DNA of 64,000 bases from Malacoraja senta. Its lineage: Eukaryota. The stretch covers positions 17,300,001 through 17,364,000 of the forward strand of contig CM075988.1 of the NCBI GenBank assembly GCA_038087875.1, in the 5' to 3' direction. Shown here one piece after another: positions 1 through 64,000 of this stretch. Numbering within the stretch: position 1 is the first letter of the stretch; each line of letters opens with the position of its first letter. Made by a program: the position numbers and the translations under genes. A model generated the notes under the pieces. It made no database searches. It worked only from the letters and a program-made list of their open reading frames with translations, and had not been told where the DNA came from.

Positions 1-749
1 AGGAGTATGTTTGGGATCATTGTCTTGCTGTAGAATGAATTGCCGGCCAATGAGTTTTGAGGCTTTTGTTTGAACTTGAGCAGATAGGATGTGTCAGTAC
101 ACTTCAGAATTCATTGTGCTACTACCATCAGCATTTGCATCATCAATGAAGATAAGTGAGCCAGTACCTTCAGCAGCCATACATGCCCAGGCCATAACAC
201 CCCCACCACCGTGTTTCACAGATGAGGTGGTATGCTTTGGATCTTGGGCAGTTCCTTCTCTCCTCCATACTTTGCTCTTGCCATCACTCTGATATAAGTT
301 AATCTTCGTCTCATCTGTCCACAAGACCTTTTTCCAGAACTTTGGTTGTTCTTTTAAGTACTTATTGGCAAACTGTAAGCTGGCCATCCTATTTTTGCAG
401 CTAACCAGTGGTTTGCATCTTGCAGTGTAGCTTCTGTATTTCTGTTCATGAAGTCTTCTGCGGACAGTGGTCATTGACAAATCCACACCTGAAGAGTATT
501 TCTGGATCTGTCAGACAGGTGTTTGGGGATTTTTCTTTATTATAGAGAGAATTCCTCTGTCATCAGCTGTGGGGGTCTTCCTTCGCTTGCCAGTCCCTTT
601 GCGATTAGTAAGCTCACCAATGCTCTTTTTCTTCTTAATGATGTTCCAAACAATTGATTTTGGGTAAGCCTAAGGTTTGGCTGATGTCTCTCACAGTTTT
701 ATTCTTGTTTCTCAGTCTCATAACGGCTTCTGACTTTCATTGGCACAAC
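1..749 (-). mobile_element. Tc1-family DNA transposon, degenerate transposase body (continues past window start)
   Basis: ORF 94..486 has Tc1 motifs VLWTDETKINL and VKHGGGGVMAWAC. Bases 1-33 read LQQDNDPKHT (second catalytic Asp) on -. Frameshifts and stops are present. Confidence 0.9.
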
Positions 750-2084
750 ATAAAAGATAAAATAGCCGCACATTTGAATAATAGTAACAGGATCGGTCCG
801 AGTCAGCATGGATTTATGCAGAGGAAATCATGCCTAACTAATCTTCTGGAATTTTTTTGAGGATGTAACTAGGAAAATTGTTAAGGGAGAGCCAGTGGAT
901 GTAGTGTATCTGGACTTTCAGAAAGCATTTGATAAGGTCCCACATAGGAGATTAGTGGGCAAAATTAAGGCTCATGCTATTCGGGATAGAGGGCTGAGAT
1001 GGATAGAAAATTGGTTGGCAGACAGGAAACAAAGAGTAGGGATTAACGGGTCCCTTTCAGAATGGCAGGCAGTGACTAGTGGGGTACCGCAAGGCTCGGT
1101 ACTGGGACCGCAGCTATTTACAATATATATTAATGATTTAGATGAAGGGACTACAAGTAACATTAGCAAATCTGCAAATGGTACAAAGCTGGGTGGCAGT
1201 GTGAACTGTGAGGAGGATGCTATGCAAATGGAGCGTGACTTGGACAGGTTGGGTGAGTGGGCAAATGCATGGCAGATTAAGTTTAATGTGGATAAATGTG
1301 AGGTTATCCACTTTGGTAGCAAAAACAGGAAGTCAGATTATTATCTAAATGGTGTCAAATTGGGAAAAGGGGAAGTACAACGGGATCTGGGGATCCTTGT
1401 TCATCAGCCAATGAAAGTAAGCATGCAGGTACAGCAGGCAGTGAAGAAAGTGAATGGCATGTTGACCTTTATAACAAGAGGAGTTGAGTATAGAAGCAAA
1501 GAGGTCCTCCTACAGTTGTAGAGGTCCCTAGTGAGACCACATCTGGAATATTGTGTGCAGTTTTGATCTCCAAATTTGAAGAAGGACTATTGAGGGAGTG
1601 CAGCGTAGGTTCACAAGATTAATTACCGGGATGGCGGGACTGTCATATGCTGAGAGAATGGAGCGGCTGGGCTTGTATACTCTGGAATTTAGGATGAGAG
1701 GGGATCTTATTGAAACATATAAGATTATTAAGGGTTTGGACACGCTTGAGGCAGGAAACATGTTCCCGATGTTGGGGGAGTCCAGAACCAGGGGCCACAG
1801 ATTAAGAATAAGAGGTAAGCCATTTAGAACGGAGATGAGGAAACCTATTTTCACACAGAGAGTTGTGAGTCTGTGGAATTCTCTGCCTCAGAGGGCGGTG
1901 GAGGCCGGTTCTCTGGAAACTTTCAAGAGAGAGCTAGATAGGGCTCTTAAAGATAGCGGAGTCAGGGGAAATGGGGAGAAGGCAGGAATGGGGTACTGAT
2001 TGTGGGTGATCAACCATGATCACATTGGATGGTGGTGCTGGCTTGAAGGGCCGTATGGCCTACTCCTGCACCTATTGTCTATTG
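750..2084 (+). mobile_element. 5'-truncated CR1-clade LINE (HER1-like), RT domain plus 3' tail, inserted into the Tc1 transposase
   Basis: ORFs 895..1521 and 1598..1999 contain YLDFQKAFDKVPH, SGVPQGSVLGP and YINDL; the FADD motif is degraded to SANG. Ends in cctactcctgcacctattgtctattg. Confidence 0.93.
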
Positions 2085-2461
2085 GCTCTTTGGTCCTCAT
2101 GTTGATAAACAGCAATAAAAGTATCCAAAGGTGATGGAAAGACTGGAGGAAAGACTAGGTGTTGAGAGGTCTCTTATACCTGCATTAAAAAGGCAATTAA
2201 ACACACCTGAGCAATTACAAACACCTGTGAAGCCATGTGTCCCAAACATTATGGTGCCCTGAAATGGGGGAACTGTGTATAAACACTGCTGTAATTTCTA
2301 CATGGTGAAACCAAAATGTATAAAAATACTTTTTAATATAATCTGACAATGTGCACTTTAACCACATGTGATTTTTTTTCTATTGCAAATCTCAAATTGT
2401 GGAGTACAGATGCAAATAAATAAATGATGGGTCTTTGTCCCAAACATTATGGAGGGCACTG
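2085..2461 (-). mobile_element. 5' end of the same Tc1 element: start codons and IR/DR-type terminal repeat
   Basis: ATG AGG ACC AAA GAG (MRTKE) at 2100-2086. Terminus reads CAGTGCCCTCCATAATGTTTGGGACA on -. The 17-bp repeat tgtcccaaacattatgg occurs at 2238-2254 and 2436-2452. Confidence 0.85.
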
Positions 2462-2780
2462 TGTAGCCATTTCTTCAAAGTCAAAAATCAAACTGGGGAT
2501 CACAGCATGTGAGCTGAAATGCTACTGTCTGAATCTCTCAGTGCGGCTCTGAAAGATTTGCCTTGTTCTTCATTGATCATAAAGTATTAAATTAATAATT
2601 TCAAAGACTCTCCAGATTGAATATTTCAGATAATCGGCTGATCCACTATAATTTGTTCACTTTATGTTTGAAGAAAATATGAGAAGAAAATTAATGTTTT
2701 ATTGTAGAATGTCTGTTAAATAATCATAATAGCATGGAAGGAGGCCATTTAACCCATCAAATCCTACTAGCTCCAGCAAA

Positions 2781-3443
2781 GGGCAGCACAGCAGCACAGT
2801 GGTAGAGCTGGTGCCTCACAGTGCCAGAGACCCGTGTTTGATCCTGACTACGGGTGCAGTCTGTGCGGAGTTAGTATGTTCCCCCTTTGACAATGTGGGT
2901 TTTCTCTGGGTGCTCTGCTTTCCTCCCGGAATCCAAAGACATGCAGGTTTATAGGTTAATTGGCTTCTGTAAATTGCCCCTAGTGTGTAGGACATAGAAC
3001 TAGTGTAGAGGTGATCGAAACGATAAAACTTTATTCATCAAAATTCATCATTAACGTCAAAAGCTTTATTGGGAAATTGATCAATGGTCAGCATGGACTT
3101 GTTGGGCCAAAGGGTCTGTTTCCACACTGTATCTCTGAACTGCACAGTGGCGCAGTGGTAGAGTTGCTGCCTTACAGGGGCAGAGACTTGGGCTCAATCC
3201 CAGGTCTCAATTACAGGTGCTGTCTGTAAGGAGTTTGTACCTTCTCTCTGTGACAGTATGGGTTTTCTCTGAGATCTTCGGTTTCCTCCAAAGATGTACA
3301 GGTCTGTAGGTTAATTGGCTTGGTATAAATGTACAATTGTCCCTAGTGTGTGTAGGATAATGTTAATGTGTGGGGATCGCTGGTCGATGTGGACTCGGTG
3401 GGCCGAAGGGCCTGTTTCTGTGCTGTAAACTAAATTAAACTAA
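2781..3443 (+). mobile_element. Two tandem tRNA-derived V-SINEs (HE1-like)
   Basis: tRNA-like head (gcagtggtagag...gatcctgac), central V-domain (gtgggttttctc...tttcctcc) and CR1-like tail gggccgaagggcctgtttc...aaactaaac. Confidence 0.8.
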
Positions 3444-3583
3444 AGCAATCCAATCAGTCTCATTGTCCCACTCCCTGAAGCCAAATTATTTTCCATTTGG
3501 CGTTTATCCAATTTCTCTTGTAGGTCCCAGTCAAAGCCAATGAATCAGTAATGGGGATGATTGAGTTTGAGCAGTTGATATTA

Positions 3584-3752
3584 CTTCTTCTTCTTATCGA
3601 GTCCACACGCAAGATTAGAAGTTGTTCAGCCAGAGCCGTACACACTTCTCGGCATCTGCATACAATGGTGTCTGTCTTGTCGCTTCTTGTGCGTGGTGGT
3701 GGAAAGATTGGTGAAAACAGGGCCGTGACGTGAACGCTCTTTCCTTGACCCC
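3584..3752 (-). mobile_element. Short non-autonomous retroelement (Ingi/Vingi-like, internally deleted) with (AAG)n tail
   Basis: Flanked by imperfect direct repeats gttgatattact (3574-3585) and gtcgatatgact (3753-3764). The 3' end reads ...WLNNF*-gactcgat-aagaagaagaag, and the 5' end is an HDV-like fold. Confidence 0.65.
3701..3752 (-). ncRNA. Candidate minimal HDV-like self-cleaving ribozyme
   Basis: GGGGUC-AA-GGAAAGA-GCG-UUCACGU-CAC-GGCCCU-G-UUUUCA-CCAA-UCUUUCC. P1 is 6 bp starting with G-U, P2 is a perfect 7 bp, P3 has 1 mismatch, L3 is 7 nt and J4/2 is CCAA. Confidence 0.7.
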
Positions 3753-4210
3753 GTCGATATGACTGGAAACAAGGGATGGGTGCATGGGAATACCACCACT
3801 TCTATGTTCCACTCTAGCTGCACACCATCCTGACCTCGAAATAAATTGCTAGTCTTTCATCCACTAAGTCTACATCATCGGAATGTCACTGTACCGAGCA
3901 AGGAACAAGAGACAATAAAGTATCATCATCACCGTCAGAAAGATCTCAAACGTCCAAGGCAATTAGGGATAATCAATAAATGCCGGCCTTGCCAGATTCT
4001 GTTTGAGCCTAAATCTCAGAGAACAGCCTATTTATAGAATGGAGCAAACGGAACTTATGAATGAAACCACAGAAGCCTCTCCCGTAAGATTAATTGCTCA
4101 AGGGAGATGCAGTGAATGAAGGATAATTACATCTAAATTGTGTTGCTTCAAATCAATCTCAGTCTTTGGGCAAGATTGACATGAGAATGTTCTGATCATT
4201 TTGACTTTGC

Positions 4211-4491
4211 TTCAGAGATATAGCGCGAAAACAGGCTCTTCGGCCCACTGGGTTCGCACCCACCCTTACACTAGTTCTATCCTACATGCTAGGGACAATT
4301 TACAGAAACCAATTAACATATAGACCTGCATGTCTTTGGCGTGTGGGAGGAAACCGGAGAACCCAGAGAAAACCCACACAGTCACAGGGAGAAGATATAT
4401 ACCCCATACAGACAGCACCCATAGTTAGGGTTGAACCCGTGTCTTTGGCACTGAGAGGCAGCAACTTTACCGCTGCGCCACCATTCCGCCC
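4211..4491 (-). mobile_element. V-SINE (HE1-like)
   Basis: Reverse complement of the same SINE family (ggaggaaaccgga...aaaacccac...actttaccgctgcgcca). Confidence 0.8.
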
Positions 4492-5464
4492 TCTGGTTGG
4501 GCAGAGCTTTGTCATTTTATGATGCTTTTTTTAAAGTTTAGCCGATGTATCCAGAATTTCGCAAGAAATCTTCCCTAATTTCTATTTGGAGGTTTGAAAG
4601 GAAGGTTTAAAGAGACTGCGGATTTGTTGATGCAGAACAGAGGAATATTCTGGTCTCATGCACTGTTTTCTGAGCATGAGGAGCTAATTTGTAAATGACC
4701 TTTCCAGCAGGCAATTAAACAAATGCACGAGCATAGTTTATGACAAGCAGATTGGGCCTGGATTTATGGATGCTGGGTTAGATAGACTCATTTGTTTTAC
4801 AGGAGGGCTCTTCATGATGCAAGGTCAAGATAACAACCTGAACTCTGGAAGTACACCATTGCTATTTTGAGAGTAATAATATGACTGTGGTTTGTATTTA
4901 CAGATGCAACATTCAGCAATTTATTCATAGTATTTAGACCTGGCCAGTTCCCTTGACTCATTGTTCTAACCATTCTGGTGCCTTTGTCTGAAAATAGTTA
5001 CCACTGGTTAGTTTCCAGTCCTGTGCATTGTGTTGGGTTTCTAACGTAGTCATCACATAATGCTGGCTTGAAGGGCCGAATGGCCTTCTCCTGCACCGAT
5101 CGTCTATCATCTTAAAGGTTTTCTCTTTTTATTTGTTTTTAACAGTTAGGGTCAGCTGTTTCAACTTGGAGCTCCAATAAGTAATGTTGTTCTCCAGATT
5201 CGCACGTGGGATGAACTGATCTTATTTTACACGGGTCAACACAAATGCATTAGGAATTTTGTCAAGGTAGCATCAAGTGGGAATTCAACTCGCCATGTTT
5301 ATAATGTATGGTTTATACATTTTTCTAAATTTGGATTGACATAGTTAGTAATTGAATGGCCATTCTCCTTGCTGTGATACCTCTGCATAGTTTGGGGCAG
5401 TTTTATCATTGGTTAATTATCAGGCAAACGATCTAGTGTTGGTGCAGAAGCCCCGGTTGGCATG

Positions 5465-5560
5465 GACACAAAATGCGGGAGTAACTCAGCGGGTCAGGCA
5501 GCATCTCTGGAGAAAAGGAATAGGTGACCTTTCGGGTCGAGACCCTTCTTCAGACTCAGT
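5465..5560 (-). mobile_element. Penelope-like element terminal fragment with hammerhead-like core
   Basis: Reads ctgaagaagggtctcgacccgaaaggtcacc...gatgctgcctgacccgctgagttactc on -. This is the same unit that follows the GIY-YIG coding fragment at 27.1-27.5 kb. Confidence 0.65.
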
Positions 5561-5623
5561 TGTGATATTCCCTTCAGAATGTCCATAAGACTGTGATGAA
5601 ACTTGCTGTTATTCTCTGGCTAA

Positions 5624-5860
5624 AGGGCCTGTCCCACTTTCACGACCTAATTCACGACCTCTGCCGAGTTTGCCCTTGACTAATACTCGCAGCATGGTCG
5701 TCACAAGGTCGTAGGAGGTCGTAGGTAGGGTGTAGGTAGGTCGTGATGCTAGTTATAGGTACTCATGGCATCAAGTACGTTGGGCATTTTTTCAACATGA
5801 TGATAAATGTCCACGAGTAAAAAAGGTTGTGAATTAGGTCGTGAAAGTGGGACAGGCCCT
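5624..5860. mobile_element. PIF/Harbinger-type MITE
   Basis: TIR agggcctgtcccactttcacgacctaattcac is mirrored at the right end; flanks are TAA and TTA. Confidence 0.8.
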
Positions 5861-5949
5861 TTACTGCAGCAAGGTTGTGAGTGTACGTAGTGACAACTAG
5901 GACTTGACTGGTAGCAATGTTGTCTCTTTCCATAATAGATTGCAGTTTT

Positions 5950-6275
5950 GAGTCCCATTTCAGAGTGATGGGAACAAGGATCTAAGTTGACGCTCTAGAA
6001 CGAGACTGTTGGAAGTGCTGCTTTTTGAGTAAGACATTAATACTGAAGACGCGTCTCAGATGAATGCGAAAAATAGTAATCTGAAGAGAGGCAGATGAGT
6101 TATTGCAGCTGTCCTCACCTATATTTATCTCTTAATCGACAGCGGCAAAAACAGATTATGTGGTCATTGTAACATTCCTGCTTTAGGGACATTGCCACAG
6201 ACTAATAGGCTGCTGAGTGTCCTCCATTCAAACAATGTCCATACATTGAAACTGCTTTAGTGTCCTTAAAAACAT
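5950..6275 (+). mobile_element. Old Deu-domain-type SINE remnant (SacSINE1-like)
   Basis: Degenerate match by eye to the family motifs atatttatc.c..aa, acagattat.tggtcatt...acatt and ggctgc. Other remnants at ~25.3-25.7, 42.6-42.8, 49.9-50.2 and 57.4-57.8 kb. Confidence 0.5.
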
Positions 6276-6511
6276 GGAAACTAGATAGATTTAAAAGATG
6301 TGTAGGAAATAACCCATTTCCTTCGCTCCATAGATGCTGCTGCACCCGCTGAGTTTCTCCAGCACTTTTGTCTACCTATTGATCAGCCATGATCACATTG
6401 AATGGCGGTGCTGGCTCAAAGAGCTGAATGGCGTACTCCTGCGTCTATTGTCCATGTCCTGCCCTTGTCTTGCCCCATCCTCCCTACTCACAACTGTTAT
6501 TTTCTCCATAG

Positions 6512-6739
<228 letters not shown>

Positions 6740-7377
6740 TAATCTTGCTTCTTCTTCCAGCAATCTAGATTGGCAACCTTCCAGCTTCCTGAGCCAAGGT
6801 GGCCTTGACAGCAGAATAACTGCAGAAACAAAATCTGAGACAAAGCAAGCAACGGTGAAAGCAGATGCCTCTTCGCCTTTGTAAAAGCCTGACAAGAAAA
6901 TGTGTGCTTGCTGCATTTGTGTGAATTTCCACTACTTTATAATTCTGCCTGATGCCATGCAGTGCAGAAATCAAATGTACTTCTGATTTCTACATGGAAA
7001 TTAAAATATGATTACAAGTAACTAAATTGGGAATGGGCTGTTGAGTTTTGTCGTTCAAAAGTCATGGCTGATATGGTATCCCATTCGTCTTTCCGGCTTT
7101 ATTCCTACATTTCTTCATTCGGTATCTAAGAAATTGTAATCTGAAATTTAGAATCAGTTAGAATCGAAAAGAAAAAGGTCAGCATATTGAAAGTAAATCT
7201 GCAACAGAGCCAACAGTGGTTTCTCATTGAATTCCCTGATGCCAATCTGCTACTGGTTCATCTAAGCCACACACCAATGCAGGTAGATGATAGCAGGGTG
7301 GCCAGTGACCAAGGTAATTGCCCTCTTGTTAATTTTCCAGGGTGAGTCTGGTTGCACCCTCCTCATATGTTTTATTT

Positions 7378-7654
7378 GTTTTCCCTCTCTCTCTTTCTCT
7401 CTCTTTCCCTCTCTTTTTCTCTCCTCTCTTTCCCTCTCCATCCATCTCTCCACTTCTCCCTCTTCCTCTTTTTCCATCTCCCTCTCTTTCACACTCCCTC
7501 TTTCTCCTTCTCCCTCTCTCTCCCTCTTTCTCTCTTTTCCCCTCTCTTTTTCTCTCCCTTCTTTCCCTCTCCCTCCCTTCCTATCTCCATTTCTCCCTCT
7601 TCCTCCCTCTCTTTCTCCCTCTCACTCTCCCTCTCTTTTACGCTCTCTCTTTCT

Positions 7655-7687
<33 letters not shown>
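7378..7687. repeat. ~310-bp C/T-rich low-complexity tract ending in (CT)n
   Basis: Almost purely pyrimidine on +. It creates the spurious L/S/P/F-rich ORFs at 7287-8170. Confidence 0.95.
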
Positions 7688-7699
7688 GGTGGTGTGTGG

Positions 7700-8250
7700 T
7701 TTCAACCTCTGTATCTTCTGCCGGATGGGAAAAGGGAGAAGGAATGTGCGGCGTGGGACAAGCCTTTGATTATGTTGTCTGCTTTTCCGAGGCAGCGTGA
7801 AGTGTTGATGGGGTCACTGGTAGGAAATCTCGTCTGTGTGACAGACTGGGCTACATCTATAACTCTCTGCAAGTTCTTGGGCAAAGCTGGTCCCAACCCA
7901 AGCTATGATGCAACCCGACTGTATGCTTTCGATGGTGCATCTGTAGAAGTTTGTAAGAGTCATTGGACACATGCTGAATTTCCTCAGTCTATTGAGGAAG
8001 TAGAGGCGTTGGTGTACCTTCTTGGCTGTTGCTTCAGTGTGGTTAGTCCACGACAGATCATTGGTTATATTAACGTCAAGGAGCTTGTAGCTCCCAACTA
8101 TTGCCATTTCAGCACCATTGATGCTGATCGGGGCATGTACTACCCCTCGCTTCCTAAAGTTGATATGTAGCTCCTTCGTCTTGCTGACATTGGGGGAGAG
8201 GTTATTGCTCTGTCACCATGTTACTAAGTTCTTTATCTACTTCCTGTATT
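7700..8250 (-). mobile_element. Rex1/Babar LINE 3' fragment
   Basis: ORF 7814..8107 contains DLSWTNHTEATAKKVHQRLYFLNRLRKF and NFYRCTIESI; downstream LFPSGRRY. Confidence 0.85.
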
Positions 8251-8955
8251 CCAGAGGCTATCAGATCTCAATGGTGCAGGTGGAGTTGCCCTGATCTAAC
8301 TGTGTGACAGAACTGACCAGAGGGCTGAAAGCCCCTTGCCTATTCCTGGTATTGTTTGCTTTCACCCTGAAGCACAGAAGATAACAGGACACATTGGTAT
8401 TTCCGTGAATCGCTCAGTACTGGAGATAGTGCACATCCTGTTCTATATCAGGAGAAATACTCCAGGGCTGCCTACGTCGGCTGTTCTGTACAGGGTTAGA
8501 TGCTGTCTTACCGGACAATGCATGTGGAATGACAATCATTTATTCTGCTCTGGTCAACAAGACAATTCAGGGTCACAATTCCTGGTCAATGTGTCATGGT
8601 TCCTGCACAGGTGTCTTGTGAGGGGCATAATGGCTTCACTCCTCTCCCTTTGAGCCATGTACCACGAGAGTCTAGACTCACAAACAACATAGCCAAAATG
8701 GGCAAGGCAGTGGAGGACAATGCCATCTGTTAGATCAATACTAGTCATATCACAGTGATCAGAAGGTTCTGTGATTGAGAGAACGAGAGAAAAAGAGAGA
8801 CTGCTGAATATGGAAAACCAAAATTATGCTGTAGTTGTAAGTGAGAAGCACAAATATCAGCCATTAACCTTAAGGAAACAGTAATGTTGTTAAGATAAGA
8901 AAGGCATAATATTATACCCTTGACCGTCCTTTGATCTCTCCCTACCATGTTGTAG

Positions 8956-9411
<456 letters not shown>

Positions 9412-9874
9412 TGAGAGCGAGTAATAGATTGTAATTGATTATCCAGAGCTGGGCAATTGTCTGTGTATTTGATAACGTCCCAAACCAAGGATCCCATAAT
9501 AACATAGAGGGACCCGGCATAGGGGGGGGTGGCTGCCGAGAACAATGAGGGACCGGTGGGGGGGGGGGGGGGGGGGGGAGAAGGAAGAGGGACCATTGAG
9601 ACCATATTGAATACTTTTGTCAGTTTTTATACTTATGCATTGTATGCAAAACAAAGAATTTCACTACAGTGTGAGTGTGCAGGGATCACGGACTCGGTGG
9701 GCCAAAGGGCCTGTTTCCGCACTATACCTCTAAACTAAACTGAACTGGGTGTCTAGCTGTTCTGCATATTCACAGCCTACAACAATGTCCTCTACTCAAA
9801 CCTGATGATTCTCCTGGTCCCCATCTTAAGCACGGATTTCACATCCCTATCAAAATCCCTCGCTGTGTCTTTGA

Positions 9875-10567
<693 letters not shown>

Positions 10568-10644
10568 TTACTATACACTGTTTTATATCTTGAGGATGAA
10601 ACGGGAAGAAATAGTTTTTTGTTCTATTTTCTGACTGTCAGCGC

Positions 10645-11010
10645 TGGTGAGGTGTATGATGAGCGTTTGACGGCACTGGGTCTTTACTCGCTGGTTTAGA
10701 AGGACGAGGGGGGAGACTAATTGAAACCTATCGATTAGTGAAAATGCCAGGATAGAGTGGATGCGGAGAGGATTTTTCCACTCGCGGGAGAGTGTAGTAC
10801 CAAAGGGCGTAGCCACCAAATAAAAGGAAATATTTTTAGAAAGGAGATGAGGAGGAATTTTATTAGTCAGAGTGTGGTGAATCTGTGGTCAAGTTATTGG
10901 GTATTTTTAAGGCAGAGATTGACAGATTCTTGATTAGTAAGTGTGCCAAGGGTTATGGAGACAAGACAGGAGAATGGGGTTGACAGGGAAAGATAGATCA
11001 GCTATTTTCT
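10645..11010 (+). mobile_element. CR1 LINE 3' fragment
   Basis: Similar to 1650-2000 (gagtgtggtgaatctgtgg, gcagagattgacagattcttgattagtaa). Confidence 0.75.
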
Positions 11011-11625
11011 CTGTTGGGCTCAGAGGAAGAGGCAGGATACTGACTAATTGGATAGAACTTTCAAAGACATGGCCCAGATGAAGGGCTGGTTGTTTGCTCA
11101 GTAGCAGGAGAGAGAAGAGGAACCGTGAATGTTTACTTTTAATCATTTTTCTTCTGGTACATATATATGTTTGATATTTTTAGAAATCAAAGGGTTTAGT
11201 TGAAGAGTCTGCCTGTAATGGTAGCTGTTTCTCTTTCCATAGATGCTGCCTGACCTGTTCAGAGGTTCCAGCATCTTCTGTTTTTTATTTTTAATATTTT
11301 GGGGTTTTGCACTGAGGTGACTTGTAAGACCAATTAACTGGATGGATATCTTACACAAGGGATAGCCTGTACTTGTGTAATTCCACCTCATATGAGTTAG
11401 CAAGGAGCAGAAATTGAGAATAGTATATTAGCTAGATATTGTGGGCAGTAAAATGCAAGGCAGTACATCAGATGTTAAGCCAAGCCCCAGTCTGCCCTAT
11501 TGACTGGAGATAGATAGATCCTTGATTAGTATGGGTGTCAAAGGTTATGGGGAGAAGGCAGGAGAATGGGGTTAGGAGGGAGGGATAGATCAGCCATGAT
11601 TGAATGGCAGAGCAGAATGGCCTAA

Positions 11626-11813
11626 AGGGCCTGTCCCACTTGGGCGTTATTTGCGCGTCATTTACGTGACATCATTTACGGGTCACGATGCATGACGCGC
11701 GCATCGCACGTGGTGAGACGTGGCGTAGGAAGCGCCCCAGGATTTGGGGAATCTCAACATCCTCGTGCGCCACCTGCGTGACTCGCAAATGACGTCCAAG
11801 TGGGACAGGCCCT
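11626..11813. mobile_element. PIF/Harbinger-type MITE inserted into a CR1 tail
   Basis: TIR agggcctgtcccacttg; TAA duplicated on both sides. Removing it restores the CR1 tail gaatggcctaattct. Confidence 0.85.
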
Positions 11814-11939
11814 TAATTCTACTCCTATCCCTTATGACATTATGAGATATTGGACCCTACACCGCCATTTGCAAGAAGGGCAATGGAGGTCTCATTGGTA
11901 CCTTACCTAAACTAACACCATAAACTAACACCATACCAT

Positions 11940-12076
11940 GTCCCTTAGTCCCATGTTCCCCTCCCCTCTGTCTTACTGCTCTATTTTGTTTTGTTTATTC
12001 CTGACTCTCAATTGTAAAGCGACTTTGAGTCCTGAAAAGCGCTATATAAATAAAATCTATTATTATTATTATTATA
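11940..12076 (+). mobile_element. L2-type LINE 3' tail with (TAT)n
   Basis: gtaaagcgactttgagtcctgaaaagcgctatataaataaaatctattattattatta. A near-identical short copy sits at ~25767-25819 inside a CR1 tail. Confidence 0.55.
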
Positions 12077-12780
12077 CCAGACTAACACCAGCATAAAAGT
12101 TCACCACATTACTGTGCAGAAATTACCAGTAACATTTCTTTATTATCAAAACGACTGCACTTCCAATCAGTACCCTTCTTCAGACCCTTCATAGGACTGA
12201 CCCCTAGGTTTCCAGCCTTGAAGGAGGGCAACATAGAAACAATCCTACAGAGTTCACTCAAGTTGGAGGCATGATGAAATGTGAAGTGCCAGACACCTCA
12301 TCAGATAAAAGACAAACGTGGCAGACAATATGTGGAATCTCTCTTCATTTGTACAAAAACATCTTGTTTATAAATAGCAGCATTAGCATCCAAAACCTTC
12401 CCAAGGTGGTTCACAAACCCGAAAACATGATATCAAAAGTGTACATTCTGGGGACTTTCTGAAAAGATAGAGGAGCACACAGATTGATGTTCCTTAAGAG
12501 ATATCGGGAGAAACAAAAAAGTGAATTCACAGAGGGAATATTAGATGCAGCAAGGAGAAAGTTGTAAATTTCTCATCTATAGTGTCCCATAAATCTGCAG
12601 CAGAATAATTCTCTGGTGTAATCTCTTAATATACACATCACACATACATATGTTTAAATGATAAATGACTGTAGTTGAAAACTTGTACAACATCTGGTGT
12701 TGATTAAAGATTCCTGGCGTAATGAAATATTCATGGTCGTCATTACTAGCTTCACTTTTTAGTTTTACTCTCTCTTTTGA

Positions 12781-12957
<177 letters not shown>

Positions 12958-14371
12958 TAACAGGCAAGAAACAAACGGCAGCATCCGTGGTGGGAAATGG
13001 ACAGACGGCATTTTGGGTCGGGATCCTTCTTCCAAGGACCCAAAACATCGTCTGTCCATTTGCCCTCCACAATCCTTGCACATTCCCAATCCTGGACTTT
13101 CCGCTCGTCAGTTTAAATTTAATGTTTCATATATCTTGTCGTGTTTTATGACTGTTGGCAGACCAATCTCCCTCCTGAGATAAATAACGTTCTATCGTAT
13201 TAAATTAAGTTAAATTAAAAACATAATTTGTTCCTTTAAGCTATGCTTTCCTTTGTAAGGTGTCCATCATGTCAATTGTATTAAATCCAGTACCTGCCAT
13301 TGATGGATCATGGGTATAAGATTTTTAACCAAATTTATATGTGGGCCAAGCTAACAAGCTGGTTGACAGTGTTGACCCATCTTGCAGAATGACAGATATC
13401 ATTCATAGACTGAGCCAAGTAATAATGGCAATCTGAGATGAAAAGAATGCGAGAAATGTCCCACGGGTCAGGCTGCTCAGAGAAGCAGAGTTAATATTTC
13501 TGCAAAGAGAAATACACAAATTGTCTAAGAAACATTTAGACAGGTACATGGATAGTTCAGGTGCAGAGGGATGTGGGCCAAAAGCAGGCAGGTGGGACTA
13601 GTGTAGATGGGACATGTTGGACGATGTAGGCAAGTTGGGCTGAAGGGCCTATTTCCGTGCTCTATGACTAAGTGCTGAAGTAACTCAGCATGTCAGGCGG
13701 TATCTCTGGCAAACATGGATAGGTGATGTTTCGGGTGGGACCCTTCACAATTTGCAGTTGTCCATTTTTGTAAACCAGCATCTGCAGTTCCTTGTTTCTA
13801 CATCTCAATGTTTCTGTATCTCAATTATCATCCTGGCTGCATCATTAGTACTGGAACTATTAATCCAGCCTTCTCTCTGCTCTTTCTTCTCATTTATCCT
13901 CTAGTTTACTTTTCATAAATCAACCTGCATAGGGACTTGTGCTTTTTGTTGAATGATGAAGTGAAGGAATGGAACAGATTTGTAAGATCGATAGCCAGAC
14001 CGTGGCAATTGTCCTTCTAAGAGTGATGGAAGCAGCTTGGCAATTATCGACTGGAATTTAGAAGAATAGTGATCTCATTTAGATGTACTTGCTTCTCGAA
14101 GAGACTGCTGCTGTGGATGCTGAGGCTGTTTCTTTGGTAAAGAATTCAAACAAGGGGCCATGATCTCAAAATAGAGGTTTGGGGGGGGGGTTAGGATTAA
14201 AATAAGAAAGGTCTTTGCCTAGAGGGTTATACGATAGCGTAGCGATAGAGCTACTGCCTTATAGCGCCAGAGTTCCAGGTTCGATCCTGACTATGCGTGC
14301 TTGCATGTACAGAGTTTATACATTCTCCCCGTGACCTGCGTGGGTTTTCTTTGAGATCTTCGGTTTCAGAA

Positions 14372-16540
14372 TGAATAATAATAATAATATATTTTATTGT
14401 CATTGCACGTCAGTGCAACGAGATTTAGTATGCAGCTCCACCGATGTACAAGAAAAGTAAAATAAATAAATAAGCAAGCTGAGTGACGTGACCATCCGAG
14501 GGAGACTGTCCAGGGGGGGTGGGTGGGGGGGCACTCAGCAGGGCCGGTTCAGAGCCGCTATAGCTCTTGGAATAAAGCTGTTTCTGAGTCTGGAGGTTCG
14601 GGCGTAGAAGGCCTTGTAACGTCTGCCGGAGGGAAGTAGTTCAAACAGTCCGTTACAAGGGTGTGATGAGTCCTTATGGATGCTGACGGCCTTCCTGAGG
14701 CACCGTGTGTGGTAGATGCCCTCCAAGGCTGGTCCCAATGATCCTCTGCGCTCTGTGGACGACGCGCTGAAGAGCTCTCCTCTCTGCCTCCGTGCAGCTG
14801 AGATACCACACAGAGATGCCATACGTTAATATGCTCTCTGTGGTGCAGCGATAGAACGTTGTCAGCAGCTGTTGGGGCAGACCAGTCTTTTTTAATGTCC
14901 TCAGGAAGAACAGTCTTTGCTGTGCCTTCTTGACCAGCGCAGCGGTGTTGGTGGACCATGTGAGGTCCTCTGAAATGCGAGTGCCCAGAAACTAAAAGCT
15001 GGACATTCTCTCCACACTTTCCCCGTAAATGGAGATTGGGGCGTATTCTCCATTATGGGACCTCCTGAAGTCAATAATCAGCTCCTTGGTCTTGGAGGTG
15101 TTTAGTGACAAGTTGTTATGAGCGCACCAGTCCGCCAGGTTCTGCATCTCCGCTCTGTATTTTGTTTCATCACCGTTGGTGATCAGCCCAATCACTGTTG
15201 TGTCGTCTGCAAACTTCACGATGGTGTTGGTGTCGAATGCAGGGACACAGTCGTGAGTGAAGAGGGAGTAGAGCATGGGGCTTAGTACACAGCCCTGTGG
15301 TGTGCCGGTGCTCAGGGTGATAGTGGAGGACAGGTGCGGGCCCAGTCTCACTGCCTGCGGTCGCTCCGTCAGAAAGTTCAGGATCCAATCGCATATCGGC
15401 GAGCTGAGGCCTAGATGGTGGAGTTTGGTGGTGAGCTTGGTGGGGATGACCGTATTGAATGCAGAGCTATAGTCAATGAAGAGCATCCTCACATACGTGC
15501 CCTGTCTGTCCAGGTGAGTCAGGACAGTGTGAAGAGCCAGGGAGATGGCATCCTCTGTTGATCTATTTGCCCTGTATGCAAATTGATGGAAGTCCAGTGA
15601 GGCAGGGATGCTGGATTTGATATGGGAGAGGACCAGCCTTTCGAAACACTTCATTAGGATTGGTGTTAGGGCAACCGGGCGGTTGTCGTTCAGGTTGGTG
15701 ACTTTGGACTTTTTTGGCACCGGCACTATGGGGACTGTTGCCAGAGATAGAGACAGATTGAAGATTCTCGTGAATACCTCCGCCAGCTGTACAGCACAGT
15801 CTTTTAGTACCCTTCCCTGGACTCTATCCGGGCCTGCAGCCTTGCGTGGATTGATCCTACGCAGAGCGCACTGTACCTCCTGGGTGCTCAGTGTTAAGGC
15901 CTGTCCCTCCGCCATGGCCAGGGTTATTCCACTCCTGGTGGTTGCCAGTTTCGAACCGGGCAAAGAAGGTGTTTAGTTCGTTGGCCAGTGTGATATCACC
16001 GTGGGGGCAGGCGGGGCTGCTCTTGTAGTCGGTGATGTCCCTGACACCCTGCCACATGCCTCTGGTGTCCGCGGTGTTGAAGTGGTCTTCTACCCTTTGC
16101 CTGTGGATGTCTTTGGCCTTTTTTATGCCTCTGTTCAAGTTCGACCTGGCCGCACTGTAAGCAGAAGTGTCCCTGGATTTAAAGGCATTGTTGCGTGCCC
16201 TTAGCATATCCTGAACCTCCTTGTTCATCCAGGGTTTCCGGTTTGGGAACATCTTTATTTGCTTGTCCACTGTGACAGTCTCCACACAGCAGTTGATGTA
16301 GGAGAGCACAGTGGATGTGTACTCCTCCAAGTCTACCTCTGTACCACTGGTAGCCTGTTGTGCAAACAGGTCCCAGTCGGTGCGATCAAAGCAGTCCTGG
16401 AGTTGTAGGGTGGCGTCCTCGGGCCATATTTTGACCGTCCTTATTGCAGGTTTGGTCTTGTGGATGAGGGGTTTGTATGCAGGCAGTATAAACAGTGAGA
16501 GGTGATCGGATTGTCCCAGGGATGGGCGGGGGAGAGCTCT
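14372..16540 (-). mobile_element. Rex1/Babar LINE, 5'-truncated ~2.2 kb, frameshifted ORF2
   Basis: ORFs 15857..16570, 14992..15963 and 14558..14959 carry GQSDH (EN end), [28 protein letters not shown] and KFADDTT. (ATT)n tail at ~14372-14388. Confidence 0.93.
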
Positions 16541-16879
16541 GAAGGATAGGCCATTGAGATGAGGAGACATTACATCACTAAGGGAGTTCAGAACTATAGT
16601 AATTTTCTACCCCAATATACTGTGTTTCAGTTTGTTCATTCAAAGCAGATAACAGTGTTCTCTATGTTTAAGAGAACCAAGCGATGTGGCGAATAGCAGG
16701 AAGATGGCACTTGAGTAGAAGATCAGGCTCGAAGGGCCGAATGGCCTACTCCTGCACCTATTTTCTATGTATCAGCCATCCATGGCGAAGCAGCCTCAGA
16801 GTAGACGTCTTAGCTTTTGTTTCTTATGTTCGATGAAATGCTTTGGGGTGAACTCAACTCCTCGTGCGAATTCCATTGA

Positions 16880-17107
<228 letters not shown>

Positions 17108-17192
17108 TAGTTCTGTTCTTCGTCCACAGAGGCACCCTGACACTGGCCGAGTACCATGTCCAAGGGCATAAAAAAAAAGTTCTATTACCTTT

Positions 17193-17479
17193 AAAGACAC
17201 AGCATGGAAACAGGACCTTCGGCCCACCGAGTCCGTGCTGACCAGCGATCCCCGCACACTAACACTATACTGCGCACACCAGGGACAATTTACAATTTTA
17301 CCAAGGCAATTAGCCTACAAACATGTATGTCTTTGGAGTGTGGGAGGAAACCAAAGCTCCCGGAGTAAACCCACGCAGGTCATGGGGAGAACGTACATAC
17401 TCCATACAGGCAGTACCTGTAGTTAGGATCGAAACAGGGACTCTGGCACTGTAAGGTGGCAACACTACCGCTGTGCCAC
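17193..17479 (-). mobile_element. V-SINE (HE1-like)
   Basis: Full-length reverse-complement copy of the family. Confidence 0.8.
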
Positions 17480-20400
17480 TCATAAAACTAGTTTCCTCTG
17501 CAGCTCAGCAGAACGCTCAACTGGGTCTCTATCACTTTCTTCTCATTGTTCTGGAAAGGAGACTGCCCTTCCCCAACAGGTCCTCCTCACCACTGTAGGG
17601 TGAAGATCAGCCTGTGGCTGCCATGTTGTGTGGTTGGTTGCAAAGCATTGCACCAGCCCATGGTCCTGCTCCTCAATACAACACACTGGGCATCTCAACC
17701 TGGTTCCCAGTAGGGCCATTAAACCACCTCAACTCAAAACTAGCTCAAAAAGGAAGGGATGAGGCTAAAGCGGGAGAAGTTGAAGTAATTTGTGATGGTG
17801 GCCAAAGGAACTAAGAGAAAGGAGCAAGAGAGGAATAAATCGGGTAAACGCACATTTTGCCCAGAGTAGGGAAATCGACAACCAGAAGACATAGGTTTAA
17901 GGTGAGGGTGGAAAGATTTAATGGGAATCTGAGGGGTGACTGTTTTTATATACAAAGGGTGGTGGGTGTATGGAACAAGCTGCCAGATGAGGTAATTAAG
18001 GCAGGTCCTATCACGATATTTTAGAAACATTTAGACAGGTACATGGATAAGGTAGGTTTATGACTCCGTAGCTGGGCTGAGTAAGTCCTTACTTGAGGTA
18101 GTATTTTATGGGACTGTTGTTATCAAGTTGTGTATTGTACTTTGCCCACTTGTTGTAGTGCCTTATTGAGCGTCTCAGTAGAAAACCTGCAAATACATGT
18201 GGGTACAAGACACAGTTCCTGGTAATTACCAGGTTTGCTGTTCTTGCACAGCACAATGTCCATATTTTTGACCCCTTCTGATGTGCTTCCACTTCTGGCT
18301 TTATTGAGCTTCGGCTCAATTTCTGCACAACATCGAGAAATGACTGCAGTCACGTGTCAGAAACAGCAGCAGCCCGGATAAGTTAATTACACCATCACTC
18401 AAGTCTCGGCCATTGCAGGAGTTCCTGCTGGACTGAGGATTTATTTGGCAGGTGACACACTGGCAGGAGAGGGAAAGAACAAAAGTTTAAGGCAGCCCTC
18501 AATTTTACAGCTTGTTGCACTAAAATGTTCAACTTTAAAGTGCAGCGATCATTGTTCTTGAAGCAACTTAGTGGGCATTGTGAACAGCTGGGCCCCATAA
18601 ACATCCATGTAACGACTGCTCAGCTAATTGCTGTTTTTGATGGGGTTATGCGAGAGGGATGTAAGCCAGATATCAGGGGAAATCGAACTCTTTTCCGACA
18701 GGAGCTTTACATCCATCGGAGCAGACTGTATGAAAGGTCTCCCAAGGTCAGAGGACTAAAGATTGGAATAAATCACAGGAACAGCAAGAAAATGAAAGCA
18801 ATAAAACAAGCCAGAAAGATGATTTAGTGCGCCCCAGATTGTTGATCAATCTTACATTTATTCATTTTCACTTGTAAATGAGATGATAGCAGGATTTCAG
18901 TGCGACTGATGCAACAAAAAAAACATTAAAAGAAAACCACAAAATCTGGAAATCTGATGATTACAAAAATATGCTGAAAACATTCAGCAGATCAGATGGC
19001 ATCTGTGGAAAGAAAAACAGTTATCCGTTCTAATCTGAGACATTTAGGTAACAGATCTCCTTGTGAGTAAAGCTGTAAAACAGTAACAAAACCACTTTAT
19101 TGCTCAATGCACATTGCTTGCAATCTGGAAGAATAAGGTGGTTCACTATATTGATTCATGGGATGGGGAGCTATTGTCCTGAAGAGAGATCAAGCATACC
19201 AGGAGGTAATATCAGTGCAATGTATAATATTATTATTTGCCTTGGTAGGAAATATGCCATAATGAGGCATTTCTCAGGATTGTTGAGTCTCGCACTATCA
19301 AACCAAGAGGTCAGAACAGACAAGAAGAAATTAGTTCCCCCAGAGGAGAGAATTTAAAATTATTTAACTTAAAAGGACAATGCAAACTCATTCTCTGGCT
19401 TTACTCAAGATGGTGTTATGGATGTTGAGGGCATCAAGGAATAAGGATCTAGTGCAGGAGATCGTGCTGATTATTGACTGGTAGAGGTGAGGTGGCGTGA
19501 GGTGCCAAATGGCCTACTCTTCCTGTTTCGAAGGTTACAGACCAGACTCACTGATCCCGTGGCCTCCCCTGTCGTTTGTAAACTTTTGTAAACTGTGTTA
19601 TTGTCACTCTTGTGTAATGGTGCGTGCTTCCATACTTTAATCCCCAGAAGTGAAGACCTATATCAGTTTGCGACTTCAACTCACATATTGGATGATAGTT
19701 GGTAGATTAAACTAAAAAATAATTTGTTAAACCACACAACTAACAGAGGAATATAACAATTTCTACTATTTGCCTGGAACCAGAAAGGCAAATGTTTGGA
19801 CACAAAGTATTGGAGTGACTCAGTGAGCCAGGCAGGCAGCATCCTTGGGGAACATGGATGGGTGAGACCCAAGATAGATAACATCCATGTTCTCCAGGGA
19901 TGCTGTCTGAACTGCTGAGTTTCTCCAAGACTTTGTGTCTTATTTGTAAATCAGTATCTGCATTTCCTTGTTTCACAAATGTTTGAAGCCTGTTCAATAC
20001 TCACGTTATAACTATGTATACGGGTCATACAACATGCGGGTCATTTCAGCCCACCTTGTACATGGAGACCATGAGTCCAATCTACACTAGTCCCATTTAC
20101 CTGCATTAGGCCCCTATTCCCCTACACCTTCCCTATCCAAGTCACTGTCCAAATGCCTCTTGAATGTTGTAATTGTATCTGTATCAACCAGCTACTCTGG
20201 ATGCTTGCTATGAATGTATGGCGGAGTAGACTAATGAACTTAATCCACTGGGTCTTCCTCCCCCAAACTGGTTCCATCCGCGTAACATCCCTTCCATATC
20301 TTGTTCCAAATATCACCTTCCAGTCTCCGTCACCATCCACTCTCCTCTCCCCTCAGCTGCCTGCTCCGCCCATCAACTCCTCCTCACCTGATTCTACCCA

Positions 20401-21164
20401 CCACCTCCCCCTTCTCCCTCACCTCTTATATTGGTTAAATCTCCTCTGCACTCAGTTATGATGGTCAAAATGTCGACCTTTGCTCTCCCTCCACAGGTAA
20501 TGTTTGACCACCAAGTTCCTCCAGCAGTTTGGGGGTTTTTTCCCCCATGTAATATGTCTTCACTTCCTTACAGTGCTCTGTAGATACTCTAAGGTTAAAT
20601 TAAAAAATTTACATTACTTCACATACTCCGCTAATTAATGAGCAAAACATTTACAAAGCATTTCAGATTTTAAAATAGCTGATTACATAGCATGACTCAT
20701 CCAGATAATGGTAGACCATTTATGCTTTAATGACAAGGTTAGGAAGAGGGCAAGAGTGAACTTTACTCAAAGTACATAAATCATCAGCCTCAGTGGAGTA
20801 AGATGCCTGGATGTGGGATTAAGGAATGACAGGAGCAGGGGAATGAGGACAAAGAGAAATGGTCAACGCCAAATAATCCCAAAGAGTGAACTGTTGGGCA
20901 ATTATGAGCTTGCTTGAAGGGCTATTAATCATCTCTGGCCTTAGAATTACCCAGGGCTTTCCATACCCAGTTTCTCCTGCATCAGGTGAGGGGATAATCA
21001 GAAGGACACAACGTGCTAGAGTAATTCAGCGCCTATTGTCCATTTGTGTATTAATCAGCATCTGTAGTTCATTGTTTCTACAATGGGATAGTCAGGCTTA
21101 ACAATAGGACTTCCTTGGAAAAATAGTGATGCAGCATGTATACAAACAATGGTTATTTGGTCAA

Positions 21165-21410
21165 GGTAGACAAAAGTGCTGGGGAAACTCAGCGGGTGTG
21201 GCAACATCTATGGAGCGAAGGAAATAGGCAATGTTTCGGCAGCATCTATGGAGCGAAGGAAATAGGCAACGTTTCGGGCCGAAACCGAAGGGTTTCGGCC
21301 TGAAACGTTGCCTATTTCCTTCGCTCCATAGATGCTGCCGCACCCGCTGAGTTTCTCCAGCACTTTTCTCTACCTTCGATTTTCTAGCATCTGCAGTTCC
21401 TTCTTAAACA
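21165..21410. mobile_element. Foldback (inverted) Penelope-like terminal repeat insertion
   Basis: Left part is the reverse complement of the right part around gaaaccgaagggtttc. Flanked by gttatttgg(t/c)caa direct repeats. Confidence 0.75.
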
Positions 21411-22782
21411 GTTATTTGGCCAATGTTTCTTTTAATAGAAGATAATGCTAGGATGTGCAGATTTGAGTTGAGTTTATTGCCATGTATACAGAGGTGCAGT
21501 GAAAAGTTTTTGTTGCTTTGCTACAAAGTCAACATGCTGCATTATAATGTCTTAGTTGGGTTCAGTCTCACTGCAATGACTCATAGTCACACAGCAGGGA
21601 ACAGGCCCTTTGGCTCTCTGGATCCACGTCAGCCATCACACATCCGTTTACATTGACTTCATTTTATTCTCCTCACCTTCCCACCAACTCCTCCCAGATT
21701 CTACCACCCACCTACACTCTGGGGGCAATTTGCCGCAGACAATTAACCTACTGACCCACACATCCTTGAATTGCAGGAGGCAGCCACAGCAAGCCCTCGC
21801 AGTCACAGGGAGAACATTTGAGCTCCACATTTGGTCAGAGTTCTGCCGGAGCTATGAGGCAGTGGACCCATTAAATGTGTTACACTTCCACCAGGCTTGA
21901 GCTGCACTGATCCCACTATCATTCTTGATCTAGCTCTTTACAGATAGATTTGATGTGATAAACCAGGGGTAGATTATACTAATTCAGTTTAAATTCCAAA
22001 GTGCTGGAGTAACTCGGCAGGTGAGGCAGCCTCTCTGAAGAAGGGTCCTGACTTGAAACGTCACCTATCCATGTCGTACAGAGATGCTGCCCTACCTGCA
22101 CTTTGCACTCCAGCACTTTGTGTTTTGCTCAGGATTCCAGCATCTGTGGTTCCTTTTCTCTCTCATAAATCCTAACTGTATCCCTGATTAAGGTGGTACC
22201 TAAAAAGGTAATTATCTGATGTTCATTTATTTAGCCAAGGTGGTTTGTATCTGATTCCAAGGGCCTGTGTCTCATTGAATAACTTCCATTGGCTCCATCG
22301 ACACTTCACGCTGACTCAGCAAAGCCACTAGCACAATCAAGGACCAGTCTCACCTCGGTCATTCCCTCTTCTCCCCTCTCCTATCAGGCAAGAGGTACAG
22401 AAGTTTGAAAGCACACACCTCCAGATTCAGGGACAGTTTCTTCCCAGCTGTTATCGGGCAACTGAACCACCCTATCACCAACTAGAGAGCGGTCCTTACC
22501 TCCCATTCACCTCATTGGAGACCCAGTGATCGGAAGGCCAAGGAAGCAAGTGCCTTTCCATAACAGTTATTTTTGCTTTTGTTTTAATATTTGAATTATA
22601 CTTTCCATTTAATTATAAAATTTCAATCTGTTAATGTTTTGCCGCTGAAGGTCAACAAGACTGAATGGCAGTGATATTTAAAGAATAATAAAATGCACAT
22701 CAGCTTTGACTGGTAAAAGCTGAATGCAGGCTTTTGCCAACTGTGAGAGTAAGGCAGATTGCAGAAGACACGGACACCAGTG

Positions 22783-23072
22783 TAGTTTAGCGATACAGCA
22801 CGGAAACAGGTCCATCGGCCCACCGAGTGCGTGCCGACCAGCAATCCCCACGCACTTACATTATCCTACACACAATCGGGACAATTTAAAATTATACCAA
22901 GCCAATTAACCTACAAGCCTGGACGTCTTTGGAGTGTGGGAGGAAACCGGAGCACCCGGAGAAAAGTCCCACAAGTCACGGGGAGAACGTGCACTCTCCG
23001 TACAGACAGCACCCGTAGTCAGGATCGAACCCGGGTCTCTGACGCTGTAAGGCAGCAACTCTACTGCTGCAC
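22783..23072 (-). mobile_element. V-SINE (HE1-like)
   Basis: Well-preserved reverse-complement copy, including the B-box-like gggttcgatcc. Confidence 0.85.
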
Positions 23073-23276
23073 CAGTGGTAGAGTGATTAAATAGGGAAGT
23101 AATCCAGTGGTCAGAGTTTATGGTGGGAGTACAGATGCTTATAAACATCATGGGGCTACAGATTACAGAGCTGGGGAGAATCAAACCCATGCAGAAATGT
23201 GATAAGCAGCACTACATAAAATGGTAGAATACCCAACAAAGGTTTACCAAGGACAAACCTCCAGCACATAGGCTAA

Positions 23277-23543
<267 letters not shown>

Positions 23544-24408
23544 CGGTGGGAGAACACTTTCAAGATGGAAGAAAACTTTTCTTTCTCCATTTCTTTTTTA
23601 AATACGTGGTCGGTTCGCAGTGCTGAACTGGAAGGGCGGGTGTATAAAACAATGAAGCTGAAAACTGCGCGGCTGGTCTGAAGCTTACGGTAGCGTATAC
23701 AAGGTACCTTCCCAGCTGTACATGCTCTTCCTCATCACACTTTCAATTAGTCAGATAATTAGATCCCGTGACCAAATACCCACGGATCATCATTGACGTT
23801 TGAGAGTCAGGTAACTCAACAGGTACGCAAACTCTTCTGCACTTGCAACATCGAGTTTAAATGACAAAATTCACCGAGACATCTCCCCAAAAAAACCCTG
23901 TAAATATAAGCCACAGAAATATTTTGTATCTGTTTAATTCCTCATCTTGGATCACAACCAATCCTATGATCTACTGGACTAAATGGAAAGTACATGAGCA
24001 ATAGAGATGATTGTTAAATTACAGTCCTTGATTAACGCTGATCTCCGGCATGTGTAGCCTTAGTTTGGCCACTTATTTCCTACAAAGAGTGCAATATGGT
24101 TTTATACTACATGCACTTTTACATTACTGTAAGGATAGCATCAACATTTAAACTGTGGAAATGTGATGTATACATTTGTGTGTAAATATCGATAAATGTA
24201 CACATTACAATATTGCATATTTGATTTGCATTAAACTTAGCGTCATCATTTTCAGGACACCTATGGACCATCGTACACTTACAATGATCATTGAGAGCCA
24301 TTTACCTTCTCAAGAATACCACAACTCTGTGCAGCAGTACGTATTAGTGGACACTGGCCATCCTTAGTATGTGGTCTGGAAAAATAACTATTCAGGCCAA
24401 ACCCAGAT

Positions 24409-24414
24409 AATAAA
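24409..24414 (+). terminator. Candidate BACE1 polyadenylation signal AATAAA
   Basis: First AATAAA I find after the stop, at the end of ~870 nt of repeat-free, UTR-like sequence. Confidence 0.4.
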
Positions 24415-24462
24415 TGTCAACAGGTAATCTGATCCTGGATTTCATACAGCTGAGCCTGAGAG

Positions 24463-25237
24463 TGTTAGCTCGCGGGTTTATATTTGAAGCCTTGTTATTA
24501 AAATGCTCTCGGATTACCAAAGAGACCACTTGTGGATAACAGTTGGCCTCTCAGTTTTGGAACAGCCATGCTGAAAGTTCAGAGTTCGTGTGAGCACATT
24601 AGGGCAGCGCAGTGGTAGAGTTCTGCCTTGCAGCGCCAGGGACCCGGGTTAGATCCTGACTGCGAGTGCTGTCTACAGAGTTTCTACGTTCTCCCTGTGA
24701 ACACGCACGCTTTCTCCGGGTGCTCCGGTTTCCTCCCACATTACAAAGACGTACATGTTTGCAGGTTAATTGGCTTCGGTAAAAATTGGAAATTGTCCTT
24801 GGCGCGTTGGAAAGTGCGAGTGTCCAGGGTGATCGCTGGTTGGCGCGGCTTCGGTGGGCCGAAGAGCCCGTTTTCCGCGCTTTATGTCTAAAGTGCCTCC
24901 CTCCATATTTACACAAGGGCACACTTTCTCCCACAGCAAGCAGTAGTGACAAGCATGGCAGATTTTACCCCACCCTGGTCCAGAAATGATAAGGCCAATT
25001 GCACTCCATTTAATTATTCCAAAATGAAATCAGGCAATACAACACAGGCCGCAGCACGCAGGCCTCAAGGCCTACACAGTATTTTCATCGTGAATCATTG
25101 AAGGAGGCTCCACTTTCAGCTCGGCTGTTCCAAAAATGAGAGGTCAACTGTTGCCCAGGAATAACTTCTTGTGGTCTCTCCTGTAATCCGAGACCAATTT
25201 AATAGCAATGTTTCAAATAGAAACCAGCAAGCTAACA
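24463..25237. repeat. Long imperfect inverted repeat (arms 24463-24578 and 25112-25237)
   Basis: By manual alignment, arm 2 matches the reverse complement of arm 1 at roughly 80-85% plus one ~10-nt indel. Confidence 0.85.
24601..24891 (+). mobile_element. V-SINE (HE1-like) in the loop of the inverted repeat
   Basis: agggcagcgcagtggtagag head, V-domain and tail gtgggccgaagagcccgttttccgcgc. Confidence 0.85.
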
Positions 25238-25689
25238 TTGAAGTATTTGCTAACAACATCAGCCTTGCATCCATAGATACCATATTTTACCACCAATCTA
25301 TTATCTTTGTTGAGGAAGACTTCACCTATAGAAGGACCAACTCACATAATAACTGTACTTCATTAGATGTACACACTATTGGAACCTGGGGAACGCCACA
25401 AGACCTACTTGCACACAGCAAGTCCCCGCGCTCAATATGATTACGATCAGCTAATCTGTATCATTTTGTTAATCTAGATTGGAGGATTAACAATGCGCTC
25501 ATTTCCTTCACTAAATTTCCAAATAATGCCATGGGGTCTGTTGAAAATAACAAAGGTCTCCATTTAACAGCAACTCCAGAATCCAACAGTCAAGCTTATT
25601 GTGCTCATCTCCGGAGTAGAATGTAAACATGGACACTACACACTCTGAAACGAGTGCCCTGATAAACTGGGCAAGAATTTAAATTGACA

Positions 25690-26168
25690 TAGAAACATAG
25701 AAAAATAGGTGCAGGAGTAGGCCATTCGGCCCTTAGAGCCAGCACTACCATTTAATATGATCATGGCAACTTTGAGTCCTGAAAAGCGCTATATAAATAA
25801 AATCTATTATTATTATTATCTAAAATCAGTACCCCGTTCCTGCTTTTTCCCTTGATTCCTTTAGCCCCAAGAGCTAAATCTAACTCTCTCTTGAAAACAT
25901 CCAGCGAATTGGCCTCCACTGCCTTCTGTGGCAGAGAATTCCACAGATCCACAACTCTCTGGGTGAAAACGTTTTTTCCTCATCTGAATCCTAAATGGCC
26001 TTCCCCTTATTCTTAAACTGTGACCCCTGTTCTGGACTCCCCCAAAATAGGAAACATTTTTCCTGCATCTAGCCTGTCCTACTCCTTTAAGAATTTTATA
26101 TGTTTCTATAAGATCCCCTCTCCTTCTAAATTCCAGTGAATACTTGCCCAGTCGATCCATTCTTTCAT
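25690..26168 (-). mobile_element. CR1 LINE 3' fragment
   Basis: ORF fragments LEFRRRGDLIETYKIL and LWNSLPQKAVEA; (TTTCTATG)n-type tail. Confidence 0.85.
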
Positions 26169-27076
26169 TAACACCTGGACTGATTCAGCAGCGATCAATT
26201 GGTAACTTGCTACAGTTTTAACCACATATCAAACTGGTAACAGTTAAAGTTGACTACATCATTTCATCCATTTCTTTCTTTTAAATGCAATGCAATTGAA
26301 GAATCAAAGGAATGATAACACCACCGTCTGTTCGCCGCTCCAGCTAATTTGATCCCTGAAGATCCTCACCTCATTTTCAGTGGATTTTCTGGCATTTGCA
26401 TTAATGAAGATTTTTTGCAATTGTACTCATAACATGTTCAATTCAAACAACCACGTATTAATGAACCACACACGTCAAGGATAATTGGAAATAACTAGAT
26501 AACTTTCAACACTTTCATGGTTGGAAGCCCCAGTACAGCAAATCTCAGAAGGTTTGGAGTAAGAAGATATTACTTGATTCATGGTAGCAACCTTGTTCTG
26601 CCTCCTCCGAATATCATCCACAGAGTGATTGCTACCCAAGACAAGCTCCAGGCAATGTTACCAAATGTAACATGGCACAGGAGGCATACAAAATGTATTA
26701 TGCTGCGATCAGCAAAAGAAAGGAAGGAAAGACGTGAGAAGGATTTACAGAGAAGGCAGGACAGTAAGAGTGAAGAACAAACGAGAAAGGCAGGACAATA
26801 ATAGCGTGAAGAAGAGTCCTGTCCTTGTTCTCCACAGATGCTGCCTGACTGACTGGGTTGCTCCAGCACTTCAGGTTACAGAAGTGTCTGGCACAGACAC
26901 ATCAAGAGGGCAGAGCCAATCTGACCCATCAACTGTCAGAGAACTACACACAGCTAGATGGGGGGGGGGGGGGGGGGAAACAAGATGATGAATGGAGTAC
27001 AAGGCAAATATACAAGTGGTGACAAAGGGATATGACAGGAGAGTGGAAAGGAATAAAATCAACGAGCACTGAAGAA

Positions 27077-27529
27077 TGTTAAAGAAGGAACTGCAGATGC
27101 TGGAAAATCGAAGGTACACAAAAATGCTGGAGAAACTCAGCGGGTGCAGCAGCATCTATGGAGCGAAGGAAATAGGTAACGTTTCGGGCCGAAACCCTTC
27201 TTCAGACTGATAGGGGGTGGGGAGAAGAAAGGAAAAAAGGAAAAGGAGGAGGAGGAGCCCGAGGGTTGGGGGAGGGGAGGAGACAACCAGATGGCTGATG
27301 AAGGGGAGGGGACAGCCAGGGCTAGCAGAATTGGGAGAATTCAACGTTCAGGCCACCAGGGTGTAGACTGCCCAAGCGGAATATGAGGTGCATTTCCTCC
27401 AATTTACGGTGTTGCTCGCTGTGGCCATGGAGGAGACCCAGGACAGAGAGGTCAGATACGGAATGGGAGGGGGAGTTGAAGTGCTGAGCCACCGGGAGTT
27501 CAGGTTGGTTATTGCGGACCGACTTCTCC
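27077..27529 (-). mobile_element. Penelope-like element 3' fragment: GIY-YIG domain C-terminus, 3' UTR and hammerhead-like core
   Basis: ORF 27322..27534 PVAQHFNSPSHSVSDL...RKLEEMHLIFRLGSLHPGGLN. Core ctgaagaagggtttcggcccgaaacgtt at 27205-27178. Direct repeat agcactgaagaatgtt at 27065-27080 and 27530-27545. Confidence 0.85.
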
Positions 27530-27686
27530 AGCACTGAAGAATGTTTGGCTCAATACAGGAATGTTAATGCCAGGGCATTGGCAAAAGCAAGGCAGTATTA
27601 GTTATCAGGGATGTGAAAGAAATTTCTGTACTTAATCAAACAAATATGATCTTATATTTAAAAGAAAAGCAAATAATGGAACAGGA

Positions 27687-27976
27687 TTTAGTTTAGTTAT
27701 AAAGATACAGTGCAAAAACAGGCCTTTCGACCCACCGAGTCAGTGCCGACCAGCGATCCCCGTACACGAACACTATCCTGCACACACTAGGGACAATTTA
27801 CAATTTTTACCAAGCCAATTAGCCTGCAAACCTGTACGTCTTTGGAGTGTGGGAGTAAACCGGAGCTCCCGGAGAAATCCCACACAGGTCACGGGGAGAA
27901 CGTAAAACTCCGTACAGACAGCACACGTAGTCAGGTTCAAACCCAGGTCTCTGGCGCTGTAGGGCAGCAACTCGCT
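27687..27976 (-). mobile_element. V-SINE (HE1-like)
   Basis: Reverse-complement family copy. Confidence 0.85.
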
Positions 27977-28195
27977 GCTAGGATATAGAAATGAAAATTC
28001 TTGCACAAAGTCTACTCCTTCCAGAAAGCCAATATCCATTTACAAAGTGCTGATATAATTTATATTCTAAAGAAACATAAACCTGCAGCTGATGTATGCG
28101 ACTTGTCTGCAAGGACAAAACCAGTATTTCCACAAATAACTGCCCACATGCAGAAACTCTCCAACAAATGGTAAACAGAACCTTAATTATACCAA

Positions 28196-28634
28196 AGATA
28201 GACACAAAATGCTGGAGTAACTCAGTGGGTCAGGCAGCATTCCTGGAGAAAAGGAACAGGTGGCGTTTCAGGTGGGAACTTTTCCTCAGACTCACAGTCG
28301 GAAGTCTGAGGTCTGGAGTCCAGAGAAGGGTTCCAGCCCAAAATACCACCTATTCCTTTCCTCCAGAGATGCTGCCGTCCCACTGAGTTACTCCAGCATT
28401 TTGTGTCTATCTTTGGTTTAAACTAGCATCTGCAGTTCCTTCCTACACATCTTCCCTCTGTCAGTTGTCTTGGTAGTCAGAGGACACAGCTTCAAGATCA
28501 CTTGGGGTCATAGCATCATAATACACTAAATCAGACCGTTCATCCCATACTGTAATCTTTAAGACCAATCAGCTGCCCCACTCTAAATTGTGTTTATCTC
28601 CAGTATAACCAGCATCTACAGTTCCTTCCTAAAG
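28196..28634. mobile_element. Foldback Penelope-like terminal repeat composite
   Basis: Inverted gacacaaaatgctggagtaactcag...ctgagttactccagcattttgtgtc. Flanked by ttaattat(a/g)ccaa direct repeats (28183-28195 and 28635-28647). Confidence 0.7.
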
Positions 28635-29306
28635 TTAATTATGCCAATGCTTCTTAAACACAGTTAGCAGTGAGATGGATAGCCCAGGTGAAATATAGCT
28701 TCAATTTATCAGCCATTCTCTAAACATGACCCAGGTCTGAGATTATACAAGGAGATCAGATTCTTTAAATAAAAGGAACAACTTCATTCCTCTTCCTGCT
28801 AAATAATTCTGTGTAATCATAAGAATTTATATTTGTCAAAACATAAGAGTCTCTGAGAGGTTATTTTCACCTCTGAGGGGTTGTAAACTTCAGTCTAAAT
28901 TATAACGCACTTAATTAAGAAATTACGGTGAACACTTTAAAATAAATGAAACCTGCAAACAGGTTCTGAACATGGATTCCTACTCATTTGGATTTTGCTC
29001 CCTTTCCATCAAGCTTTTCCCTCCAGATTCCCTGTGATTTACAAGGAAACTGTGCATTAAAAAGGGGCCCTCATTTAAATTGATCTCAGCTTGTCTTCAG
29101 CCCAAATGCAACGTCAATCAGTACCAAATGAACACAGTATACATCTGAAGCAGCCAATGTCAGGTAACACAGTCTTTGGTGCACCTCTGCCATACATTGA
29201 GCAGAGATCTCATCTTTCTTCTCTCTACCTTCCCCAAACCCAGCCACTGTGTGGCCAATGTAGGTGAAATGGTTCAGGTAAAATACAACAGTTATTTTTC
29301 ACATGT

Positions 29307-29726
29307 TCTTCTTAGGCCCCCTTCGGTCGTGGCTGACCATGGGTGTCTCCAGGGTGCTATTCCCTATATGGAGGACGCCTGTGCGTGACTTTGTTTAACG
29401 TGGGGAGACTGGTGCACAGATCCTCGACAGATCTGGGTCAGGATCCAGTGGCATGGAGTCCAAGACGACCGGGGACCCTTTTCTGCTGCAGCCTTCATCC
29501 GCCTTCCCAGCCGTTGTGACGCTCCACTAAGGTCAGCCATCGTCCTCCGCCTGTTCCACCGTTGCGGTCTTGGTTGGATTGCTCTTTGTCAGAGATGTCC
29601 CCCTCGACCTTACCGCCATGGGTGGCCCTACCAGGAGCATAGCTCCAGACGGCATCGCTCTCAGGATCTCAGGTCCACAGAAGCTTCTCCACCACGACAA
29701 GGTGACAATCCACGGAGATGTGGACA
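29307..29726 (-). mobile_element. RTE-clade-derived bipartite non-autonomous element (RTE 5' UTR plus 3' end with GAA tail)
   Basis: The - strand reads caccttgtcgtggtggag...gatgccgtc...gtagggccacccatggcgg...ctgacaaa, like RTE/BovB 5' UTRs, and ends aagaagaa. 8-bp TSD tcacatgt at 29299-29306 and 29727-29734. Confidence 0.65.
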
Positions 29727-31327
29727 TCACATGTACATCATGACTAATAAAAGCATCCACCTGTGGTTACACATTTTATCCTCAGGAACTCACTGCCACT
29801 CTCTAAACTATCTTGCCAAATTCCAGACCTTCCATGTTTAAGGTCATAGGTGATAGGAGTAGAATCAGGCCATTCGGCCCATCACACCGCCATTCAATCA
29901 TGGCTGATCTGTCTCTCCCTCCTAACCCCATTCTCCTGCCTTCTCCCCATAACCACCGGCACCTGTACTAATCAAGAATCTGCCACCTCTGCCTTACATA
30001 TTTTTTTAACATTGTGGTTTAATTGCAATGTTAATATATTAGGGAACATCTTTAAGTGCTTGTATCAAGCGAGGTAAGGATGTTATTGCATTTTGCTAAA
30101 TACTCTTTGAAATTCATGAGCTTGACATTCCACTTGAATGGTAATGTATGTCAATACCACAATGTACTCAGGACAATCCGAATACAATTTGGGACATAGT
30201 CGTACAGCGTGGAAACAGGCCCATCAGCTCAACGAGCCCATGCGACCAACATGCACCATTTACACTAGTGCCACCTGCCTGCATTAGGCCCATATCCCTC
30301 CAAACCCATCCTATCCATGTACCTGTCCAAATGTGTTTTAAACATAGTGATGGTACCTGCCTCAACTATCTCCTCTGGCATGAAAGAGAACACAAAATTG
30401 TCAACCTCACCTCAATTTCTTCACAATATTTGTGGTGTTTGGGAAAAATTAAAGCCGGAGAAGGTAATCTAAGCAGAGACTAGAATAGTGGTTCCCAACC
30501 TTGTTGTTGGGACCCAATCTGAGGTGACATAGATGGTTCATGACCCTACTTGTTATGTGTTGCCTACATCACCAAAAAAAATGTCGGTGTTCAGATGGAA
30601 TCATAGTAACAAAATGGTTGTAAACATACACAAACATATCTTTGCAAAATCAAAGCCACATGTAAACCTCCTCCATCCATTGTCCAGTTATAGTCACCAG
30701 ATAGTGAAACAACCTGACCTATTTGCGGTTAAAATGAACTAATTTTAAACCAGCCAGACATTGAATTAAATAACCACTCATTGCTTAGACTTAGTCACAC
30801 TCCAAAGCCAATTTGCAATTGAACTTTAGAAAATGTTATTTAACTGCAATTCAATTTACAAGGCTTTAATTTTTTTTAACTCTGAGAAGTCGTGCTGTTA
30901 TGACGCAGGCTACAATGAGCCTCTGTGGCAACTACACGTCAGTTAGACCGAGCAGGCAGAATCCAACTCCACATTCAAGCCTTCCAATGACAGCACTTTA
31001 ATCGAGAGATGTGCCCGTTCCAATTTAACAGCTGCATCACCCAACCGGAGGTTCATAATTTGGGAAATAAGCATTCCTTCATATCTCTATTTTGGAAGGA
31101 GATATTGATCATAAAATAAGATTCCCTTACATCGTCAGGCTCAACTTGTAACACTTTCTCCACTGTGTTATAATCAATATGTAGTAGAGACATAAGCCGT
31201 GTCCAAGGCTTCTGTTGCTGTTTGCATGGTCCTAGGAGCAGACTGGTCTGACAGCATAAACCTCTTTGTACCCGAGATGCATTGTGGCCACTGGTGTCAA
31301 CATGATATCCATCTTCAATTAACTTTA

Positions 31328-31630
31328 GGGTGGCATGGTGGTGCAGCGGTAGAGTTGTTGCCTTACATAACCAGAGACCCAGGTTTGATTGTGACTATGG
31401 GTGCTGTCTGTGCGGAGTTTGTACATTCTCCCCATGACTGCATGGGTTTTCCCCGGATGCTCCAGTTTCCTCCCACACTCCAAAGACGTACAGATTTGTA
31501 GGGTAATTGGCTTTGGTAAAAAGTGTAAATTATCCTTAGTGTGTAGGATAGTGTACGGAGATCGCTGGTTGGCGTGGACTCGGTGGGCCGAAGGGCCTGT
31601 TTTCGCACTGCACCTCTAAACTAAACTAAA
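31328..31630 (+). mobile_element. V-SINE (HE1-like)
   Basis: Full-length copy with (CTAAA)n tail. Confidence 0.85.
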
Positions 31631-32915
31631 CCTGCATACTCACATGAAAAATCATACTTTACAAGATTCAGGCAGTTGTTTGAGGCTTTCAGCAAAACAA
31701 GGAGCAGAGACTTTAGTTTTTTTTAATTTAACAAAAGGGGAGATCATATTCTTGTATCAACTACTCTGCTGGAATTCACAAAAGTCTTTAGTTTTTTAAC
31801 AAAAATGGATACAAACTTGGAAACAAAAGATGTATGAATAATGTGATGAAAGGGAGCTTCAGAGAGCTAGCAGGGGTTTAATAGGCTGAATAACCTCCTA
31901 TTGTTACAATTTAGATTTATAGGGGGCAGTAAAATTCATTTTATATACTTTAATTTATTGCATGGTGCTTAGAGAAGTAATTTCCCTCGAGGGTTTACGC
32001 TCTAAACGAGTCCTCTCACTCCATTTATCTCACCCCTGGTTTTTGATTACTTTCTCCTGCTTCTGTTCATTCTTTGGGTGAAGACGTTCCTTCAGATTTT
32101 CCCATTCAAATCGAGACCATCTTATGTTCTGGACTCCCTTGTAACCATTCACAACTTGGGTTGGACTTGAGACATACAGCATGGAAACAGGCCCTTCAGC
32201 TTAACTTGCCCATGCTGACCAACACCCCCCCCCCCCCCCATTTACACTAGATCCACCTGCCTGCATTCGGCCCATATCCCTCTAAACCTATCCTATCCAT
32301 GTACCTGTCCAAATGTTTTTTAAACATTGTGATAGTACATGCCTCAACCATCTCCTCTGGCATGAAAGAAACACAAAATTGTCAACCTCACCTCTCCTCA
32401 CCACTAGGATTATCCTACACACCAGGGACAATATTTACAGAAGCCAATTAACATACAAAGCTGCACTTCTTTGGAGTACTCGACGGAAACCCACACTGTC
32501 ACAGGGAGAACGTACAAACTCCGCACAGAGAGTGCCCATAGTCTGGATCAAACCCAGGTCTCTGGTGCTGTAAGGTAGCGTCATAGTGCCACCCTGGACA
32601 TCCGAACTTAGATTGGACTTCCTCTGGAAATGGATATTATTAAATCATGAGAACATCTTCATTCACAGGAAGTGCAGTCTTTGGCATAATGCCCATTGCC
32701 AACTGCCCTTGAGGCGAGGGAAAGATGACAAATTCCGTTCTCTGAAGGATACAAGGATTTGGATTTTTTCAGCAATCTGATATTTTTAAAGTTACCATAT
32801 TTGTTGAGATTATTTTTTTTATATAGAAGAATCCCCAAAATGGCTTTGATGGGATTTGAAATCATTAATCCAGTTCCCTGGACTGCTTGTCCTGTAATGT
32901 GCTGCAGTATCTAAT

Positions 32916-33565
32916 AAATTCAATTCAATTCCTTTATTGTCATCTAGCAAGCAACAGTTGTGCAGTGCAAAACGAAAAGACGTTTCCCAGGGAATACCGG
33001 AGCATCGCACATGAAGTTTAAAACATTTCACACATAATGACACTAAAAACAATCCAGTCCCTGATGGAACAGTATAAGTTAAAATAGATACAAACAACGT
33101 TAAAATACAGTGAGACCAATCATAAACATGTCCGGGGTGGCTGATTTGAGTGGCCAGTGCCAGTTATTGAAGTGGCCAGTGCCAGTTATTATAGTGTCCG
33201 TGCCAAGCCGCAGAATCAGGTGACTGTGAGTACAGAGTGGCTGTTTAGCAGCCTCACAGCATATGGCAGGAAGCTGTTTAGCAGTCTTGTAGTCCGGGCT
33301 TTGATGCTGCGATATCTCTTGCCTGATGGCAGGAGATCCAGGTGTATGTGGAGGGGGTGCAGTTTGTCCTTAGCAATTTTTGGGGCTTTTTTCCGACAGC
33401 GGCTCAGGAACAGTTCTTGTACCGAGGGTAGGGAGACGCCAATGATCTTCTCTGCTCCCCTCACTACCCTCTGCAGAGCCTTCCTGTCCGAGCAGTTGCA
33501 GTTGGAGTACCACGTATTTAAACAGTACGTGAGTACAGACTCCACCGTACCCCTGTAGAAAGTCC
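32916..33565 (-). mobile_element. Rex1/Babar LINE 3' fragment
   Basis: ORF 33216..33545 ESVLTYCLNTWY...LLPSGKRYRSIKARTTRLLNSFLPYAVRLLN; short tandem tail. Confidence 0.85.
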
Positions 33566-33696
33566 TGAGGATGTTGGTGGGGAGTGAGGATGAAAGTGGG
33601 CAAATTAAAGTTCCACAACCATGCTGTTGTTGGACTAACTGATTGTAATTAGGAGGTAAAGAATGCTGCTAAACTCTCAGCACTCCTAAACCAGCA

Positions 33697-34015
33697 GGGA
33701 CGGCACATCTGGTAGAGCTGCTGGCTTACAACGCCAGATACTCAGGTTCGATCCTGACCTTGGGTGCTGTGTGGAGTTTGCATGTTCCCCTTTTGACTGC
33801 GTGGGTTTCATCTGGGTGCTCCAGTTTCCTCCCACATCCCAGAGATGTGCGGGTTTGTAGGTTAGTTGGCCTCTGTAAATTTTCCCGAATGTATAGGGAG
33901 TGGATGCAAAAATGGGATGGCGTAGACCGTGTGAACGGGTGATCGATGGCCATTGTGGTGGGTTGAAAGGGCTGTTTCCATGCTGTATCTCTAAACTAAA
34001 CCAAATTAAACTAAA
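33697..34015 (+). mobile_element. V-SINE (HE1-like)
   Basis: Head ggtagagctgctggc...ggttcgatcc, V-domain and tail. Confidence 0.85.
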
Positions 34016-36384
34016 CAGGAGGAGGATGAAACTCACCCTATTCAGCAACAGCACTTGTGTGGGCAGGAATAAGCTTGGCCATCTTCCCTTTCCATTCAAT
34101 GTTATTAACCAGTCTACCTATAGAGAATAACCACGTACAAAGTACCAGAGGGGGATTCGAGCTTGACCAGTATTGGGTCCAACCCAGCAATGGAATGCAC
34201 ATGAACAGGTGAACAGGTGAGATCACAGTCAGGTGAGGATCTGCATCTGCAAAATGCAAGACTGATTAGATTTTTGTGATTTAGCTTTTTTGGGGGAGAA
34301 AGATACATTGAATTTCAGAATATACTGGTCAAATCCTAACATACTGGTCAACATCCCAAATAATGTAACAGAATTAGAGGTATTCAGTCTCCATAACCAA
34401 TCAGCCCAAGTACAAATGGTCAGAATGTATATGCTACAATCCCCTAAAGACTTAATGTGGAAGGTTTGGGAATTTTGTGTACGAGAGCAAAATTTGTCGC
34501 AACAAAACTGTCTTATCCCAATGTTGGAGTTAAGTTGCAAATGGCTAATGGGTGAAATTAGTAACAAGTTCACATTTTGTAAAATTCTGGTAACAGCATT
34601 AACTTTCCCAAACTAAACTATGTGTTTGGAGAATCAATGGAGATAGGGATTTTGTCAGATGGCTGCTAATATTGATAACAATGATTCAACCCTCTAGCTA
34701 ATAGAGCATCTGTTTTCAGAACAAATAAGATGATTCCGTGGTTAATGACTTTACAGGAAAGCTGTTGCAGTGTGAACAGGAACGAAATGAATTTTATCCT
34801 GTTTTGTTTGGTCCAACATCTTGTTGGAGGCAAGTGTTGAGGAAGAAAGGTGTTACGGTTAAAGCTAAAATGCTTATGTTCATAGCTCAGTGCCATGTCT
34901 GTTCAACTGATGTCTACATCCCACTTTTGGAGACATTTGCTCACTTCCTTACATCCAGGGTTAGAGAGAGAAATGCAGCATGGAAACGGGTTCTTCAGCC
35001 CAGCAAGTCCATGGACCATTAACCACCCATTTAAACTAATCCTACATCAACCCCATTTTAATCTTACCACACTCCCATCAAATTCCCCCAGATTCTACCA
35101 CTCACCTACACAGTGCAATCCATGTAGAGTGGCCAATTAACCTACCAATCCACAAGTTTATGGGACTTGGGTGGAAACCAGAGCAAACCTGAAGGAATTT
35201 GATGGTGTCATAGGAAGAACATGCAAACTCCACACAGACAGCACCTGTGAGCTGGTCTCTGCAGCTGCAAACTAGTGGTTCCACTAGCCGCACCATGGTG
35301 CCATCCAGTGTCTTATCATCCAGTCTCGCTGACAATGGACTCCCTTATCCATGAACAATGGAAATACGTAAACATTGGAAGGAACAGAAAAATGGCAAAT
35401 ATTTAAGAAAAATTAAAAACATAATGAATTACAAAACATTGACACAAGGAACTGCAGATGCTGGTTTACCCCAAACAAAAGACACCAGAAACGTCACCTA
35501 TCAATGTTCGCCAGAGATGCTGCCTGACCCGCTATGCTACTCCAGCACTTTATAATAAATTACAACATGATGGCACTCTCACAAACACAACCTTTTTAAT
35601 CCTGTGACAAACCATCTGTTAGTGCAGGTAAGACAGGAATATCTACTATATTCCAAATCAGACAAATCATCATTGGAAAATGTGAGATCTAGATGTTAAA
35701 TAAATTAGTATTAAATAATAACACAAATCATAAAGATTATTGGAACAGTAATTAATTATCCATCAATACACACACTTACCCAGGGAAGATTGAACAAGGT
35801 TTGGCACATTTATTCTGCTGCCTCAGTCTTAGGGACCAAGATTCTATCCTGGCCACAGGTGCTGTCTGTGTGAAGTTTGCATTTTCTTCTTTGATCTGAG
35901 TTTCCTCCAGGTGCTCCAGTCTCCTCAAATCCCAAAGATGTGCTGGTTGGTTTATTGGCCAATGTAAAGTCCTGATGAGGATCTCAACCCGAAATGTCGA
36001 CCGTCCTTCTGCCTTCACAGATACTGCTCGACCTGCAGAGATCCTCGGGCAGTTTGTGTTTTGCTCCAGATTCCATCATCTGCAGTCTCTTGCATCTCCG
36101 TTGTAAATTGCTCATCAGTGCGGGTTAATTGCAAAAAGCATCCAAGCAAAGTTGATGGGCTCGTGTGCAAGAAAATAAGTTGCAAGGAAATAGGAGGGAA
36201 ATAAAAAGAGGAAATGGGATTTCTCCACAGGAACCAGACTGGATCCAATGGGCCAATTGACCTCTTTCTGTGTTGTTGAGAATCAAATATGAGGTTTACG
36301 TTATAGCAGGCCGCTGATTCTGAGGGAACAATTCAAATAATACACAAATGTAACCCAAAGTGGTAATTATACAAAATAATGCAA

Positions 36385-36673
36385 GAGGAGGTGCCTCTGA
36401 GCACCTAGGACCCCGGTTCGATCCTGACCTTGGGATGCTCTCTGTGTAGAGTTTGCAATTTCTCCCTGTGACTGCGTGGCTTTGCTCCAATTTCCTCCCA
36501 CAAGACATGCGAGTTTGTAGGTTAATTGGCCTATGTAAAATTGCCCCCAGTGTGTAGGGAGTGGACAAGAAAGTGGGACAACATGGAACTGGTGTGAATG
36601 GGTGATCAATGGTCAGTGTGGACACGATGGGCCAAAGGGCCTGTTTCCATGCTGTATCTCTAAACTGAACTAA
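36385..36673 (+). mobile_element. V-SINE (HE1-like)
   Basis: ggttcgatcctgacc head, V-domain and tail ctgtatctctaaactgaac. Confidence 0.8.
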
Positions 36674-39600
36674 AGGAGACACGTAGTTACTCCGTAACCG
36701 CTAATGTAAAAAGCTCCTCGCCCTACCCAAAGTGATCACGGTCTGTAAAGCCAATGAACTGATGTCAGCATGCAGCACACACAAGACGATTGCTTATCAT
36801 CATCAGAAATAACAGGACATCTACTTCTGAGAAACTACAATATATTTATTATTGGAAAAAAGAAGTGCAGTTATCCGGATCTAAGATCAATTTTCCAGAA
36901 AAAATAAGATGAAAACATTTTGCTTTCCACAAAACAAAAAAAATCTGACAACTTTCGTCGTGTTATCTCCTCCCTTTGCACCAGCCAACAAATAAGCAGA
37001 TAGTACATTTGCACAACTAACTTCAAAGTAATTTTGAACTCTCAAGCTTTTGCTTGCATGTTTGGTATCAATGAACATTAGATTGCCATTTCTGACTTTA
37101 CTAACTTTTGTGTTTTTCTTTAAAAAAAAGAGGTTTTTGAGCATTCTTTCACAAACTTAGTCAGCCTGGGCGAGTTGGGCCAGAGGACCCATTTCCATGC
37201 TGTATGACTATATTAATTAGCTTATCTCTATATACATTTCTTTATCAACTTCTCCCAATGCAAACCGGTGTATTCACATTTACTATCTCGTTTGCTAAAC
37301 ATTGGGCTTGGTACAATAGTGCTAGTCGATTATACAAGTCACGGCTACTCGCTGCTAACAGTCGAATTTGTCATTTCAAATTGTAAACTAGAAACTAAAC
37401 CTTCAACTACTCATCACCAGCAACACATCCATCAACTCCATGCCTCTTTCCTTCATTTTAATTAAATTTTAATTCATTTAAGAGGTATTTCCTACCTGCA
37501 GGTCACAAATATCTGTCAGCCGTAATCTACTGAAATGGTTATGTCAGCATAGCCTCAAATCAGCAGCAACAGTAATGTGGTACTTTTCCCTTGAAAAGCC
37601 ATGGCTGTGAAATCTTGCAGTACCTCAATCCATCAATCTTTACTAAGTAAGGGTAACAGGGTATGGAGCAGAGGCAGGTAAATGGAATTAAGGTATTGAT
37701 CAGCCATGAGCTAAGTGAATGTTAAAACAGGGTCAAGGGGCTAAATGTCATACTCCAGCTCCCATGGCGTTTAATTGAGATTTGTTGTTCCATTTCAATT
37801 CTCATTGATAGCTTCGAATGGAATCGAAACAGTGATGCTTTTTAGAATAATAGACAAGCAAATGCCTAACCCTGTATCTACAATATATATTATCCCTCTT
37901 TTTTAAATCTACTTGAAGGAAGGTTAGTTTCATCAACTCAGTAAGCATTTACCACCCCTACCCCAAATACCTTGTTAAGCCAATTCAGAGGGCATGTGAG
38001 TGAGTCAGTCACTTTGCTGTGTCTGTTGTCACACTGAGGTGCCAGATTCTCTTCCCTGGAGGGCATTTGATGTTTGTGTCAGATGGGAATTCATTACTTT
38101 CCTCACTATTAATGATACTCATCTTTGAATCCCAGGTTTATTTAATTACTTGAATTTAATTTATCAGCTGCTGTGCTGAGACACAAACTCATGACCCCAG
38201 TATATGTGGACTGGTGAGGATCGGGATGAACACATCTAAATCCTGCACTCGATATAAGAAAAAAACAATTACATGGCAACAGTAATTGGTCTTTCCCTAG
38301 TTTTGCAGAACCTCTCTCATCCTTATCTCTCTTTTACTAAAGATGTTTAGTTCAGATTATTATTGTCACGTGTACCACGGTGAAGAAAGGTCCCGACCTC
38401 AAAACGTCACCCATCCATTTTCTCCAGAGATGCTGCCTGACCCACTGAGTTACTCCAGCATTGTGTGTTTATCTTTGGTATAAACCGGCACCTGCCGTTC
38501 TTCTTTGTTACAGTGAAAAACATTTGTTTGCATGCTATCCACTCAAAGGTTGTTCAGCAGTAGTTATGCTTCGAGTTGTACTGATCTGTGCAGTTCTCGG
38601 TAATAATTGCATGCTCCCCATAATATTCACTCTGTCAAGATGGAGGCTGAGGGAGCAGTTTTCCTGCTTTGGGGGTTTAGAACTAGAGCGAATATTCTCC
38701 AGGATTTGATTTGAGAATTAAGTGACAAAAGTTTAGGGGTAACATGAGGGGGAACTTCTTTACTCAGAGAGTGGTAGCTGTGTGGAATGAGCACTCCAGT
38801 GGAAGTGGTGGAGGAAGGTTCGATTTTATCATTTAAAAATAAATTGGATAGGTATATGGACGGGAAAGGAATGGAGGATTATGGTCTGAGTGCAGGTAGA
38901 TGGGACTAGGTGAGAGTAAGTGTTCGGCACGGACTAGAAGGGCCGAGATGGCCTGTTTCCGTGTTGTAATTGTTATATGGTTATATAGTTATACTGGTCG
39001 ACTCAGATTAGGAGGCATGACCTCTCCGAGAAAATTAAAGCATCTGTATATCCTGAAACCCATTGGTCATTTACCAAGTGCACATATTAATTACCTTATC
39101 CCTGCATAGATTCGGTATCAACCACTATTAATGAGAACTGGCATGTTCACATTTATAATTTGTGCAGATATGTATTGCAGGAAACACAGTAGATCAGGCA
39201 ACACCCATGGAAAGAGAAACAGTTAATGCTTCAGTTGTACTTGTGGGAATCCTTTAGCAGAATTTAAAAAGAGAGGAAAAAAAAGATAGTTTGGGGAAGG
39301 TTATGGGTGGAACGATGGATATCTTTCTGACAGGGCGAACATGAAAAACACAAACAAGCACACCATGCTGTCATGACATCCTCTTGATAGAATGTTCCTT
39401 TAGCTTTTATCAGTGACCTTGTTCAACATTGTCATTTGGTTCTATGCTTTGCAAATTGCTGTATTATGCAAGCTGGAGCCCAATTACATCCTTACTTACC
39501 AGCTGTAACTTTCAACATTTTCTCTTCCTCCTTCTTTTTGCCCTTGCTTGGTACGATTCGAAAAAAGGTTCCGTCAATCATCAGCCGAGTTATCTAATCA

Positions 39601-42600
39601 TGACTGTAGGACATGTCTACCTTCAGACACTGGTTTCTGCGTGTAATTCCCACACTGGTCAGCAGGAGACAAAAACAAGGAGAAAACTTGAGACAAACTG
39701 CCGGAGTAATCAGCAGGTCAGGCAGCAACTCCAGAGGACATGGATAGCCAGTACTTTGAGTCGGGGCCCTTCTGCAGAACCCTCTTCAGAGTCTGAAAAA
39801 GGGTTCCGGCCTGAAACCTTGCCGCTCGTGACCTTCAGAGACGCTGCCCGACCCGCTGAGTTACTCCAGCATTTTGCACAAGATTCCAGCATCTTCAGTC
39901 CCTTGCATCTCAAAGGGAACTTGACTGTGGTTTTCTCGACCAATGCATGGAAATCATTTACAGCGAGTCCATAAAATTCGGGTCTCAATCGTCCAAACCC
40001 TCATCCCTATGGCCAACACGGTCCAAGTGGAAAATGTTCGAAAAACACAACCGATTATCCAATATGTAAAACACTGATGTGGTTAGAGCTGCTATTTAAA
40101 CCACTCCGGTAAAACCTTTGCATTAACTCATACTACATATTCAATATTTGCAGTGTTTTAGAATTTAATTTAAAATTCAAGCAACTACATCTCAGGTCAA
40201 AACGTATACACAGTTGCTAAGCACACGCTGATAATCCCCACTCCCCCTATTCCTTTCAAATATCCATTTAAGCAGCACAGCAAGAAGATGGTCAAGGCAT
40301 TTTACAGGCTACCAAACAAAAATCTGATGCTGAACAAAACCAGAAGATATCAGCAAAGACGACAATAGGTGTGGTTAAAAGGAAGTTTTTTTGTTCCTCA
40401 AGGGAGCATCTTAAGAGAGTGAGTAGTGGAGAGACAGCCATAGACTAGGAATTAAAGAGCACAGAGGTTGAGGCAGAAAGCACAGCCAGCAACAGTAAGG
40501 CAATTAAATTCAGGGATATGCATGGTGCCAGAAATGGAAGAGCACAGAAATCGCAGTATGTTTATATGAGTGTAGACTCTGAGATAGGGAGGTTGGGAGT
40601 GTGGGGATGGGAAGGTCAGGAAAGGATTTAAAAACACGTGGCCAGTCAGTGCATACCCCAATATTGACGCCAATCTATGTACACATGGCAACCACCTTTG
40701 CATAGACATGGACCAGCCTGGACTTATACACTTCCTATCTAGCAGACTCCAAATTCCAAAAACCAATTACACAGCTCAGTAGTTAAAGCCATCGATTCAT
40801 TTTCTCACCAAATACCTTTCCAATTCCCTCTTAATACTGAAGTTAACCGTTTCTGCTGTTTCCTCACCCAAGCATTCACTCTTCTTTGGAAGTTGTATCT
40901 GGCTGTAATCACATTCACTGCTAAACAGAATCTCAACAACATTGTGCAACTATGACTCAAGGTTTGAGTAATTGGAATAGACAAGGAATAACTTGTATTG
41001 CCTTCATTAATATAATCCAAGCAATATTGATTTGTCACAGTATGAGTGAATAGAACAGCGTTTCCTAACACTGTTGGAAAGCAGATAACGGTTGCCATTA
41101 ACATTAATTTAAACATTTTGTAGAAATTTTTGCCCCGATCCAAGTTGATATCTTTTGGAAACTTTGTACAAAATAGGAACTTGATTGTGTATTATGTAAA
41201 GATTCTAGTGCTAGCTGGTATGTTTCTGAAATGTGCAATTGTTATGTCTTATTTTATGTACATAGGCCATAAGAATGATTTGTATAATGAAAAGACACCA
41301 AGATTTAAAATAGTTTATCAACTCAGTGATTATTATGTGTGTGTTTTTTTCTCTCCCCCCCCCCCCCCCCGAAGCCTTTGAGGAAATCGCCTGTTTATTG
41401 GAATTCAATAATACAAAAGAGAATGTGTACAAATTCGCACCATCTTAATTCATTTGCAAATTAAATTCTAGATTACAGAACTTGAGCCCTCCAACATTTT
41501 GTGCCATTTCCTCATATGAACTAATTCAGCGCTGGGACATCCTTACGCCTCGCCCATCCATAGGCCAAGTCCATAGAGCACCTTAAATCCTAGACAAGGT
41601 GCAGTAGGCCAGCTAATACCACCAGAATAATTATCTTTCCACAGCAGCTTTTGTCTGATGTCTCACGCTCCTGATCTCAAATATGGAAAGGGGAAGATAA
41701 CACAATGCACTTTAGGATATAGGATGGGCTTTATCTTCAGAAAGGCACACTGGGCTGGTGAAGTCCGACAAAGCACTTGTTTCAGAGAACAATGCAGCAC
41801 AGGATCAGGCCCTTCAGCCCACATTGTCTGACAAACATGATGCCAAGATAAACTAATCTCATCTGCCTGCATATGGTCCATATCCCTCCATTCCCTGCAT
41901 ACCCATGCACCTATCTAAAATCCACTTATGTATCTGCCTCCACCACCACTCCTGTAACTTGCCATTACAACAACCTCCAATTGCATGACATTCTTGTTTC
42001 CACTGTTTATTTGAAGATTTGTGTTCCCCACTTAGAAAATCCGATACCTCGAGGGAACCATTTTGGATGAAAGGAGATGGGGTGAGGAAAGATGAGAAAG
42101 AAAATACATATTTTGTAAATCTTACGGTAAATGCTACAATTTTAATTTTCTCCTAAATTCTTAATATTTTGTTCCTCCACTAGCTATATTTTATTCTGTA
42201 ATACTTAGACTGCTGCAAAATAGTTCTGTACATTTATTTTTAAAGATAATCAAAGTAGAACTACCTCATACTTAAGCTTTTAATAGGACAGAACATCCTA
42301 TGGCCTTAATCAAAAGGTCTTCAAAGAAACCAGTTTATATTGGAGGTTTCTAACAGGGCAAACACTGATCTCAAGGATATTTACATTACGGCATCAGACA
42401 ATCACTTTCCAATGCTACGTCACAAATCAAAGTCAAAAATACATAACAAGTATAACAAGCAGGATGTTGGAAGAGAAATATTGGAGGCAAGGTTCAACAG
42501 CTGGCTTGGGGATATCTGGAAAAGAGGCAGCTATGAAAACAATAAAATTAGAAAGCAATTCGGCTCACAGCGCCTTAAATCAGTGCCAGCTCTAACAAAC

Positions 42601-43254
42601 ATTCCAGAAGATGAAAAAGTACATTTTGCACAGCAAGCTCCAATTCATCTGACAAAATCCTTTTTCAATACTCGACTGTGAGATGTTTTTAATGTGAAGG
42701 ACAGAATCCCATTGTTCTGCACACACAAATAAAAAAACCCATTGTTGGTCCAACCTTGATGACACAGCGGCAGCTGCTTTGCCCAAATAAAACTGCCCGT
42801 TTAATGAATTTTAATGTCTAATTTGGTTTCTGGAGTGGGGGGGAAAGAGAAGACGAGTCAGGAATGTCATGGAATAATTCCCACTTCCAGGGATGACTGC
42901 AGCTCCAATAAAACTCCTCTCCAGAGCAGCAGTTGTATGAAGACAAGGAACTGCAGATGTATGAATCTCGAGCAAAACAAAACACAAAATGCCGGAGGAA
43001 CTCAGCGGGTCAGGCAGCAGCGATGAAGAGAATGGATAGGCAAAGTTTTGGGTTGGGGTCCTTCTTTTACGTCATCTATGCATTCCCTCCAGATGCTGCC
43101 TGACCCGTTAAGTTACTCCAGCGTTGTGTTATACTTAACCAGTAACCCATTCCAGCTTCTGCAATTGCTCCACTATCAGCACACTTTTAGCTTGAGTACA
43201 TGCCTTTTGAAAGCAAATAGACATCAACTTGCCAAAGCTTCCATAGCAGCATTG

Positions 43255-43545
43255 CCTCCCCCATCCTAGTTCTCCGACTAGTTGCGCTGTCCTTCTGATT
43301 AATGTTACTAATTGTAAGTCTCATTGTCACCTTCCCCTCAGCTAACAATGAACCATTCTACATTTTATTATCATCGTCTGCTTTGATCTGTCATTTTCAC
43401 ATCTTACCCCCTCCTTATCTCCAGACTCCCTGTTCCCTGATTCTCAGCCTGAAGGGGGGGGTCTCGACCTGAAACGTCACCCATTCCTTCACTCCAGAGA
43501 TGCTGCCTGTCCCGCTGAGTTACTCCAGCATTTTGTGTCTACCTT
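43255..43545 (+). mobile_element. Penelope-like 3' UTR/terminal repeat
   Basis: gctaacaatgaaccattctac...ctgaag...gaaacgtcacc...gatgctgcctgtcccgctgagttactccagc. Paralogous to 58940-59270 (+) and 62511-62758 (-). Confidence 0.7.
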
Positions 43546-44751
43546 GCCCAAACCAATGATCTCTAACAGCTAGAAAAATAAGGACGGAAGGACAACAGAT
43601 GACGGGGAACACTGCAACTCAGAAATTCTTCTTTTCATCACACATCACCTTGATATACAAATACAATGCTGTTCCTTCATTGTACCAGGCATTCCTAACA
43701 ACTAGATTTTAGGCACACCTTCACCACATAGACTAGACAGTTCCCATCTCCTTCAAGGGCTATTAAGATGCGTGCGATCTACACTCGCTTTGTCAATGGT
43801 GCCCGTAAAAACAGAAGACAAACACACCTTGGGGCTTCACCGACTGCCATGTGTTTGCTGGAATGTCTTCAACACTGAGAGAGCATCCACTGCCCAAAGG
43901 AAAAAACAATCACCAGGGTAGAGTCAAGGCCACTGGGTAAAGTACCTGGGAGACTGGGGAATGATCCTTATGTGGAGAAATAACCCCATCATCTGGAGTG
44001 GACAGAAGATAATTAGCAATATAAAAGTCCGATGATCCATCAACAAAATCTTCCACTAAGCTTGTGAAACAAAGCGTGCGTCTGCCCTTGTCTCAATCAC
44101 GTTTAGATGTTAAAGGAATCATTAAAACGGTTTGCCAGATGTTGAACAGTCTGCCATTTGTCTCTGTAGTCGTGAACAGCAAGCGCTCAATTTAATGCAG
44201 AGGTTCCGAACCTGCACTGCGGCTTGGTGGAAACGTTGGACGTTGACAGAGTGAAGTGCCTGAGGACACTTTCCACAGCGCTGCCTCAGTGAAGAATGGC
44301 ACATACAGATGCAAAGGTACAGGTAGCGTCGATATCCTGCCACTACTTCCCTCTTCACTCACCTTATGACTGTTTCTCAAGTGGCTTTTGCCATCTCTAT
44401 GTGATCTATACACACACACACACACACACACATACAAACACAATAGAATCGCAAAATAAATGATAAAGGTAAATAATTCAGAAGGTGGTGGAGGCCAGGT
44501 CAATGGATATTTTTTAAGGCGGAGATTGATAGATTCTTGATTAGTACAGGTGTCAGGGGGTCATGGGGAGAAGGCAGGAGAATGGGGTTGAGAGGGAAAG
44601 ATGGATCAGCCATGATTGAATGGCGGAGTAGACTAGATGGGCTGAATGGCCAAATTCTGCTCCTATAACTTATGAACTTATGATTCAAAACTATCACCAA
44701 CTTTGGCGCAGGCCAAATGGTGATCGTCACTAATATCTCTACAACTCGTAA

Positions 44752-44977
44752 AGGGCCTGTCCCACTTTCACGACCTAATTCACGACCTTTTTTACTCATG
44801 GACATTTTTCATCAGGCTTGAAAAAACGCCCCGACCTACTTGATGCCATGAGTACCTACGACTAGCATCATGGCCTGCTACGACCTACCTATGACCTCCT
44901 ACGATCTTGTGACGACCATGCTGCGAGTATGAGTCAAGAGCAAACTTGACAGAGGTCGTGAAAGTGGGACAGGCCCT
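44752..44977. mobile_element. PIF/Harbinger-type MITE (same family as 5624-5860, opposite orientation)
   Basis: TIR agggcctgtcccactttcacgacct; TAA duplicated at 44749-44751 and 44978-44980. Confidence 0.85.
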
Positions 44978-46059
44978 TAACTTTTTAATCAAATGATTAA
45001 AAAGATTCTAGTTTTAAAAGGTTCTACAATACAATGACTAGTTATCACAGGGTGATAAAAGACCTTCTGTAATGACTGGTGGGTAGGAGATAGCGATTCA
45101 TGTCCGTCCCTGTTTATTCTTAGAGGTTAGCACACACTACCCTTCAAAATTTCAACAAGGAGGTTCGCAATAAAAGACTCTGCTCATGAAGTTGGTTGGC
45201 ATCATTATCTCCAGCAGTAACAGCAACTGATCTGCATGAATGGAACCACATCAATTGATTATAAAAAAAGTGTTTCTCTATATTCTCTCTGACAATCCGT
45301 AGAGAGTATTTCAGATCACCGTGCATTTTAATGTTCAGCAAAGGGAAATGTTGTGTCTAACCACCTACAATTTACAATATCATGATCCTTCTGTGTCTGT
45401 AGCAATGTAGGACAAGGACTGACGCTACACGTTAACCCTAGCCCTTGGGCCAGGGGTCAGCTGATGGAGATGGGGGGGGGCATCCATCCCAAGAGTGAAA
45501 AGGGCGAACCAGATTGGGGAGGGGCGGTGGAGGGACATTTTCAGATTATGAGTGTTGTTTTAAACATTTAATTACCAAAGGTCACCAAGGTTGAGTTCAG
45601 ATTTGGGATGTCCAAATTATAACCATATAACCATATAACCATTACAGCACGGAAACAGGCCATCTCGGCCCTTCAAGTCCGTGCCGAACATTTTTTTTTT
45701 TTTTTTTTAATAATTTTTTTTTTGGGCCATACTTGGAACATTATGCCCCAAAATTACCTCAATAGTATCCATATAAAACATTAAAACAAACCCTCAAGGG
45801 AAAATTAGATATGATTAACCACCAGACCTAAACAGTCTGGTATTCGCAGCATACATGCGAATGCAGGAGAATGGGGTGAGGAAGGATACATAGATCAGCC
45901 TTGATTGAATGGCGTAGTAACTTGATGGGCCGAATGGCCTAATTCTGCTCCTGTCACTTATGACCTTATGATTATACAGTGAACCACGCATTTTTAATCT
46001 TTTTATTTTAACTTAGTCAACTCAAATACATCTTGAATTAAGAAACGCCTTTTGGCACC

Positions 46060-46672
46060 GGGGCCTTCATCAGTCAGGGAATGGCGTACAGATGTTAAGA
46101 AATGTTATATTATAGTTGTACAAAGCTTTGATGAGGCCATACTTGGAACATTTTGTTCACGTTTGGTCACCCTTCCATAAAAAAAGATGCCATTAAGTTT
46201 GAAAGGGTGCAGAGACGATTTATGAGGATGTTGTTGGTACAAGAGGGCCTGAGCTATAGGGAGAGATTTGGCAGACGAGGACTTTATTCCTTGGAGTGCA
46301 GGAGGCAGACGGATGATCTGATAGAAGTGTACAAAATCATGAGGGGATTAGATACGGTGAATACACAATGTATTTATCCCCAGGATAGTGGAATCAAGAA
46401 CTAGAAGACATGGGTTTAAGGTGAAGGGAAACAATTTAGTATGAATCTTTTCCACACAGAGGGTGGTAGGTATATGGAATGAGTTGCCAGAAAAAAATAT
46501 AGCTGAGGCAGGTAGAATAATAACATTGCAAAGATATTTGGAAAGCTAAATGGATAGGAACGGTTTGGATGAATATGGGCCGAACATGGTCAAATGGGAG
46601 TAGCTTAGATGGAGCAGCTTGGTTGGCATGGACGAGTTGGGCCAAAGGGCACATTTCCATGCTGTATGACTT
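46060..46672 (+). mobile_element. CR1 LINE 3' fragment
   Basis: ERVQRRFMRML and DLIEVYKIMRG motifs; tail gggcc.aagggc....ttccatgctgtatgact. Confidence 0.8.
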
Positions 46673-46746
46673 TATAAGAGACAAGATTTAGAGAAATTTC
46701 AAGAGACTTGGAGATGGTTCTAGAGGGTCCATTCTTTGGAATCGTA

Positions 46747-46752
46747 TTTATT
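46747..46752 (-). terminator. Candidate RNF214 polyadenylation signal AATAAA
   Basis: tttatt on + about 585 nt past the RNF214 stop codon. Confidence 0.35.
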
Positions 46753-47334
46753 GCTTTTGGTTTAGAGTGCAGCAGCACTTCCAACCATATCAGGGACATC
46801 TCACACACTGTGCACTGCTGCTTCCAATCAGCAATTAGATAAATAAAGTTTACTGCACTCAAAATATGGTGAACAACAATAAACAATAATTGTTTGTAAA
46901 AAAAAAAAAAAATCAAAAAATGCCCCAGGTGCTGGAAATCTGAAATAAAGAGAAAATGTGCTGGAAGTACTCAGCTGGTCAAGCAGCACCTGTGGCGAGT
47001 GAATCAGAGTTAATGTTTCGTGTTGATAATTCTTCATCACTCCAACACACCTATATTCGTCAGGTAGCTGAAACATGCAATGCCGGCCGCAAGACCCAGT
47101 AGAGGAGCAGAAGTGATGACCTGGCATAATATTGCCTTCAACATCATTTACAATATTTGCAGAACTCTGGTGTCAATTTAGTCCAAACGGCCAACATGCC
47201 ACAAACTCATCCATCTATTCCCCACAATGTGGTTCCTTTCTCGTAACGCAAGCCGTTCATGTTGTTCGGTGCAGGCACAAGTCCAATTCCATCGTCCTCC
47301 ATCTCTTCCTGCCCGATCGTCCAGGACCGGTCCA

Positions 47335-47400
47335 TCACCGTGGTGTGGGGCAGAAAGGACAGCTGCTGTTTTTGTTGGTGTGTGCCCAGAACTTAATGCA
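47335..47400 (-). CDS. RNF214: RING finger protein 214, last coding exon
   Basis: ccttcag|TGCATT...CGG TGA; CIKFWAHTNKNSSCPFCPTPR*, completing the RING-H2. Confidence 0.93.
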   Translation of the reverse strand, partial: CIKFWAHTNKNSSCPFCPTPR

Positions 47401-48859
47401 CTGAAGGGTAGGAGGGGGGTGAGGGAAAGAAGAGGAAATAATGCTTTTTAAAAAAGGGAGAGAGATTGCCAAATAAACGAGACATCTAGAGCTAGAATAA
47501 AGGTGCAAATGTCACATTGTACAAATCCCACTGCATATTCTGAAGACTTACTCAATTATCTGCAGGGACAGAAGTGGCTTGATCATTATAGTTTCCTTGG
47601 TGGATGGCGTGCGTTTTGTTTGGAGATGAAAGCAGTAACTGCGGGAAACTATTCTGTCAGCATGACCTTCTGGAAGGGATCATTAATAGCCTGCCAAGCT
47701 GGAGGCTGCCTGCATTGACCTAGATGGTCAGTTCCAACACACAACTTAAGTTCACGTACAAATCCTAGGTCAGATGCAAAATGCAATCAGTCGTATGAAG
47801 GGGAAGGAGCAAGATAATGAACAGAAGAGGCATCTCTGCCTTGGCCAGCCTCTGTAACCAAACTTCAAAGCCACAGGCAAGCCACCTCCTTAACCTGTTC
47901 AGTGCCACCCCCGAGTATACCGAGGTCAGTATACGGTATGGCAGTGAACAGGTTAACTTTAACAAGTACAAGACCGAACACTGCTGTACTGCAGTGAGGA
48001 GACTTATGGTAGGGAAGATAGTGACAGAATAGAACAGCGGTACAACTAATAGACGAGGAGGAATATATTTTAAACAGAGGGTAGTGAATCTGTGGGATTC
48101 ATTGCCACAGACGGCTGTGGAGGCCAAGACATGGGGAATTTTTAAGGCGGAGATTGCTAGGTTCCTGATTTGCAAGAGTGTCAAAGGATACGGGGAAAAT
48201 GCAGGAGCATGGGGTTGAGAGGGAAAAATACATCAGCCATGATTGAATGGCAGAGTAGACTCCATGGGCTGAATGGCCTAATTCTGTTCCTACGTCTAAT
48301 GGTCTTGTAGTCTTACGTGGAGCTGCTGCCCCGCAGCATTAGCAGTGTGTTTGACTCTTAATTACTGTATGTTTATTTGTATTGTTGTTGTGTTGACATG
48401 CCTGTAAATCTGCACCGCGAGAATATAATTGTTCCTTTCCCAGAACACATGACAATTAAACACTCTTGACCCGTGGCTTTCTTTCACCGTATCTATTGAT
48501 TATTTATGTTGCTGGATAGTGAAATATTTCACACCAAAAAATTAATTACATTTTTTTTACCAAGCTTTATAAAACGTGCAATTTATGGGTTGTTGTGGAG
48601 CAACCCAAAGCAATTTAGTTTGATTTTGTTTATTGTCACGTGTACCGAGGTACAGTGAAAAGCTTTTGTTGCGTGCTAACCAGTCAGCGGAAAGACTATA
48701 ATGGTTACAATCGAGCCATCCACAGTGTACATATACATGATAAAGGGAATAACATGAACAATGTTTAGTGCTAGATAAAGTCCAGTATAGTATGAGGGTC
48801 TCCAATGGGTTAGATGATACTGCTATCTGCTAATACTGCTATTTGGTCTGCTCCATAGA

Positions 48860-49395
48860 TCATAAGTGATAGGAGTAGAATTAGGCCATTTGGTCCATCA
48901 AGTCTACTCCACCATTCAATCATGGCTAATCTATCTCCCCATCCTAACCCCATTTTCCTGCCTTCTCCCCATAACCTCCGACACCTGTACTAATCAAGAA
49001 TCTAGCGATCTCTGCCTTAAATATTTCCACTGACTTGGCCTCCACAGCCTTCTGCGGCAAAGGATTCCACAGATTCATCACCCTCTGACTAAAGAAATTC
49101 CTCCTAATCTTCCTAAAAGAACGTCCTTTAATTCTGGGGCCATGACCTCTAGTCGTAGACTCTCCCTCTAGTGGAAACATCCTCTCCACATCCACTCTAT
49201 CCAAGCCTTTCATTATTCTGTACATTTCATTGAGGTCATTCTCATTCTTCTAAACTCCAGCGAATATAGGCCCAGTGCCGTCAAACGCTCCTATGTTAAC
49301 CTACTCATTCCAGGGATCATTCATGTAAACCTCCTCTGGACATTCCCTAGAGCTGCACATCCTTCCTCAGATATGGTGCCCAAAATTTATCACAA
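48860..49395 (-). mobile_element. CR1 LINE 3' fragment
   Basis: ORF 48944..49225 YRIMKGLDRVDVERMFP...FFSQRVMNLWN. Confidence 0.85.
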
Positions 49396-49404
49396 GATGT
49401 TGAT

Positions 49405-49880
49405 AGGATGGTTCAGTTGCCTGATAACAGCTGGGAAGAAACTGTTCCTGAATCTGGAGGTGTGCGTTTTCACACTTCTGTACCCCTTGCCTGATGGGAG
49501 AGGGGAGAAGAGGGAGTGACCGGGGTGAGACTGGTCCCTGAGGCTTGGTGGCCTTGCCGAGTTAGCGTGATGGAGTCACTGGAAGGGAGGCTGAAGAAGG
49601 GTCTCAACCTGAAACATCGCCATTCCTTCTATCCAGAGATGGTGTCGGGCCTGTTGAGTTACTCCACGATTTGGAGTCTATCTTCAATGGAAGGGAGGTT
49701 GGTTTGTGTGATGGTCTGGGCTGCATCCACAATTCTCTGCAATTTCTTGCAGTCTTGGATGGAGCTGTTCCCCAACCATGCAGTGATACATCCCGATAAA
49801 ATGCATTCTACGGCGCATCTGTAGAAGTTGGTGAGAGTTGTTGGGGACATGCCAAATTTCCTAAGCCTTCTAAGGAAATC
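49405..49880 (-). mobile_element. Rex1 LINE 3' fragment with nested Penelope-like piece (49591-49687)
   Basis: FLRRLRKFGMSPTTLTNFYRCAVE; nested insert bounded by tggaagggagg direct repeats. Confidence 0.8.
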
Positions 49881-50613
49881 ATTTATGGCCATTATAAGCT
49901 ACTTATGGCCATTTGAAAGGTGGTCATGGTTGTAACACTTGAAATGTGACATACCATTTGTGCAAACAAACTCCCACAAAGAGCAACAATGTTTGAGAAA
50001 CACCGATTCATAATGGCCTGGATTCTTTGGTGATCTTCCCTGTTGCTCTTCTACATATCCAACTGTGCAGACAGAATCTCGATTAAATATTTTAATCAGA
50101 AAGATATCACATCCTATAGTGCACCACTCCCTTGGTGCCCCCCCCCCCCCCCCCCCCGAGGTGTTAGCCTAGAGTTTTGCGCTCTAGTCTCCGATTAAGA
50201 TGTCAAGGGTGGTAGCAAGTGCATCGCAGCTGATAGAACAGAGAGAGTCCAGATTGCTTCATTGTCAAATGTATCGACAATGCAACCATGAAACTCTTAC
50301 TTGCAGCAGCTTTACAGGACTGTATAGACACAGAGAACACTGCAACACGAGAACAGACCCTTCACCCACAATGTCTGTGCCAAACATGATGCCAGGTTAA
50401 ACTAATCTCCTCTGCCTGCATATGATCCCAACCCCTCCATTCCCTGCACAGCCACGTGCCTGTCTAGAAGCCTCTAAAAAGCCACCACCATTCCTCCTTC
50501 CACCACTGCACCTGGTTGCACATTCCAGACACCTCTCTGTGTAAGAAAACTTGCCCCGCGCATAAAAGTGAAAGATCAGTGTACCGACTGACAGGAGAAT
50601 ATGGGACCCTCAC

Positions 50614-50709
50614 CTCTTTGTGGACAATGTGGGAACAGGCCATTTGATGCACTTCACCCACTGGCACCACCTTCTGACACATCAAACACAGTCGGGGGCT
50701 CCCAGGTAC
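50614..50709 (-). CDS. RNF214: RNF214 exon (96 nt), first part of RING-H2
   Basis: cctcag|GTACCT...AAAGAG|gtgagg; VPGSPRLCLMCQKVVPVGEVHQMACSHIVHKE. Confidence 0.93.
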
Positions 50710-51143
50710 CTGAGGTCAGAGAAACACTATTCACGTTAACGCCAACGGGAATACTCGCCAATTAGAATATTTTAAAATTAAATTGTTTAGACCAAGACAT
50801 GAAAATAAGGCAAGTGTGAACCAGCCGAGTTATATTTAAATGCTCTTAAAACCCCACTAATGTTAACAATATAACAGCATATTAGCATGTCAGATCAGTG
50901 TCTATCTATTTTGTGTGATTCGCAGCCATATCCGTGCTATTTTAACTGGAGAGTTATAGTATGTACAGCTAAGCCACAGTAAATCGACAAACAAAACAAT
51001 TCTTCATATCACTTCACCAAACATAAACTTAGACCCATGGCTCTCCCAACTGATTATCAAGCATGCAACTCTGCAAGTATCTGGAAAGTAATACACTAAC
51101 TGCTGGAGCAACTTAGCTGGCAACATCTGCCTGACCCACTGAA

Positions 51144-51447
51144 TTTTAGTTTTAGTTTTGGGGATACAATGTGGAAACAGGCCCTTCAGACCACCGATTT
51201 CACGCCCACCAACAATCACGCATACACTAATTCTATCCTACACAATAGAGGCAATTTAAAGGAGCCAATTAACCTATAAACCTGCACGTCTTTGGGATGT
51301 TGGAGGAAACCGGAGCACCCGGAGAAAACCCATGCGGTCACAGGGCGAACGTGCAAACTCCATACAGATAGCACACATGGTCAGGATCGAACCCGGCTCT
51401 CTGGCACTCTGAGGCAGCAACTCTACCGCTGCGCCACTGTGCCACCC
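51144..51447 (-). mobile_element. V-SINE (HE1-like)
   Basis: Reverse-complement family copy. Confidence 0.85.
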
Positions 51448-51594
51448 TCCAGCATTTTGTGTTTTGCTAAAGATTTCAGCATCTTGCAATTCCTTGTATC
51501 TCTGGAAAGTAACGTACTACAGACTTGAAGTTACAACCAGGTGTAGAGTAGCCAACACAAAAAATATCTCTGTAAAGATGGTGAATTCACTAAC

Positions 51595-51735
51595 CAGCGC
51601 AGGTCTCTCTTGGTATGAAGGCAGAGGTCCACTTTTACCTTTGGGCATGGCCATGTAAGGAGCGGTCTGAGCAGCAGCTGGTGGGAAGTGCCCAGGCATG
51701 CATACAGAGACTCGAGGGGGGGCCGAAGGCAGACA
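51595..51735 (-). CDS. RNF214: RNF214 exon (141 nt), Pro-rich linker
   Basis: ctgcag|TGTCTG...GCGCTG|gttagt; CLPSAPPRVSVCMPGHF...YQERPAL. Phase 0/0 fits the neighbouring exons. Confidence 0.78.
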
Positions 51736-53036
51736 CTGCAGAGGGGGACGAAAATACACTTTAACGAGATTCATCAGTATCAGAAAAAGTTTTTTAGAGC
51801 AAACATTTAAGCTTCTGCACTTTCTCAATAAATCAATACTTCACATTTTCTTGAAAGGATTCGTATGCTAACACTATTGTATATGACTGGGTAATTCTAC
51901 TATCAGTCCAGCTGATGGAACCAAGTGAAACACACTATTACTGCCAAACTATCTAGCAATCTTTGCATCGGAAAAAGTTGCTGCAATTTTGTCTGTTTCC
52001 TCTGGTCACTAAATGGACCATTTTCCGAGTAACTGATCTTGTTGCCAGAGGCATTAACCAAATGCTGTGAGCACACACATAATCCATGCCTTGCATCAAA
52101 CTTCCTGTTCTCAGTCAGACATATCATGTATCTGTACACTATAAATGGCTCGATTGTAATCATGTATTGTCTTTCCGCTGACTGCATAGCACGCAACAAA
52201 AGCTTTTCACTGTACCTCGGTACACATAAGTAAGTTTATTGGCCTAATATTCACATACAAGGAATTTGCCTTGGTGCTCCACCCACAAGTAACAACATGA
52301 CATACAGTGACAGTTACGAATGTATCAGAAAACACTAAACATTAATAATAATAAAACATTAATGATAAAACGCCATGATCAAGCATGTGAACCAACAAAA
52401 TACCCTACCAAAGGGAGGTTACAGATTTTTGGCTGTTGAGTAGAGCTACTACTCATGGATAAAAACTGTTTTTATGTCTGGCTGTGGCAGCTTTGACAGT
52501 CCGGAGTCGCCTTCCAGAGGGAAGTGATTCAAAGAGTTTGTGGCCAGGGTGAGAGGGGTCAGAGATGATCTTGCCCGCTCGCTTCCTGGCCCTTGCAGTG
52601 TACAGTTCATCAATGAACTAAGCAATAACAATAAACTGAACACTCTGAAATAGTCCTCAGGATGCGAGCCATCACCAATTGCTTCATGACAGCATCACCC
52701 TCAGACTATCTTTGATCGGACATTACTGCACTTTATCTTGCACTAAACATCATTCAAGTTATTCCCTTCATCATGTATTTGTACACTGTGGATGGCTCGA
52801 TTGGAATCATGTATTGTCTTTCCGCTGACTGTTAGCACTCAACAAAAGCGTTTCAGTACCTTGGTACACGTGACAATAAACTAAACACAAACTTTTAATG
52901 ACAGCAGCAGCTCTGGCCCAACTATCTAGAAAGTAGGTCCAATTTAATGCACATCAGAGTCTCATATTGATCAGAAAATATCTTGTTAAGGTACTAATTG
53001 CTGGTGTGTGTTTTGGACTCTTGCTCTGAAGGTTAC

Positions 53037-53151
53037 CTGGCCTGGATCACCGAGACATTCGGCTACATGCTGGATTAGTTCCTCCACCGAGAGGCCAGCA
53101 ATAGTCCCACGTGAAGTCTTTATCCGCTGTAGGATGTGCATCAGCTGCAGT
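53037..53151 (-). CDS. RNF214: RNF214 exon (115 nt)
   Basis: caccag|ACTGCA...GGCCAG|gtaacc; (R)LQLMHILQRIKTSRGTIAGLSVEELIQHVAECLGDPGQ, resembling human [20 protein letters not shown]. Confidence 0.9.
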
Positions 53152-53179
53152 CTGGTGACAATGGCAAATAGTTAGTTAT

Positions 53180-53470
53180 AGGGCAGCACCATGGCGCAGT
53201 GGTAAAGTTGCTGCCTGGCAGCGCCAGAGACCCGGGTTCGATCCTGACTACGGGTGCTGTCTGTATGGAGTTTGTATTTTCTCCCTGTGACCACCTGGGT
53301 TTTTTCTGGGAGCTCCGGTTTCTTCCCAGACGTACACTAATTGGCTTGGTAAAATTGTAAACTGTCCCTAGTGTGCATAGGATAGTATTAGTGTGTGGGG
53401 ATCACTGGTCGGCGTAGACTCGGTGGGCCAAATGGCCCGTTTTTGCGCTCTATCTCTAAACTAAAACTAA
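53180..53470 (+). mobile_element. V-SINE (HE1-like)
   Basis: gggcagcaccatggcgcagtgg head, gggttcgatcc, V-domain and tail. Confidence 0.85.
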
Positions 53471-54117
53471 GAATTATGTAGCCTTCATGAAATAGAGGGA
53501 AGACTTTTCATCCCATCAAGGTCTACGTAGCCACAGAGAACAATTCTCATTCCTGACTAAGTCTCCTTGTAGAGTAACATAGGAGAATATGTGCAGGAGT
53601 AGGTGACTTGGCCTATCAGGCCTACCCCACCATTCAATATGATCGTGTATGATCTGTCCCAAACCTCCTCGCCTCTTCCCCATTGCTTGGATTCCTTAAT
53701 CTTTCAAACTTTTTTCTAAACTTCCTATTTAAACACCCCTATAATCTAACCTCCACAGTTATCCTATGTCACGATACAGGAGACTTAGTCAGGAATGAGA
53801 ATTCTCTGCAGCAAAGAACTACAGAGATTCGCCACCTTAGCCAGAAGTTGTTCCAACACACATCAGTTTTAAATGACCACCATATAATTTTGCATTAATA
53901 TCCCCTCTCCAATCAGCTCTTCCCCCATCTACACAGTCGGGGCATTTTAAAGTGGTACTCAACCAGCAAACCCCAGGAGTCTTTGGAAATGGGAGGAAAA
54001 CAGTGCATTTGGGATACAGCACCAAAAGTCAAAGCAATGACATGCAAACTCCACACAGTCAGTACTGGAGGTCTGGATCGATCTCTGTCCACTAGTGTGA
54101 GGAAGCATTCTACTTAG

Positions 54118-54795
54118 AGCCATAGTCATCGAATCAGTCAAAATGCATAGAAACAGGCCCTTCAGCCCAACTTGCTCATGCCGACGGAAATGCCCACTGA
54201 CATTAGTCCCACCTGCCTGCGTTTGGCCCAAATACCTCGAAGCCTTTTGTATTCATGCAAGTGTCCAAATGTCTTTTAAATGTTCTTATAGTACCTGCCT
54301 CAACTACCTCCTATTGAATGTGTAAGAAAGAACTGCAGATGCTGGTTTAAGTCGGGACCGTTCTTCAGTCCGAAGAAAGGTCTCGACATGAAACATCGCC
54401 CATTCCTTCTCTCCAGAGATGCTGCCTCACCCGCTGAATTACTCCAGCATTTTGTGTCTACCTACCTCCTATTAAATCTTTCTCCCCGCATTTAAACCTA
54501 TGTCCTCTGGTTCTTAATTCGCCTACTTTGGGTAAAATACTATGCATTCATCCTTTCTATTCCCATCATGATCTTATGCACCTCTATAAGATCACCCCCA
54601 CATCGTCCTGCGCTCCAAGGGATAATGTCCTAGCCTGCCCAACCTCCCCCGATAGCTCAGGCCCTCAAGTCCAAGCAACATCCTCGTAAATCTTCTCTGC
54701 ATTCCTTCTTGCTTCACAACATCTTTCCTACAGCAGAGTGATGAAAACTGAACACAATGCTCCAAATGCAGCCTCACCAACATATTGTACAACTA
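54118..54795 (-). mobile_element. CR1 LINE 3' fragment with nested foldback Penelope-like piece (~54320-54461)
   Basis: LVRLHLEHCVQF and QRRFTRML; nested insert bounded by ctacctcctatt direct repeats. Confidence 0.8.
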
Positions 54796-55064
54796 GCTTT
54801 CTACTTCCGTGCCACTGTCCAACCTGTTGCACCTCTGTTGGACAATCACTTCCGCCCTCAAGTCCTGCACCCACCCTCCCATTAAACACTGTAATTTTCC
54901 ATGGTTAAAGTTGGCAGATTGCAAAATAGAGTCTGCACTGCCTGAGGAAAACACTCAGAGGGAGAGAAGATGACATACAAATCTCCGTGAAGGTCGCTGC
55001 CACTTAAGATACAATGAAAATTGCCAGTGAGCCAGAACAAACTTCAGATTCGAGCCGAACATAC

Positions 55065-55321
55065 CTGCTGCAGTGTGGAAACTTTAACTCCAGTTTGTCG
55101 AAGAGTTTTTCCAGTTTGGAGGCCGGGTTGACAACCGGTGGAGTGCCGCGAGTGTTAACTCCCGCCGGAGGCCCCAAGCCTGGCGGAAACCTTGGAGCAG
55201 GCGGAAGGTGCGGCGGGTAAAAGGCAACCGGGGGAAACGCTGCCAAAGGAGGCATGCTACTGGGGAAATAGGGAGGCAGCGTGGGAGAGGGATGCCAGTT
55301 TGCTTGGGACAGTAGATCAGG
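55065..55321 (-). CDS. RNF214: RNF214 exon (257 nt), Pro-rich region plus KLEKL helix
   Basis: ctgcag|CCTGAT...AGCAG|gtatgt; PDLLSQANWHP...NPASKLEKLFDKLELKFPHCS(R). Confidence 0.9.
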
Positions 55322-55499
55322 CTGCAGGTTAAAAGGAAAAACACAAAGAATTAAGAATTGGGTTGAGGTAGTCGAGAGTCAAGAGTGTTTTATTGTCATT
55401 TGTCTCAAAAACAATGAAATTCTTACTTGCAGCAGCACAACAGAATATGTAAACATAGTACACCGTAAACAATATACTAAACAAGATAAACTGTTCAAT

Positions 55500-55600
55500 G
55501 TGTGTGTATATATATATATATCTATATATATCTATATCTATATCTATATATATCTATCTATATATCTATATCTATACACACACATATATACTCACACACG
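55500..55600. repeat. (TA)/(TATATC)/(CA) compound microsatellite inside a Rex1 3' UTR fragment
   Basis: Directly visible tandem units. Confidence 0.9.
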
Positions 55601-57163
55601 CCCATATTCGTACACTTAAAAACAAACACCAATAATTGTGCAATAATGGTTTATGTAGTTCAGAGGTTATTTGAGGTTGTAGTGTTTAATAGCCTGATGG
55701 CTGGAGGGAAGAAGCCGTTCCTGAACCTGGACGTTACAGTTTTCAGCCTCCCATACCTCCTTCCCGATGGCAGCGGTGAAATGAACAAAGAAATAGAGAA
55801 CAGAGAAATAGAACAGAGTTGGCAATGATACAAACCTATTATTCAAGTAATTAAACTGGAACTTAAAAGAAAGCTCGTCACAGTGCCAATAATTGCAAAA
55901 CTAATTGAATCGTCATTAAAATCCTTCTGATTTACCCTTGTGCTTGAGGGGAGGAAATCTGTCCTGGGGCTCCTTAGTTCATGGGCACTCAGTTGCAGAC
56001 AATAAACCCTGTCATTACCAGTGATTCCACAAACCCTGAACAGAAGGCATAAATCCAAGGACGCTCTTGATTGCAACTACACTTGTCAATAGTAGCACAT
56101 GGGATAAGATCAGAGCATACTTGGTCAAATTGCTGCAGCATACTTCAGAGTAATGGCCTTTTAAATGGGATAACGTTCAGTAAAATAGAGGACCTGGGAA
56201 TTTCAGAAGCAGTCTGATCTGAGTTTATAATAGAAAACCAGAAGAATCACTGAGGAAATGCAAGCCAATGTTTTTGTGATGTAACGAGCTAGATGTGTGG
56301 TATGGAAATGATTGATCCAATGGAAATAAATAGCATGAGTCTATGTTGCCTGGAGTATAAGAGAGGAAAAGGGGACATTGAAATATAAAATACAATTCTT
56401 ACGAGGGCCTCAATGGCGAGAGACAGTTCTGCCTGGCTGGACAGTGTGGAGATATGGGACACTGCTTGATGTGAGATGGGCTAATTATAACTGGCGTGCG
56501 GAGAAGTGTGATTTTATACAGAGGGTTAAGAATCTTTGGAATTCGCTACTCCAGAGATCTGGATCTTTGAAGTGTTAAGTATCTTCCAGACCAAAATCAA
56601 TGGATTTTTGAACAAGGAAAATAATCATATTGGCAGAGGAAAGAGTCCAGGCACTACTTTACTGAATGGAATAGAAGGCTCATGGGGTTGGATAATGCAG
56701 TCCTTGATAAATGGTTACAGAAATTATTATTTCCTTTGTTCCCTGAATTAACACATACTTATCAAATTGATCCTGTCACCATTTTAATGGATTACTTATT
56801 TTGGACAAATGACTGCTATAGAGAAAGAGAATTTCAATCAGTACAAAAGAATACAGAAGATTGCTGACTATCAGATACCACCGTTTGATGGGGAAACTAT
56901 TGATTTTTAGTTAATGAGACGAACAATAGCATCATTGTGGTTAGTCACCAGACCAGCAGGCAGAATTTTTGATGACTGATCCCGAGACACAGGTTCAAAT
57001 CTCACCACGGTAGCTGGGGAGTTTGAAATTTAAGCAATTACATCAATTAGTAATTTTAAAGTAAAACATCAGGTCTCTCGGACAGCAATCATGAAACAAT
57101 CAGATTCCCATCATCTGGTCTGTCCTACATGTGACTTCAGATCTTAACTGCCTTCTCAAACTA

Positions 57164-57436
<273 letters not shown>

Positions 57437-59309
57437 TCAAAGTAGTGCTCTTGAGGTTCAACGTAGAGAAACAACAGTGAATACACACATTGCAAGCTCC
57501 TACAAAGAGTGAGACAATGATCATGTCATATCCTATTTCAAGTTCAAGTGAGTTTATTGTCATGTGTCCCTGATAGGACAATCAAATTCTTGCTTTGCTT
57601 CAGCACACAGAATATAGTAGGCATTTACTACAAAACAGATCAGTGTGTCCATATACCATTATATAAATGGTATATATTTATTATATTTATTGGTGATAGA
57701 GGAATAAATATTGACCAAGATACAAGGGAAAGATCTTCAGTCACCTGGAGGATGGAGGGGAGATACCACCTCATAAGACCACAAGACAAAGGAGTGGAAT
57801 TAGGCCATTTGGCCCATCAAGTCTACTCTGCCATTTAACTGTGGCTGATCTATTTTCCCCCTCAACCCTATTCTCCTGCCTCCTCCCCGTAACCTTTGAC
57901 GCCCTTCCTAATCAAGAGCATATCAATCTCCATTTTAAAAATACCCAATGAATTGGCCTCCGCAGCCGTCTGTGGCATTTTATCCAAATTACAGCAGGCC
58001 TGACTGAGTCACACACTGTCAGCGCGTTAGTCAGGATTCTGTGTTCCCGACTTCATTGGAACCTGTGGCCCAAGGTGACGAGAGAGAGTCCCACTAAGCC
58101 ACGACTGACACCAACTAAACACAGAAAGCAAATGCAAAGCACAAAGTGCTGGAGGAATCCAGCGTGTCCGGCAGTATCTGCGGAGGAAACGGACATGTGA
58201 TGTTTCAGGTCAGGACCCTTGTTCAGACCGAAATGTCATCTGTCCGTTTCCTCCGCAGATGCTGCCTGACCTGCTGAGTTCCTCGAGCACTTGGTGTTTT
58301 GCTCAAGGTTGCACCATCTGCAGTTGCTCGTGTCTCCACAGAGAACCATGTGCTCTGTGGCCATCTTGCAATATTCCGCACACTGGTGCAATAACCCAGG
58401 CTGCAGGTTTCTCAGCAAGTTCCACAAGAAAGCCATCAGCCTGGCCCCAAGACAAAGAGGCAATCTGCGATAAATCTGATCGGGAAGATTGTTCTTACAG
58501 GAAATACTCCCCATCTGGTGGCCAGATGATGTATTTACCAAACAAACAGCTTGGCTTTGGGACAAATTAGCATACTTGGGGAAGGAGAGGAAAGAAAATC
58601 CAGAAAACCACGAGCGCAGGAAATTTGTGACAAAAAGAACTGCTGAAAATATAGAGCAAAGTCATCCACACTTCAAAAGAGAACGATAATCTCTCGAGAG
58701 CCAGGTGAATGTCTGATATGTTAACTACATGTGAAGTCTACTGATCAAAAGGATAAAAGAACCACAGATAAAATGAACCAAGATAACCTGAAAAACTGAT
58801 TTTGAAACCCTTGTCATTGTGAAGGGGCCTAGCCTAACCGTATACCTAATCCTTGCCACAGTTTCCTTTGGAGTTTTAAATGACCATCTATTAATATTAA
58901 CTAATCTTTTGTACCTTAGTATTTCAGGAAGACTGCGTTGTTCCTCTCTCTCCATCCCTCCCCCATACTAGTTCTCCCACAAGTTTCACCATTCTCCTGA
59001 TTAATTTTTCTGATTGTATGGCTTGTTTTCACCTTTCCCCAGCTAACAATGAACCATTCTACATTTCCTTGATCAACATCTGCATTGAGCTGTCGTTTTC
59101 ACACTCACCCTTCCATATCTCTAGTCTCCCTCTTCCCTGACTCAGTCTGAAGAAGGGTCTCAACCAAAAACCATTCCTTCTCTCCAGAGATGCTGCCTGT
59201 CCCGCTGAGTCACTCCAGCATTTTGTGTCTATCTTCGGTGTTAACCAGCATCTGCAGTTCCTTCCTACACAGATTGTAGCTACTCTCTCACCTCCCCTGA
59301 TCTAGTGCC

Positions 59310-59645
59310 ACAGACAATAGACAATAGGTGCAGGAGTAGGCCATTCGGCCCTTTGAGCCAGCACCGCCACCGCCATTATAGGGCTTACTCCTTATTCTTA
59401 AACTGTGGCCCCTATTTTTGGACTCCCCCAACATCGGGAACATATTTCCTGCCTCTAGCATGTCCAAACCCTTAACAATCTTATATGTTTCAACGAGATA
59501 CCCTTTCATCCTTCTAAACTCCAGAGTGTACAAGCACAGCTGCTCCATTCTCTCAGCATATGACAGTCCCGCCATCCCGGGAATTAACCTTGTAAACCTA
59601 CGCTGCACTCACTCAAAAGCAAGAATGTCCTTCCTCAAATTAGGT
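59310..59645 (-). mobile_element. CR1 LINE 3' fragment (same subfamily as 750-2084)
   Basis: ORF 59288..59608 is nearly the same as 1598..1999. Confidence 0.88.
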
Positions 59646-59789
59646 TTTGTCAAACAGCTTTTGTCAAAAGGCAGCGTTACCTGGGCAGATGTTCAGTTTG
59701 CATACAAACACCTGTTTCGGGCCACTTGCCCAATTTTACAGCCACTGGCCCACAAACCCTTGACAGCTCGGCCGCCATCTCAGTCTCAC

Positions 59790-59871
59790 CTTTATATTCT
59801 CCGTTTGAACCTGGATGTCATTCAATCTTCTATGCCATTCCCGTGCAAGATTAGAACTTCCTGTCTGAGGC
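59790..59871 (-). CDS. RNF214: RNF214 exon (82 nt)
   Basis: tgttag|GCCTCA...ATAAAG|gtgaga; (R)PQTGSSNLAREWHRRLNDIQVQTENIK. Confidence 0.88.
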
Positions 59872-60310
59872 CTAACAAACAAAAATAAAAGATTCCACAA
59901 GATCTCAGTGCACAGAAAAATCCCGCATGTGCTGAAGTCTATGAAAAGTTAACAGTCAAGCATGGGTGAAACAAAAAGCATTGTTCCTTAGTCAGACCGA
60001 TCCAAAAGTAATTATGGTATCGTGTTCTTGCCTGGTGCCAAAAAGGGATTTTTTCTCAAATTTAACCTCGTTTGATTTCATGCTGCCTTTGAAATTGGCT
60101 GAAGGACACAAATGAAATGAGAACTATTCATCTTGGAGCTGGTCTGTCAATAAAGCCCTTCAGCTTTCACAGAATGCTGGCCTGATGAACGGGCTGTATT
60201 TACTCCACGTCCTTCTGACCGTTCGATGAAAGCGCCGCGCAGTTGGGCAAGGATGAAATAAATTGGTGAGAGAGAGAGAAAAAAAAACTTCAAAGCTAAT
60301 AGACTCTGAC

Positions 60311-60399
60311 CTTAAGTTGAAAATCTGCAGTTCTGCCTCATTAGCTGCCTGTTCCAACATCATAACTGCAATTTCTCTCTTGCTCTCCAGAGACTGAAC
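60311..60399 (-). CDS. RNF214: RNF214 exon (89 nt), coiled coil
   Basis: ttgcag|GTTCAG...TTAAG|gtcaga; VQSLESKREIAVMMLEQAANEAELQIFNL(R). Confidence 0.9.
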
Positions 60400-61490
60400 C
60401 TGCAATAGTTTAAGCATTAACGATCTGCAAAACAGAGAACTGGACATTTAATTCTCCTTCAACTTGGGGCGACAAATGTTACCAGCAAGCCCAACATTTA
60501 TTGCCCATCCCCATTGCCCTCAAGGTGGTGATGTTGAGCCACATGGTGAAGATAGGTCATGTGGAGTTAAATGGGGACCCAGCAAAGACCTGAGGTTTTA
60601 CCAAGATCCATAAAGAGGAATTTCGAAGAGTACACAAAGTTAGTTCACTTACATGAATCTGGATTACGCATTAATGGGTGAAAACACAGTTTGCTAACTT
60701 TATTGTTTTATTATGGAATGAAGAGAGAGTGCAAGAAACAAAAAACAAAGTGAAAGGAAGCAGGAAAGTCTTTGGTTTAACATCTCGGCCAAAAGTATCA
60801 CTTTTGACACCGAAATACTTCCTTGTTCGTCTAATTCCTCGTACGTTTGAGGAGATTCATCATATCGCCAATATTCTTTTGAACTTGTATGGTGGAGAGC
60901 ACTCTGACTGGTTGCGTTCTCATCTGGCTACCATCAAGGTGGTGGTACAGGAGCAAGAGGACCATTGCCTCCAGGCTCAAGAACCACCCCTGCTGAATCA
61001 TACTCTAGACAGTGCACTATTAAGGATGCACCATGTACTCCGGCTTACACTCTCCCGGCCTGCTCTACTTGCATACTGATCATTTATTCTATACCTATTT
61101 CTTGTGCAGTTCCGTTTAATGTGCCTTTAAAGCTGCAGCAAGTAAGAATTTTATGGTTCTGGTCCCAGTACAAATGACAATTATACACTCTTGACTCAGT
61201 ACTGCACAGGAATGTTAACCTTAATTCAAACAATACAGTTTACTTACAGTCAGATCTTAAAGATGTATTTAATCTCCCACCCCCCCCCCCACCAAAAAAA
61301 AAATCACATCTAGGCTTGTTTACTGCCTGCCTTTCTTAAGACTGAAATCAAATACCACTAAGTTCAGACCCCAGGAGATGTTATTATTTTGGATTGTGTT
61401 ATGCAGGATAGCAGGCAGTAAATGCAAGTGTAAAAGCCCTCTATACTGACAGAATACCCAAACCCCTGAACATACAATAAAGACATGGAC

Positions 61491-61587
61491 CTCAGCTTTC
61501 AATGCACGTTCTGTCTCTTCCAAGATGTTCTTGTTGAGCTTGTTATGCTGAAGCCGCAGTTTCGCCAAATCCTCATTCAGCATCTCC
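61491..61587 (-). CDS. RNF214: RNF214 exon (97 nt), coiled coil
   Basis: ttgcag|GGAGAT...GCTGAG|gtccat; EMLNEDLAKLRLQHNKLNKNILEETERALKAE, resembling human NRNIMEETERAWKAE. Confidence 0.9.
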
Positions 61588-62400
61588 CTGCAATAACAAG
61601 CCAGCCAGGATTAAAATGCAATTTGCAAGGAAATAGATTGCAGTTACCAACGACTCGGGCTTCCTTCCAGATTCAGATCATTTTAGCAAGCATCCAACAT
61701 TATGATTAAAAATCCCATGAAACATCAGATTGACTAGTCCCATTGGTGTCCCCCATATATTTACAATACAAAAATACAAAAAAACACAAACGTCAGGCAT
61801 CTGGAGCACGACCAGAGCACACACACTGAGAGAGATTGCTGTGGATTGCGTTGACTTGTGCCAGCGGATCAACACAAAACACTTTGCTGACAGATTAACA
61901 CAAAAGGAGTCCATCTGTTCACCATCCCAGAGCTCCACAATGACTCCATAGAGCATGGAAACAAGCTCTTCAGGCCAACCTACCAAGATGCCCCATTTAC
62001 ACTAGGCCCACCTGTCCGCATTTGGCCCATATCTCTCCAAATTCTTTCCAATCCATGTACCTGTCCAAATGACTTTTAAACATTGTTATAGTACCTGCCT
62101 CAACTATCTCCTCTTGCAGCTTGTTCCATGTACCCACCACCCTCTGGATGAAAACATTGCCCCTCAGGTTCCTCATGATCTTATACACCTCTATCAGGTC
62201 ACCCCTCCAACTGTCCTGCCAACATTACAACTCTTAATGTGGCATATGAGCCACACCCACAACTGTATGTTAATTGGTAATATGTTTTTGTGGCCATTGT
62301 CACATGGGTCACAGCAGTACACTGACTGGGTTGCATAATCATAGGGCTCTTGGAACTAAAAACGTTGGTCTCAAGTAAAGAATATGCGGCAAGGACTTAC

Positions 62401-62469
62401 TTTTTATCTGTATTATTGCTTGTCAGGATGGCAACCAGGTTCCCCTTCTCTTCTTGTTCCTTCATCAGT
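62401..62469 (-). CDS. RNF214: RNF214 exon (69 nt, phase 2-2), coiled coil
   Basis: ttctag|ACTGAT...TAAAAA|gtaagt; LMKEQEEKGNLVAILTSNNTDK(K), joining the next exon in frame. Confidence 0.78.
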
Positions 62470-62510
62470 CTAGAACAGAAAGACGCATTAAACCAACACG
62501 ATTGGCATCT

Positions 62511-62758
62511 TTGTAAGAAATAACTGCAGGTGCTGGTATAAACCGAAGATAGACACAAAAATCTGGAGTAACTCAGCGGGACAGGCAGCTTCTCTGGAGA
62601 GAAGGAATGGGTGACGTTTCAGGTCAAGACCCTTCCTCAGACTGGTTAGGGATAAGGGAAACGAGAGATATAGATGGTGATGTGGAGAGATAAAGAACAA
62701 TGAATGAAAGATATGTAAAAAGGTAATGATGAATAAGGAAATAGGCCATTGTTAGCTC
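62511..62758 (-). mobile_element. Penelope-like terminal repeat with hammerhead-like core and 12-bp TSD
   Basis: ctgaggaagggtcttgacctgaaacgtcacc on - (core 62640-62613); cgattggcatct at 62499-62510 and 62759-62770. Confidence 0.75.
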
Positions 62759-63769
62759 CGATTGGCATCTGGGTTGGCATGGACAAGTTGGACGAAGGGC
62801 CTGTTTCATACTGTACGAAGCCAGGAGAAAGATTTCAGTAGGGAAGAAATTGAACTTTTTTTTTGCCTTCCATCACAGTGAGGAATATGGAGGAGTCACT
62901 GTGGTGGATGTTCACGTTAAAAAGTATTTTGTGTGTTCCATTGCTTTTTTATTTGTATGACTGACTTCGCAAATGTTGACTTCCTCATATGTTGCAAAAC
63001 ATACTTGGCTAATAAAGTATCATTGTATTGTATTGTATTGTATTGTATCAATCTGTGATGGATTTGGGGAGTGTTATGCAAACTACAAAGGTTAATTTCC
63101 TTGAGCTAACAGCCCGAAACGTTGCCCATCTCCTTTGCTCCATAGATGCTGCCTCACCTGCTGAGTTTCTCCAGCATTTTTGTCTACCTTCGATTTTCCA
63201 GCATCTGCAGTTCCTTCTTAAACAATAATTCCTCTGTGTCGGGTTTATGAAAGAGAATTTTCAATTATTTATTTGGGAAAGAAAACTCCAAGATTTCAAT
63301 GCCTGCAAACGCTACAGTGAAAAAGATTTCGCTTTGTCTGCACGGTCCTCTCAAGGACAGCACAAACGGGTTTGCAAAGCTTTCTTTGTGCACTTCGAAC
63401 CACAGGAGTTGAGGATTTAAAAAAAAAAGAATTGAAGTGGGAGGAAAGAATAAACGGCAGGGCTTCCTGCTACTGGTTGAAATTCATACAGAAAATGTGG
63501 TAGGATTTTAGCTTCAGGTTTCCTCACATCTCCTAAAGATTCAAAGAATAATGAAACAAAATTGGTTCAATGCTTCAATGGCATTTTATTGTCACATGTG
63601 CCTAGCTACAGTGAAATTACTTCCTTGCACACAGCCAGTAAAATGATTACTATATATGGTCACAGTCATACTCGAGTACAGGGGTGTAGGAATAGTAGAT
63701 TACACTGAGATAGCACACAAGAGTCGCCACGTTTCCAGCGCCATTTTATATAATTCAAGTCCAATTGCC

Positions 63770-64000
63770 ACAAAAGGATGTGGAGAGGATGTTTCCAATA
63801 GTGGGAGAGTCTAGGACCAGAGCCCACAGCCTCAGAATAAAAGGACAGACCTTTAGAAAGAAGGGGAGGAATTTCTTTAGTCAGAGGGTGGCGAATCTGT
63901 GGAATACATTGCCACAGAAGGCTGTGGAGGTTGGCAATAGATATTTTTTTAAGGTGGGAATTGATAGGCTCTTGATTTGTACGGGTGTCAGGGGTTACGG
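63770..64000 (+). mobile_element. CR1 LINE 3' fragment (runs off window)
   Basis: gatgtggagaggatgtttcca...tcagagggtggcgaatctgtggaa. Confidence 0.8.

Follow-up and report, generated by a model that had tools for sequence, protein, structure and literature searches.

HDV-like ribozymes are placed at the 5′ ends of non-LTR retrotransposons of the RTE, R2, R4, baggins and L1Tc groups (PMC6765202, PMC3774820), and the R2 ribozyme has CCUCCUCGUGG as its conserved core (PMC5035012). Two kinds of short element, NARTc and the R2 SIDEs, employ the enzyme of their parent (PMC3383444, PMC3414825). Elements of the RTE clade are approximately 3.2 kb long, with a single ORF for an AP endonuclease and an RT, no ORF1, TSDs and no target specificity; their 3′ UTR is very short and ends in a simple repeat (PMC2887409). 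Minimal HDV-like ribozymes without P4, from metagenomes, and the theta ribozymes of phages have also been described, and PMC10879173 calls their origin and role largely open. In the abstracts searched, and in passages from PMC10919898, PMC8233481, PMC8256844, PMC6765202, PMC7761336 and a 2026 bioRxiv preprint, a CPEB3-type ribozyme is reported neither from retroelements nor from non-mammals; Ruminski et al. 2011, Webb et al. 2009 and Webb and Luptak 2011 might show a like sequence.

The window considered here is the whole 64,000-nucleotide stretch of DNA that was analysed. Judged from its sequence and that of its relatives, positions 3584-3752 (− strand) probably represent, with a probability of about 0.85, a decayed copy of a 166-bp, ribozyme-headed, non-autonomous element for which cleavage is predicted and which would have arisen from an RTE-like LINE by internal deletion. 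The family to which this copy belongs is designated SINE1. A second short family (SINE2) and a LINE (L109) from the same genome, together with LINEs from metagenome contigs (L126 among them), provide the comparisons made below.

The element in the window

The features of the element, and of the gene in which it lies, are as follows.

3753..3764, − strand: 5′ TSD, AGTCATATCGAC, with 10 of 12 positions identical to 3585-3574
3701..3752, − strand: P4-less HDV-like (CPEB3-type) ribozyme motif, from the letters read, the RF00622 match, covariation and the invariant C
5′ of G3752, − strand: predicted cut
3752-3747 / 3724-3719, − strand: P1, six pairs, the first G-U
3744-3738 / 3707-3701, − strand: P2, seven Watson-Crick pairs
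3737-3735 / 3727-3725, − strand: P3, with a single C-A mismatch, at 3726
3734-3728, − strand: L3, 7 nt
3726, − strand: P3 change specific to this copy, A versus the family G, disrupting the central one of its three base pairs
3718, − strand: J1/4 G
3717-3712, − strand: 6-nt linker in place of P4
3711-3708, − strand: J4/2, CCAA, the putative catalytic C being 3711
3657..3700, − strand: linker region, starting ACCACCA and containing the word GCGACAAG in common with SINE2; subfamily indels fall here
3615..3656, − strand: C-terminal coding remnant of an RTE-like LINE ORF (...DAEKCVRLWLNNF), TAA stop at 3617-3615
3584..3614, − strand: short 3′ UTR ending GGACTCGATAAG, plus (AAG)n tail; proposed recognition/priming end for the LINE reverse transcriptase, with a like terminus in SINE2, L109 and L126
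3574..3585, − strand: 3′ TSD, AGTAATATCAAC, overlapping the final AG of the tail
8956..9090, + strand: BACE1 exon, the nearest detected downstream, aligning to residues 236-280 of the 501-residue Beta-secretase 1 chain
16898..17065, + strand: BACE1 exon, aligning to Beta-secretase 1 residues 364-416

The − strand letters of 3752-3701 are exactly those given in the sequence-only reading of this DNA. Its assignment of the first 52 nt of the element to an HDV-like ribozyme motif is upheld, and the predicted cleavage site coincides with the 5′ end of the family. The same is true of its description of the element as a short non-autonomous non-LTR retroelement, as TSDs and an (AAG)n tail are found in the family copies. 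In the window copy the tail occupies 3596-3584, and ...CVRLWLNNF is retained in frame, followed by a stop. The mismatch in P3 had been attributed to the decay of an original CGC. It is apparent that this was correct: G is present at the place of 3726 in most copies and in the contig majority of three of four public runs, most of the contig depth in runs X1, X6 and X20 has T>C at 3726 on the + strand, and the SINE1 family majority has P3 intact (GCG/CGC).

The element is antisense to BACE1, as had been stated; intron 3 is its putative location. The exon at 8956..9090 is identical to the human protein at 33 of 45 residues, on which basis the host was taken, by inference only, to be non-mammalian. 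In positions 1-8955 of the window no BACE1 (Asp) exon was detected among 66 short + strand ORFs or in 80 long ORFs that were also searched, and the nearest detected upstream exon lies 32.7 kb before the window. The window copy is most likely an inert, decayed insertion, antisense in a BACE1 intron, with one P3 pair broken.

The pairing pattern by itself is at chance level. A loose descriptor (P1 of 6 bp, P2 of 7 bp, P3 of 3 bp with at most one mismatch, L3 of 7 nt, and a C-holding linker of 5-15 nt) produced one match in the 64-kb window, namely the window copy, versus an average of 1.27 (range 0-4) over 30 dinucleotide-shuffled versions. The reality of the motif is argued from its context: the common 5′ boundary, the TSDs, the edges of contig depth and the compensatory pairing in related families. 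The chance-level count would also suit a conventional Pol III SINE, headed by tRNA, 5S or 7SL sequence, in which the HDV-like pairing would be coincidental. That explanation is already contradicted and has hardly any probability left, given that no tRNA, 5S or 7SL match to Rfam was found in or beside the window copy (E≤10) or in eight other copies (E≤1), that three families match the CPEB3 model, that the fold is backed by covariation, and that the head recurs on a protein-coding LINE.

Related families and an autonomous relative

The existence of related copies with a common 5′ boundary, on which the ribozyme-headed reading depended, was established in the genome, where all 30 fetched copies agree within a few bases. 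These 30 loci, the window copy included, are 96.4-99.4% identical to their majority sequence. A 28-mer from SINE1 has 1108 exact matches in the genome and none in the control; a first look yielded 2367 candidates, 40 of which were scored, and the 39 besides the window copy are 92-98% identical. The upstream flanks of 85 SINE1 copies are unrelated. The start GGGGTC is present in 59 of 73 distinct copies, and 64 of the 73 have a TSD of 9-17 bp, which abuts G1 exactly in 33 copies and is displaced by +1 in 13 and by −1 in 7; the boundary is thus within 1 nt of G1 in 53 of the 64 TSD-bearing copies. In the contigs of four public runs no depth remains outside 3584-3752, and in runs X1, X6 and X20 breakpoints at 3752 and at 3584-3589 are seen in hundreds to thousands of contigs.

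Differences between SINE1 subfamilies at the level of their masters lie outside the paired core, at linker position 39, in indels at 60-95 and in a TTC deletion near the stop. The variation within SINE1 looks like decay of dead copies. One locus considered as a longer form of the family (L063) is actually SINE1, interrupted by a nested insertion of approximately 425 bp that has inverted ends.

SINE2 is approximately 190 bp long and has a short P4. The sequence-only reading had also proposed a search for a partner LINE sharing both ends. In L109 the ribozyme head is homologous and the 3′ terminus similar; this LINE was found by searching for the P3-L3 core with an altered P1. It is about 3.14 kb in length, with the ribozyme at its first base, a 12-bp TSD (GACAGAACAAAA) and an (AAG)n tail. 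Its single ORF, of 940 aa, starts approximately 30 nt past the ribozyme and contains Exo_endo_phos and RVT_1 domains; in L109, the only full copy read, there is an in-frame stop where relatives continue. Those relatives encode 940-1050 aa on contigs of approximately 3.0-3.4 kb. Of 11 LINE 5′ ends examined, nine have the start GGGGATC and unrelated flanks.

The element had been ascribed to a Vingi/Ingi origin. This part of the earlier description is unsupported, because the autonomous relative has RTE architecture: L109 shares with the RTE clade its size, a single endonuclease and RT ORF, the (AAG)n tail and the TSD. The relative is accordingly termed RTE-like, a designation judged by architecture; comparison of the LINE ORF with a protein atlas returned generic RT clusters only, with no clade, and the names of its homologues carry no clade information. 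The ORF-terminus remnant is real, as had been proposed. In BLASTP, SINE1 frame-0 residues 33-44 match the very end of the protein of a LINE relative, with 9 identities in 12 positions and the stop in register, and several LINE relatives have CVQLWLNHI as their C-terminal end. With hhalign, the 45-aa SINE1 peptide versus the LINE alignment gave a 10-column C-terminal match only, at a probability of 2.7, and the BLASTP match is the one that is relied upon.

The 3′ ends of SINE1, SINE2 and the LINEs have GAC(A/T)CGA(A/T)AAG(AAG)n in common. The SINE2 terminus matches that of L109 at 20 of 21 positions, and the terminus consisting of GACACGAA plus a triplet repeat is kept between LINEs that are only 51% identical in protein, which suggests that enzymes of this group make use of it. 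Both observations run counter to the proposal that SINE1 owes its mobility to some LINE outside the RTE-like family described here, with the 3′ likeness reflecting common ancestry instead of present recognition. That proposal is possible but rather doubtful; in its favour, SINE1 and L109 differ at 2 of 14 positions of the terminus, the genome searches yielded no parent whose ORF ends in the CVQLWLN manner, and the genome also holds RF00622 matches of other lengths, from 65 to 89 nt.

Three pattern searches of the genome for a direct parent LINE of SINE1, having the same 3′ 27-mer or the 3′ half of the ribozyme, did not find one. The 3′ 27-mer joined to non-ribozyme upstream sequence gave 136 matches, all of them SINE1 length variants or 5′ truncations with differing breakpoints. 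A 25-mer from the tail with an altered ORF end gave 36 matches, all from an older SINE1 subfamily without TTC, and the 3′ half of the ribozyme with a continuation other than ACCACC gave none. A further candidate LINE, L102, situated downstream of one SINE2 copy, was rejected, as it lacks a LINE ORF on the strand of the element; the opposite strand holds only an integrase/RNase H ORF that is unrelated.

The ribozyme fold and predicted self-scission

RF00622, the CPEB3 ribozyme, was the sole ribozyme family matched in Rfam; the remaining rows, for miRNA, cis-regulatory, snoRNA and sRNA families, were sub-threshold and fell in other parts of the loci scanned. The gathering score of this family is 35 bits. 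The window copy scores 21.8 bits (E value 0.011 in a 2.5-kb scan) and thus falls below it. Five P3-intact SINE1 copies score 30.4-33.1 bits, and none of the eight other SINE1 copies scanned reaches the gathering score, the best being at 33.1; the deficit is attributable to the missing P4. Scores for SINE2 range from 33.7 to 42.4 bits, with four of five copies at or above 35 (35.7-42.4), and the LINE heads pass the threshold (63.8 bits for L109 and 57.1 for L093), as do the metagenome sequences L126-L128, at 55.6 bits each. Over the whole genome, 39 of 51 RF00622 matches have at least 35 bits, and no match was found in 14 control genomes.

The helices P1, P2 and P3 proposed from the single copy were borne out by covariation. 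To this end 17 sequences were aligned from six lineages (SINE1, SINE2, the LINE, and the metagenome LINEs L126, L139 and L164), the alignment being fitted to P2 and P3 of its own model, with P1 outside that model. Eleven of 16 pairs are changed on both sides (4 of 6 in P1, 6 of 7 in P2 and one pair in P3); as there is no covariation within SINE1, this support comes from comparison between families and represents few independent events. Pairing is present in 96.3% of 272 cells, versus 38-50% with slid partners, and in 96-98% of the P1 and P2 cells. None of 500 shuffles reaches any of five measures, and MAFFT alignments give double changes in 7 of 17 pairs. All 17 aligned ribozymes of the six lineages retain the C proposed as catalytic (3711), and they agree without exception at T19, C21, A22, C23, G24 and T25 of L3, and at C42, A44 and A45. 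The G after P1 and the Cs in L3 are present in all families; the bases of the putative P1.1 are without variation.

The anatomy predicts that SINE1 would undergo self-scission 5′ of the first base of P1, and the 5′ ends of the elements coincide with G1. It could alternatively be supposed that the 52-nt head is the vestige of a LINE ribozyme, dead without P4, and that the 5′ end comes from an internal promoter or from initiation at G1. The scores of SINE1 heads (30-33 bits, below 35) and their want of P4 are compatible with this, and a dual promoter/ribozyme head is known for L1Tc (Pr77/L1TcRz) and NARTc (PMC3383444). It is nevertheless improbable. The majority sequences of all SINE1 subfamilies observed retain P1, P2, P3, L3 and the C of J4/2, and it is the body that has indels. 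The compensated differences in P1 and P2 between SINE1 and the LINE and SINE2 imply that pairing was under selection once these families had separated. The P4-less head was propagated in over 1000 copies, and P4-less HDV-like ribozymes are a recognised class (PMC10879173).

A ribozyme-headed element would be expected to operate in the following manner. SINE1 would retain from the LINE the 52-nt P4-less ribozyme, approximately the last 13 codons of the ORF with its stop, the short 3′ UTR and (AAG)n. A source copy would be transcribed within a longer transcript, and the CPEB3-type ribozyme would fold as a nested double pseudoknot and cut 5′ of G1, generating an exact 5′ end of the RNA. The terminal GAC(A/T)CGA(A/T)AAG(AAG)n would then be recognised by the RTE-like LINE reverse transcriptase, a pairing of enzyme and RNA suggested by the common termini, and target-primed reverse transcription at a staggered nick would copy the RNA into the target, giving the TSDs of 9-17 bp.

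Comparison with known systems

As ribozyme-headed non-LTR elements are already known, the mechanism is not new. What is of interest is a vertebrate genome with two high-copy, SINE-sized families that have a ribozyme of self-cleaving type as their sole head, and a ribozyme head would allow short mobile RNAs to be made where no Pol III promoter is present. The finding that stands out is the occurrence of CPEB3-type sequence outside mammals, at up to 64 bits versus a gathering score of 35, previous reports being mammalian only.

Like the heads of RTE, R2, R4, baggins and L1Tc elements, the ribozyme here is first in the element, the ORF starts soon after it, no promoter of the element's own is evident, and cleavage 5′ of G1 would separate the RNA of the element from a co-transcript lying upstream. 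What differs is that the host is a vertebrate and that the ribozyme is of the CPEB3 type, not the HDV/R2 type.

SINE1 and SINE2 resemble NARTc of Trypanosoma cruzi and the R2 SIDEs of Drosophila, which are short elements with internal deletions in which the 5′ ribozyme and the 3′ end of the parent are retained (PMC3383444, PMC3414825). In contrast to those elements, SINE1 and SINE2 are distributed genome-wide, with TSDs, in hundreds to thousands of copies of 166-190 bp; SINE1 has no P4 at all, and the SIDEs are specific to rDNA. With the minimal HDV-like and theta ribozymes (PMC10879173), SINE1 shares a double pseudoknot without the P4 domain. The sources there are microbiomes and phages, whereas SINE1 occurs in the context of a eukaryotic retroelement and would be a natural 52-nt P4-less form in a eukaryote, minimal forms having hitherto come from microbiome and phage sequence according to that paper.

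Resemblance in sequence to the mammalian CPEB3 ribozyme is high. L109, at 63.8 bits, has approximately 44 identical positions in the printed alignment to RF00622; these cover the P3-L3-P3 block, the CUGUCA with which P4 begins and the terminal UGCGAAUUCU. In L126, P1 and P2 are identical to the printed consensus, and over the first 36 nt only J1/2 and one base of L3 depart from it. There is an even chance that the mammalian ribozyme is the exapted 5′ head of an RTE-type LINE, or of a short derivative, that was inserted, in an early mammal, into the intron of CPEB3; the elements described here and those in unrelated metagenome contigs would then be its outgroups, and SINE1 a natural minimal version of the same lineage. 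If this homology is true, the CPEB3 ribozyme gains an origin story, outgroups for ancestral reconstruction, and a set of natural P1, P2 and P4 variants for testing. The mammalian ribozyme is a single conserved intronic locus; the sequences here head multi-copy mobile elements outside the CPEB3 gene, and their P1, P2 and P4 vary from family to family.

The ribozyme motif and its repeat family

The sequence that the sequence-only reading had given for 3752-3701 on the minus strand was matched exactly on re-reading. The parts of the putative HDV-like ribozyme are as follows.

Parts of the motif in the window copy
P1, within 3752-3701, minus strand: GGGGTC/GGCCCT, opening with a G-U pair
P2, within 3752-3701, minus strand: GGAAAGA/TCTTTCC, perfect
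P3, within 3752-3701, minus strand: GCG/CAC, one mismatch
L3 and core joints, within 3752-3701, minus strand: L3 of 7 nt; G after P1; 6-nt linker replacing P4; CCAA before the P2 3′ strand

As a test of chance, a permissive descriptor set to the same helix lengths was run on the 64-kb window and on 30 dinucleotide shuffles. One match, this motif, was obtained in the window, versus a mean of 1.27 (range 0-4) in the shuffles. The pairing pattern taken alone is not above chance; the argument for the motif depends on context. The sole Rfam ribozyme family matching the motif was RF00622, the mammalian CPEB3 ribozyme, with 21.8 bits (gathering score 35; E 0.011 for 2.5 kb).

The motif heads an element that ends in GGACTCGATAAG(AAG)n and is enclosed, as had been described, by a direct repeat, AGTCATATCGAC (3764-3753) and AGTAATATCAAC (3585-3574), identical at 10 of 12 positions. 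This element belongs to a dispersed repeat, termed SINE1 here, with 2367 first-look candidates; among 40 scored, the 39 non-self copies were 92-98% identical. An exact 28-mer occurs 1108 times in the source genome (reversed control, 0). The majority sequence is 166 bp long, and the first 30 loci fetched, window copy included, are 96.4-99.4% identical to it. Identity is 86-96% in an older subfamily without the TTC near the stop, and further variants differ by small indels in positions 60-95.

It is apparent that the copies have an exact common 5′ end at the predicted cleavage site. Upstream flanks are unrelated among the 85 copies listed, GGGGTC starts 59 of 73 distinct copies, and 64 of the 73 are flanked by TSDs of 9-17 bp. 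In 33 copies the TSD directly adjoins the predicted cleavage-site G (3752 in the window copy); it lies at +1 in 13 (placement ambiguous, target G), -1 in 7, -2 in 2 and +2 to +4 in 9. In contigs from four public sequencing runs (X1, X2, X6 and X20), depth was zero beyond 3584-3752; contigs continuing at 3752 into unlike sequence numbered 395 (X20), 23 (X1) and 1 (X2). A loose end at 3705 was observed in X6, where two contigs go from the P2 3′ strand into different, partly similar upstream sequence, possibly another head variant in that run's organism (organism C).

The P3 mismatch had been attributed to decay from CGC. Site 3726, A in the window copy, is G in most SINE1 copies and in most of the contig depth of X1, X6 and X20, so the family P3 is an intact GCG/CGC, as predicted. 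P3-intact copies scored 30.4-33.1 bits against RF00622, and none of the eight other SINE1 copies scanned reached the gathering score. The window copy itself, which lies antisense and has lost a P3 pair, is most likely inert.

Other repeats were observed among the SINE1 loci. Seven TTC-less matches on both strands of G000:C4152:1086523-1421324, about 40 kb apart with the last about 170 kb further, look like a large duplicated array and not separate insertions. One copy (L063, 1038-1462) is interrupted by a MITE-like insert of about 425 bp with inverted ends and no long ORF. Long hairpin-forming repeats near other copies (L019, 986-1146; L009, 337-459; L026, 1899-1962) gave matches below gathering score, on both strands, to unrelated Rfam hairpin families and are probably inverted-repeat elements, not the matched RNAs.

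A coding relative and the composition of SINE1

Relatives were sought in the source genome by the P3-L3 core with an altered P1 base. There were 65 matches (control, 1), mostly mutated SINE1 but including two other families. The first, SINE2 (about 190 bp; 1913 first-look candidates, 592 exact 30-mers), has the head GGCCCC AT AGCAGAA GCG TCCACGT CGC GGGGCT, a short P4, CTAA and TTCTGCT, and terminates in GGACACGAAAAG(AAG)n; it is flanked by TSDs. The second is an RTE-like LINE with only 19 candidates, of whose 5′ ends 9 of 11 read show a GGGGATC start and unrelated flanks. Its full copy, L109, spans about 3.14 kb between 12-bp TSDs, with P1 GGGGATC/GATCCCT, P2 GGTAGAA/TTCTACC, an unchanged P3-L3, an 8-bp P4 and J4/2 CGAA. 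A single 940-aa ORF with Exo_endo_phos and RVT_1 domains begins about 30 nt after the head, has an in-frame TGA where relatives continue through a Cys/His motif, and is followed by the terminus ...GACACGAAAAG(AAG)n.

Against RF00622, L109 scored 63.8 bits, a second LINE locus (L093) 57.1 bits, and four of five SINE2 copies 35.7-42.4 bits. In the whole genome, 39 of 51 matches exceeded the gathering score; none was found in 14 control genomes. Further matches of 47-60 bits and 70-89 nt, with lengths fitting none of the three families, may represent additional ribozyme-headed families or missing SINE parents.

Examples of odd-length RF00622 matches in the source genome
C19:3349247-3349335
C1:59793712-59793800
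C1:380487059-380487137
C470:16289-16362
C10:9303888-9303957

Two LINE 5′ ends, L116 (G000:C8:937568-937850) and L118 (G000:C4:35489621-35489850), carry several tandem 26-nt units, each extending from the P1 GATC, via P2, P3 and L3, as far as the P3 CGC. Since the GATC word is present in both P1 strands, slippage or template switching at the head seems the likely source.

By BLASTN, the similarity between SINE1 and L109 is confined to the head (positions 2-36) and the final 17 nt. SINE1 frame 0 ends ...DAEKCVQLWLNNF-stop, and several LINE relatives have the C-terminus ...CVQLWLNHI-stop; by BLASTP, SINE1 residues 33-44 match 929-940 of a 941-aa relative (9/12 identical, 12/12 positive; E 7e-5, single comparison). 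The ORF-terminus remnant proposed earlier is thus upheld. SINE1 is an internally deleted derivative comprising head, ORF end, short 3′ UTR and tail, whose parent was a relative of L109 and not L109 itself. A search for a full-length partner LINE had been suggested; L109 is a protein-coding relative that shares the head and the 3′ terminus, but pattern searches of the genome did not find the direct parent.

Covariation and relatives beyond this genome

LINE protein relatives with 46-63% identity occur, by record names, in amphioxus, sea urchins, a starfish, teleosts, Anolis, insects and crustaceans, many on 3.0-3.4 kb contigs. Among 80 related metagenome-contig loci, 24 were scanned with Rfam and all with our own ribozyme model, R1. 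Three (L126, L127 and L128; 51% protein identity) have a 55.6-bit RF00622 match that precedes the ORF match by about 150 nt; both P1 and P2 of L126 agree at every base with the printed Rfam consensus, and the element ends ...GACACGAA(TCA)n, then a TSD. R1 added two heads upstream of their ORFs, L139, with P1 and P2 wholly different in sequence yet fully paired, and the decayed L164. In two relatives of about 40% protein identity (L147, 303-369; L183, 1089-1160), another HDV-like family, RF02682, matched upstream of the ORF at 41.6 and 33.1 bits, below its gathering score of 44. It appears that ribozyme type varies within this LINE group.

P1 and P2 are compensated between families. MAFFT alignments (14 and 15 sequences) gave 96.5-96.8% paired cells, versus 40-54% with slid partners, and both sides change in 7 of 17 pairs. 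In a 17-sequence alignment fitted to P2 and P3 of R1, with P1 left out of the fit, pairing was seen in 96.3% of 272 cells (38-50% with slid partners), with both-side changes in 11 of 16 pairs (P1 4/6, P2 6/7, P3 1/3); none of 500 shuffles reached any measure. These events lie between families and so are few but clean; variation within SINE1 is all decay, expected of dead copies. The core is conserved, the J4/2 C (window 3711) being invariant in all 17 sequences.

Host gene, proposed mechanism and precedents

Asp-family exon-sized matches on the plus strand were found within the window at 8956-9072 and 16850-17065 and also 32.7 kb before it. The two window exons match Beta-secretase 1 structures (residues 236-280, E 1.8e-20, 33/45 identical; residues 364-416, E 5.6e-30), placing the minus-strand element in an intron, antisense to BACE1, as had been stated. 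The assignment to intron 3 was not confirmed, because no BACE1 exon was found in 1-8955 and none of the matches covers profile positions 124-154. Other mobile-element remains in the region (14561-16606, minus; 838-1518, plus; 97-510, minus; 7817-8212, minus) comprise RVT_1 ORFs, an HTH_Tnp_Tc3_2 fragment of Tc1/mariner type and two ORFs with ALKBH8_N matches.

SINE1 would be transcribed by read-through, its RNA would be self-cleaved by the ribozyme, and it would use the RTE-like enzyme via the common 3′ terminus. Elements of the R2, R4, L1Tc, baggins and RTE types are described in reviews (PMC6765202, PMC3774820) as beginning with HDV-like ribozymes, and reviews also mention that some SINEs make use of ribozymes; the RTE features compared here are from PMC2887409. 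The vertebrate, high-copy, SINE-sized ribozyme-headed families are new, as is a P4-less form in a eukaryote, such forms being described from metagenomes in part of PMC10879173; a CPEB3-type sequence outside mammals would likewise be new, in contrast to a statement in PMC8233481. An earlier report of any of the three in the primary literature is possible. The known non-autonomous analogues are NARTc and the R2 SIDEs, as outlined in PMC3383444 and PMC3414825.
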